Shown: piece after piece, positions 1 to 64,000 of the stretch
Layout of the letters: each line of letters starts with the position of its first letter
Position numbering within the stretch: the stretch's first letter is position 1
NCBI GenBank assembly: GCA_050951805.1
Contig: JBMNJT010000004.1
Coordinates: forward strand, 32,001-96,000
Direction: 5' to 3'
DNA length: 64,000 bases
From: Bacillota bacterium
GTDB taxonomy: Bacteria > Bacillota > DTU025
Position numbers and translations under genes: made by a program
The notes under the pieces: model-generated
The model's database searches: none
What the model saw: the letters and a program-made list of their open reading frames with translations, nothing else
Told to the model about the DNA's origin: nothing

Positions 1-923
<923 letters not shown>

Positions 924-987
924 TCAGTTTCCGCCACACAAACAGGGGGCAAAACAAAAGCTAGCATGCCTGGTAAAGGCTAAGTTG

Positions 988-1017
988 AATATACCGTGAG
1001 CCGCCGTGAACTGTCAA
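988..1017 (-). promoter_or_regulatory. SigA-type promoter for metG
   Basis: TTGACA-N18-TATATT on the minus strand. Confidence 0.6.
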
Positions 1018-1048
1018 GGAATGCCTTACTGTTGAACGCCAGCCCATT

Positions 1049-1735
1049 ATGTGGTATTTTAATAGCGAGGTGAAAAGATTGTCCAGCTATGCGGGGTTGT
1101 TTCGAGAATGTCCATCCAAAATCGATCGCAAACCGAACAATTGCACGAAATTCGCGCTTCTCTTCTTGGCCGTGTTCAGCATTGCAACAGCGATCTGCCC
1201 TCCCGCCCTCGGCCAAAAAGTCCAGTCTCAAGTCGTTGGCGACCTAACACTGGCCGTCGCAACGCCTGTTGGGGTTGATCTCGAAATTGCCTATGCCGAT
1301 AGCTTCTCCTTCAGAATCCCATTAAATGCCGGATACCTGATCTACGAGAGGGCAGATAGCCAAGGCGTCCGTCATCTGTGCCTTTCCGATTACAACCAGA
1401 GCGGGATCGACTTCGAGCTCATCGTCGACCTTTTTCCAATTGATGCCCAATCGCCTACATCATTGGACGCTCTTGCAAGAGGCTTGCTTTACGCGGGAGC
1501 AAGAGCAATGGCAATCGATTCTAAAGTCGTGGAGATATCGGGGCGCCCCGGATTTGATCTCACGGTCAAGGGAATCGTCTACGACCGAATCATGCCGCAA
1601 GATGAGATTCGGATGGTCTTTCTTACAGATTTTGATTCGGGACTCACGTTTACCCTCATAGAGCATCAGCACCGTCCGGAAGATCATGCAAATATCTTGG
1701 ATAAAATCTTATCCACCCTGATATTCACTGATTAA
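1049..1735 (+). CDS. Hypothetical exported protein, possibly PsbP/DcrB-like fold (start uncertain)
   Basis: Hydrophobic signal-like segment FALLFLAVFSIATAICPPALG; C-terminal pattern VVEISGRPG...ILDKILSTLIF. Confidence 0.55.
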   Translation: MWYFNSEVKRLSSYAGLFRECPSKIDRKPNNCTKFALLFLAVFSIATAICPPALGQKVQSQVVGDLTLAVATPVGVDLEIAYADSFSFRIPLNAGYLIYERADSQGVRHLCLSDYNQSGIDFELIVDLFPIDAQSPTSLDALARGLLYAGARAMAIDSKVVEISGRPGFDLTVKGIVYDRIMPQDEIRMVFLTDFDSGLTFTLIEHQHRPEDHANILDKILSTLIFTD

Positions 1736-1831
1736 CGGAGTAAAAATGCTTTTGTTAGGCAAAAGTGCACGGAATATGACTATTTTGCCCAAATCGGCAG
1801 TGTAAAACCCGAGAATTTGTGAAATTAGTAC

Positions 1832-1860
1832 TTGACTCCTCTTGGAAAAGATACTATTAT
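1832..1860 (+). promoter_or_regulatory. SigA-type promoter for abrB
   Basis: TTGACT-N17-TATTAT. Confidence 0.6.
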
Positions 1861-1906
1861 TTGTTTGGCAGGCATTGCCGAGTATTTGCGTGGGAGGGTC
1901 GCAAAA

Positions 1907-2152
1907 ATGAAATCTACCGGTATAGTTAGAAAAGTCGACGAACTAGGAAGAGTCGTAATACCCATCGAACTACGAAGAACGTTGCAGATCAATGAGAAGG
2001 ATTCCTTGGAAATCTATGTTGACGGGGAAAAGATCATCCTGAAGAAGTACGAACCTGCCTGCATATTCTGTGGCAACGCTGATGGAATCAGGATCTTCAA
2101 GGACAAGAATATCTGCAAGGATTGCTTCGACCTGATGAAAAGCGTAGGCTAG
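1907..2152 (+). CDS. abrB: AbrB transition-state regulator
   Basis: MKSTGIVRKVDELGRVVIPIELRRTL plus C-terminal CxxC..CxxC; GGGAGG SD. Confidence 0.97.
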   Translation: MKSTGIVRKVDELGRVVIPIELRRTLQINEKDSLEIYVDGEKIILKKYEPACIFCGNADGIRIFKDKNICKDCFDLMKSVG

Positions 2153-2226
2153 TCGGTTCTTGACTTGCCTCGCCCCATCCGGGCGAAAGCACTGCAAATA
2201 GCAACGTTCGTCTAGCAAAAGGCACT

Positions 2227-3132
2227 TTACGTGCCTTTTTGCTTTTTCCAACCGCCATCGCGCCCCCCATGTGCACGCGCATATACCTCGCGCCTTGAGA
2301 CGCCATGCTCCTCTGCTGCCTTGGAAACAGCATCCCTCATTGTAAAACCCTCGCCCACGAGCTGCGCCACCTCGGCCACAGCCATTTCCAACTCGTCGTC
2401 GGCGCTCCCCTCTGCCGCACCACTTCGTTGGCTGCACCCTTCGACTATGACTACAATCTCTCCCTTGGGCTTGCGTTCCCTCACCCACTCCAGCATCTCG
2501 CCTACGGTGCCTCTCTGTATGTCCTCGAATTTCTTAGTAAGTTCTCGCGCCACTACACATCTTCTGTCGCCGAGAATGTCAGCCACATCTTCAAGCATGC
2601 GCTCGAGTCGATGCGGCGCTTCGTAGAAAACGAGAGTGACCGGCAATAAAGAAAGCTCCTCAAGGACTTTACGCCTATCCCCCACCTTCCTGGGAAGAAA
2701 GCCTTGAAAAAAGAATCTGCTCGTCGGCAATCCAGATGCAGTCAACGCTGCAACGAACGCCGTGGGGCCCGGAACAGGTACCACTTTGAACCCGCCCTCC
2801 ACCGCAGCAGCAACAATGATTTCTCCCGGATCAGAGATTCCCGGCATCCCTGCATCAGAGACCACGGCCACATCTTCGCCCCTGCCGAGCATCGCAATGA
2901 TATGCTCCGCCCGAGCCGCTTCGTTGTGTTCATGGCAGGACAGCAACTTAGCGTCAATTCCCAGGCGATGCAACAAGAGCCCGGTATGCCTGGTATCCTC
3001 AGCGGCCACGATATCTGCTTCGGCCAGAACAGCCCTGGCTCTGTCGGTAATGTCATCCATGTTCCCAATAGGCGTGGCCACCAAGTAAAGAGTTCCCTTT
3101 TCGGCAGCTCCGCCGTAGCGTGTCACCGGCAA
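2227..3132 (-). CDS. rsmI: 16S rRNA C1402 2'-O-methyltransferase
   Basis: LYLVATPIGN, AEDTR, SDAGMPGISDPG and RELTK motifs. Confidence 0.95.
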   Translation of the reverse strand: MPVTRYGGAAEKGTLYLVATPIGNMDDITDRARAVLAEADIVAAEDTRHTGLLLHRLGIDAKLLSCHEHNEAARAEHIIAMLGRGEDVAVVSDAGMPGISDPGEIIVAAAVEGGFKVVPVPGPTAFVAALTASGLPTSRFFFQGFLPRKVGDRRKVLEELSLLPVTLVFYEAPHRLERMLEDVADILGDRRCVVARELTKKFEDIQRGTVGEMLEWVRERKPKGEIVVIVEGCSQRSGAAEGSADDELEMAVAEVAQLVGEGFTMRDAVSKAAEEHGVSRREVYARAHGGRDGGWKKQKGT

Positions 3133-3177
3133 TCACCCTCCACCAACTCTACCTGTCCCCAAGTTTCGCCCCGTCTC

Positions 3178-3963
3178 TTAGCCGAAGTATATCTGTTTTG
3201 TTTCTTCAGAATACTGCCCGTCCTCTCCGTAAAGCATCAAAGTGGGCATTACCTGCAGCCCGGCCTTAACATCCTTCACCGCTTCGACCAATACCATCAT
3301 GGGCGGCGCGTCCAGCCTGGCCTGCACCAGCCGGAGACGCTTCGGTTCCAGATTTGCCTCGCGCATGGATGAAAGAAGATCCGCAAGCCTGGATGCGCGG
3401 TGAACCATCGCGACTCTACCCCTTGGCTTCACAAGCCCTGCAGCCACATTCACCACATCTTCCATAGTGCACGACACTTCATGCTTGGCGACTGTCAGGT
3501 GCCCTTCAGGGCTCAGAGTTCCCTCATCAACCTTTATGTATGGTGGATTTGACAGCACAACATCGAAAGAGCCTACGCCAAAAAGGTCTACAGCGTCCCT
3601 CAGGTCGCCATGGACGATCTTTATTCTATCGGAAAGCCCGTTGATCTGGACACTTCGCTCCGCCATGTCGGCCATCTCTTCCAGAATTTCAATGCCGACT
3701 ATCTCTGCCGGCTGTCGCCTAGCCCAGACCAGAAGGGGAATCACGCCTGTGCCTGTGCCAAGATCTATAGCCCTATCCCGCGGTCTAACAGTCGCGAATT
3801 CCGCAAGGAGCACGGCATCCATGGAAAACCTGAACCCAGCAGGATTCTGAATTATCACAAGCCCGGACCGTTGCAGGTCGTCCAATCTCTCGTAGTCATG
3901 CAGCAGCGCCTCGCGCGTTTCATCCGCCCTCCCGCCACTCATAAGCCGTACGCCTGACGACAA
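3178..3963 (-). CDS. tRNA1(Val) A37 N6-methyltransferase (YabB/TrmN6-like)
   Basis: FSMDAVLL, DLGTGTG and NPPY motifs; synteny. Confidence 0.9.
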   Translation of the reverse strand: MSSGVRLMSGGRADETREALLHDYERLDDLQRSGLVIIQNPAGFRFSMDAVLLAEFATVRPRDRAIDLGTGTGVIPLLVWARRQPAEIVGIEILEEMADMAERSVQINGLSDRIKIVHGDLRDAVDLFGVGSFDVVLSNPPYIKVDEGTLSPEGHLTVAKHEVSCTMEDVVNVAAGLVKPRGRVAMVHRASRLADLLSSMREANLEPKRLRLVQARLDAPPMMVLVEAVKDVKAGLQVMPTLMLYGEDGQYSEETKQIYFG

Positions 3964-4071
3964 TCATGCAATCTGCCCGCGCATGATTGGGTCGTGCGCG
4001 ATATCCCCCTTTCACCAAGTAACATGCACACCGCCTAAAGCACCGGGTTCGCCTCAGAGCCGACGGCGGCA

Positions 4072-4887
4072 TCACTCCTCCTTATCCGCACATTCGTATT
4101 CAAGTTCTGTCAGAGACATCGACGCATGCCCCCCACTATCCAGTTGAACCCTGACAGAACGCGTCTCAGGGTCTATCGACATTACCTTGCCCGGGCCCGA
4201 AGGAGTGATGACTCTATCGCCCAGTTCCGGCATGTCCTCAGTTTCGGACCTTACAGGATTTATCTCATACTTGAGACAACACATGAGCCTTCCGCAGATT
4301 CCAGAAATCTTGGAGGGATTAAGCGACAGATTCTGCTCTTTTGCCATGCGTATCGATACAGGCTCAAACTCCCCAAGGAAAGAGGCACAGCAAAGCGCGC
4401 GTCCACACGACCCGATCCCTCCAAGCATCTTGGCCTCATCCCTCACCCCTATCTGCCTCAGTTCGATGCGGGTTCGGAAGACAGAAGCCAGATCCCTGAC
4501 GAGCTCCCTGAAGTCGACACGTCCATCAGCAGTAAAGTAGAAGACTATCTTTGAATTGTCGAACGTGTATTCAACATCCACAAGCTTCATGGGAAGGCCA
4601 TGCGCCGCGATTTTTTCGAGCCCAATATCGAAGGCTCGTTCCGCTTTTTTCTTGTTCTCCTCAACCTGGCGCCTATCGGCGTCAGTCGCGCCCCTTATCA
4701 CCTGCTTCAGGGGCTGTACTATCTCTTCCTCATCCACAAACTTGGGCCCGATCACCACCTGGCCGAATTCGACGCCGCGGGCAGTCTCGACAATGACGTC
4801 ATCACCTGCCGCAAGATCGAGCTCTCCGGGGTCGAAGTAATATACCTTTCCAGCTTTCTTGAACCGCACTCCAACTATCTTAACCAT
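4072..4887 (-). CDS. yaaT: PSP1-domain protein YaaT/RicT
   Basis: GRVDFRELV, RQIGVRDEAK, CGRALCC, CGRLMCCLKYE. Confidence 0.95.
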   Translation of the reverse strand: MVKIVGVRFKKAGKVYYFDPGELDLAAGDDVIVETARGVEFGQVVIGPKFVDEEEIVQPLKQVIRGATDADRRQVEENKKKAERAFDIGLEKIAAHGLPMKLVDVEYTFDNSKIVFYFTADGRVDFRELVRDLASVFRTRIELRQIGVRDEAKMLGGIGSCGRALCCASFLGEFEPVSIRMAKEQNLSLNPSKISGICGRLMCCLKYEINPVRSETEDMPELGDRVITPSGPGKVMSIDPETRSVRVQLDSGGHASMSLTELEYECADKEE

Positions 4888-4902
4888 GTTGCGGACACCC
4901 TT

Positions 4903-5994
4903 TCATTCAGGCAAGGCCAGGTTCAAGAAGAAGTCATCCATGGCTAGCCGCGGATTCGCGCTGCTCCTGAGCGCTTGTGCAGTCTGCATCGCTTTGACTG
5001 TCCATCGACTGAACAAGCAGGGCTCGCCTTTGCGCACATCTTCGCGAATCTCCATGATGCGATCGATGTTTATTATCAAACTCTCGTCACCTGTTATGGA
5101 CAGGATGAAGAGGTCTCTGAACCATCCGGCCGCAAGGTCGCATGCCCCCATTGGAGAAGCGAGCTCCTGAACCTCCACGGACCCTCCTCCATCTACAGCT
5201 TGCGCACTAGCCTTCTTCAGCTTGTCGAGGAATTCCTCCGAAGCAGCAAGCGCCTCGGCACCATTCCCACACAAGGCCACTGCGCGCACTGTGGATATTA
5301 TGAGGTCTCTTACCTTGAAATAGTCGTCGTCTTGAGCCAGGCATACCAGGCGGCCGGGAAGCCCTTCCGAAAGCGTAGCCAGAAGCCTGGCCCGTTCAGG
5401 ATCGAGACCGAGCTCGCTCTGGCCCCATCTGGCAAGCTCTTCAACGGGAACAGCTTTGAGGCGTGCCTCATGGCAACGTGATGAGATTGTCGGCAACATC
5501 ATGCCCGGATCCTCTGCCGCAAGGATGATCAACGAGTCGCCAGGGGGTTCCTCCAACACTTTGAGGAGGCAGTTCTGGGCCTCTTCAGTCATGCGATCAG
5601 CTTCATCTATTATCCATGTCTTGAGGTCGGCTTCATTAGGCTTAAGGGATATGCGCCACTTCATCTCCCTGATCTGGTCTATCTTTATGGCGCCTCCCTC
5701 CGGTTTCACCACACGAACATCCGGATGAACGCCTCTCAGTATCTTCTCACAATTCGAACAATTGCCGCAATACCACAGTGGGCTATCCGGCCCGCGCTCA
5801 GATCGGTCTCCGGCTGCATTCCCCGCCCCACAGTTCATGCAGTTTGCAGCGAGAGCAACCCGTTTTGCAAGCGCCATCTTGCCGCTTCCCCGTGGCCCCC
5901 ACAGAAGATAAGCGTGGGACATGCGCCCCGAAGCCATCTCCCTATCGAGCAATCGGAGGGCCTCATCCTGACCGACGATTTCAGGAATGTGCAT
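4903..5994 (-). CDS. holB: DNA polymerase III delta' subunit
   Basis: HAYLLWGPRGSGK, Zn cysteines, HPD, QNCLLKVLEEP, TISSRC. Confidence 0.93.
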   Translation of the reverse strand: MHIPEIVGQDEALRLLDREMASGRMSHAYLLWGPRGSGKMALAKRVALAANCMNCGAGNAAGDRSERGPDSPLWYCGNCSNCEKILRGVHPDVRVVKPEGGAIKIDQIREMKWRISLKPNEADLKTWIIDEADRMTEEAQNCLLKVLEEPPGDSLIILAAEDPGMMLPTISSRCHEARLKAVPVEELARWGQSELGLDPERARLLATLSEGLPGRLVCLAQDDDYFKVRDLIISTVRAVALCGNGAEALAASEEFLDKLKKASAQAVDGGGSVEVQELASPMGACDLAAGWFRDLFILSITGDESLIINIDRIMEIREDVRKGEPCLFSRWTVKAMQTAQALRSSANPRLAMDDFFLNLALPE

Positions 5995-5997
5995 CCC

Positions 5998-6645
5998 TCA
6001 GTCCTCCCACGCACGCGTTTCGAGTAACTTCGTCACAGCAGTGTATATCTCCTCGTGCACTTCCAAAACACATCGTCCGCCAGTCTCGATAATCGTGAAA
6101 CGCTCCGGCTCCGCAGCGGCCATCATCAGGTAAGCCTCGCGGACTGACACATGAAAATCGAGCTCGCGCTGCTCGATCCTGTCGGCTTCGTGGCAATCGG
6201 TCGCACGTCTGACACCGATGGCAGGATCGATGTCGAGCAGCAACGTAAGATCGGGAACCAGGCCGCGAGTGGCTATCCGGTTCACCTGCTTCACTTCATC
6301 GATATCCATGCCAAGACCGTATCCTTGGTAGGCAATGCTGGAATCCACAAAACGCTCCGCCACAACTATCCTGCCCGCCTCTAGAGCCGGCTCGATTACT
6401 TCATGCACATCCTGTGCACGATCTGCAGCATAAAGCAGGAACTCTGCAACCCCGCACATTCCTGTGGACTTATTGTCCAGGATGATCTCCCGCAATCTCT
6501 TCCCTATAGACGTGCCGCCCGGCTCGAAAGTGCGCGTTACCGGATACCCTTCTGATTCAAGGCGTTCCGCCAATAGACCGGCCTGCGTACTCTTTCCGCT
6601 GCCATCAGGCCCTTCCAGGGTTATAAAAACTCCACGTTGTGTCAC
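5998..6645 (-). CDS. tmk: Thymidylate kinase
   Basis: FITLEGPDGSGKST, EPGGT, RFVDSSIAYQG; GTG start abuts the upstream stop. Confidence 0.95.
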   Translation of the reverse strand: MTQRGVFITLEGPDGSGKSTQAGLLAERLESEGYPVTRTFEPGGTSIGKRLREIILDNKSTGMCGVAEFLLYAADRAQDVHEVIEPALEAGRIVVAERFVDSSIAYQGYGLGMDIDEVKQVNRIATRGLVPDLTLLLDIDPAIGVRRATDCHEADRIEQRELDFHVSVREAYLMMAAAEPERFTIIETGGRCVLEVHEEIYTAVTKLLETRAWED

Positions 6646-8216
6646 TATCGCTTCCCATCTTTCACCACGGTCACGATGAGCTGCCCATCTGGGCCGAACG
6701 AAAGGCCTCGGAAGACCGCCCCAAGGGACAACGCTTCCTCTATGATATCGAGATGCAAGCCGTCGATGATCTCTCCTGGATAAAGAAGCGGTATCCCCGG
6801 CGGATATGGGGCAACCACCTCGGCGCATACCCTGCCGACGGCGTCCTTAACTTCGACCAGTTCGTGCGGAGCAAGAGTTGCCTGCCTAGGAAGACAAGCT
6901 CTCTCCGCAGGCGCAAACAGATGCCGGGTGAACTCTGCCTGGTTTCCCGAGGTTCTTACGCCGAGCTTTCCTGTCATCTCGCTGCGCGCCTCGTCGGCAA
7001 TCTGCAAAAGCGCATCTACAAGGCGATCCACATTTTCCTCAGAGTCGGCATAGGTTATAAAAGCGACTATATTCTCGAGGTCCGCAAGTTCGATCCTGAC
7101 ATTGCACTCATCCATCAACCGGTTCTTTAAATCATATCCAGCTAATCCCAACTGGATCATTGAGACTGTCAGTCTAAGCGTATCCATGCCCGGTCTCCAC
7201 AACACCCTTATGCCCAAAATCCCATCCAGACGCCGCCGAGCCTTGTCAGAAAGCTTGAGCGCTCTATCGATAAGCTGAGGCCCGCGCAACCTCATGATTG
7301 TAGCAGCGATGTCAATCGAGGCCATGAGGAGGTATGACGGACTAGTGGACTGGAGTATCGCTAACATACGCTGAACGCGATCGGGATGGATCCGGGGCCC
7401 CTTGATGTGGAGCATGGAGCTTCCGGTAAACGAACCGAGCGTTTTATGGGTGCTTTGGACCACCATGTCTGCACCATACTCCAACGCGGGAGCCGGAAGA
7501 TCCTCGTGAAAGCGTATGTGCGGTCCATGAGCCTCATCAACAAGCAATGGAATATCGCGTTGATGACAGATTTCTGCCAACGGCGCAAGGTCTCCTGCTA
7601 TGCCATAGTAATTGGGGCGCGTGATCAGGCAAGCCTTGGCATCGGGATTCTCAGTGAGAGCCTGCTCGTATGCTTCAGGCCTCACCCCCATGCTGATTCC
7701 CCACTCGGGATCTATGTCGGGATACACGAAGACAGGCGCCAGCCCAGCCAGGATCACACCACCTATCACAGCCAAGTGGGCATCACGCGGGATGATCACT
7801 TTCTGTCCTTCCTTGCAGCTTGTCATCAACATAGCATGGATTCCTGCGGTGGTTCCATTAGTCAAAAAAAACGTCCGGTCAGCTCCGAATACCTCCGATG
7901 CCAGATCCTGCGCCTGCTTTATACATCCGGTAGGAAGATGGAGATTATCCAGGTCCCGTGTCTCCGTCACATCCATGCTGAGCATGTTCTCGCTGAAGGC
8001 CTCCAGAACCTCCGGAGGATAGCCCACACCTTTGTGCCCGGGCATGTGAAAACGAACGGGATCCTCTTTGACGTACCAAAGCAACTTGTTGAAAAGAGGG
8101 GCGTCGAATTGCTCTAGAGGGATATCGAGTGGATCTGCGCCTGTTAAATATTTCTCTTTGTCCACTTCTGATCTTATCTTCTCCTTTATGCCCCGGTGCC
8201 CGGGGATTATTGGCAC
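6645..8216 (-). CDS. PLP-dependent Orn/Lys/Arg decarboxylase (YaaO/SpeA-like; start uncertain)
   Basis: FHMPGHK, DEAHG, QSTHK, STSPSY and PYPPGIP motifs. Confidence 0.92.
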   Translation of the reverse strand: MPIIPGHRGIKEKIRSEVDKEKYLTGADPLDIPLEQFDAPLFNKLLWYVKEDPVRFHMPGHKGVGYPPEVLEAFSENMLSMDVTETRDLDNLHLPTGCIKQAQDLASEVFGADRTFFLTNGTTAGIHAMLMTSCKEGQKVIIPRDAHLAVIGGVILAGLAPVFVYPDIDPEWGISMGVRPEAYEQALTENPDAKACLITRPNYYGIAGDLAPLAEICHQRDIPLLVDEAHGPHIRFHEDLPAPALEYGADMVVQSTHKTLGSFTGSSMLHIKGPRIHPDRVQRMLAILQSTSPSYLLMASIDIAATIMRLRGPQLIDRALKLSDKARRRLDGILGIRVLWRPGMDTLRLTVSMIQLGLAGYDLKNRLMDECNVRIELADLENIVAFITYADSEENVDRLVDALLQIADEARSEMTGKLGVRTSGNQAEFTRHLFAPAERACLPRQATLAPHELVEVKDAVGRVCAEVVAPYPPGIPLLYPGEIIDGLHLDIIEEALSLGAVFRGLSFGPDGQLIVTVVKDGKR

Positions 8217-8231
8217 AACTTTAGGGTAGAC

Positions 8232-8282
8232 TTGACACGAACATATGTTCTATGTTAATATCTAGCCGTAGAACATGTGTTC
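8232..8282 (+). promoter_or_regulatory. SigA promoter with two Gram-positive LexA (SOS) boxes
   Basis: TTGACA 8232-8237; TG-n-TAATAT ending 8261; GAAC-ATAT-GTTC 8239-8250 and GAAC-ATGT-GTTC 8271-8282. Confidence 0.85.
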
Positions 8283-8317
8283 TCTTTATTGCCCAAGAGT
8301 TAGGGGGTTGTAACAAC

Positions 8318-8737
8318 ATGGCACGCCCATTGCGAATATACGTTGCAGCCGTCTCAAGCGGCAGTCACGATAGGGGCCCATGGAAAGCTGTGCTGCTCGC
8401 AGAAAACAGCTCTGGCAAAGTGGTATCCGAAGCCGCATATCCACTCCGGCCGCACAGCGAAAATCACGCTCCTCCCGTCGACTATATCGATGCATCCCTT
8501 CTAGCGATGCTCATGGCCCTCACTATCGGACGGAAACACCGCGCCCGAGAACTCATAATCTACTCGGACTGCCCTGCTGCAGTTGACGTTATGAAGAAGC
8601 GTCGAAGCCCAACCGGCTCCCAAATCGGCACATGCCTTCAGGCAAGAGCCTTGGCGTATAGCTACAAGACGGTTCAGTTTCATTATTCTCCGTATCCCGC
8701 AATGAGCGATCTTCCAGTCATAGCTGCAGGCGGCTGA
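8318..8737 (+). CDS. RNase H-like fold protein with degenerate active site
   Basis: RIYVAA.., helix ASLLAMLMAL, ELIIYSDC, VQFHY follow the RNase HI secondary-structure pattern; AGGGGG SD before the ATG at 8318. Confidence 0.65.
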   Translation: MARPLRIYVAAVSSGSHDRGPWKAVLLAENSSGKVVSEAAYPLRPHSENHAPPVDYIDASLLAMLMALTIGRKHRARELIIYSDCPAAVDVMKKRRSPTGSQIGTCLQARALAYSYKTVQFHYSPYPAMSDLPVIAAGG

Positions 8738-10230
8738 ATCCCCATAAGCTCTAGAACTGTAGGGGCCACATCTGCAAAGGTTCCACCGTCGCGAAGTTGC
8801 GTTGCTTTGGTGCCTGCCAAAATAAACGGGACCTTGTTGAGGGAATGAGCTGTGCTTGGCTGCCCAGTGTCGGGGTCCAGCATCTGATCGGCGTTCCCAT
8901 GGTCAGAAGTGATGATCATTGCGCCCCGGGCTTCCTTTACTGCTCCCCATACCTGCCCAACGCAATCATCCACAGTCTCAACAGCTGCTATGGCAGCGTC
9001 GAGCTTGCCTGTGTGCCCAACCATGTCGCCGTTGGCAAAATTGACGACGATAAAATCGTAATTCCCCGCCTCTATTCTCGACACGACCTCAGCAGCTATC
9101 TCCCTGGCGCTCATCTCAGGCGCAAGGTCATATGTTGCCACCTTCGGAGATGGGATGAGTACCCTGTCCTCCTTGGGGAATGGTTCCTCGCGGCCTCCGT
9201 TAAAAAAGAACGTGACGTGGGCAAACTTTTCTGTCTCGGCCACATGCAGCTGAGCCTTGCCCGCCTTCGAGATCGTTTCTGCCAGCCCATCGGCTGGCTC
9301 CGGCGGCGAAAATGCCACTGGGATATCGGCATTTAGGTATTTCATCATGCACACGTAATGAACATGGGGCCTTTCTCCGCGGTCAAACTCGCTGAACTCC
9401 TCGAAGTTGAAAGCCTTCGTGAGCTGCCTGGCTCTGTCCCCGCGGAAGTTGAAGAATATTACTGAGTCTCCTTCGCGCACCGGCCCCACTGGAGCACCTG
9501 ATTCGTCCACAATCACCGTGGGCATCACAAATTCATCTGTTATACCAGAATCGTATGAAGCTCTGACAGCGTCCTGTGCAGCGCGAGCTCGGGGGCCCAC
9601 AGAATGGACTATTGCGTCCCACGCAAGCTTAGTCCTATCCCAGCGGTTATCCCGATCCATGGCATAGTACCGTCCGCTGACCGTTGCCACTTTCCCAAGC
9701 CCAAGCCGGGTAAGGTTGGCATCGAGCTCATCCAGGTAGTCCAAGGCGCTTGCGGGCGGAACATCTCTCCCGTCCAAGAAGGCATGTATATATACATCCC
9801 TGACGCCAACGTCACGCGCCATCTCAACCAGCGTGTATATGTGCTTTTGATGAGAATGCACCCCGCCTGGAGACACAAGGCCCATAAGGTGAAGAGCTTT
9901 GCCTTTGCGAGCTGCCTCTTTCATCGCCCCGAGCAAGACCTCATTTCGCTGAAACTCGCCCGTCTCTATCTTGTGATCCAGGTAACTGAGGTCCTGGAGA
10001 ACTATTCTTCCTGAACCGAGGCATAGGTGCCCGACTTCGGAACCGCCCATCTGTCCCTCAGGAAGTCCCACAGCGCGCCCATGGGCGGGAAGAGTAGTAT
10101 AGGGATAGTCCTGCATTAGCTTGTCGATATTCGGGGTTCGGGCTAAGGCTATGGCATTATAGAATTCATTCTCCGAGTAGCCCCAACCATCCAAAATTGC
10201 AAGAACGACTGGCCTGTATGTTTGCATCAA
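8683..10230 (-). CDS. gpmI: 2,3-bisphosphoglycerate-independent phosphoglycerate mutase
   Basis: LDGWG, GQMGGSEVGH, GRYYAMDRD, AETEK, DMVGHTG, SDHGN. Confidence 0.97.
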   Translation of the reverse strand: MMQTYRPVVLAILDGWGYSENEFYNAIALARTPNIDKLMQDYPYTTLPAHGRAVGLPEGQMGGSEVGHLCLGSGRIVLQDLSYLDHKIETGEFQRNEVLLGAMKEAARKGKALHLMGLVSPGGVHSHQKHIYTLVEMARDVGVRDVYIHAFLDGRDVPPASALDYLDELDANLTRLGLGKVATVSGRYYAMDRDNRWDRTKLAWDAIVHSVGPRARAAQDAVRASYDSGITDEFVMPTVIVDESGAPVGPVREGDSVIFFNFRGDRARQLTKAFNFEEFSEFDRGERPHVHYVCMMKYLNADIPVAFSPPEPADGLAETISKAGKAQLHVAETEKFAHVTFFFNGGREEPFPKEDRVLIPSPKVATYDLAPEMSAREIAAEVVSRIEAGNYDFIVVNFANGDMVGHTGKLDAAIAAVETVDDCVGQVWGAVKEARGAMIITSDHGNADQMLDPDTGQPSTAHSLNKVPFILAGTKATQLRDGGTFADVAPTVLELMGIQPPAAMTGRSLIAGYGE

Positions 10231-10280
10231 TTTACACCCCCAAGCAGCTGAGATTCCCAGCTGACAGCAGGATTATCGTA

Positions 10281-10511
10281 TCACACGCACAATATGCGTT
10301 CAACTGGATGTCGCCCCTTCACGGCCATGCCTCTACCCCGTCCATCTATGGCAACATCTCCCTCAAGAGTTTTGCCTACACTCAGAAGTGCCAGTTGCTG
10401 GTCGAAGTAGCCTAGCCTTGCTTTTATCACTACCGTATCCGTAAGACCGTCTGTAAGCTGTCTAAGGATTTCCGTTGCGCGTTCAATGCCTAGTAAAGCC
10501 CAGTGAGACAT
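10281..10511 (-). CDS. Hypothetical small protein (76 aa)
   Basis: ORF co-oriented between hppA and gpmI, GGAAAGG upstream; no recognised family. Confidence 0.4.
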   Translation of the reverse strand: MSHWALLGIERATEILRQLTDGLTDTVVIKARLGYFDQQLALLSVGKTLEGDVAIDGRGRGMAVKGRHPVERILCV

Positions 10512-26901: not shown

Positions 26902-28057
26902 CGGGCGTCACCTCCCCGGCTACGATGGAGAATACCGCGGCACCGCGCGGCATCAAATCCCTACACCCTGGCTCCACGCTGGTAACAAGAACTTGATTGT
27001 CCCCTACTATCTCTCCCAAAAGATTAGTCCTGCGAGTCTCATCCAATTCTGAGAGAACATCGTCTAGAAGAAGCACTGGCATATCCCCAGTATGCGCTCT
27101 TATGAAATTTGCCTCGGCAAGCTTGACCGCAAGCACTGTCGACCTTTGTTGCCCTTGGGACCCATAGGTAGCTACGTCTGCCCCATCAAGCTGGAAACTG
27201 ATGTCATCGCGGTGTGGACCGACCATGGTTACCCCTCTGATCAGCTCCACCTTGCGCAATTGTCGCAGGCGCGCGCGATATCTTTCGGCAATCCAGTCAA
27301 CCGTCGCCTCGCTTGTTGAACCTTGCTCGTCCGCAGAAAGAGGTACCGAAGGCAAGTATCTCACGGAAAGCGCCCCAGGAACTCCCGTAATCCTGTAGTG
27401 GGCCTCACGCCCCAGCTCGTCAAGGCTGGCTACAACTTGCATTCGACGGGCTGTTATCTTCGATCCGGTCTCGATCAACTGCTCGTCCCATGATTCGAGA
27501 AGCCTGCTCGCGGCGGCCGAATCGCTCCGCCAATTTCTTTCCCTAGCCTGCTTCAGCAGAGCATTTCTCTGCGTAACGATCTTGGAATAAAGGTTGATCA
27601 ATTGCCTATAAGCGGGGCTCACCTGGGATATCTCCAGATCCAGAAACTTCCGCCTCACAGAAGGGCTCCCTTTGACCAGCGCAAGGTCGTCGGGGGTAAA
27701 AAGCACCACGTTGAGAAAAGATGACAGCTCCGCAGCGCGAATCCTTTCCGTGCCGTTGAGCCTCACGAGCTTTCTTCCATCTGTGGAATAACTGACTTCC
27801 AACGTCACAGGGGCGGGCTTGCGCTGGACGTCTACGGCGACCCTATAATACGAACTCCCCTTTTGGACAAGTTCGGAATCGGATGAGGCGCGATATGAGC
27901 GGCCCGCAGAGGCAACGTACACAGCCTCTAGAAGGTTAGTCTTTCCTTGTGCATTGTGCCCCAAAAACAGGTTGAGCCCAGGGTCGAAAGTCACCGACTC
28001 TTTGCTGTAGTTTCGGAAGCCACTCAACTGGATATTCCTCACCCACACGCTTGTCAC
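26801..28057 (-). CDS. recF: DNA replication/repair protein RecF
   Basis: FRNY, GHNAQGKTNLLEA, GPHRDD, GSQGQQR, LLLDDVLSELD. Confidence 0.97.
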   Translation of the reverse strand: MTSVWVRNIQLSGFRNYSKESVTFDPGLNLFLGHNAQGKTNLLEAVYVASAGRSYRASSDSELVQKGSSYYRVAVDVQRKPAPVTLEVSYSTDGRKLVRLNGTERIRAAELSSFLNVVLFTPDDLALVKGSPSVRRKFLDLEISQVSPAYRQLINLYSKIVTQRNALLKQARERNWRSDSAAASRLLESWDEQLIETGSKITARRMQVVASLDELGREAHYRITGVPGALSVRYLPSVPLSADEQGSTSEATVDWIAERYRARLRQLRKVELIRGVTMVGPHRDDISFQLDGADVATYGSQGQQRSTVLAVKLAEANFIRAHTGDMPVLLLDDVLSELDETRRTNLLGEIVGDNQVLVTSVEPGCRDLMPRGAAVFSIVAGEVTPDDASHRGCSGKEHGQDGIHRPDPGDIRHASVER

Positions 28058-28311
28058 ACATCCTCCTTGCCAGACCCGGAGCTGCCGCCAGATACGATGG
28101 TAACCACTACATCTGCGAACTCGAGGACGTCGCCGTCCCTAAGTTTCCTTCCGCGTCTGAACTCAGCGGCTCCATTCACCTTCGCCCAGCCCGAATGGAT
28201 GGCCATCTTGGCCTCTCCGCCCGATCCGACCAGCGCAGCAAGTTTGAGCGCCTGGTCGAGCTCTATATATTCAGTCTCTATTTCCAAAGTCATGTTTTTC
28301 ATGCGTCCCAT
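28054..28311 (-). CDS. yaaA: S4-domain RNA-binding protein YaaA
   Basis: YIELDQALK, SGGEAK, VNG..E.RRGRKL..GD. Confidence 0.92.
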   Translation of the reverse strand: MGRMKNMTLEIETEYIELDQALKLAALVGSGGEAKMAIHSGWAKVNGAAEFRRGRKLRDGDVLEFADVVVTIVSGGSSGSGKEDV

Positions 28312-28315
28312 CTCA

Positions 28316-29452
28316 TCACACCGGCGCCGTTACAGGCATCAGAAGATAAGTGTACGCAGGATCCGTCTCGTCCGTAACCTCTATTGGATGCCTGTAGCTG
28401 GTGTAGCCTAAGCACACCTCTTCCCCGTCGAGCACCCTGAGCACGTCCCGCAGGTATCTTGCGCGCATGGCCACGGTGACCTCTGCGTGGCCGATCATGG
28501 ACACAGGTATGTCTTCTTTGCCCTCTCCGACCTCGGGTGTGGCAGCGGTGATTGTCAAAAAGCCCGAGGCCATTCCCTCATCACCGGTATACGACATCCT
28601 GATGGCGCTCAATTCGTCCTTGCACATCAGAGATACCCTGTCTACGCTGTCCAAAAGCTGCAGGCGATCGCAGATTATCTTTGCCGGTATATTCTGCGGG
28701 AAAACCTGCTTGTAATTGGGGAATTGTCCTTCCAACAGTCGTGTCACGTAAGTCGTGGGCCCTATCCGAAACATTGCATGGTTTTTCTCGATGGCTATCG
28801 AGACTTCCCTCTCCCCGGTGTCATTGAGGTTTCTCTCCACTTCGAGAAGGGCCTTGGCCGGGATTATCACGTCAATTGGCTCTTCAAGATCGAACGATGC
28901 CTGCGCTTTCCTGTATGCAAGCCTGAATGAATCGGTGGCCACCATGGTCAGCGAGTCCTTTTCGAACAGCATGTAGATGCCCTTAAAAAAAGCCCTGGCA
29001 TCGTCGACTGCCGCCGCAGGAATGGTGCGCCTGATCATGGTCTTGAGCTCGCTTTCTGGCATAGACCAGCTATTTGCTTCCGAAATCTCCGGCAATGCGG
29101 GAAACTCCGCAGCCGGCATGGTTTTCACGGTAAAGTCCGCTCTTCCGGCGGATATGCTCACAGATTGGCTCTCCTCCCGATACTCAAGAATGACTTCTGA
29201 CTGCGGAAGCTTTCTCGAGATATCGGAGAAATACTTGGCGGGGATTACTGTCGACCCCTCTGTTCCAACAGTAACCGGAACAAATGTCTCGATGCCCAGT
29301 TCGTCCAGGTCGTATGCTACCAACCTCAGGCCTTGTGTGCAAGTTTCCACAAGCACTCCTGAAAGCGCTTGGATGGTAGCCTTAGGAGAGACCGCCTTGT
29401 ACACGGTCTGAACTCCGCTGACCAAAGCTGCCTTGGAGCATGATACCTTCAC
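28316..29452 (-). CDS. dnaN: DNA polymerase III beta clamp
   Basis: VATDSFRLA, LLEGQFPNY, YLLMPV; GTG start after GGGGAGGT. Confidence 0.96.
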   Translation of the reverse strand: MKVSCSKAALVSGVQTVYKAVSPKATIQALSGVLVETCTQGLRLVAYDLDELGIETFVPVTVGTEGSTVIPAKYFSDISRKLPQSEVILEYREESQSVSISAGRADFTVKTMPAAEFPALPEISEANSWSMPESELKTMIRRTIPAAAVDDARAFFKGIYMLFEKDSLTMVATDSFRLAYRKAQASFDLEEPIDVIIPAKALLEVERNLNDTGEREVSIAIEKNHAMFRIGPTTYVTRLLEGQFPNYKQVFPQNIPAKIICDRLQLLDSVDRVSLMCKDELSAIRMSYTGDEGMASGFLTITAATPEVGEGKEDIPVSMIGHAEVTVAMRARYLRDVLRVLDGEEVCLGYTSYRHPIEVTDETDPAYTYLLMPVTAPV

Positions 29453-29489
29453 CTTGCTATACCTCCCCACTGACCTGATTTCCAGGCAC

Positions 29490-29720
29490 ATGCATATATA
29501 AGTACTACTATGAGTACATATGTACATTTACCGTAGTAGTAGTATACGTGCCTGTGGATATCTGGATAAGTGTCGAATTTCATGGGTTATGCTGCCCGTC
29601 TGTTCCCTGTGTCACTGTAGACAGATTGTTGATTACTTGTGGAGCAGATGGAGAGTTATCATCAGTTATCCACAGGGGTTTTTTCTTTCCACACGCTTTC
29701 CACAGCCTTTTCACATGTTG
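29490..29720. promoter_or_regulatory. oriC unwinding region: DnaA boxes, DnaA-trios and AT-rich tract
   Basis: Minus strand TTATCCAGA/ATATCCACA-GGC-ACGTA-TACTACTACTAC (29533-29569); further boxes TTATCCACA, TTTCCACA and TTTTCACA up to ~29715. Confidence 0.88.
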
Positions 29721-29740
29721 TTAACTACATAATCAACAGC

Positions 29741-31225
29741 TCAACTGCTCTTCAATCTGGCGACTATTTCCTTGATGTTCGCGTTCATGGTTGAGTCCTT
29801 TTTCAGCTCGTTTTGAATCTTGTCATAGGCGTGAATCACAGTTGTATGATCCCGTCCACCGAATTCCTCGCCTATCTTCGGCAGCGAAAGCTCTGTGAGC
29901 TCACGGCAAAGATACATGGCGATCTGTCGTGGCAAGGCTACAGTGCGGACCCTCGTCTTTGACACCATTTCCGATACTTCCAGGTGGTAGTAGTCTGCCA
30001 CTGTTCGCTGTATTAGCTCCACCGATATCTGCTTTGGCCGAGAGGATGGTATCATGTCCTGGATTACCTCTGCGGCAAGCTGTGTAGTTATCTCGCGATT
30101 AGTCAGGGCGGCACAGGCCGTTACTCGGATGAGCGCTCCCTCCAGCTCACGTATGTTCGAATGTATCTGGCCCGCTATATACACCAGCACGTCGTTGGGA
30201 ACGTCAAGACCCTCCGACACAGCTTTCTTCTTCAGAATTGCGATCCTTGTCTCAAGGTCGGGAGTGCCTATATCCGTAATCAGGCCCCACTCAAATCGCG
30301 ATCGCAGCCTTGCTTCGAGCGTGGCAATTTCTTTCGGGGGTCGATCAGACGAGAGCACTATCTGCTTTCCCGACTCGTAGAGAGTGTTGAAGGTATGGAA
30401 GAACTCTTCCTGAGTGCGTTCTTTTCCGGCGAGGAACTGAATATCATCTATCATCAGGACATCCACGTTGCGATATCGCTCGCGAAACTGAATAGTCGTT
30501 TCAAAGCGAATCGAGTTTATTAGCTCATTTGTGAATTGCTCGCAAGGAACGTATACTACCTTGGCATAAGGGTTGATCTCCAACACATGATGGCCTATGG
30601 CCTGCATCAAGTGGGTCTTTCCCAATCCCACTCCGCCGTATATGAAGAGCGGGTTGTAGGCCTTCCCAGGCGCTTCGGAAACGGCAAGCGCAGCCGCGTG
30701 GGCGAACCTGTTGGAGTTGCCCACTACAAAAGACTCGAAAGTATACTTCGGATTTAGCGCCGGTGTAGAGAAGTCATCGAAGGCTCTCGCTTCAGCCTGC
30801 GTTTGGGCGTATGTTCCAGAAGTCGCTGCCGCTTCGTCGACTCCCATGCCTGATGCGGCATTTGCGTCCAACGCGTTAGCGGGCGACGGCTCTCGGGTCG
30901 CAGGGTTTGCGCGATTGCCCATCTCGTAAGAATCTTCGCTTACGGCTCCATCTCCGTTTTCTCCATCAGCCGAACTTTCCCTAGCAATAAACCTCACCGT
31001 TATTTTCCGGCCCACCATGGATGACATGGTTTCTGACAGCAATGCTGCGTATCGCATTTCCAGCCAGTCACGGGCAAAGTCGTGCGGAACCGGCACTTCT
31101 ACGATGTCGTCGGAGACGACAACGGGGACACTGGTCTTGAGCCATGCGTCAAAGCTTGGCCTCGACAGCTCGCTTTCGAGGACCTGAAGAACGTCCATCC
31201 AAATTGCATTTATCTCTTGGGACAC
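29741..31225 (-). CDS. dnaA: Chromosomal replication initiator DnaA
   Basis: YTFESFVVGNSN, YNPLFIYGGVGLGKTHL, IDDIQF, GGRDHTTVIHA; GTG start after GAGGGG. Confidence 0.98.
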   Translation of the reverse strand: MSQEINAIWMDVLQVLESELSRPSFDAWLKTSVPVVVSDDIVEVPVPHDFARDWLEMRYAALLSETMSSMVGRKITVRFIARESSADGENGDGAVSEDSYEMGNRANPATREPSPANALDANAASGMGVDEAAATSGTYAQTQAEARAFDDFSTPALNPKYTFESFVVGNSNRFAHAAALAVSEAPGKAYNPLFIYGGVGLGKTHLMQAIGHHVLEINPYAKVVYVPCEQFTNELINSIRFETTIQFRERYRNVDVLMIDDIQFLAGKERTQEEFFHTFNTLYESGKQIVLSSDRPPKEIATLEARLRSRFEWGLITDIGTPDLETRIAILKKKAVSEGLDVPNDVLVYIAGQIHSNIRELEGALIRVTACAALTNREITTQLAAEVIQDMIPSSRPKQISVELIQRTVADYYHLEVSEMVSKTRVRTVALPRQIAMYLCRELTELSLPKIGEEFGGRDHTTVIHAYDKIQNELKKDSTMNANIKEIVARLKSS

Positions 31226-31248
31226 TTTGTCACCCCTCATTTGGACCA

Positions 31249-32481
31249 TCACCTAAAGACATAGCTGAGGAAGTCAACACCCCGCCTCGTAAGCTTTCGC
31301 TTGCCCCCTTCGAGGCTGACTACGAGTCCCAATTCCTCTAGGGTCACTAGATCGCGATATGCCGTGCTAAGGCTTATGTCAAGCTCTTTTGTGACAACTG
31401 AAGGCCCTATCTCCCCCATCTCTGCAATAAGCAAGAACACCTTCTTCTGGCGTGAGGAGAGCAAGGCGCCGAGAGCCTCATCTGACATATCAGAGGATTG
31501 AGATGTGGATGGGGGTTCCTCATCTCGCCTTTTCTTCGACTGATCTGCCGCCGAATCCTGCTTCTCGACGGATAAAGTGGCTCTGCCTTCGTCAGCTATG
31601 TTTTCCATATCAATGGAGTCGGATTCGTTGTAGACGGCCGAAGATGTCTGTGAAATCTCGGTTCTCGGATCCCGTTGTGGCCTGGCATCCCCTGGCCCCT
31701 CGGCGAAGATGTGTCCATCTCCGTCTTGAGGATGGCCAATAAAGATGCCCTGAGTAGGCGGGTGATAGGCGCCGGAAATGTCCTGGCGCGAGCTCCACGC
31801 CGCTTCTGTAAACCCTTGTGCAATCTGGGCTGGTTGCATATGGGCGGGATCATGCCGTACAGGCTGGGATGAACCAGCAGTTTGTTGCAAAACTCTGTCA
31901 GGTTTCGGCGACACGCCGCCGCGAGCTGTACCGGGAGAGGAACATAGCGTGACCACGAGACCTGAACCCAGATTGTCCTCGACAGTGAGGAAACCTCCTA
32001 AGGACTCTAAAGATTCAATCATTATAGGGAAACCGGAGCCCACTCCCTTTATCAACTTCCTGTCGTCGGCCGTTGCTGAGGTAAAACCGGGCATCATAGC
32101 CTGGCTCTTAGCGGGTATGCCAGGTCCATGATCTGATATGCGCACAACATTGCCATCGGGCATGATCGTAATTACTGCATCTTTGAATCCGGCGTGTATC
32201 AGGTTTTCGATGGCTTCCCTCAGAACAACAAAGGGCATGGATCCCCCTTTTTCTTTGCAGAAGGCGTATACCCTGGATGATGCTTCATCCACAAAGGACG
32301 CAAAGCTATCGGATGAGAGATCAATTGTGCGAGGGAGAATCGACATTGAATCATAAGTTGCTATGCGCAATGTGTACGCCGGAGCGGACTCAGGCGCTAT
32401 TGCCGATACTTCGGCGACCGAGTCCTCTGTCTGGCTTTTCTCTCCATTCATCCTGCCAAATAGGAACTTGAACAAAGCCAC
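31249..32481 (-). CDS. Uncharacterised GHKL (HATPase_c) ATPase plus C-terminal winged-HTH protein
   Basis: N-box REAIENLIHA, G1 DHGPGI, G2 GFTS...GVGSG; wHTH LSSRQKKV...ELDISLSTAYRDLVTLEELGLV; AGGAGG SD 8 nt before GTG 32481 (ATG 32487 is an alternative). Confidence 0.85.
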   Translation of the reverse strand: MALFKFLFGRMNGEKSQTEDSVAEVSAIAPESAPAYTLRIATYDSMSILPRTIDLSSDSFASFVDEASSRVYAFCKEKGGSMPFVVLREAIENLIHAGFKDAVITIMPDGNVVRISDHGPGIPAKSQAMMPGFTSATADDRKLIKGVGSGFPIMIESLESLGGFLTVEDNLGSGLVVTLCSSPGTARGGVSPKPDRVLQQTAGSSQPVRHDPAHMQPAQIAQGFTEAAWSSRQDISGAYHPPTQGIFIGHPQDGDGHIFAEGPGDARPQRDPRTEISQTSSAVYNESDSIDMENIADEGRATLSVEKQDSAADQSKKRRDEEPPSTSQSSDMSDEALGALLSSRQKKVFLLIAEMGEIGPSVVTKELDISLSTAYRDLVTLEELGLVVSLEGGKRKLTRRGVDFLSYVFR

Positions 32482-32519
32482 TTGCATAGCCTCCTGGCTT
32501 CAACACTCTCCGCTCCACT

Positions 32520-32955
32520 ATTTCATCCACAGGTTATCCACACGAAAATGTGGATAACTTTAGCGCCAGCTAAAATGGTCCGGAATTGATCGACAATTAT
32601 TGACTATTGCTCGAATGCTGCTAGTCGGGTTTACAAGATTCTCGAAATATCACGTTTTCACCATGAAGTTATCCACAACGTTTTCCACAGCTGTTGAAAA
32701 GTCGTCGGAAAGCGGAGTCCGCATATTGTTTATAACATATCATCCACAAGTATTCCACAGAGACCTGTGGATATCCTACCGCCAGCAGATTCGGGGCGAA
32801 CATATGTTTTAGCTGGCTTTTCGCCAGTCAAAGGCGGCTTTCACAATTATCCACAGATGGTTTTGGGAAAGTTTTTGCCCGAATATCGGCGGTTGTGGGA
32901 AATCCACGAACTTCACACAGGTTATCCACAGGGATATCCACAGACTGTGCATAAA
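32520..32955. promoter_or_regulatory. Upstream oriC DnaA-box cluster
   Basis: Perfect TTATCCACA or its reverse at 32534, 32549, 32669, 32847 and 32922, plus near-matches at 32523, 32681, 32740, 32766, 32934 and 32946. Confidence 0.92.
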
Positions 32956-34256
32956 AGGGCGCATAACTGGCGATAATCATTGGTGTATGAATTCGCGAGC
33001 GAAAAGTCGGTATGTTTGTACACACTATCATAACAGAGCGAGAAGAGATCAAATCGAGCAACACAGCTTTTCACTACTACAACGCCTCAATGCCCGGCAA
33101 TATATGGCGTGAGACAGCGGACCCTTTGGCGCGGGTTTGCAGCGATAATGGGATGAAACTGATCATCGCGGGTGATCCACAAAGAGTTACCGGCGATCGA
33201 GGCTTGATAAGTCGGGATGCATTCTTGCAAGATCCACGAGCATCTATTGCTAAGAGTGAGCGCTTTGGTTGCCAATTGAGCCGAAATGCTTCTTGCGAGT
33301 TGTCCACAGCATGTGAATTGTCAGTTTTTGGAATGGACAGAAGCAGATGCGACTTATCAGAATGTGACAAACTGGAGAACTCAAAGAGTGAGGCTGCAAT
33401 AAATAGGTAGGATCGTGGCTAGTGGCCGACTTTGTCTCCGAGATTGAGAGAAGATACAATGAGCTGCGTGATGGAAGGTGCGCAGCACTAAGATGGGCTG
33501 AGTGTTGAAAAGCGCAGATGAGCAGAGATCACGGGGAAAGGGATATGAGGCAAGACAGGCTTTGGGGTAATCGTCAAACAGTGCCCGCCTGGGTTGATGC
33601 CCTGGAGTGTGCAATAATCCTCCTCGAGGAGACAAGCTTGGGGAGGTTTATCTATGTCAAAGAGTAAAGGTGAATAGATGTGGAAGGCAAGGATTGCCGA
33701 ATTCAAGGCTAGATGGATGAGCGGCAGGAATCGGTGCGGGTGTGCATAAGAACTGCAAAAGGATCTTCATGGTTCTGAAAGTGTTTGAGGGACTCCTGTG
33801 AGCAGCGCTCAAAAGGCACTTGGGGGTTTGGGGCGGCTGAGGCCCGAAGAAAAGCAAATGCAGATACGGAGATGGCACAACAACTGAAAATGGATCACAT
33901 TGAAAGGAATGCGAAACTCGCAAAGATCTGTTTCGGTTGGCGAGCCATCTTGGATTTGAGGGACGGCTGACAATCCGTTTCCCCCATGGGAAAAGCCCGT
34001 TTTGCAGCACGAAAAACAGGGCAACCGGCCCAAAGTGTAAAATGTTGCAAATAGTCCAAACAACGTGGATAGAACCACAAAAGCAGTTGTTTCGCTGGAA
34101 TGAAGCTGTTGAGAAATTGGGCGATTTGGGACAATTGAAGCTTGTTATAGACTACCTGCCTGACGAAGAGTTGATGCAAGCGTTAGAAAAAGTACGGGGC
34201 AATGGAAGGCATCATCTTTTAATATAAGACTACCGAGGGCCTTTGTCGGGGCTAAT

Positions 34257-35456
34257 TATAGGTAAAAAACCTCAAAGTGCAATCATGATGCCTTGAAGTA
34301 CGACCTGGCGTCCACGCGCCTTCTCACTTTGCTTGGTGTGTTGTAGGCGTATTCGAAAAACTTGCGTATCCTCTGTGGCAGCTCCTTGTCAACTGCATAC
34401 GCACTCTCTCGGGCGCAGTAGTCCCAGGGCCAAGCCCACATGTTCTCCTCTGGGTTCAGCTCTGGAGAATACGGGGGCAAGAAAATGAAATGGAGCCTAC
34501 CCTGGTATTTGCGCTCATACTCGGACGCTATGGACCTGTGGGGCGGGTAGTTGTCCATTATCATCCATACCTCTTTATCGGGGTTCCTGCGCATCAGCTT
34601 ATCGATAAACCGGCCTACATGCGGCGCCTTTATGCCTTCCCGGGATGAGTATATGGAGTAGTAGGGCTTGAAGGTCTTGAGTATCTCCGTAGCGCCTATG
34701 ACGTTGACTCCCTTGTGGTCCCCATTTGCCTCTGCATAGAGGGGAAGGCCTTTGGGAGCCCATCCGTAGAAATTGCTGGACTCCAGTCTGATTCCGGTCT
34801 CATCCAGGGCGAACAGGCAAACGTCATCTCTTTGGGAAAGCTCATCCACTAGTGCAGCAGCCCCTTTTCGAAGGATTCCTGGGCCTCCTTGTTCGCCCTC
34901 GAGGGGCGCTTGGTGCTTCTCTTGTGGGAATAGCCAAGCTTGTGCAGTATCTGCCGAATCCACTCATAGGAGTACTTCTTTCCGTAAGTATCAAAGATGT
35001 ACCTTTGAAGCACCCGGGTATCCCACCGGTTCTTGCTGTATCCATGATCCCTTGGGCTACGGTTCCTAACCGCATCGTCTACATCCTGAAGCATCTCCTC
35101 GGTGAATGAACTCTGGCTGCCGCCTCTGTGATCTATCGTGGCCTCCATGCCTTGCTTGTTCCACCGATTCACGTATCTCCAGACGGAGACACGCGAACAT
35201 CCAAGCGTCTGGGCTATGGTTTCCGCAGGGATGCCCTGAAGCGTCATGACCACTGCAGTCAGCGTTTGACGCGTATATGGTTTCTCGGCATGCGCCGCAA
35301 GCTTCGCAATCTCGTCGATTCCGAGTCCGTGCGTATTCGTAACTTTCATCCTTGGCATTGGCATGTGCAGTCTCTCCCTTCAGCTGTTAGCCATTATACC
35401 AGCTAACGTGGCCTATGGGAGCTGGAAACTGTTCACTGCCGGGTTGCTTAGCTATA
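34257..35456 (-). mobile_element. IS630-family insertion sequence (~1.2 kb)
   Basis: TA at both ends; imperfect TIRs TATAGGTAAAAAACCTCAAAGTG vs TATAGCTAAGCAACCCGGCAGTG (16/23 match); HTH and DDE ORFs. Confidence 0.88.
34283..35364 (-). CDS. IS630 transposase (ORFA 34849-35364 HTH; ORFB DDE, joined by a predicted -1 frameshift)
   Basis: LDETG, MDNYPPH and PPYSPELNPEE triad; slippery A_AAG_GGG at 34861-34867. Confidence 0.88.
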
Positions 35457-35850
35457 GAAAAGGAGCTATGCCAGGTTTGCGGCCTCGACATTACGCTGGG
35501 CGTGGAGGAAGCCCCCGCGTCGTCGGCATACACGAGATTCTTGTGCAACCCGATGAAGCATCAAGAAGGTTGATAGATTTGGGCAGGACAAAAACCAAAC
35601 AGGGGGATAGATTGCGTAGCCCTGTACAGGCTGTATAAAAGCAGCCTTTGACAAATTGAACAATGAGATGGGAGTGCGGTTACGTGAAGGTGCCCCTCTT
35701 CCCCCAGGGGGAGCCAAAAACCGCCTTCTGACACCTATCTCGGCAAATGATGCTCCTTCATTGCCAGGGAGGAAGCTGCTCTTGCTAAACTGTCTAACTC
35801 GCCTGCGCGGGAAATCCGCTACAACCCAAATCACGCGTCCTTGCGATTCC

Positions 35851-35879
35851 TTGACACCAATATGGGCCTAGCATATAAT
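35851..35879 (+). promoter_or_regulatory. Consensus SigA promoter for rpmH
   Basis: TTGACA-N17-TATAAT. Confidence 0.9.
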
Positions 35880-35924
35880 TTACGCGGTATGCTGCCGGTG
35901 AGCTTGCAGGGAGGATAAGTTGAG

Positions 35925-36059
35925 ATGAAAAGGACATATCAGCCTAAAGTTAGGCGTCGAAACCGAGTCCATGGATATAGGAAGCGCATGAGCACGCCAG
36001 CGGGCCGCAACGTGATTAGGCGCCGCAGGGCGAAGGGGCGCAAGCGACTTACGGTGTAG
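35925..36059 (+). CDS. rpmH: 50S ribosomal protein L34 (not in the ORF track)
   Basis: [44 protein letters not shown]; GGGAGG SD. Confidence 0.98.
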
Positions 36060-36081
36060 GCGCAGGGCGTCGCTGGTTTCT

Positions 36082-36107
36082 GGCCGTCGTCGGACGGCTT
36101 TTCCTTT
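36082..36107 (+). terminator. Terminator-like hairpin after rpmH
   Basis: GGCCGTC-GTCG-GACGGCT followed by TTTCCTTT. Confidence 0.55.
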
Positions 36108-36170
36108 AGTGGACACTCCCTATTAAATGCAGGGTGTTCTGTCTTCATTGGGCTGTTAGGAGGCCCGCCA

Positions 36171-36548
36171 ATGCCAACAGTGAGTTTGCGTCGAACTTCA
36201 GATTTTCAAAGAGCTTTCCGCGAAGGCAAGAGCGCCGCAGGACAGTATGTAGTGGTGTACGCTGTGCCTAATGGCTTGCCTGAAGTTCGCCTGGGGTACC
36301 CTGTGGGAAAGAAACTGGGCGGCGCTGTCAAGCGTAATCGTATAAAGAGGCTGTTGAGGGAAGCTGCGCGCCTCGCGCCCAACATGCCTGTCAGGGGATA
36401 TGACATGGTCTTCGTGCCGAGGCGAAAGATTGCAGATCCGAAAGTGCGCTGCCATGATGTTATTGGTGATTTGGAGAAGGTTCTTGACAGACTATTGCTC
36501 GAAACTGAGTTGGGAGAGCCGAGAAGCTGTGGCGGATCGGATGTATGA
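36171..36548 (+). CDS. rnpA: Ribonuclease P protein component
   Basis: KKLGGAVKRNRIKRLLRE (RNR motif). Confidence 0.96.
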   Translation: MPTVSLRRTSDFQRAFREGKSAAGQYVVVYAVPNGLPEVRLGYPVGKKLGGAVKRNRIKRLLREAARLAPNMPVRGYDMVFVPRRKIADPKVRCHDVIGDLEKVLDRLLLETELGEPRSCGGSDV

Positions 36549-36566
36549 GGGTTGGAGGGGCAGCAA

Positions 36567-36785
36567 ATGTGGGCAGTCCGGATCGAGCTAGGGTTGATTC
36601 GTTTTTACAGGACATGCATATCTCCGCTTAAAAAGTATCCGTGTTGTCGCTATGTTCCAACATGTTCGCAGTATGCTGAAGAAGCGGTCAAGAAGTACGG
36701 TGTTATTCGAGGCACATGGCTGGCTATGAAGAGACTGGCAAGGTGCCACCCGTTCAGCGCTGGGGGATACGATCCTGTCAAGTAG
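36567..36785 (+). CDS. yidD: Membrane protein insertion efficiency factor
   Basis: [23 protein letters not shown]. Confidence 0.95.
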
Positions 36786-36852
36786 GCGTGATGAACAAAT
36801 GGCGATAGCTAGGGCAGAAAGCCAAGCCTAAGTGCGAAAGGGGGATCCGCCA

Positions 36853-37485
36853 GTGGGCATCACTGGAGTGATGCAGAGCATTCTGCGATTCTTCGCAGAA
36901 GGAACAGGCAACCTTGCATGGGCAATCATCATAGTAACGACTTTAATAAGAGCTGCGCTCCATCCTCTGCAGGTTAAGCAGGTCAGGCTAATGGAGCAGA
37001 TGAAAGAGATTACGCCGAAAGTGCAAGAGCTCGAGAAGAAGTACAAGGGGCAGCCTGAGGAATACCAGCGTCGGGTGGCGGAATTGTACCGTGACAATAA
37101 TGTAAACCCGGCGGTGGGATGTCTCAGCATGCTTATTCCGCTCCCGTTTTTTGTAATATTCTACCGCGTTTTGCAAGACACCGCGTTCATTGGCGGAATG
37201 CCGGAGGCTGCGAAGGGATTTTTATGGATAAAAGATTTCGCCCTCCCGGACGCATGGGCCCTTCCTATTTTATCAGCTGCAACAACATGGCTTTCGAGCA
37301 GGCAAACGGCTACGGATCCGTCACAGAAGTCCATGGCGATAATCATGCCCATATTTATGGGCTGGATTGCTATGAGAATGCCGGCCGGCGCGGCGCTGTA
37401 TTGGGTCACGAACAATCTGATCAGTGTGGTCCAGCAGTGGTTGATCCAGCGTCAACTGGCGGCGGCCAAGAAGGGAGTCAGCTAG
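36853..37485 (+). CDS. yidC: YidC/Oxa1 membrane insertase (short form)
   Basis: NPAVGCL, FLWIKD..PD, ALYWVTNN; synteny. Confidence 0.92.
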   Translation: MGITGVMQSILRFFAEGTGNLAWAIIIVTTLIRAALHPLQVKQVRLMEQMKEITPKVQELEKKYKGQPEEYQRRVAELYRDNNVNPAVGCLSMLIPLPFFVIFYRVLQDTAFIGGMPEAAKGFLWIKDFALPDAWALPILSAATTWLSSRQTATDPSQKSMAIIMPIFMGWIAMRMPAGAALYWVTNNLISVVQQWLIQRQLAAAKKGVS

Positions 37486-38256
37486 ATGGAGCCTGTCGAA
37501 GCAGTAGGCAAGACTGTCGAAGAGGCAGTTGAGTCGGGTTTGTCCACTCTGGGTTTGGCAAGAAGTCAGGTTGAAATAGAAGTCATAGATGAAGGATCTA
37601 AGGGATTGTTTGGGCTTGTCGGAAGGAGACACGCAAGGGTCGTTGTGCGCCCACTTGCCAACATAGAGAGCAAGGGAGAGGCTTATGAAGGCGCCATGGG
37701 CGCAGTCGAGTCTCCCGTGAGGGCTGAAGAGGATTTGGGCGGCATCGACGAAGATGACGATGAATGGAGAGGCGGGTCCAGTTTCGACGAGGACGATGCT
37801 AAAAGCAGTGGATATGTGTTCTTGGAGGAGCTGATCTCCCTGATGGGCGTAGATGTTGACATCACGGAGACCCGGTCTGAAGATATTACCCTGCTGGAAG
37901 TGGAGGGCAGATCTCTTGGCATGCTCATTGGCAGGCGAGGAGAGACGCTCGATGCAATACAATATCTGGTAAATTTGGCAGCCAACAGGGAGGCTCGGGC
38001 GTCCGGAAGCTCGGAGAGGGAGAGATACGTAGTCGATATCGGCAGGTATCGCAAGAGGCGAGAAGAGGTTCTCGAGAACAAGGCTTTGGAGCTTGCAGAA
38101 AGGGTAGTGCAGGAGCAAAGGGACGAAGTCATGGAGCCGATGTCTGCCCTTGAGCGACGTGTAGTCCACATGGCCCTCAGAGACTACGATGGCGTCGTTA
38201 CGCACTCGGAAGGCCGGGAGCCATATAGGCGAATAGTAATATCCCCCAAAGAGTGA
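37486..38256 (+). CDS. jag: Jag/EloR/KhpB RNA-binding protein
   Basis: GKTVEEA, KH LIGRRGETLDAIQYL, R3H ERRVVH, SEGREPYR. Confidence 0.94.
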   Translation: MEPVEAVGKTVEEAVESGLSTLGLARSQVEIEVIDEGSKGLFGLVGRRHARVVVRPLANIESKGEAYEGAMGAVESPVRAEEDLGGIDEDDDEWRGGSSFDEDDAKSSGYVFLEELISLMGVDVDITETRSEDITLLEVEGRSLGMLIGRRGETLDAIQYLVNLAANREARASGSSERERYVVDIGRYRKRREEVLENKALELAERVVQEQRDEVMEPMSALERRVVHMALRDYDGVVTHSEGREPYRRIVISPKE

Positions 38257-38291
38257 AAAGGATCGAGCGTATAAAGGGTGACGATGAATAG

Positions 38292-38325
38292 GAGTGCGTG
38301 TTTTAATGACGCGCACTTTCTTTTA
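38292..38325 (+). terminator. Intrinsic terminator after jag
   Basis: GAGTGCG(T)GT...ACGCGCACTT then TCTTTT. Confidence 0.55.
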
Positions 38326-38434
38326 TGCTCTAGATGAGGAAGCCCGCTGCGGGATTTGGGGATGCCGATCGACTTGGTTGACACTCACGGAGATTGTGCG
38401 TGTGGTTAAAGTCTGAAGGAAGGGGGAAGCTCAG

Positions 38435-39910
38435 ATGTTCAGAGAGGATACGATAGCGGCTATTGCCACACCTCCCGGAATTGGGGGGATAGCCGTAATC
38501 AGGATATCTGGTCCCGAAGCGAAAGATGTGGCCCAGCGTGTTTTTGTGCCTGCTCGGCCAGGTGCGGCGTCAGACGGCGCGGCTGGGCTGTATCCTATCC
38601 GAGGGTGGTTATGCAAGTACGGACACGTGCATGATGCCTCAGGGGAGCTAATAGACGAAGCGATAATGACCTGGATGCCCGGGCCCACATCTTATACTCG
38701 CGAAGATGTGGCTGAGATAAGTTGCCACGGAGGAACTGCTGTGGCGCGCGCGGTCCTCGAAGCTACTCTGAAGGCAGGTGCGCGCATTGCTCAACCAGGC
38801 GAGTTCACGCGGCGGGCGTTTCTGAACGGGCGGATCAGCCTTGAGCAGGCTGAAGCGGTGCTTTCCATGGTAAATGCCCGAACAGAGAGGGCTAGGAAAG
38901 CGGCCTCCTCATTTCTCGCCGGATCCCTTGGCGTGAAAGTGCGTGAAGCCGAAGAGAGCATCATTTCCCTGATGACGGTGATTGAGGCATCGCTCGATTT
39001 TCCGGAGGAGGATATACCCGACGTTGCGATGCAGGAGATTGCGGATGAATCGTCGCGGATCGCTGCCATGCTGGAGGAGGCGTGCCAGGAAGCATCTATG
39101 GGACGTCTGCTTTGGGAAGGGGCCTCTGTGGCCATAGTTGGAAGGCCTAATGTCGGGAAATCCAGGCTTCTTAACGCCTTGCTCAAGGAGGAGCGGGCTA
39201 TTGTGTCGGAATTGCCGGGGACAACGAGGGATGTGGTGTCTGAAGTTGCCAATATCCGCGGGATCCCTATAAGGTTGATAGACACAGCCGGAATGCGCGA
39301 TTCGGTCGATCCGGTGGAGCGAATCGGTGTTGAAAGGGCTAAGATAGCTCTGGCAGATGCCGACGTGGCACTTGCTGTTGTGGACGGGTCTGAGCCGCTC
39401 AACATGGCCGACGCGGAGATCGTGTCGCAGACACCGGAATCGCATACCATCGTCGTCGTAAATAAGTGTGACCTGGCTAACGTCATGGGCGATGAGGATG
39501 CGCGCCGAATCGCTGCCGGACGTCCTGTCCTCAGGGTTTCCGCGCTTACTGGCGAAGGGCTTGACAACTTGGAGGAGGCCATCGAGGCATTGGTGCTTGG
39601 GGATCGGGGTGCGGGTATAGCTGAGATTGGCGCGTTGGCCGGACAAGGGCTGCATGGCGGTCAAGCCGCAGATCAACGTGATGGGCTCGAAACAGAATCG
39701 GAAATGCTCGGCATGAGACGCGAAGATTGCTTGAGGCGCGCGGCACAATCCCTCAGAGATGTTGCCTGCGGCGTGGAGGAGAACATGCCGCCCGACATGC
39801 TGTCGATTGATTTGAGGTCGGCCCTGGATGCGCTGGGGGAGCTTACTGGCGAAACAACGAGAGAGGATATCGTGGATAGGATATTTGCCCAGTTTTGCGT
39901 CGGCAAGTAG
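38435..39910 (+). CDS. mnmE: tRNA modification GTPase MnmE
   Basis: DTIAAIATP, GRPNVGKS, GTTRD, DTAG, NKCD, FCVGK. Confidence 0.97.
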   Translation: MFREDTIAAIATPPGIGGIAVIRISGPEAKDVAQRVFVPARPGAASDGAAGLYPIRGWLCKYGHVHDASGELIDEAIMTWMPGPTSYTREDVAEISCHGGTAVARAVLEATLKAGARIAQPGEFTRRAFLNGRISLEQAEAVLSMVNARTERARKAASSFLAGSLGVKVREAEESIISLMTVIEASLDFPEEDIPDVAMQEIADESSRIAAMLEEACQEASMGRLLWEGASVAIVGRPNVGKSRLLNALLKEERAIVSELPGTTRDVVSEVANIRGIPIRLIDTAGMRDSVDPVERIGVERAKIALADADVALAVVDGSEPLNMADAEIVSQTPESHTIVVVNKCDLANVMGDEDARRIAAGRPVLRVSALTGEGLDNLEEAIEALVLGDRGAGIAEIGALAGQGLHGGQAADQRDGLETESEMLGMRREDCLRRAAQSLRDVACGVEENMPPDMLSIDLRSALDALGELTGETTREDIVDRIFAQFCVGK

Positions 39911-39981
39911 GAGTCGAATACGGTTGTGCCTGACCGCATGGGCGATAGGCGGCATGTGAGAGACGGGGGGGTGAATCGGAA

Positions 39982-41742
39982 ATGGATTACGATGTCATAG
40001 TGATTGGGCTGGGGCATGCAGGTTGTGAAGCGGCTCTGGCATGCGCTCGGTTAGGATGTAGCACGCTTGGATTGACGGTGAGCATGGAGAACATAGCGCA
40101 GATGTCGTGCAATCCCTCACTAGGCGGACCCGCAAAAGCCCATCTCATTCGGGAGATAGACGCGTTGGGGGGAGAAATGGGCCTTGCTGCAGATGAGACC
40201 TTTATCCAGCTGCGGATGTTGAATACTTCAAAAGGCCCCGCTGTTCGTGGGTTGAGAGCGCAAATAGACAAGGCCGAGTATCAGGCGAGGATGAGGCGAA
40301 CGCTTCAGCGCCAGCCCGGACTGGTGCTCACACAAGCGACAGTGTATGACATCATCGTGCGCAATGGAAGAGTAGTCGGAGTGAGCACCGAGATAGGGGA
40401 GATTTCGTCCCGGGCAGTGATCCTTGCTACAGGAACACACCTGGGGGGCAGGGTCCACATGGGGGAGATGAACTACGAGTCAGGCCCCGACAGACAGCCG
40501 GCCGCCGTTGAGCTGGGAGAAAACCTGAGGCGGCGAGGATTCGCCATGTACCGCTTCAAGACAGGAACCCCAGCCAGAATAGATGGGAGGACCGTGGATT
40601 ACGATGCGACTCAGATCCAGTTGGGTGAGGAACTCCCATACGGCTTTTCGTATCTGCGACGGCCCTATCCGAGAGAGCAGATCCCATGCTGGCAAACGTG
40701 GACAAACGAAAGAACCCACGAAGTGATCAGGGAGAATCTTGATCGTGCGCCCATGTATACCGGCGCGATTACGGGGACAGGGCCGCGATATTGCCCTGCG
40801 ATTGAGACAAAGATTGTGAGGTTCCCTGACCGCCCTCGTCATCAGGTTTATGTGGAACCCCAGGGGCGCGGAAACGAGGAGATGTATCTGTCCGGTGTGT
40901 CGACAAGCCTTCCTGTCGATGTTCAGGAGAAGATGATCAGGACAATACGTGGGCTCGAGAATGTGCACATCATGAAGTACGGTTACGCCATAGAGTACGA
41001 CTGCATAGACCCGACTCAGCTGGCGCCTACGCTCGAGTCCCTGAAGATAGCGGGATTGTATTTCGCAGGGCAGATAAATGGGACCTCCGGTTACGAGGAG
41101 GCGGCCGCGCAGGGACTTGTGGCGGGAATCAATGCGGCGTTGAGTGTCCTTCGCCCTGATGAGCGGCTCTTGCTCGATAGATCAGAGGCCTATATTGGCG
41201 TACTCATTGACGATCTGGTCTCGAGGGGAACTGATGAACCATATCGGCTGATGACTGCACGGGCCGAGTACAGGCTTCTTCTGAGGCAGGACAATGCAGA
41301 TCTTCGGCTTACTCCCCGCGGAAGGGAGATTGGGCTAGTCGATGAGGACCGGTGGGAAAGGTTCGCTGCAAGGCGTAACGCCATTGAGCTGATTCGCAGT
41401 GGCGAAGAGCTTCCTGAGGCTCTCAGGGATTATGCTGAAGAGGCGACCGAACAGGTGGAGATAGAAAGCAAGTTTTCAGGTTATATTGCCAAACAGCGCC
41501 GTCAGGTGGAAGAGTTCAAAAAGCTTGAGAAATGGAAGATCCCTGAGGACATCGATTACACCAAACTGACGAGGCTATCGCGGGAAGCCCGTGAGCGCCT
41601 TGGGGTTGTTCGACCGTTTTCGGTTGGACAGGCATCGCGCGTGCCCGGCATTTCCCCCGCGGATCTGTTGGCTCTCACCGTTCACCTCAGAGAGATGACT
41701 TTGCAGGGACGAAAAGAGGAGGCAGCGAGGGACAATGGATGA
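39982..41742 (+). CDS. mnmG: tRNA uridine modification enzyme MnmG (GidA)
   Basis: GHAGCEAA, SKGPAV, KTGTPAR, AGQINGTSGYEEAAAQG. Confidence 0.97.
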   Translation: MDYDVIVIGLGHAGCEAALACARLGCSTLGLTVSMENIAQMSCNPSLGGPAKAHLIREIDALGGEMGLAADETFIQLRMLNTSKGPAVRGLRAQIDKAEYQARMRRTLQRQPGLVLTQATVYDIIVRNGRVVGVSTEIGEISSRAVILATGTHLGGRVHMGEMNYESGPDRQPAAVELGENLRRRGFAMYRFKTGTPARIDGRTVDYDATQIQLGEELPYGFSYLRRPYPREQIPCWQTWTNERTHEVIRENLDRAPMYTGAITGTGPRYCPAIETKIVRFPDRPRHQVYVEPQGRGNEEMYLSGVSTSLPVDVQEKMIRTIRGLENVHIMKYGYAIEYDCIDPTQLAPTLESLKIAGLYFAGQINGTSGYEEAAAQGLVAGINAALSVLRPDERLLLDRSEAYIGVLIDDLVSRGTDEPYRLMTARAEYRLLLRQDNADLRLTPRGREIGLVDEDRWERFAARRNAIELIRSGEELPEALRDYAEEATEQVEIESKFSGYIAKQRRQVEEFKKLEKWKIPEDIDYTKLTRLSREARERLGVVRPFSVGQASRVPGISPADLLALTVHLREMTLQGRKEEAARDNG

Positions 41743-42463
41743 ATTTGTTTATTACCTGAAACAGGGGGCTTGCGAGCTCGGCGTGGCTCTCTCAGAGGCT
41801 CAGATCGAGATGTTTTGTGCTTACAAAACAATGCTTGTCCACGCCAATCGCTTTGTCAACCTCACATCTATCACGGATGACCAGGGGATTGCCGTCAAGC
41901 ACTTCGTTGATTCGCTCAGTTGCCTGCTCGTGGCGGGCACAGAGAATTTCAATAGCTTCGTCGATATTGGCACTGGCGCGGGATTTCCTGGGCTGGTGCT
42001 CAAGATCATGAATCCCGGAGCCCGTGCGCTCCTTGTGGACAGTGTAAGAAAGAAAGTGGATTTCGTGCGTGAGGTAGCAGATTCTTTGGGCCTCGATGGG
42101 GTGGAAGCTCTGCATGGCCGCGCGGAGGACTTCGGTCAGGCTGGAGAATACCGTGAGCAATTCGACCTTGCTGTGGCGCGGGGAGTGGCCAACATGGGTG
42201 TTTTGGCGGAATACTGCCTCCCTTTCGTCAGGCCGGGGGGCCTTTTTGTTGCGATGAAGGGTCCGCGGGTAGTCGATGAAATGGATGCCGGGGGCAAGGC
42301 CATCGAAATACTAGGGGGCAGCCAGGCAATCCTCCGTCACCTTGCGCTTCCTTACGACGCTGGAGAAAGGGTGTTAGTCGCGGTGAGAAAAGAGCGCAAT
42401 ACGCCTGCGAAGTATCCGCGAAAGGCGGGAGCGCCGGCCAGAAAACCTCTGGGTGATGTATAA
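41735..42463 (+). CDS. rsmG: 16S rRNA m7G527 methyltransferase
   Basis: NLTSI, KHFVDSL, DIGTGAGFPG, YPRKAG. Confidence 0.96.
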   Translation: MDEFVYYLKQGACELGVALSEAQIEMFCAYKTMLVHANRFVNLTSITDDQGIAVKHFVDSLSCLLVAGTENFNSFVDIGTGAGFPGLVLKIMNPGARALLVDSVRKKVDFVREVADSLGLDGVEALHGRAEDFGQAGEYREQFDLAVARGVANMGVLAEYCLPFVRPGGLFVAMKGPRVVDEMDAGGKAIEILGGSQAILRHLALPYDAGERVLVAVRKERNTPAKYPRKAGAPARKPLGDV

Positions 42464-42559
42464 TCACACTTTTGGGCGATGCTGAATCGCCCACTATAGT
42501 GAAGGACATTCTTGCGGCGTGGCGAAGTCATGAACAGCATTCTAAGGAGGCGTAACGCA

Positions 42560-43327
42560 TTGGGCAGGGTCATTGCAGTAGCCAACCAGAAAGGCGGCAC
42601 GGCGAAGACTACGACCGCAGTCAACCTCGGTGCCTATCTTGCGATGGCAGGCAGAAGAATTCTTTTGGTGGACATGGATCCACAGGGAAACGCCAGTTCC
42701 GGGCTGGGTGTTGACAAGCGGGCCGTGGAGTCATGCATTTACAATGTTCTGATCAACGATATTGAGATTGAAAAAGCGATTCTCAACACGGGAGTCCAGG
42801 GGCTTGACATCGTTCCCGCTACGCTCAATTTGGCGGGGGCGGAGGTGGAGATGGTCAGTCTCATGTCGCGTGAGCACAGGCTCAGAAAGGCACTCGAGCC
42901 GGTGAGGGTCATATACGACTACTGTTTAGTGGACTGTCCTCCGTCGTTGGGCCTCCTAACAGTAAATGCGTTAACTGCTTCGGATTCCGTCCTGGTGCCC
43001 ATACAATGTGAGTATTACGCCCTTGAAGGCTTGGGTCAGCTAATGCGGACTATCGAATTGGTGAAACGTCACCTCAACCCGGAGCTAGAGATAGAGGGTA
43101 TTGTAATGACCATGTACGATGCCCGGACGAATCTCTCGCAACAGGTTGTTGAGGATGTGAAGAATAATTCCGGACAGCACGTTTTTGAGGCCGTGATACC
43201 GAGAAATGTGCGCCTGAGCGAAGCTCCGAGCTATGGAGTTCCGATATCTATGTATGATGACAGATCGAAGGGTGCCGAGGCGTATAGAAGTCTGGCCAAC
43301 GAGATTATGCAAAGGGAGGGGGCTTAG
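42560..43327 (+). CDS. soj: ParA/Soj ATPase
   Basis: NQKGGTAKTTT, DMDPQGNAS, DCPPSLG, EYYALEGL; TTG start after AAGGAGG. Confidence 0.96.
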   Translation: MGRVIAVANQKGGTAKTTTAVNLGAYLAMAGRRILLVDMDPQGNASSGLGVDKRAVESCIYNVLINDIEIEKAILNTGVQGLDIVPATLNLAGAEVEMVSLMSREHRLRKALEPVRVIYDYCLVDCPPSLGLLTVNALTASDSVLVPIQCEYYALEGLGQLMRTIELVKRHLNPELEIEGIVMTMYDARTNLSQQVVEDVKNNSGQHVFEAVIPRNVRLSEAPSYGVPISMYDDRSKGAEAYRSLANEIMQREGA

Positions 43328-43329
43328 CC

Positions 43330-44196
43330 ATGGCGACTAAGCGGGGATTGGGCAAGGGCCTCAATGCAATCATAGGAGAGGCCATGCTCAATGAGGAGTC
43401 GCACGAATTACGGGGTATAGAGATACCGCTGGATCAGTTGACCGCGAACCCCTTCCAACCAAGAGCCGAGTTTGATCCGGACAAGTTGGAGGAACTGGCT
43501 GAATCCATCAGGGCACATGGAGTTCTACAGCCTATAGTGGTAAGGCGGGCTGGCGAGAACTATCAGATCATCGCCGGAGAGAGGCGTTGGCGGGCCGCAC
43601 AGATGGCTGGGTTGCAAACTATCCCTGCGGTCGTCAAGGAACTTGACGATCCTGGAATGATACAGGTGGCGCTCATTGAGAACCTGCAAAGGGAAGACTT
43701 AAACCCGATAGAGGAGGCTTCAGCCTATCGGAAGCTGATGGACGAATTCAGTATGACACAGGAACAGCTATCCGGCACTTTGGGCAAGAGCCGATCGACA
43801 ATAGCTAACGCTGTGAGATTGCTTAATCTCCCCGACGAAATACAGGAGCATGTCTCACGTGGGCGCCTGACAGGAGGGCATGCCCGATGCCTCTTAGCCC
43901 TTGATGACGCCAAGGTGCAGCTGGAGGTAGCAAAGGAAGTCATCGATAAGGGGCTGACGGTTCGTCAAACAGAGGAACTAGTGAGAAGGCTAGTGAAAAA
44001 TGTTTCACGTGAAACAATTGAACAGGCTCCACAGGTGCCCGACCCGGATGTGGTAGCTATCATAAGGCACCTGAGCGAAAGGCTCGGGACGAAGGTGAAA
44101 ATAACCGGGTCCTCGGGCAAGGGCAAGGTAGAGATAGAGTATTATTCAGAAGACGATCTAGGAAGGATTCTCGATATCATTCTTGGCATTGCTTGA
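43330..44196 (+). CDS. spo0J: ParB/Spo0J
   Basis: GLGKGL, NPFQPR, GERRWRA, ENLQREDL, HTH. Confidence 0.96.
   Translation: MATKRGLGKGLNAIIGEAMLNEESHELRGIEIPLDQLTANPFQPRAEFDPDKLEELAESIRAHGVLQPIVVRRAGENYQIIAGERRWRAAQMAGLQTIPAVVKELDDPGMIQVALIENLQREDLNPIEEASAYRKLMDEFSMTQEQLSGTLGKSRSTIANAVRLLNLPDEIQEHVSRGRLTGGHARCLLALDDAKVQLEVAKEVIDKGLTVRQTEELVRRLVKNVSRETIEQAPQVPDPDVVAIIRHLSERLGTKVKITGSSGKGKVEIEYYSEDDLGRILDIILGIA
44001..44016. promoter_or_regulatory. parS site (within spo0J)
   Basis: Perfect palindrome TGTTTCACGTGAAACA. Confidence 0.95.
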
Positions 44197-44789
44197 CTGC
44201 AACGCCGGTGGAAGGAAAGTTGATGGACTGGAGGAGGGACCGGGGCCTCGTGGGGCCTGGGCTTGATATGGAACAAAGTGCAGTAATTGGCCTCATCTGT
44301 GCACAACAGCAGCTCGTGCCAATGATTCTATCAATTATTCTATTGATAAGCGTGGTTGTTTTTATCAATGCAACGAACAGGATCAGACGTCTGGAGAAGG
44401 CATACCGCTCTTTGCTCGGGACGGAGAGCGAAGAGAAGGATATAGAACAGATAATCATGGAATACATTCGCAAGACGGACATGCTTCAGGACCAACTTGA
44501 TGAGACTCGAAAGGAATTGGAGCGCGCACAAGATGCGGCTCTAGCTTACATACAGAAGGTCGGCATTGTTCGATATGATGCTTTTGACGATACAGGCGGA
44601 GAGCAAAGTTTTTCCATGGCATTGCTGGACGCCAATGCTAACGGCGTCGTTGTGAGTGGGCTGTCGGGGCGTGAGGAGACTCGTGTCTATGCCAAACCCG
44701 TTAAGGGCGGGCGTTCCCCTCATACGTTATCTGATGAGGAAATACAGGCTATTGCTAGAGCCATTGAATCATCCAAAGAGAAACTATAG
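44193..44789 (+). CDS. DUF4446 family membrane-anchored protein (start probably ~44268)
   Basis: QKVGIVRYDAFDDTGGEQSFS, RVYAKP, LSDEE. Confidence 0.88.
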   Translation: MTATPVEGKLMDWRRDRGLVGPGLDMEQSAVIGLICAQQQLVPMILSIILLISVVVFINATNRIRRLEKAYRSLLGTESEEKDIEQIIMEYIRKTDMLQDQLDETRKELERAQDAALAYIQKVGIVRYDAFDDTGGEQSFSMALLDANANGVVVSGLSGREETRVYAKPVKGGRSPHTLSDEEIQAIARAIESSKEKL

Positions 44790-44955
44790 TGCCCATGAAG
44801 GCGAACTGAACGAAAGTCGGGAAATCGGGAATCATTAATGGAAGATGTTGCAGGAAATCGGATTCATATGGCGAATATGTCCGTGATGTTGGTGTCTGCC
44901 AGGGGGCAGACTTCTTCTTGAGTCATCTTGAACGGGTTCGAAAGGGGGGCGACCG

Positions 44956-46020
44956 GTGCAGCAAAGGTTCGTTCGGCGAGTTCCTGCCCGGAAGCGCCAA
45001 GGGTCCCTTACAGTCATCGCCATTCCATCCTCGGGAGAACCTCCAAGGTCGGTTGGCATTCCGACGCAGATGCTCGCGATCTGCGCTGCAGCACTAATAG
45101 GGGTAATTGGCATATTCGTGATCTCGTATTTGAACATGAGCCGAGGGATTGCGACGCTCAATGAGGCAAAGATGGACAGCGACAATGCCATTGAGCAATT
45201 GCTTTCAGAGAATCAGACGCTCAAGCTTGAGAAGCAAGAGCGACTTGCCAAAATGCAGGAACTTGCGAGCAAGACACAGATGTTGGAAGCGACAGTGAGC
45301 CGGATTGCTGACGAGAAGGCGGAGATATGGGCGATAGTGAAAGGTTCGGATGCGGCCCAAAAGAACGCTTCATCAAGCAATGCGGTTTCATCTAGGGGTG
45401 GAGCTTCGAGAGGTGGCGCTCCCGGGGCAGAAAGGGAATCCCCTGAGGCGGTGCTCGATGCCGTGGCAAATGCCCCGGCCGTAGATGTCGGCGCCGACGC
45501 TTTCGATGGAGAGCAGTATCTTGTGGAGACGATGGCAGAAGAACTTGAAATGTTGTTGGTTGCAACGTCGGCGATGCAAAAAGATCTGTCGGACTTGCGC
45601 GTCTCCGCTGAGACCTATCGCTCCAAGTTGGACCACACGCCGTCTGGATGGCCTGTCAACGGGCGAATCACATCAGCGTACGGCAACAGGCGGCATCCGA
45701 TACTGCGGATTACTCGCTTTCATGAGGGCGTTGACATTGCGGCGACGCATGGCACGCCAATAGTGGCTGCCGCCGATGGAGTAGTAGTCTTGTCTGGCTG
45801 GTCCGGCGGGTATGGCAATGCTGTAGAGATTTCACATGGCTTCAATTGCAGCACCTTTTATGCCCACAACTCGCGGAATGTGGTGAAGGTAGGGCAGAAG
45901 GTGAAGAAAGGGCAGATAATTGCCTATGTGGGCAGCACTGGCTTGAGCACTGGGCCGCACTGTCATTATGAGGTGCGAATAGGAGGGCGTCACGTGGATC
46001 CCGCGCCATACATGAAATAG
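44956..46020 (+). CDS. M23 (LytM) peptidase with TM segment and coiled coil
   Basis: HEGVD, YAHNS, STGPHCHYEV. Confidence 0.92.
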   Translation: MQQRFVRRVPARKRQGSLTVIAIPSSGEPPRSVGIPTQMLAICAAALIGVIGIFVISYLNMSRGIATLNEAKMDSDNAIEQLLSENQTLKLEKQERLAKMQELASKTQMLEATVSRIADEKAEIWAIVKGSDAAQKNASSSNAVSSRGGASRGGAPGAERESPEAVLDAVANAPAVDVGADAFDGEQYLVETMAEELEMLLVATSAMQKDLSDLRVSAETYRSKLDHTPSGWPVNGRITSAYGNRRHPILRITRFHEGVDIAATHGTPIVAAADGVVVLSGWSGGYGNAVEISHGFNCSTFYAHNSRNVVKVGQKVKKGQIIAYVGSTGLSTGPHCHYEVRIGGRHVDPAPYMK

Positions 46021-46055
46021 AGCGCTTTAGCACAGACTTAGCAGGAGGGGATCGC

Positions 46056-46475
46056 ATGTTTCGTAGAAGGCCGGAGAAGGCGCCTGGCGCGGCAAGGATC
46101 GATACTTACATAGGCAAGGGTACCACGGTCGAGGGCTCCATCGAGGCGAGCGGGTCGGTGCGGATAGATGGCTTTGTAAAGGGCACACTGCGCGTGGATG
46201 GCGACCTCATAATTGGGGCCGACGGCGTAGTGGTGGCGTCTGTAACCGCGGCCAATGTTACCGTAGCCGGTGAACTCAGGGGTGAAGTGGATAGTCCCGG
46301 AAGATTGGACATAGCACCCACTGGCCAGATGTTGGGTGATGTCATCGTCGGATCCTTGAATGTGGATGATGGCGCTTTGTTTCTTGGGCAGTGCAACATG
46401 AAGGACGAGGTTCGGTCCCAACCGAAGGTCCTGGCAGCTCCAGATGACAGCGGAAACTCCGATTCTCAGCAGTAG
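46056..46475 (+). CDS. Bactofilin (polymer-forming cytoskeletal protein)
   Basis: TYIGKGTTVEG..VRIDG..G beta-helix repeats, GALFLGQCNM. Confidence 0.92.
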   Translation: MFRRRPEKAPGAARIDTYIGKGTTVEGSIEASGSVRIDGFVKGTLRVDGDLIIGADGVVVASVTAANVTVAGELRGEVDSPGRLDIAPTGQMLGDVIVGSLNVDDGALFLGQCNMKDEVRSQPKVLAAPDDSGNSDSQQ

Positions 46476-46580
46476 CCGGCTTGAGGAAATAATGTGGGAT
46501 CGTTGGGGGTAAGCAATCCTTTGGAAGGTGCTTGCCCTCTTTTGATATGCAGCAAATTGAATCGAATGGGAGGGTTGTCA

Positions 46581-47228
46581 GTGCAGTTTCGTGACAGAGC
46601 CGAAGCTGGGGCTCTTTTGGGGAGACGGTTGCAGCAAGAAACATGGAATGACCCAATTGTCCTGGCCTTGCCGCGCGGAGGCGTTCCCGTTGCAGAGTGT
46701 GTAGCTGATGCCATCGGTGGAGAGTTGGGAGTAGTTGTAACGAGAAAGATCGGTGCACCACATAACCGTGAGTTGGCCATAGGCGCTGTAGATCCTGACG
46801 GGAGGACGATTATAGATTCACGCATTGTGCAGGCACTGGCTGTAGATGACTCCTACATCCGCGCCGAAACATCACGGCAATTGCAGGAGATTGAGCGGAG
46901 GATGGCAGAATACTGCGAGAATGGAGACGTGCCAAATCGGAAGGCCCGCGATGTGGTGCTTGTTGATGACGGCATTGCCACGGGATACACGATTCTGGCT
47001 GCCGCAAGGTACGTGCGGCGCCACGGTCCAGCGCGTACAGTGATTGCCACGCCAGTCTGCCCGCCCGATGTTTTTAGCAAGCTCCAGGAAGAGGCGGACA
47101 TGGTAGTGAGCTTGCTGCTCCCGGCGCATTTCATAGCCGTGGGGCAATTCTATGAAGATTTCTCGCAGGTATCGGATGCAGATGTGCGCAACATCTTGAC
47201 TCGCGTTCACACAAAAGGTAGTTGCTGA
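46581..47228 (+). CDS. Phosphoribosyltransferase-family protein
   Basis: FRDRAEAG, ALPRGGVPV, VLVDDGIATG, AVGQFYEDF. Confidence 0.9.
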   Translation: MQFRDRAEAGALLGRRLQQETWNDPIVLALPRGGVPVAECVADAIGGELGVVVTRKIGAPHNRELAIGAVDPDGRTIIDSRIVQALAVDDSYIRAETSRQLQEIERRMAEYCENGDVPNRKARDVVLVDDGIATGYTILAAARYVRRHGPARTVIATPVCPPDVFSKLQEEADMVVSLLLPAHFIAVGQFYEDFSQVSDADVRNILTRVHTKGSC

Positions 47229-47852
47229 TCATGTTTTCTGGTCCTCGCTGGTTAAGTAGTTCACGATCCCACCTGCTATTGCCTGAGCCATCCGTATTAC
47301 CAGGGACAGACGGGTGTTCTGAAGCACCAGATACTCCATGAACCCACCAACGTTGACTATTCCTGTAATGTGCGCATCGCCTATTGGGGGAAGGTCCTTG
47401 TTTACCCCGGTTCCAGGCTTGAGTGGTCCTTCGGCAACGGTGATGTAGCCGACACTTCCAAGCTTGCCGAGGCAAGCATCGACTGCAAGAAGTCTGCATC
47501 TGCCCGGCTGTGCGGGACTGATTTGGACAATGATGTCGGAGAGGTTGCCTGCATGGACAGGGTTCTCCAAGGTGCCTATTACTTTGACGGATTCGTGGAT
47601 TATCTGACGCTCAGCAAGATTGGAACCGACTAAGGGTCCTAGCGCGTCCCCTGTTGATCTGTCAGTACCGACGCATACGATGATAAGGCTGGGTGCGTTC
47701 GGACCTGGAGGAGCCCCCAAATTTGCCAGAAGAGCCTGCGCAAGGGAACTGCTCACATCAGGCGTGTCGACGTGGGCTCTGAAGGGTGTCTTCTCTCGGT
47801 GCGCCAGTGCAGGTTGACAGGTTTCGGCCATGGCGTCAAAGCTGCTATCCAT
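47229..47852 (-). CDS. yyaC: Spore protease YyaC (DUF1256)
   Basis: CVGTDRSTGDALGPLVG, PVHAGN, DACLG, LQNTRL. Confidence 0.92.
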   Translation of the reverse strand: MDSSFDAMAETCQPALAHREKTPFRAHVDTPDVSSSLAQALLANLGAPPGPNAPSLIIVCVGTDRSTGDALGPLVGSNLAERQIIHESVKVIGTLENPVHAGNLSDIIVQISPAQPGRCRLLAVDACLGKLGSVGYITVAEGPLKPGTGVNKDLPPIGDAHITGIVNVGGFMEYLVLQNTRLSLVIRMAQAIAGGIVNYLTSEDQKT

Positions 47853-48370
47853 TTTGCGACCCCACACCTCCCTTGTCTGAGCGCCGTTTCGCAGCAATGG
47901 ACGGGAATGATTCTCTAGGTTGCGGCATTTGAAGTATATGAGTGTGCTGCCCCTTATATGTGGTCTGCGGGGTACGCTTGTCCACGATGCAATCGCCTAC
48001 AGGATGGTACGCAGAAGTTGGAGCGAAAAAGCGTCTGGCAACAGAAGGAGAATCATTCGCGCAAGGGGAAATTGGCACCTTGAGGCTTTTCCCGGACTGC
48101 ATCTATCTATAGCGCGGAACGGCTGTACACGGCCGGCCAATAGCGGGAAACTAGTAAAGAGCCGGTGCTACTGTCAGGCGTGAGCTGAGGGGCACGCATT
48201 GTTCTTGCGGCTAGGGTTTGAATCTTAGACCAAGTCAGGCTGCCAAAAAGCAATCACCGCGGCGATAAGCGCATTCATCAAGCCATAGCGCCTGTTGACT
48301 CTAACTGCAGCTCTCGAAAGCCGCCTTATCTTCTCTTTGGGGTTAGAAGCTATGAAATGCGGCTTTACCT

Positions 48371-48399
48371 TTGTGGATGCTGTAGTTGACCAGTATAAT
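48371..48399 (+). promoter_or_regulatory. Possible SigA promoter ~490 nt upstream of the VanW gene
   Basis: TTGTGG-N17-TATAAT. Confidence 0.45.
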
Positions 48400-48887
48400 G
48401 TGAATCCGCCTGTCGGGTAGTAGGAAACGACGTATTCAAGGAACTCAAGCTAACCCACTCTATCGGATTGATGGTGGACGTAGCCGCCTTTGCGGATATT
48501 GAGACCGTAGGAATCCGGGTTTGATTACTGCATAGCCCTCATAGCCGCCAGAAGACCAAGGTCGTATCTTATCCCGGACGAGAACGAGGTTTCCAGACAC
48601 TATGGAACTCGGGGGCCCCTTTTGTGGCGTAAATCGTGGCCAAACGACGTCGATGCCGTCTTTTGATATGACATGAGGTGGATGTGTGCTGCATGGCCTT
48701 AACTGTTGAAATCTCGTAATCATTTTGGCCTCAAAAGCGCCACCTGGCCGGAGGCGGGCCTCCTTTCAGGGCAGGCCTGGCGCGATGGTTTGTGCCCGGG
48801 TTCGCATGGCGTGCAAGGGTGTTCACTTTTGTGGTAATATTGGTCACAACCTTACCCTATTCATATTGCGGAGGCAAGAGATTTCTT

Positions 48888-50318
48888 ATGCGTATTGATA
48901 CTAGTGGGAAGCGGAAGACAATACTCCTGGCGCTCATCTTTGTCGCGGCTGTGGCTGCAGGCATGTGCCTGGGTGCGAGGGGCGCCGTAGTGGCAGCGCT
49001 CTTCGACAATGAGCGCATATGCCGGGGGGTGTCGATTGACGGCGTCAGTGTCGGAGATCTTACTGTCTCCGAGGCTCGTTCGCGCCTGGAAGAACTCGTT
49101 CGGGAGTATGAGGAGTCTCCGATCTCAATGAGGTGCCAAGACGCTATCTGGCGTGTTAACCCTGGCGATCTTGGGGTTAGGATCGAGTTCGAAGCCGCCC
49201 TGAGGGCTGCTCATAGCTTGGGGCGGTCTGGTCACTTCTGCGAAAGGATCGCTGAGAGAGCGTCAATATCTCGGTCGGGTTACGACATTAGCTGGACTGT
49301 GACAGTCGATGAGCAGCTGCTCCGAGACTTTGTTTTTGCCATGGCGCAGCAGGTTGAGACTGCTCCCGTAGATGCAAGGCTCGTCATACATGACGATGAC
49401 CGTGTTTCCATCGAGCCGGATTCAGATGGCTGGCTGTTGGACACGGTCGAGTTCATCAATGCGCTAAGGAAGGCCACTACGTCTCGGTCGCCACGGGAGT
49501 TGGAGATTCCTGTGAGGCGCATGCCTGCAAAATGTAGCACAGCATCCATCGAAGCCAAGGGCATTCGCCGCCTGATATCTGCATATACAACTAAGTTCGA
49601 CGCGAGAAAAACCAATCGGGTGAATAACATCAGGCTTGGGGCACAAAAACTGAACAATAGGATGCTTGCTCCCGGCGAGGTGATGTCCTTCAACGACGTG
49701 GTTGGTCCGAGGATCCCCGAGAGAGGGTTCATGGAAGCGGACATAATCTTCGATTCCCAGCTTGTTCCCGGGGTTGGCGGCGGCATATGTCAGGTTTCAA
49801 CTACGCTATACAACGCTGCATTGCTCGGGCTGATGGAGCCCGTGTCCCGCACAAACCATTCATTGCCGATAAGCTATGTGTCTATGGGAAGAGATGCTGC
49901 CGTTTCGTACGGATCCATCGATCTCAAGATTAAGAACACGACCGCCCACTATGTCTTGATACGATCGTATGTCGGGAGTGACACTGTTTCGTTCAAGATT
50001 TACGGGGATATGCCCGACAACATGGATGTAAGCATATACACGGAGGTTGTAGAGAGGCTCGAACCCAGCACAATAGAACGAGTTGATTATCTGGCGCCCC
50101 CGGGATCTGCGAGGGTGGAAAGTGATGGAAAGCCTGGCTACGTCGTGTCAGTATGGCGCATTATCAAGGTCGACGGTGTCGAGGCTAGGAGAGAGCTGAT
50201 ATCTCGGGATCGCTACAAGCCTCAACCTAAGGTAGTAGTGCTTGGTCCGACTGCCGCGCCAACAGCGACCGAACCGGAACCGAGTCTGCCTTCGATAGTG
50301 GATCCACCACAGGGATAG
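48888..50318 (+). CDS. VanW-family protein (TM, PG-binding, VanW and G5 domains; YoaR-like)
   Basis: SFNDVVG, GGGICQVSTTLYNA, HSLPISYV..GRDAAV. Confidence 0.9.
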   Translation: MRIDTSGKRKTILLALIFVAAVAAGMCLGARGAVVAALFDNERICRGVSIDGVSVGDLTVSEARSRLEELVREYEESPISMRCQDAIWRVNPGDLGVRIEFEAALRAAHSLGRSGHFCERIAERASISRSGYDISWTVTVDEQLLRDFVFAMAQQVETAPVDARLVIHDDDRVSIEPDSDGWLLDTVEFINALRKATTSRSPRELEIPVRRMPAKCSTASIEAKGIRRLISAYTTKFDARKTNRVNNIRLGAQKLNNRMLAPGEVMSFNDVVGPRIPERGFMEADIIFDSQLVPGVGGGICQVSTTLYNAALLGLMEPVSRTNHSLPISYVSMGRDAAVSYGSIDLKIKNTTAHYVLIRSYVGSDTVSFKIYGDMPDNMDVSIYTEVVERLEPSTIERVDYLAPPGSARVESDGKPGYVVSVWRIIKVDGVEARRELISRDRYKPQPKVVVLGPTAAPTATEPEPSLPSIVDPPQG

Positions 50319-50348
50319 AAGAATGGCTGTGCATGGAGCTGAAATGTT

Positions 50349-50846
50349 ATGACACGTGTGCTTCTTGCCGTAGAAATAGCGAGTTTCATCCTTATGGGCT
50401 TCGTAATAGGCAGCTATGTCGATTCAAAGCAAGGGACTAGGCCATGGGGAACGATAATCGGCTTTCTTGTGGGTCTGTTTTTGGGCGTGATGAGCGTGCG
50501 CCGAGCAATCGATGAGATCTCGTCTCGGGCTGTTGCGGGGGAGGGCCCGAAAGTCGTAAAGGTTGTTCGCCGCCCCATTAGTGTCCGGGCAGATGAAGCA
50601 AGCGGGGATCCCAAAGCCTTTTATTACCGGGGGACGGAGCACAAAGTGGAGGCGGTCATGAGCAAATGGAGGGATTTCACTTCTTCCGATAAAGCTATGT
50701 TGGGCGGAAAGCGGAAGGAGAGGGACTGGTGGTTGAACGGATGCGGAAAGGTGAACTACAGGATAAGAACTGAGGATGGAAGAGTCTTTGATCTACAATA
50801 TGACGAGAGGAAATCAGAATGGATTCTCGACAAGTTTCTGGAATGA
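50349..50846 (+). CDS. AtpZ/AtpI-like TM hairpin fused to a DUF6504-like domain
   Basis: N-terminal G..IG.YVD...GT.PWG.I.G...G; C-terminal PKAFYYRG...V..KW...WW...YRIRT.DG..FDL.YD....W.L. Confidence 0.65.
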   Translation: MTRVLLAVEIASFILMGFVIGSYVDSKQGTRPWGTIIGFLVGLFLGVMSVRRAIDEISSRAVAGEGPKVVKVVRRPISVRADEASGDPKAFYYRGTEHKVEAVMSKWRDFTSSDKAMLGGKRKERDWWLNGCGKVNYRIRTEDGRVFDLQYDERKSEWILDKFLE

Positions 50847-51430
50847 CATGCTGTGAAAAAGAGACGGATAATGGCGATGGCGGGTCTAAATCGGCGTCAT
50901 TATGGGACATGTTCTGGACATTCTTCAGAATAGGTGCGTTTACCATAGGCGGGGGATATGTGATGGTTCCCTTAATTCAGAAGGACGTGGTTGACAGGAA
51001 GGGTTGGGTCACCAAGGATGAATTCATCGATGCGCTAGCAATTGCGCAGACGGCACCCGGCCCGATAGCCGTCAATACGTCCGTATATGTAGGCTATGCG
51101 CTAAGGGGTTTTGCGGGTGCCGCAGCATCTGTAGCAGGCTGCATCATTCCATCTATAATAATAATCTTGATGATAGCATCGGTCTTCGATCGAATCTCCT
51201 CGCTAGATGTGGTCCAGGCGATTTTCTCTGGCATACGCCCAGCTGTTGCAGTCCTTATCGCATCCGCTGCCATAAAACTAGGAAAACCGGTGATCCGCTC
51301 CGCCGGAGAATTGGCGATAGCCGCGGCTGCGGCGATAATGGTTTCTTTGCTTCATATCAGCCCTGCGCTGGTGGTTGTCATTGCTGCATTGGCAGGTCTT
51401 CTGACCGGGATTGGAGGAGATTCAAGATGA
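50843..51430 (+). CDS. Short-chain chromate transporter, subunit 1
   Basis: FFRIGAFTIGGG, AQTAPGPIAVN; ATGA overlap with the upstream gene. Confidence 0.9.
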   Translation: MTCCEKETDNGDGGSKSASLWDMFWTFFRIGAFTIGGGYVMVPLIQKDVVDRKGWVTKDEFIDALAIAQTAPGPIAVNTSVYVGYALRGFAGAAASVAGCIIPSIIIILMIASVFDRISSLDVVQAIFSGIRPAVAVLIASAAIKLGKPVIRSAGELAIAAAAAIMVSLLHISPALVVVIAALAGLLTGIGGDSR

Positions 51431-51948
51431 ACCTCCTCCACATATACCTCAGTTTTGCCAAGGTTGGGCTTTTCACGTTCGGCGGCGGGTATGCTATGCT
51501 GCCGCTGATTGAATCTGACATTATTCAAAAGCGCGGCTGGTTGACTATGGCGGAATTCACGGACATGGTCGCAATTGCCGAGGTTACACCCGGGCCCATA
51601 GCCGTGAATAGCGCCACGTTTGTAGGGTACAAGCTTGCCGGGATAATAGGTGGAATCGTAGCTACACTAGGCGTCATAACCCCATCAATAGTCATTGTCT
51701 TGGCTCTTGCTGCTCTTGTTAGAAAATATGAGCGCACCGCCACGCTTAGTAGGATCAAGGTCGGCATGCGACCGGCTGTTGCGGGCCTGATAGCTGCCGC
51801 AGCAATATCCGTAGCAAAGGTGTCGATGGCTGAACCTCGTTCATATGCAGTAGCCGCTGCAGCAGCGGTCATGGTTTTTGTAGGCAAGATTGACCCCATC
51901 CTGGTCCTTGCTGTATGCGGGATTCTGGGAGCGCTCATCTTTTTCTGA
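51427..51948 (+). CDS. Short-chain chromate transporter, subunit 2
   Basis: KVGLFTFGGGYAM, AEVTPGPIAVNSATFVG. Confidence 0.9.
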   Translation: MNLLHIYLSFAKVGLFTFGGGYAMLPLIESDIIQKRGWLTMAEFTDMVAIAEVTPGPIAVNSATFVGYKLAGIIGGIVATLGVITPSIVIVLALAALVRKYERTATLSRIKVGMRPAVAGLIAAAAISVAKVSMAEPRSYAVAAAAAVMVFVGKIDPILVLAVCGILGALIFF

Positions 51949-52313
51949 GTCTGACTATAACGATGCAGGTGCGCCCTTGCCAACGGAAAAATGGGCTCAT
52001 CACGGTCTCAAGGAGTCTCCACATATCGCATCCCTCCCGATGATTCCAGGGCCGCGCGACGGCTGCATTTCATTATATTTTTCGTGCAGCCGAAAGTGAT
52101 GGCATGGGGCATATTAAAGCAAGTCAGCAGTTTGTTGATTGCCCAGGATGATTCGCCGCTTTACACGGCCTGGCAGAGAGCGAGCGTCTGGAAGCGGCTT
52201 GAAGGGGCGGCTAGGTTATGGCCGCGAGGATCGCAAAAGCGTGCCAAACTCATATGAGAGGAGGGAAGGGTGGCACATTTCCGGAAATCCCGGAAATGCA
52301 CCGCCAGATATCC

Positions 52314-53756
52314 ATGATTGTTAGCCTTGCTACCTTCGAACACCTGCCCAAACGTGTTGGGGGTCTTGCAGAAGCTGCCACGTCTATAGGGGAGTCTCTA
52401 GCCAGGGAGAACGAGGTAATGGTCTTCATGCCGTCACACGGCATACATAAGACCGAGAAGACGCTGAAAATCAGAAAGTACGGGAAGTTTGCTCTGGACG
52501 CAGGTTCAGCTTCAACGCAGATTACCATGTATGAAATGGAACGAAATGGAGTACGCGTTTTCTTGTTGAGTGATGAGGTTATGGACCACCCAGATGTATA
52601 CATGCCAAGGGAGATGCTGACGGCCAAGATACTCCGATTCGCTTATGCCTTTCCTGCCGCAATCAACTTGATCATGGGGAAGGAAGGGAAGAAACCGGAT
52701 GTGGCCCACATCAATGATTGGCATTGCGTATTGGGAGGAGCTGCAGCCAAAAAATACCTCGAGATACCCATGGCCTACACCATACACCGCATCTGCCGCG
52801 AAAAAATCGCCGTGAAGGATATGGAGGATGCGGGCCTATCGGAATTCATCGACCCTGAATCAATCGAAATCTCGGGAAAGCGGGAAATGTTCAATCTCGA
52901 AACGTATGGCTGTAGGGTCTGTGACCATCTAAATACCGTCAGCTACTCATACCTTTGTGAGGAATGGGATGAGTTTTTCGGGAAGTATGCCGGAAAGGCG
53001 ACCTACGTTTGGAATGGGATGGATCATTCCTTTTGGGATCCGGCCAAACTCGAACGGGCCGGCATGCCAAGGAGGGAACGCCGCGCTGCGTTGCTCAAAG
53101 AAAATGGAATGGAAGACGGAACGCTCTACTTTTATGTTGGCCGGTTCGATATGGAGCAAAAAGGCGTAGACCACATGTTTGAGGCAATCCGCATGATCTT
53201 CGATGGAGAGGTTGCCGGGGCAGATAGGCTAATTCCGAACTTGAGGGTTGTGGTCTTAGGCTCGGGAGATCCAGTACTCGAAGCCATGGCCCGGGACATG
53301 GAGAAGAAGTATCCGAAAAACGTAAGAGCGATCATAGGATACTTAGGAAGGGAAACTACTAGGGAATACTATGGAGCATCAGACTTTTGTCTGATTCCGT
53401 CCAATTTCGAGCCCTTTGGCCTTGTTCAGCTCGAGGCGATGTGCATGGGGTCGATTCCCATAGGCACAAGAGTAGGGGGCATAAACGATACAGTCCTTGA
53501 CATCGACAAAGCCAAGGAAAACGCCACCGGCAAGCTGGTTTCCCCACGTAAACCCAAGGAACTAGCTGCTGCCATGGTCAAAATGGGCATTCTCGACATG
53601 GATGACCCTTCTAAGATCGAGAAGATCAGGGCCAATGGCAGGCCCCATGTCATGACCAATTTCACATGGGATCGGGCGGCCCAAAGATACTTGGCAATGT
53701 ACCAGGGAAAGGCATCGATCATGTTGCCATTTGCGGATTACGGAGGTCCGTTTTAA
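52314..53756 (+). CDS. glgA: Glycogen synthase-like GT5 glycosyltransferase, archaeal type
   Basis: FEHLPKRVGGLAEA..PSHG, HINDWH, VGRFD.EQKG, PSNFEPFGLVQLEAM; start uncertain. Confidence 0.8.
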   Translation: MIVSLATFEHLPKRVGGLAEAATSIGESLARENEVMVFMPSHGIHKTEKTLKIRKYGKFALDAGSASTQITMYEMERNGVRVFLLSDEVMDHPDVYMPREMLTAKILRFAYAFPAAINLIMGKEGKKPDVAHINDWHCVLGGAAAKKYLEIPMAYTIHRICREKIAVKDMEDAGLSEFIDPESIEISGKREMFNLETYGCRVCDHLNTVSYSYLCEEWDEFFGKYAGKATYVWNGMDHSFWDPAKLERAGMPRRERRAALLKENGMEDGTLYFYVGRFDMEQKGVDHMFEAIRMIFDGEVAGADRLIPNLRVVVLGSGDPVLEAMARDMEKKYPKNVRAIIGYLGRETTREYYGASDFCLIPSNFEPFGLVQLEAMCMGSIPIGTRVGGINDTVLDIDKAKENATGKLVSPRKPKELAAAMVKMGILDMDDPSKIEKIRANGRPHVMTNFTWDRAAQRYLAMYQGKASIMLPFADYGGPF

Positions 53757-53774
53757 TCAAGGAGGCCAGGCACC

Positions 53775-54782
53775 ATGCCAGAATTCAGGCAAGACATCAT
53801 CACAGGAAACTGGGTTATCGTTGCGAAGGAAAGGGCTAAAAGGCCGGAAGACTTTTCCGAGCCGGAGAAACCCCGTAAGGAACGTTTTCGCGAAAACTGT
53901 CCATTCTGCGTAGGAAACGAGAAGCAAACGCCACCTGAGGTCTATGCCATCAGGGAAGAAGGCGCAGAACCCGACACCCCTGGCTGGAAAGTGAGGGCCG
54001 TCCCCAACAAGTTTCCCGCGCTTACATCAAATGGCCAGGTTAACACGGGCGATGTTGGCATTTATCGCACGATGTCAGGCATAGGGGCCCATGAGGTAAT
54101 TTTGGAGACGCCTGATCATGACAGAAGTCCTGCCTATCTGACTGAGGAAGAGATCGCAGATGTAATAGCAACCTATCGCCATCGCCACCGTGTGCTCTTG
54201 GAGGATGAGAGGATCCAATATGTGTCTATTTTCCGCAACCATGGCAGAATTGCAGGAGCTTCTCTGGAGCATCCGCATTCGCAGATAATAGCTACGCCAA
54301 TAGTTCCGCCTCTTGTCCAGCATTCTATCTCCTCGGCCAAGGATTACCACGATCGAACGGGCAGATGTGCCTACTGCCATGTCCTTGAGGAGGAGCGGAA
54401 GGCGGGCGTGCGAGTGGTATACAGCAACCCTGGGTTCATCGTGTTTGAGCCATTTGCGTCGAGGACGCCATTTGAGACATGGATAATGCCGCTGCGCCAT
54501 TCCCCATCCTTCGGCGACATCTCAGACCAGGAGATTGAGCAGCTTGCAGATGCTCTCGGATTGACCCTGCGTAAGATCGCCCAAGGACTGAACGATCCGG
54601 CATACAATTACATGATACGCACTGCTCCGACCGTTAGCGAATACGATGGCGCGGAGTACTTGCATTGGCATATCAGCATATTGCCTAAGCTGGCCATAGC
54701 GGCCGGATTCGAAATGGGGACAGGCATATACATCAATACTGCGACACCTGAGGACACAGCTAAATTCCTGAGGAGTATATGA
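53775..54782 (+). CDS. galT: GalT-family nucleotidyltransferase (HPHSQ type)
   Basis: ERAKRP, CPFC.GNE, NKFPAL, GASLEHPHSQ, HWH, AGFEMGTG. Confidence 0.88.
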   Translation: MPEFRQDIITGNWVIVAKERAKRPEDFSEPEKPRKERFRENCPFCVGNEKQTPPEVYAIREEGAEPDTPGWKVRAVPNKFPALTSNGQVNTGDVGIYRTMSGIGAHEVILETPDHDRSPAYLTEEEIADVIATYRHRHRVLLEDERIQYVSIFRNHGRIAGASLEHPHSQIIATPIVPPLVQHSISSAKDYHDRTGRCAYCHVLEEERKAGVRVVYSNPGFIVFEPFASRTPFETWIMPLRHSPSFGDISDQEIEQLADALGLTLRKIAQGLNDPAYNYMIRTAPTVSEYDGAEYLHWHISILPKLAIAAGFEMGTGIYINTATPEDTAKFLRSI

Positions 54783-54925
54783 CGGGAGATCTGTTTTTTC
54801 GGCCCAAGTGCGGGCGCTTTCGCGCTCGCGGAGCAAGATCGAGCATAGTCCCCCCAATGCTGGTTATCCTATAACCACGATTGGCGAATCAAACCAGCAC
54901 ATGTACTGGGGGGGCAGAAGAGTCG

Positions 54926-55261
54926 ATGAGTCAGTGGTTAGGACATATTGTGAGACTTGTTGTGTCGGCGATCGTGTTGATGCTAATCTCATCTCTCATA
55001 CCAGGTTTTGCAAGTTTAACGTTTGGGACGGCATTAGTTGCAGCGGTGGTCATAACTGTGCTTGGATGGCTGGTCGAAGCCATCCTCGGGCATGGGGTAT
55101 CCCCGTATGCAAGGGGTATTGTGGGCTTTCTCGTGTCAGCAGTGGTGATATATGCTACGTCGTTCATAGTGCCGGGCATGACCATAACCGTTGCAGGCGC
55201 CTTGCTAGCGGCATTTGTGATTGGGCTTGTTGACATGTTTGTCCCGACCACCTTGCGCTAG
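54926..55261 (+). CDS. 4-TM phage-holin-like / YvlD family membrane protein
   Basis: Four hydrophobic segments, IVPG and ALLAA pattern. Confidence 0.75.
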   Translation: MSQWLGHIVRLVVSAIVLMLISSLIPGFASLTFGTALVAAVVITVLGWLVEAILGHGVSPYARGIVGFLVSAVVIYATSFIVPGMTITVAGALLAAFVIGLVDMFVPTTLR

Positions 55262-55262
55262 T

Positions 55263-55278
55263 AGTTTCACGTGAAACA
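55263..55278. promoter_or_regulatory. parS site (intergenic)
   Basis: AGTTTCACGTGAAACA (15/16 match to consensus). Confidence 0.9.
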
Positions 55279-55295
55279 ATTGATGCCTGCGCCCA

Positions 55296-55331
55296 CCCCT
55301 TTCGGCAGTTGGCCGGGAGGGGTTTCACTTT
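55296..55331 (+). terminator. Intrinsic terminator
   Basis: CCCCTTTCGGC-AGTTG-GCCGGGAGGGG then TTTCACTTT. Confidence 0.7.
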
Positions 55332-55396
55332 ATCAGGCAGGACAAGTTGAGGTGATGTCTAACATAAGCTATGTGTGAAGATAGGGGTGGTCGCTT

Positions 55397-56332
55397 ATGG
55401 AGACAGAAGCGCTGTCATCCTCCGCAGTGGACGACATTGTGGCCGGAGGATTCTCCAAACAGGCTCTTACGGATAAAACGGTGGTTATCCTATCGTCCTT
55501 GATCAAGATAGGGACGATAGTCTTGATCTCTGCCCTGATTCTTCGCATTTCCTTTCGCGTGATCGATCGCCTTTTCAGGAGTCGCGAAGATGAACATATC
55601 GCCTTGTTCAAGGACACGCGCCGTCTTGTTACTCTTAGAACGGTGAGCAAGAGCATTGTCAGGTATGTTGTATATTTCATCGGAGGAATCATGATCCTTT
55701 CTGAGCTAGGAGTCGATACTGCCAGCCTGATTGCAGGAGCAGGAATTGTGGGATTGGCTGTGGGAATTGGCGCTCAGAACCTTGTCAAGGATGTAATAAC
55801 GGGATTTTTCGTTCTATTTGAGGACCAATATGCCGTCGGAGATTACATTGCGGTTGCCGGGGTCTCAGGCGTGGTGGAGTCGATTGGAATACGGGTGACG
55901 CGCATTCGCGACTTTGCCGGGCAGCTCTACATTATCCCCAATGGTTCTATAGGCATGGTAACAAATTATCGTGGGCATAACATGCGGGTCTTGTTTGATG
56001 TGATAGTCCCGTATTCTACCGACATAGAACATGCACTGCGCGTGCTTCAGAAGGCCTTCGACGAACAGAAGGCGAGCATTCCGGGGATTGCGGATGGTCC
56101 CCGCGTATTGGGAGTCCAAGAGATGAATGAAACGGGGGTTTTCCTCCGAGTGTGGGCAACTGCGAAGCCCATGGAGCAGTGGTCTGTAGAGAGGCAGCTG
56201 AAGATGATAGCGAGAAAGGCTCTTGATGATGCCGGAGTAGATCCCCCAGTGACGCACCAACGCATAATCATTGATAGATTTTCGGATCCAGTAGGCTCAC
56301 AGGCTGAGGAAGGCGGGGAATGCGAAGCATGA
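55397..56332 (+). CDS. Small-conductance mechanosensitive channel (MscS/YkuT-like)
   Basis: GAGIVGLAVGIGAQNLVKD, GVVESIGIRVT, IPNG. Confidence 0.92.
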   Translation: METEALSSSAVDDIVAGGFSKQALTDKTVVILSSLIKIGTIVLISALILRISFRVIDRLFRSREDEHIALFKDTRRLVTLRTVSKSIVRYVVYFIGGIMILSELGVDTASLIAGAGIVGLAVGIGAQNLVKDVITGFFVLFEDQYAVGDYIAVAGVSGVVESIGIRVTRIRDFAGQLYIIPNGSIGMVTNYRGHNMRVLFDVIVPYSTDIEHALRVLQKAFDEQKASIPGIADGPRVLGVQEMNETGVFLRVWATAKPMEQWSVERQLKMIARKALDDAGVDPPVTHQRIIIDRFSDPVGSQAEEGGECEA

Positions 56333-56556
56333 GCTATCGGCTGGGCGATATAGTGAGAATGAAGAAACCTCATCCCTGCGGCAGCTCAACGTGGGAGATT
56401 CTCAGGGTTGGCGCGGACTTCCGCATCAAGTGCACGGGTTGTGGCCGCGTGGTTATGCTTACGAGAGCTCAGTTTATGAAGGATGTGCGGGGGATAGCTG
56501 ATTCTGGCGCGGGAGGCGATGTCCATGCTGAATCTGGGAATCGTGGGCCTGCCTAA
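56329..56556 (+). CDS. DUF951 family protein (YyzM-like)
   Basis: MKKPHPCGS..WEILRVGADFRIKC.GCG. Confidence 0.92.
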   Translation: MSYRLGDIVRMKKPHPCGSSTWEILRVGADFRIKCTGCGRVVMLTRAQFMKDVRGIADSGAGGDVHAESGNRGPA

Positions 56557-57760
56557 TGTAGGCAAGTCCACTCTGTTTAACGCGTTAACCCGCGGGCGAG
56601 CCCAGGTAGCTAACTACCCGTTCACTACTGTCGATCCCAACATGGGAATGGTACAGGTCCCTGACAATCGGCTTGATGCCGTTGCGGCCGTTGCGGGGGC
56701 GCAGAAAGTGACTCCTGCCGCGATCCGATTTGTGGACATAGCCGGGCTGGTTCGCGGGGCAAGTAGAGGCGAAGGCCTCGGAAACAAGTTTCTGTCCCAT
56801 ATCAGGGAAGTAGATGCTGTAGTGCACGTGGTGAGATGCTTCTTTGATACCGATGTAGCGCACGTCTACAATCGCCCGGATCCTGTGAGGGATGTCGAGA
56901 TAATAGAGACAGAGCTCATACTGGCAGACCTGGAAAGCGTGGACAAGCGCATCGCCAAGACCGAACCGCTTTTGAAAACAGGGGATAAGCGGTGCCAATT
57001 TGAGATGGAGGTTCTGACCAGTCTCAAGAAGCATCTCGAATCTGGATTGCCGGCACGCCAGGCGCAACTAGACGCCGAGGAACGCGAGGTCGTGGACGAA
57101 CTCTTCTTGCTTACTATGAAGCCTGTGATATTAGTGGCGAATTTAGCGGAGGAATGTGCGGAGCAGCTGGGAAAGCTTTTGCCGATGAATTCGATCTCAG
57201 GCTCGGATGCCAGTCGAGTTGTTCCCAATGATGTGGCAAGTCTCCATGCTCTCGAAGATGGGGACGGCGGCGCAAAGGGGACTGGAGAGGGCTCGAACTC
57301 AGGGATTATCGTGGAGATCGAGTCCATTCTTGATGCGTTGAGTTCGGTTGCCCACGGGGCGCCAGTTATCCCGGTATGTGCGGAGCTAGAAAGGCAGCTC
57401 TCTGAGCTACCTCCGGATGATGCCAGCGATTATCTGGCATCCCTAGGGTTAGCCCATTCCGCGCTGGACAGTCTGATTGCCACTGGGTACAGCATACTTG
57501 ACCTTATCACCTTCTTTACGATTAAGGGTCCTGAAACTCGGGCATGGACTGTCGCTCGGGGTACAGTGGCGCCAAAAGCTGCGGGAAAGATACATTCAGA
57601 CATGGAGCGCGGGTTCATAAAAGCGGAAGTGATACAATGGGATGAGCTTGTTGGAGAAGGATCTTTTGTTGCAGCTCGAGAGCATGGCAAGGTAAGAGTA
57701 GAGGGGAAAGACTATGTAATGCAGGATGGAGACGTAGTGCTTTTTCGTTTCAATGTATAA
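56519..57760 (+). CDS. ychF: Redox-regulated ATPase YchF
   Basis: GIVGLPNVGKST, DIAGLVRGAS.GEGLGN.FL, TGS domain, FRFNV. Confidence 0.96.
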   Translation: MSMLNLGIVGLPNVGKSTLFNALTRGRAQVANYPFTTVDPNMGMVQVPDNRLDAVAAVAGAQKVTPAAIRFVDIAGLVRGASRGEGLGNKFLSHIREVDAVVHVVRCFFDTDVAHVYNRPDPVRDVEIIETELILADLESVDKRIAKTEPLLKTGDKRCQFEMEVLTSLKKHLESGLPARQAQLDAEEREVVDELFLLTMKPVILVANLAEECAEQLGKLLPMNSISGSDASRVVPNDVASLHALEDGDGGAKGTGEGSNSGIIVEIESILDALSSVAHGAPVIPVCAELERQLSELPPDDASDYLASLGLAHSALDSLIATGYSILDLITFFTIKGPETRAWTVARGTVAPKAAGKIHSDMERGFIKAEVIQWDELVGEGSFVAAREHGKVRVEGKDYVMQDGDVVLFRFNV

Positions 57761-57805
57761 TCAGGGTGAGCCCGGATACTTGGGATTTTTCACCCGCATA
57801 GTGGG

Positions 57806-57834
57806 TTGCGCCTGTCTGATGTGGATGTTATAAT
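57806..57834 (+). promoter_or_regulatory. SigA promoter for the rpsF operon
   Basis: TTGCGC-N17-TATAAT with TG extension. Confidence 0.7.
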
Positions 57835-57844
57835 TCATGTCGCA

Positions 57845-57895
57845 ATCCCTGCCCTGCGTGGAACGTAGGGCCGATAGTCCGAGGGGAGGTGAAGT
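57845..57895 (+). ncRNA. S6:S18 ribosomal-protein leader RNA
   Basis: Hairpin CCCTGCG-TGGAA-CGTAGGG followed by CCG; outer stem pairs with the SD, directly upstream of rpsF. Confidence 0.65.
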
Positions 57896-57897
57896 CA

Positions 57898-58185
57898 GTG
57901 CGCGCCTACGAGAGCATGTTTGTTATTGCTCCTACAGTGCCCGAGGAAGAGATCGATGCCTTCATAGACAGGTTCGTCCAACTAATCGTGAACAATGGAG
58001 GCGAAGTGACTGAGATCGACAAAATGGGCAGGCGCCGGCTGGCGTACGAAATAGAGGATTTCACGGAGGGTTACTACGTGGTGCTCTATTTCAATGCTCA
58101 GCCTGATGCTGTAGCGGAGCTTGAGCGGGTGTACAAGATCACAGACAACGTGATACGCTCTATGGTCGTCCGAAAGGACAGCTAA
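57898..58185 (+). CDS. rpsF: 30S ribosomal protein S6
   Basis: RAYESMF, GRRRLAYEI, GYY. Confidence 0.96.
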   Translation: MRAYESMFVIAPTVPEEEIDAFIDRFVQLIVNNGGEVTEIDKMGRRRLAYEIEDFTEGYYVVLYFNAQPDAVAELERVYKITDNVIRSMVVRKDS

Positions 58186-58227
58186 TTCCTTGCCGGGCTG
58201 CAAATATCAAGGCAGGGTGGTGTAATC

Positions 58228-58680
58228 ATGAACAGGGTCGTAATAGTGGGGCGCTTGACCCATGATCCCGAACTTCGATTCACTCAGAATGGCATAGCTG
58301 TCACTAGATTTTCTTTGGCCGTTGACAGGCCTTTTACAAACCAGCAGGGAGAACGTGAAACAGATTTCCTTGATGTGGTAGTCTGGCGCAGGCAAGCTGA
58401 GAATGTAGCGGCATACCTGAAAAAGGGCAGCCTTGCTGCCGTGGATGGCCGTGTACAGGTTCGCAGCTATGAAACGCCCGAGGGCCAGAAGAGGAAGGTA
58501 TGGGAAATAGTCGCTGATAGGGTTGAGTTTCTCGACCGAAGGGGCGATACGGGATCACAGATGTCCCAGGGTGGGTATGGCCGTACACAGCCGGAGCTGG
58601 GTGAAGATGAAGACGATGTTCCAATGCCTGAAGAGGCTGAGACATTCGGGGATCAGATGGATCCGGACATACGCTTATAG
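58228..58680 (+). CDS. ssb: Single-stranded DNA-binding protein
   Basis: [29 protein letters not shown]; acidic tail ending DPDIRL. Confidence 0.96.
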
Positions 58681-58720
58681 CGACAGCACCACTGCCTACA
58701 TCAGTGGAGGGACAATATAG

Positions 58721-58951
58721 GTGAGACGTGAAAGAGGACGCAAGTCCAGAAGGCGAGTATGTTCCTTCTGCGTCGACAAAGTTCAGGACATAGATTACAA
58801 GGATACAGCCAGGCTTCGGAGATACCTCAACGAGCGCGGGAAGATCATTCCGCGCCGGATCTCTGGGAACTGCGCTAAGCATCAGCGCCAAGTTACGGTC
58901 GCCATAAAGCGGGCAAGGCAGATGGCGTTGCTGCCGTATACTGCAGACTAG
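58721..58951 (+). CDS. rpsR: 30S ribosomal protein S18 (Zn-binding C+ form)
   Basis: [26 protein letters not shown]. Confidence 0.97.
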
Positions 58952-58986
58952 TCTGGTTTAGATGGAACCGTGGCTATAACGGATTG

Positions 58987-59028
58987 GAAAACTCTTTGGC
59001 GGCAGCAGCCCCCAAGGAGTTTTCTTGC
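58987..59028 (+). terminator. Hairpin after rpsR
   Basis: GAAAACTCTTTGG...CCAAGGAGTTTTC. Confidence 0.55.
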
Positions 59029-59148
59029 ACATACGCCCATGTGTCCTACATTGCATTGGAAGGTTGGGCGGAAGGATTTTTTGCCTTTGGTGTCGAGAAC
59101 GAACGAGTCCATTGACTGCATGGCACTTTAACACGGGGAGGAGTCGGA

Positions 59149-59463
59149 ATGCCATATCCGAGATACACCGATATTGCCTGTGGTGTTAAGACAATTGACT
59201 GGCTTGAGGCGGAGATACTTGGAAGCATTGCCTCGTTGTATCGTTCTCTGGCGCGCGCGGATGAAGGCCCGCGCGTGGCCGATCTGGCTAACGCCATCAT
59301 CGGTTGCTATCTGCTAGGCAAAAGGTTAGGAATAAGTTATGCTGAGCTGGAACAGCAAATCTCAGCGAACATCGATGAGAACATCGAGAAGGGGCACGAA
59401 ATCGAAAGGTGGTATGGGGACTTTAGCGCTTTGGCGAATCACAGGAAGGGGCGTTCCACTTGA
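59149..59463 (+). CDS. MazG-like family protein
   Basis: KTIDWLEAEIL, CYLLGKRLGISY, HEIERWYGD; synteny after rpsR. Confidence 0.8.
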   Translation: MPYPRYTDIACGVKTIDWLEAEILGSIASLYRSLARADEGPRVADLANAIIGCYLLGKRLGISYAELEQQISANIDENIEKGHEIERWYGDFSALANHRKGRST

Positions 59464-60416
59464 GTCAATCACGGAATCAAAACTTGCGAGCGCTTACTGA
59501 GGGGGCTCTTCTTGCCGCACTTACAGTAGTGTTGTATGTGGCTGACGTTTATACCAGAATACTCATTTACGTGGTTCCAGTGCCCATTGCGATTCTCGTA
59601 GTAAAGCATGATCTCCGCACAGGCCTCATGGCCGCAGCGGTCTCGGCTCTCGGTGTAGGGCTTATTTTGGGGCCAATAGACTCTGTGATTGTCTTTGTGC
59701 GTGTCGCAACTCTCGGTTTGACCCTCGGAGTATGCTTGGCAAAATTGCTTCCATGGCCTCGCACTATCGCCATTACCAGTGTCGCTTCGACCGTGCAGAT
59801 TGCCATCGATTTTATGTTGGCCGCGGTAGTATCCAAACTCTCTCCGACAGAGTTCCTGGGCAGCATGATGAATGAATTCGCGGCGGCTGGCGAAAGAGCT
59901 GTTGAAATCTATGAAGGTATGGGAATGGGCGAAACATCCATGATGCTCGCCAGGCAGTCCGTTGAGCTCATGACCGTCTTACTTAAGTCGTTTCTGCCTG
60001 TGATTGTGCTGTCAGCCGCAGTGTTGGGTGCGGTGATAGTGGCGGCCGTTGCTCGCTGGGTGCTTGTGCGCATGAACGAAAAAGTGGTGCCCGTCCCGCC
60101 CTTTGCCCGATGGCAGCTTGGGTGGGAGTGGATATGGGGCTTGATAGCGGGGATTCTCCTTTCGCAACTCGGGCAATGGATGGGCATTGAGCTCATATCG
60201 ACTATAGGCAAGAACGTGACTATGGGGTTCGCCTTGCTCTATACTGTACAGGGAGTCGCGATTATCTGGCACTTCTTTACGAAGCGAAATATTCCGAAAG
60301 CCCTGGCCGTTATCGTGATAATCCTTATATACCTGACTCCGCCGTTTAATCTTCTTGTCCCCATAGCCGGAGTCCTCGATACATGGCTTGATTTTAGAAA
60401 CTTGGCGGCGCAGTAG
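59460..60416 (+). CDS. YybS / DUF2232 membrane protein
   Basis: LTEGALL, PPFARWQL, QG, G..DTWLDFR. Confidence 0.88.
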   Translation: MSQSRNQNLRALTEGALLAALTVVLYVADVYTRILIYVVPVPIAILVVKHDLRTGLMAAAVSALGVGLILGPIDSVIVFVRVATLGLTLGVCLAKLLPWPRTIAITSVASTVQIAIDFMLAAVVSKLSPTEFLGSMMNEFAAAGERAVEIYEGMGMGETSMMLARQSVELMTVLLKSFLPVIVLSAAVLGAVIVAAVARWVLVRMNEKVVPVPPFARWQLGWEWIWGLIAGILLSQLGQWMGIELISTIGKNVTMGFALLYTVQGVAIIWHFFTKRNIPKALAVIVIILIYLTPPFNLLVPIAGVLDTWLDFRNLAAQ

Positions 60417-60490
60417 GGCTGTGCGCCAACGTACTTTGAAAGGGGGTAGCGGGCGGGGAACGAAATAATACGCTTCGCCCGCGAAAAGTC

Positions 60491-60943
60491 GTGAAAGTAG
60501 TCCTTCTAAAAGATGTCCCAGGCTTGGGAAAGATGGACACTGCGCTAGATGTGGCTGAAGGATATGCCCGAAACTACCTGATTCCCCGGGGCCTGGCTAT
60601 TCCGGCAACCTCCAAGGAGCTTAACAGAGTAAACAAGCTTCGCGAGGCTGAAAAGCGCAAGGAGGTTCGCCTTGAGGAGAAGGCCAGAGAGGATGCGCGC
60701 AAATTGAAGGCACAGGGGGTTACTATTCGGGCTAAGGCTGGCGAGACTGGAAGACTTTACGGCTCAATTACGTCAAAAGACGTTGCTGATGCAATCCATG
60801 AGTCGTTGGGGATGGAGATTGATCGCAGAAAGATCGAGCTGGCCGACTCCATCAGGGAACTTGGCACGTTCACTGCAACTGTGAGGCTTTTTCCCGGGAT
60901 AAGCGCCGATGTTACGATCAATGTCATCGATGAAGGAAAATGA
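60491..60943 (+). CDS. rplI: 50S ribosomal protein L9
   Basis: MKVVLLKDV.GLGK, GYARNYLIP, GRLYGSIT. Confidence 0.97.
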   Translation: MKVVLLKDVPGLGKMDTALDVAEGYARNYLIPRGLAIPATSKELNRVNKLREAEKRKEVRLEEKAREDARKLKAQGVTIRAKAGETGRLYGSITSKDVADAIHESLGMEIDRRKIELADSIRELGTFTATVRLFPGISADVTINVIDEGK

Positions 60944-60996
60944 AGATAGTTGCCCAAGGCGTACCCTAGGGCAGAGACGAAAGGGGTTTTGCTTTC

Positions 60997-62979
60997 ATGA
61001 AGTCGCTCGTTAAGAAATTCACCAAGATCGGCAGCAGGAACCTGGCGGATAAGCTTCAGGACGACGAGCAACTTGTGCGGCAGGTGATGGCCCTTTTCGA
61101 GATCCTTTCAGATATTTATGGGCCTGACAGGCTAGTTCTGAAGGCTGGAAAGCTTGATGCGTTGAGCCTCATGCGTTCTGCGGAACTTGACGACAGGATT
61201 TTGGCTCTGGAACGAATAGTATTTGAGGATCCCACCATTGACCGCAAGCCATCGCCTGAAGAGTACGAATCGGTCTTGGCCGATATTGAGGAAGAGATAG
61301 CGGATGTGATAGCGAGGCGGCGGGTAGAGGACAAGATTGAAAAGCAAATATCCGACCGCATGCAGCAGAGGCATGAGGATTACGTAAATGAGATAAGATT
61401 GCAGATACTGAAGGAAGACGCCGGACCCGATACTGAAGATACCCTCAGGAAGTTGGCTGAACTGGAAGAGCTCGAAAAGAGGCGACTTGCCAAGTCCGCG
61501 CTGGAAATAGTGCGTCCGACTGCCATGTCGGAGATTGTGGGGCAAGATCGCGCGGTCAGAGCCCTTCTTGCCAAGGTGGCTTCGCCATTTCCGCAGCATG
61601 TAATCTTGTATGGCCCTCCAGGAGTAGGGAAGACGACCGCCGCGCGCCTCGCCCTTGAGGAGGCCAAGAAGGTTGCCCTCACGCCGTTTGGCGAGGAATC
61701 GAGGTTCGTGGAAGTGGACGGCACGACCCTCAGATGGGATCCTAGGGAGGTCACGAACCCGCTTCTCGGTTCAGTGCATGACCCGATATACCAGGGCGCA
61801 AAGCGCGACCTGGCTGAAGGGGGAGTTCCAGAGCCCAAGCTCGGTCTCGTTACGGAGGCCCACGGCGGAGTGTTGTTCATCGACGAAATTGGGGAAATGG
61901 ACCCATTGCTCTTGAACAAGTTGCTCAAGGTCATGGAGGACAAGAGGGTCAAGTTCGAGTCTTCATACTACGATCCTTCTGACCCGAATGTGCCGTCATA
62001 TATCAAAAGGCTTTTTGAAGAGGGCGCGCCGGCAGACTTCGTGCTGATCGGGGCCACAACTCGTGATCCCTCAGAGCTCAGCCCGGCTCTGCGTTCACGG
62101 ACTGCGGAGGTCTTCTTTGAGCCACTTACCCAGGTGGACATAGAGAAGATAGTGAGCAATGCCGCTGGGAAGCTAGGGGTGGAGATGGATCCTGAGGTTC
62201 CGTCTCTTGTGAGCGACTATACCATCGAGGGAAGAAAGGCCACGAGCCTTTTGGTGGACGCCTATGGCATTGCCTTGTTCAGAGAGATGGATAATAGGCA
62301 GGACGGGAAGGCGAACGAAGCTGCATCCGGGGACGGTCCTGTCAGGATAACATTGGCCGATCTTGAGGAGACGATCCGTCTCGGACGGCTTTCGCCGTAC
62401 GTCAATGTTCGCGCCTCTGATAGCGCCGAGGTGGGGAAGATCTTTGGACTCGGGGTGGCCGGATTCTTGGGCTCAGTGATAGAGTTCGAGGCCGTTGCGT
62501 TCCCGGCTCGCGAGGAGGGCAAGGGGACCATCAGATTCAACGAGACGGCAGGTAGCATGACGAAGGATTCTGTATTCAATGCAGCTTCTGTATTCAGATT
62601 TCTGACTGATAGGGACCTTGCCGATTTCGATGTCCATGTGAATGTTGTAGGCGGGGGCGATATCGATGGGCCTTCTGCCGGGACAGCGGTCCTTCTTGCA
62701 ATTCTTAGTTCTGTTTATGCATGCCCGATCAGGCAGGATGTTGCGGTTACCGGCGAGCTTTCCATTCAGGGGAAGGTACGGGCGGTGGGGGGAATCTTCG
62801 AGAAGATATACGGGGCGCGACAGGCGGGCATCAAGAAAGTGATCTTGCCGGCCGAGAATGTCAAAGATGTCCCTCCCGGCATTACCGGTATCGAGGTGGT
62901 GTCGGTTTCAGATGTCGTTGACACGTTCAAGCATGTTTTTGAGGGGGACGCAATCTTTGGCGAATTGCGTAGGGAGTGA
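60997..62979 (+). CDS. lonC: Lon-family ATP-dependent protease LonC
   Basis: GPPGVGKT, LFIDEIGE, DGPSAG, VGGIFEK; located between rplI and dnaB. Confidence 0.9.
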   Translation: MKSLVKKFTKIGSRNLADKLQDDEQLVRQVMALFEILSDIYGPDRLVLKAGKLDALSLMRSAELDDRILALERIVFEDPTIDRKPSPEEYESVLADIEEEIADVIARRRVEDKIEKQISDRMQQRHEDYVNEIRLQILKEDAGPDTEDTLRKLAELEELEKRRLAKSALEIVRPTAMSEIVGQDRAVRALLAKVASPFPQHVILYGPPGVGKTTAARLALEEAKKVALTPFGEESRFVEVDGTTLRWDPREVTNPLLGSVHDPIYQGAKRDLAEGGVPEPKLGLVTEAHGGVLFIDEIGEMDPLLLNKLLKVMEDKRVKFESSYYDPSDPNVPSYIKRLFEEGAPADFVLIGATTRDPSELSPALRSRTAEVFFEPLTQVDIEKIVSNAAGKLGVEMDPEVPSLVSDYTIEGRKATSLLVDAYGIALFREMDNRQDGKANEAASGDGPVRITLADLEETIRLGRLSPYVNVRASDSAEVGKIFGLGVAGFLGSVIEFEAVAFPAREEGKGTIRFNETAGSMTKDSVFNAASVFRFLTDRDLADFDVHVNVVGGGDIDGPSAGTAVLLAILSSVYACPIRQDVAVTGELSIQGKVRAVGGIFEKIYGARQAGIKKVILPAENVKDVPPGITGIEVVSVSDVVDTFKHVFEGDAIFGELRRE

Positions 62980-62985
62980 GTTACT

Positions 62986-64000
62986 TTGGCAACTGCGGAT
63001 GTAGTGGGCGTTGATCGTGTGCCACCGCAGAGCCTCGAGGCGGAGCAATCGACATTAGGTTCAATGTTGCTCGATAAAGAGGCGATTGCTACAGCTGCCG
63101 AAATCCTTGTGGCTGAGGATTTCTACAGAGACGCGCACAGAGTGATATTCAATGCCCTTATCTCCCTGTTCAACAAGGGTGAACCGGCTGACTTAATCAC
63201 TGTTACAGAGGCGTTGCGCCAGCGCAATGCTTTGGAGAACGTGGGCGGGGCTTCGTACATCAGCACGCTTGCAAACACGGTCCCGACGGCTGCAAACTGT
63301 GAATACTATGCCAAGATCGTCAAGAATAAGTCCATTATGCGATCTCTGGTTACAGCAGGATCGCAGATAGCTGCTTTGGGCTACGACCAGACGAACGAGG
63401 TAGCGGAGTCGCTGGACAAGGCTGAGCAGCTCATATTCAGGATCTCGCAACGTGGGGAGACGGGCACGGTCTCTGACATGAAGACGGTGCTGATGAGCAC
63501 TTTTGATCGGATCGAGCGCCTTTACACCACGAAAGGGGCAATCACCGGCCTTTCCACGGGATTTGCCGAGGTGGACAATATGCTGTCGGGGCTGCAGCCG
63601 TCCGAACTGATTGTCATCGCAGCGCGACCGTCTATGGGAAAGACGGCGCTAGCGCTGAACATAGCCGAACATGTTGGGGCCAATGAAGGAAAGCCTGTCC
63701 TCATTTTCAGTCTCGAGATGTCTAGGGAGCAGCTCGCCCAGAGAATGCTCTGCTCCCAGGCGACGGTGGATGGTCAGCGACTCAGACGAGGCAATCTGTC
63801 GGAAGCGGATTGGCAACGTCTGTCGCATGCGATCGGCCGGCTCAGCGAGGCCCCTATATTCATCGATGATAGCCCGACGGTTACAGCAATGGACATACGT
63901 GCCAGGGCGAGACGGTTAAAGGCTGAGCACGGCCTGTCGTTGATCATCGTCGACTATCTACAGCTGGTTCAGGGCCACGCGCGGGCGGAGAACCGGAACC
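62986..64000 (+). CDS. dnaB: Replicative DNA helicase, 5' part (runs off the window; not in the ORF track)
   Basis: TTG start; RVPPQSLEAEQ, AARPSMGKT, FSLEM, IVDYLQL. Confidence 0.96.
   Translation, partial: MATADVVGVDRVPPQSLEAEQSTLGSMLLDKEAIATAAEILVAEDFYRDAHRVIFNALISLFNKGEPADLITVTEALRQRNALENVGGASYISTLANTVPTAANCEYYAKIVKNKSIMRSLVTAGSQIAALGYDQTNEVAESLDKAEQLIFRISQRGETGTVSDMKTVLMSTFDRIERLYTTKGAITGLSTGFAEVDNMLSGLQPSELIVIAARPSMGKTALALNIAEHVGANEGKPVLIFSLEMSREQLAQRMLCSQATVDGQRLRRGNLSEADWQRLSHAIGRLSEAPIFIDDSPTVTAMDIRARARRLKAEHGLSLIIVDYLQLVQGHARAENRN

Follow-up and report, generated by a model that had tools for sequence, protein, structure and literature searches.

A gene directly upstream of dnaA in a Bacillota bacterium of the DTU025 lineage encodes a protein of about 410 residues that couples a GHKL ATP-binding domain to a winged helix-turn-helix (wHTH) and represents a family linked to dnaA in hundreds of species from three phyla. 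From sequence and predicted structure, we judge it somewhat better than an even chance that the gene opens the dnaA operon and encodes a one-component, ATP-dependent DNA-binding regulator that acts at oriC or at the dnaA promoter. The window referred to below is the whole 64,000-nt stretch of contig JBMNJT010000004.1 (positions 32,001 to 96,000) that was analysed.

The gene and its junction with dnaA

The first-pass annotation of the window had described an ORF between a DnaA-box cluster and dnaA, co-oriented with dnaA and ending about 23 nt before its likely GTG start. The ORF exists as described: it spans 31249..32487 on the (-) strand, encodes 412 aa when read from the ATG at 32487, and stops at a TGA (31251-31249). 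The dnaA gene (29741..31225, (-) strand) follows from its likely GTG start at 31225, which is preceded by AGGGGTGA, and the gap between the two genes (31226..31248, (-) strand) measures 23 nt and contains the dnaA ribosome-binding site. No terminator-like site was reported inside this gap, and scans of positions 28000-37000 returned no RNA family (Rfam) and no tRNA (ARAGORN). Translation probably begins at the GTG at 32481, giving 410 aa. A Shine-Dalgarno sequence (AGGAGG, 32490..32495, (-) strand) lies 8 nt before this GTG and 2 nt before the ATG, and the orthologue starts align with the GTG as M-[A/V]-L-F. Spacing and orthologues thus agree with the start chosen earlier, which yields the N-terminal peptide (V/M)ALFKFLFGR; the protein atlas entry corresponds to the form beginning at residue 3.

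Contigs from 4 RNA libraries in 3 studies bridge the junction between the gene and dnaA. They are consistent with the co-transcription proposed earlier, with the proviso that these are assembled contigs from RNA-labelled libraries, in which DNA carry-over is possible and from which a single transcript is not provable. Some RNA runs (X4-X6) leave parts of the ORF uncovered, at about 31600-32000. In Thermoleophilia-type loci, the extended -10-like element TGCTATACT is positioned 10 nt before the ATG in 17 of 18 cases (the 18th has TGGTATACT) and, therefore, the gene heads a near-leaderless transcript in this group.

A discrete family linked to dnaA

The GHKL-wHTH proteins form a discrete family of 384 clusters (50% identity) at E<=1e-30, with at least 521 confirmed matches in genomes. 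The names they carry in the sources are generic and automatic, with nothing beyond "ATP-binding protein", and a full-text search, judged by titles and the starts of abstracts, found no literature on the family. Carriers account for 41/401 sampled genomes of the window's phylum, where they are spread over 14 families, and for 144/401 sampled Actinomycetota, including cultured Eggerthella and Adlercreutzia; the gene is also present in metagenome-assembled genomes (MAGs) labelled Sysuimicrobiota. Slackia and Collinsella add to the cultured gut bacteria that have it. Two apparent absences need to be read with the assemblies in mind: in genome G012, from the same order, dnaA is at a contig edge, and genome G010 is 84% complete.

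All 119 related loci (11/11, 10/10, 80/80 and 18/18), which reduce to 104 distinct ones once copies are removed and the window's own locus is counted, have the gene directly upstream of dnaA on the same strand. Homologues also lie beside dnaA in Coriobacteriia (for example, in Eggerthella and Adlercreutzia), which confirms a statement of the first-pass annotation. The gap from its stop to the dnaA start has a median of 30 nt and is <=100 nt in 87/91 loci. Two Adlercreutzia loci show an inversion, with respect to dnaN-recF and rpmH, that took in both the gene and dnaA as a unit. Each carrier genome has one copy, never seen elsewhere in a genome. The protein tree tracks taxonomy, the mean distance of the conserved core (0.53) is close to that of DnaA domains III-IV (0.49), and pairwise distances for the two proteins correlate (Pearson 0.69, 4005 pairs). 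The other neighbours identified in all of the loci examined are dnaA-dnaN-recF and, where assembled and detected, rpmH. As rpmH is unrelated to replication and equally conserved there, the position beside dnaA alone does not prove a shared function.

The expectation that the rpmH-dnaA interval of most Bacillota lacks such a gene was also supported. None of the 25 non-carrier loci of the window's phylum with upstream sequence had a GHKL-wHTH match beside dnaA; 21 of these loci have rpmH, at 170-875 nt before the estimated start of dnaA. In the window, rpmH (35925..36059, (+) strand) is divergent from the GHKL-wHTH gene and 3.4 kb distant because of inserted DNA.

Domain architecture of the protein

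The protein consists, in order, of the N-terminal hydrophobic peptide, a GHKL domain, a disordered linker and a C-terminal wHTH. The stand-alone GHKL domain covers residues 38-185 (31933..32376, (-) strand) and scores against Pfam HATPase_c over residues 88-181 (E 1.1e-9), a model matched in 44/44 family members. The three motifs read from the letters of the window are intact: the N box REAIENLIHA (residues 90-99; 32191-32220, (-) strand), the G1 box within the DHGPGI region (residues 119-124; 32119-32133, (-) strand) and the G2 box GVGSG (residues 148-152; 32032-32046, (-) strand). Together they provide the superfamily signature of an N-box Asn that binds Mg-ATP, a DxGxG in G1 and a glycine-rich lid hinge in G2. 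Across 38 sequences from several phyla, E91, E94, N95, H98, A99, D119, G121, P122, G123 and G152 are invariant and G148 and G150 almost so. AlphaFold2 models the domain with block-mean pLDDT of 86-98 across most of residues 41-180 (61-76 over 121-150), and the model has the alpha/beta sandwich of the GHKL fold, with Foldseek E values of about 1e-5 to kinase CA domains and VIA-align Z scores of 10-12.4.

This GHKL domain groups with the kinases (histidine-kinase CA/SpoIIAB-like) rather than with the GyrB/MutL/MORC clamps. The absence of an H-box or DHp domain noted earlier is supported by HisKA, which matches neither this protein nor any of 44 family members (Pfam), and by the AlphaFold2 model, in which no DHp-type helical hairpin precedes the GHKL domain; just one beta-hairpin and one helix lie upstream of the N box. 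In the same model the disordered linker directly follows the GHKL domain, with no transducer (ribosomal-S5-like) domain. Resemblance to MutL is weak and falls in the N-box-to-G1 stretch (NF000951, E 0.026; PDB 5x9y, E 5.6e-4, profile positions 84-144). An ATP-gated clamp, therefore, does not follow from the fold, because the domain is kinase-class and has no transducer.

The low-complexity linker, described earlier as about 150 aa, comprises about 140 aa (residues 189-330; 31498..31923, (-) strand), mostly with pLDDT <50 in the AlphaFold2 model, and varies among relatives from about 15 to about 150 aa. The C-terminal wHTH (residues 335-411; 31255..31485, (-) strand) was also correctly called. 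Single-sequence matches over residues 343-403 are sub-threshold (HTH_IclR, 21.4 bits vs a 22-bit cut-off), and across the family HTH_IclR matches 24/44 members and TrmB 21/44 (Pfam). AlphaFold2 predicts the region with block-mean pLDDT of 89-97 as a three-helix bundle with a beta-hairpin wing, which VIA-align superposes (Z 11-12.5, rmsd 1.3-2.6) on Rio2-N, MarR proteins, Csa3 and TubR. Among the 38 sequences, T375, A376, R378, G395, K396 and R397 are invariant; mapped on the model, the first three are candidate recognition-helix residues and the last three candidate wing residues. The wHTH has diverged in Eggerthellaceae. A search for fused longer forms (722-2060 aa) containing the GHKL part gave none at E<=1e-15, which is weak evidence.

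The N-terminal peptide

The hydrophobic, basic peptide (V/M)ALFKFLFGR (32452..32481, (-) strand) belongs to a motif kept family-wide. The first-pass annotation had likened it to the membrane-targeting helices of Noc and MinE, a comparison that stands in part. The peptide is conserved and, in Bacillota-type proteins only, basic (net charge of +2 to +4), and most of the Bacillota-type peptides have a helical hydrophobic moment of 0.45-0.76, against a background 90th percentile of 0.50. Membrane targeting is plausible for the protein of the window. Other properties speak against the likeness: peptides of Actinomycetota and Sysuimicrobiota types, such as MESFLDRLLADE, have a net charge between -3 and +1 and so range from neutral to acidic, the moment of the window's own peptide is just 0.28 in its ATG form, and AlphaFold2 shows no helix over the peptide (pLDDT 45-56). 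For the family as a whole, a protein-docking peptide would suit these properties at least as well as membrane targeting.

The origin region upstream of the gene

The ORF does lie behind upstream DnaA boxes, as first described: 11 sites with <=1 mismatch to TTATCCACA cluster at 32523..32954, in positions that are conserved across the GTDB family. The whole window contains 33 such matches vs 10.6 expected, a count reached in 0/100 shuffles, and the GC skew switches sign near 32-34 kb. A second group of DnaA boxes (3 matches at 29553-29674) is located in the dnaA-dnaN intergenic region (29453..29740), where the boxes are followed by TAC/TAG trinucleotide repeats and then AT-rich DNA. The origin would then have two parts, with unwinding probably on the dnaA-dnaN side.

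Within the upstream cluster, some 210 nt before the start codon, two DnaA-box-like 9-mers face each other head-to-head across a 2-nt spacer (TTTTCAACAG CTGTGGAAAA; 32681..32700, (-) strand). DnaA boxes lie upstream in 78/92 carrier loci and a head-to-head pair with the 2-nt spacer in 47/92, vs 1/25 non-carrier loci, a comparison in which the non-carriers all come from one phylum; within the window's phylum, the pair is found in 18/39 carrier loci (7/14 families) vs 1/25. The identical 20-mer recurs, about equally far from the gene, in two families of Bacillota and one MAG of Actinomycetota. This distribution, although not universal among carriers, makes the pair a candidate operator for the GHKL-wHTH protein, although two DnaA molecules could equally account for it. 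A k-mer search across phyla revealed no shared DNA motif besides DnaA-box-like words; the other conserved blocks are clade-specific: Thermoleophilia have CTGCAAAAC..GCGTTTC, and the window's family has repeats of the TTCGA type. Carriers have a higher density of the variant box TT[A/T]TCAACA (about 1.5 per kb) than non-carriers (about 0.4 per kb), and TTNTCAACA occurs in 49/92 carrier vs 7/25 non-carrier loci. As a second class of site, TT[A/T]TCAACA was dropped, the association being too weak and too confounded by phylogeny.

Distribution relative to YabA and Noc

YabA scored over its cut-off in 0/41 carriers vs 182/360 non-carriers in the sample of the window's phylum, as anticipated by the proposal that the gene and yabA would be anticorrelated; 178/360 non-carriers likewise have no YabA over the cut-off. 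In a closer set of 41 relatives, 9/9 YabA matches (8 over the cut-off) were in non-carrier genomes. The anticorrelation is confounded by phylogeny and may simply mirror clade structure. In the window's own genome no Noc exceeded the cut-off: the best ParB-family match, a separate gene at 43420-44100 of the window, scored 274 bits vs a cut-off of 315.

A proposed regulator of initiation and its alternatives

Much of the first-pass reading is retained here (the gene, its domain order, its linkage to dnaA and the anticorrelation with yabA), and the membrane helix is kept in qualified form. In the regulator that we favour, the kinase-class GHKL domain would bind ATP and be tied by the flexible linker to a Csa3/MarR-like wHTH, which would bind DNA inside the upstream DnaA-box cluster of oriC or adjoining it, with the conserved head-to-head box pair as the foremost candidate. 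Depending on its bound nucleotide, the GHKL domain would then tune transcription of the dnaA operon and/or assembly of DnaA at the origin, and the N-terminal peptide would dock to a partner, either the membrane (basic Bacillota form) or a protein. As the promoter would lie behind DnaA boxes, we propose that synthesis of the protein keeps pace with that of DnaA and so completes a feedback loop. The binding to oriC DNA, the ATP dependence and the effect on initiation are the steps that we infer.

Three other explanations deserve weighing. The conservation of the whole rpmH-dnaA-dnaN-recF neighbourhood, which includes genes unrelated to replication, and the likeness of the wHTH to generic MarR, IclR, TrmB and Csa3 regulators would fit a transcription factor or sensor of the usual kind that acts elsewhere in the genome, kept before dnaA as a frozen accident and with no role in replication. 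We consider this unlikely, given that adjacency, co-orientation and short gaps are found in every locus examined in three phyla, that the gene was inverted jointly with dnaA in Adlercreutzia, that it is single-copy and never found elsewhere in a genome, and that its sequence is about as conserved as DnaA. Similarly improbable, in our estimation, is an activity like that of SpoIIAB, in which the GHKL domain would bind and perhaps phosphorylate DnaA, DnaN or another initiation factor while the wHTH localises the protein or is itself sequestered. The stand-alone kinase-class domain has the size of SpoIIAB and matches it in structure (1l0o_A, Z 11.7) and sequence (spIIAB, E 2.9e-4), kinase CA domains are its closest sequence relatives, its distribution is complementary to that of the DnaA/DnaN-binding protein YabA, and the conserved N-terminal peptide might serve as a docking motif; yet the locus has no STAS- or sigma-type neighbour, the SpoIIAB family score (20.8 bits) is far below 135, and no conserved acceptor residue can be assigned.

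A tether like Noc, whose amphipathic helix would insert in the membrane once ATP and DNA are bound, and so anchor oriC or occlude division over the origin, is more doubtful still. It would explain a conserved peptide that in Bacillota types is hydrophobic and basic (+2 to +4), with moments mostly of 0.45-0.76, in a genome with no Noc over the cut-off (274 vs 315 bits). Opposing it are the charges of the Actinomycetota and Sysuimicrobiota peptides (-3 to +1), unlike those of known membrane-targeting helices, the low moment (0.28, ATG form) and unmodelled helix (pLDDT 45-56) of the window's peptide, and a kinase-class GHKL domain without known clamp behaviour. A predicted complex of DnaA with the GHKL-wHTH protein, run without controls, scored ipSAE 0.19 and 0.15 (mark 0.32) and weighs neither for nor against any of these readings.

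More broadly, the regulator that we propose could be an ancient, vertically inherited and unrecognised component of replication initiation in monoderms: an ATP switch encoded in oriC that would read the palindromic DnaA-box pair, set DnaA loading or dnaA expression and, through its N-terminal peptide, link the origin with the membrane or with a partner in the replisome or the cell cycle, a job like that of YabA or Hda. We offer this extension tentatively, as a possibility well short of even. DnaA control has been worked out for a few model species, and YabA, Soj, SirA, Hda and SeqA are each restricted to limited lineages. To our knowledge, next to nothing has been established about how Coriobacteriia, Thermoleophilia, many non-model Bacillota and Sysuimicrobiota control initiation. 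The GHKL-wHTH gene offers a direct lead, being linked to dnaA as tightly as dnaN and having a core about as conserved as DnaA. Its conserved place before dnaA in hundreds of species therefore makes it a strong candidate replication controller, and its spread (about one-third of the sampled Actinomycetota genomes and one-tenth of those of the window's phylum, only where YabA is not found) adds to the lead. Furthermore, its occurrence in cultured gut bacteria makes ordinary genetics and ChIP applicable. If the proposal is true, it would reveal a new use for the fold, in a kinase-class GHKL module that works at an origin of replication.

Comparison with known systems

One parallel for the GHKL half is the SpoIIAB/RsbW group, with which it shares a stand-alone domain of about 145 aa and the absence of a DHp domain. 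VIA-align superposes it on SpoIIAB (1l0o_A) with a Z of 11.7 and an rmsd of 3.0 over 129 aligned residues (chain of 141) at 24% identity. Further, the N box of the family has an invariant His four residues after the Mg-binding Asn, a spacing typical of the SpoIIAB group. However, the family score is missed (TIGR01925, spIIAB, 20.8 bits vs a 135-bit cut-off, E 2.9e-4; HATPase_c_2, E 0.19), and the GHKL-wHTH protein adds the N-terminal peptide, the long linker and the wHTH. Their genes also keep different company: SpoIIAB/RsbW genes usually lie beside those for a sigma factor and STAS antagonist, and the GHKL-wHTH gene, in the loci examined, with dnaA. The best sequence matches of the family profile are the CA domains of histidine kinases (KinB 3d36, E 1.7e-7; CpxA, 8e-7), a likeness that extends to Foldseek matches with HK853 and others (E of about 1e-5) and to intact N, G1 and G2 boxes. 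Unlike sensor histidine kinases, the protein lacks a HisKA/DHp/H-box and any sensor or membrane domain, and no response regulator is encoded next to it.

The wHTH is nearest the Csa3 type by sequence (TIGR01884, E 5.3e-6; PADLOC CasR/Csa3, E 1e-5 to 1e-6) and matches a Csa3 structure (6wxq_B, VIA-align Z 11.5). Csa3 senses through a CARF domain, in place of which the GHKL-wHTH protein carries the GHKL domain, and among the PADLOC defence models the wHTH matches the tail of Csa3/CasR only, with nothing beyond the generic domain. The top structural match of the GHKL half is the DIP2311 protein (PDB 3lmm; Z 12.4, 149 residues); AlbA_2 and HATPase_c_4 gave no match in the GHKL-wHTH protein. Neither the Csa3/CasR regulators nor DIP2311 are linked to dnaA.

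In Bacillus and its relatives, YabA regulates DnaA negatively. Its distribution within the window's phylum is complementary to that of the GHKL-wHTH protein, and the two may play comparable regulatory roles, but they have no similarity in sequence or fold and YabA has neither a nucleotide-binding nor a wHTH domain. Noc, the ParB-family nucleoid-occlusion protein with an N-terminal membrane helix, has the combination that the first-pass annotation proposed, of an N-terminal amphipathic peptide, a nucleotide-binding module and a DNA-binding HTH. The GHKL-wHTH protein differs in that it has no ParB-family match, uses another nucleotide-binding fold and has a peptide that is neutral to acidic in most of the family. 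A parallel in concept is offered by CtrA, MtrA and Spo0A, kinase-controlled DNA-binding proteins that act at oriC: here too a DNA-binding module would be under a kinase-type, nucleotide-dependent switch, with sites among DnaA boxes. Unlike these regulators, the GHKL-wHTH protein has no receiver and unites the kinase-like and DNA-binding modules in one polypeptide, which is encoded inside the origin region itself.

Gene, start codon and origin layout

The ORF upstream of dnaA (31249-32487, minus strand; 412 aa) was confirmed and is referred to here as the GHKL-wHTH gene, after the predicted ATP-binding GHKL and winged helix-turn-helix domains of its product. An AGGAGG sequence is spaced 2 nt from the ATG of the ORF and 8 nt from an in-frame GTG at 32481, and the orthologous proteins begin with M-[A/V]-L-F in alignment with this GTG. 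The protein therefore most likely starts with (M)ALFKFLFGR, as the first-pass annotation had proposed. Its TGA stop (31251-31249, minus strand) is separated from the best dnaA start, a GTG at 31225 on the same strand with AGGGGTGA just before it, by the same 23 nt that had been estimated earlier. Upstream of the gene we recovered the reported DnaA-box cluster as 11 sites with at most one mismatch to TTATCCACA (32523-32954). Across the entire window there are 33 such sites versus 10.6 expected, and none of 100 shuffles reached 33. The dnaA-dnaN spacer contains three further sites and, after them, TAC/TAG trinucleotide repeats (29531-29546 and 29500-29512) and AT-rich DNA. Two adjacent DnaA-box-like sites precede these repeats (all within 29491-29570), an arrangement reminiscent of DnaA-trio or unwinding elements. 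Thus, the GHKL-wHTH gene and dnaA sit between two box clusters, presumably those of a Bacillus-type two-part origin. Near 32-34 kb of the window the GC skew switches sign. Downstream of dnaA are dnaN, an S4-domain gene and recF, whereas rpmH, at 35925, is oriented divergently. The start of dnaN is probably the GTG at 29452 rather than the first ATG of the listed ORF.

The DNA separating rpmH from the origin boxes contains an IS630-family transposase (34283-35364, minus strand) in two overlapping frames (HTH, 34849-35364; DDE_3, 34283-34963), either through a programmed frameshift or because the gene is broken. Neither of the two longest ORFs in the approximately 1.3 kb from the box cluster to the transposase (33000-34280) has a Pfam match, and no Rfam family or tRNA was detected in this stretch, which is probably part of the inserted DNA. 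The distance from rpmH to the start of the GHKL-wHTH gene is about 1.07 kb in a genome of the same genus versus 3.4 kb in the window.

Predicted protein architecture

Pfam placed HATPase_c at residues 88-181 (E 1.1e-9) and returned no HisKA match in the protein. In an AlphaFold2 model built from an alignment of 38 sequences, block-mean pLDDT was 86-98 over most of residues 41-180 (61-76 over 121-150) and 89-97 over the wHTH (331-412); it was mostly below 50 in the linker (189-330), whose length in the alignment ranges between about 15 and about 150 residues among relatives. The same 38 sequences are invariant or nearly so at the ATP-binding signature (E91, E94, N95, H98, A99; D119, G121, P122, G123; P133, G134, F135 and the GVGSG glycines), the N-box helix is preceded by a family-specific hairpin, RIAxYD...PR, and R346, Q347, T375, A376, R378, G395, K396 and R397 are invariant in the wHTH. 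Profile searches of solved structures placed histidine-kinase CA domains nearest (KinB, E 1.7e-7; CpxA, 8e-7), followed by SpoIIAB (6.5e-3) and a weak match to MutL over profile positions 84-144. By fold, the GHKL half matched DIP2311 (3lmm; Z 12.4, 149 residues), SpoIIAB (1l0o; Z 11.7, 24% identity, 129 residues aligned out of 141 in the chain) and, at Z about 10, CA domains. Structural matches to the wHTH were Rio2-N, MarR proteins, Csa3 and TubR (Z 11-12.5); by sequence it was closest to the Csa3/CasR type. Together, the profile, fold and alignment results point to a predicted stand-alone GHKL module of the kinase class, tethered flexibly to a wHTH and free of DHp and transducer domains. 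Pfam, alignment and model thus agree with the motifs, low-complexity linker and C-terminal wHTH originally read from the DNA.

The N-terminal peptide had been likened to membrane-targeting helices, and here the picture depends on the clade. Nearly all members carry a short hydrophobic motif of two to three aromatic or aliphatic residues (i, i+1, i+4, i+5), with no helix-like motif evident in the Eggerthellaceae loci inspected. The peptide is basic in Bacillota-type proteins (net charge +2 to +4), whereas values run from -3 to +1 in those of Sysuimicrobiota and Actinomycetota type (e.g., MQDFFLRL, MESFLDRLLADE, [V/M]K[S/R]FF[D/E]). Helical moments are mostly 0.45-0.78 versus a background 90th percentile of 0.50, with 0.28 for the ATG form in the window, and AlphaFold2 predicted no stable helix in the peptide. 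These properties make membrane binding plausible for the window's protein. Across the family, a protein-docking or turnover signal would fit at least as well.

A discrete family fixed before dnaA

A word-indexed search retrieved 383 relatives (E<=0.001) among 8000 scored candidates, all named simply 'ATP-binding protein' or 'hypothetical' in their sources. When 1.84 billion representatives were searched exhaustively with a profile, 384 clusters (50% identity) passed E<=1e-30 and 573 passed E<=1e-10, beyond which lay a generic GHKL tail (14,243 at E<=1e-3); the family is therefore discrete. We also scanned one genome per species for the pattern (at least 599 matches, at least 521 confirmed by tblastn) and surveyed neighbourhoods by tblastn with the window's DnaA, DnaN, RecF and RpmH as queries. 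The homologue immediately preceded dnaA, with the two genes on one strand, in 11/11 close-relative loci, 10/10 more distant loci, the 80 best of the at least 521 confirmed genome-collection loci and 18/18 further carriers from the phylum sample. Linkage to dnaA was thus retained in all 119 loci examined (104 distinct after removal of identical copies, the window's included). The stop-to-start distance (91 measurable loci) has a median of 30 nt, with 72 loci at 50 nt or less, 87 at 100 nt or less and two overlaps. In two Adlercreutzia loci (L081, L085), dnaN-recF is on the other side and strand and rpmH is downstream, so the co-oriented GHKL-wHTH-dnaA unit is inverted relative to its neighbors and stays intact where dnaA no longer adjoins dnaN. 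Cultured bacteria with the gene include Eggerthella sinensis DSM 16107, whose 373-aa ORF stops 42 nt short of dnaA, and Adlercreutzia muris DSM 29508; with further Coriobacteriia-type loci, they bear out the earlier suggestion of similar proteins beside dnaA in that class.

Even sampling found the gene in 41 of 401 genomes of the window's GTDB phylum (E<=1e-20; 14 families, always single copy) and in 144 of 401 from the phylum of the Eggerthella genome. The one same-order genome with an apparent lack of the gene (G012, contig 225) has its dnaA truncated at a contig end. Carriers are labelled Bacillota, Actinomycetota (Coriobacteriia, Thermoleophilia and others) and Candidatus Sysuimicrobiota/CSP1-3, and a FastTree phylogeny of the conserved core grouped them by taxon: 19 rows from the window's phylum (support 98), 15 Sysuimicrobiota-type (97), 15 Thermoleophilia-type (100) and 22 Coriobacteriia-type (98). 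Three loci (L028, L051 and L094) labelled Betaproteobacteria, Bacteroidaceae and Methanomethylophilaceae (an archaeal bin) carry the gene with dnaA-dnaN-recF and nest in the Bacillota or Coriobacteriia clades; these contigs are probably mis-binned. Core distances correlated with the distances between DnaA domains III-IV encoded at these loci (4005 pairs; Pearson 0.69, Spearman 0.54), and divergence was about equal (0.53 and 0.49, respectively). This would fit long vertical co-inheritance under strong constraint, although linked genes correlate somewhat anyway.

Upstream DNA and transcription

As anticipated for other Bacillota, the 25 non-carrier loci of the phylum with upstream sequence had no GHKL-wHTH match beside dnaA; in 21 of them rpmH lies 170-875 nt ahead of the estimated start of dnaA. 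Enrichment in every carrier clade was limited to DnaA-box-like words. Counting boxes neutrally (at most one mismatch to consensus, position 3 free), we found head-to-head pairs with a 2-nt spacer in 47/92 carrier versus 1/25 non-carrier loci, and with a 3-nt spacer in 18/92 versus 6/25. Inside the window's phylum, the 2-nt pair occurs in 18/39 carrier loci (7/14 families) versus 1/25. The window's pair, TTTTCAACAG CTGTGGAAAA (32700-32681, minus strand), recurs as an identical 20-mer in nine other loci of its GTDB family, one locus of a second family of the phylum and one Actinomycetota MAG, in constant orientation and at a similar distance to the gene. This palindrome is the best candidate site for a dimeric wHTH, and two DnaA molecules would explain it equally.

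The commonest core variant upstream of the gene is the box TT[A/T]TCAACA (C to A, position 6), and TTNTCAACA occurs in 49/92 carrier versus 7/25 non-carrier loci. Blocks other than DnaA boxes are conserved in the window's GTDB family (32560-32660 and L002-L011), comprising TTCGA-type words (TTTCGAGAA, CATTCGAG, AATTTCGAAC) plus AATTGTCGA and CTAGCTGGC; these blocks could serve as promoter elements or be bound by another factor.

Of 18 Thermoleophilia-type loci, 17 carry TGCTATACT 10 nt upstream of the ATG and one carries TGGTATACT, which puts the gene at the head of an almost leaderless transcript in this group, with CTCTGCTATACT conserved at this position (L044-L080). A CTGCAAAAC..GCGTTTC block with an AAAC/GTTT inverted repeat is conserved upstream of CTCTGCTATACT in the same loci. 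RNA-labelled libraries (four, from three studies) contained contigs with 95-99% identity to the window that bridge the GHKL-wHTH stop and the dnaA start (X3, 29976-31305; X4, 31131-31508; X5, 31196-31515; X6, 31125-31501), and one X3 contig extends from within the gene across the entire box cluster as far as 32995. These contigs agree with expression and co-transcription, bearing in mind that an assembled contig does not demonstrate a single transcript and that DNA carry-over is possible.

Predicted function and comparison with known systems

With moderate confidence, we infer that the GHKL-wHTH protein is an ATP-dependent DNA-binding regulator acting at oriC or the dnaA promoter and made together with DnaA. 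The distribution of YabA provides a lead. Among 41 relatives, nine genomes had a YabA match (E<=0.001; eight over the 30-bit cut-off) and all nine lacked the GHKL-wHTH gene. In the 401-genome phylum sample, YabA exceeded the cut-off in 182. Matches in the 41 carriers were limited to three (G048, G052, G137) at E 2e-4 to 6e-4, and a match of E 2.8e-4 in the set of relatives scored 22.4 bits, below the cut-off. We therefore read the result as 0/41 carriers versus 182/360 non-carriers (178/360 non-carriers are below the cut-off), the anticorrelation that had been suggested. Because the sampled genomes are related to each other, this complementarity is a lead to equivalence rather than proof of it.

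A Noc-like membrane tether draws on the basic N-terminus of the Bacillota type, yet the protein does not have the defining features of ParB/Noc, and we consider this role distinctly unlikely. Nothing in the window's own genome exceeded the 315-bit Noc cut-off; its only strong ParB-family gene, near the origin (43420-44100, plus strand), scored 274 bits on the Noc model and so is probably Spo0J/ParB. A kinase or anti-factor of SpoIIAB type, with DnaA or some other partner as its target, would suit the fold match, but the protein falls below the SpoIIAB sequence cut-off and SpoIIAB-type partners are not in the locus; we regard it as unlikely. Both readings are refinements of the oriC or dnaA regulator rather than strict alternatives to it. 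It also seems improbable that the protein regulates something other than replication and owes its position to historical accident, a reading to be set against the pairing kept in all 119 loci.

The features that define the GHKL superfamily and winged-helix domains are present in the protein. Sensor histidine kinases, in contrast, have the DHp domain and clamp-type GHKL ATPases the transducer domain that it lacks, and the defining features of defence systems are absent. The protein atlas gave generic automatic names only for the family, and a full-text literature search, covering few subscription journals, returned nothing on a GHKL/HATPase_c protein located at dnaA or oriC. One-component DNA-binding regulators switched by a nucleotide are a known type, of which this protein would be a new form; its dnaA context is new and remarkably fixed.
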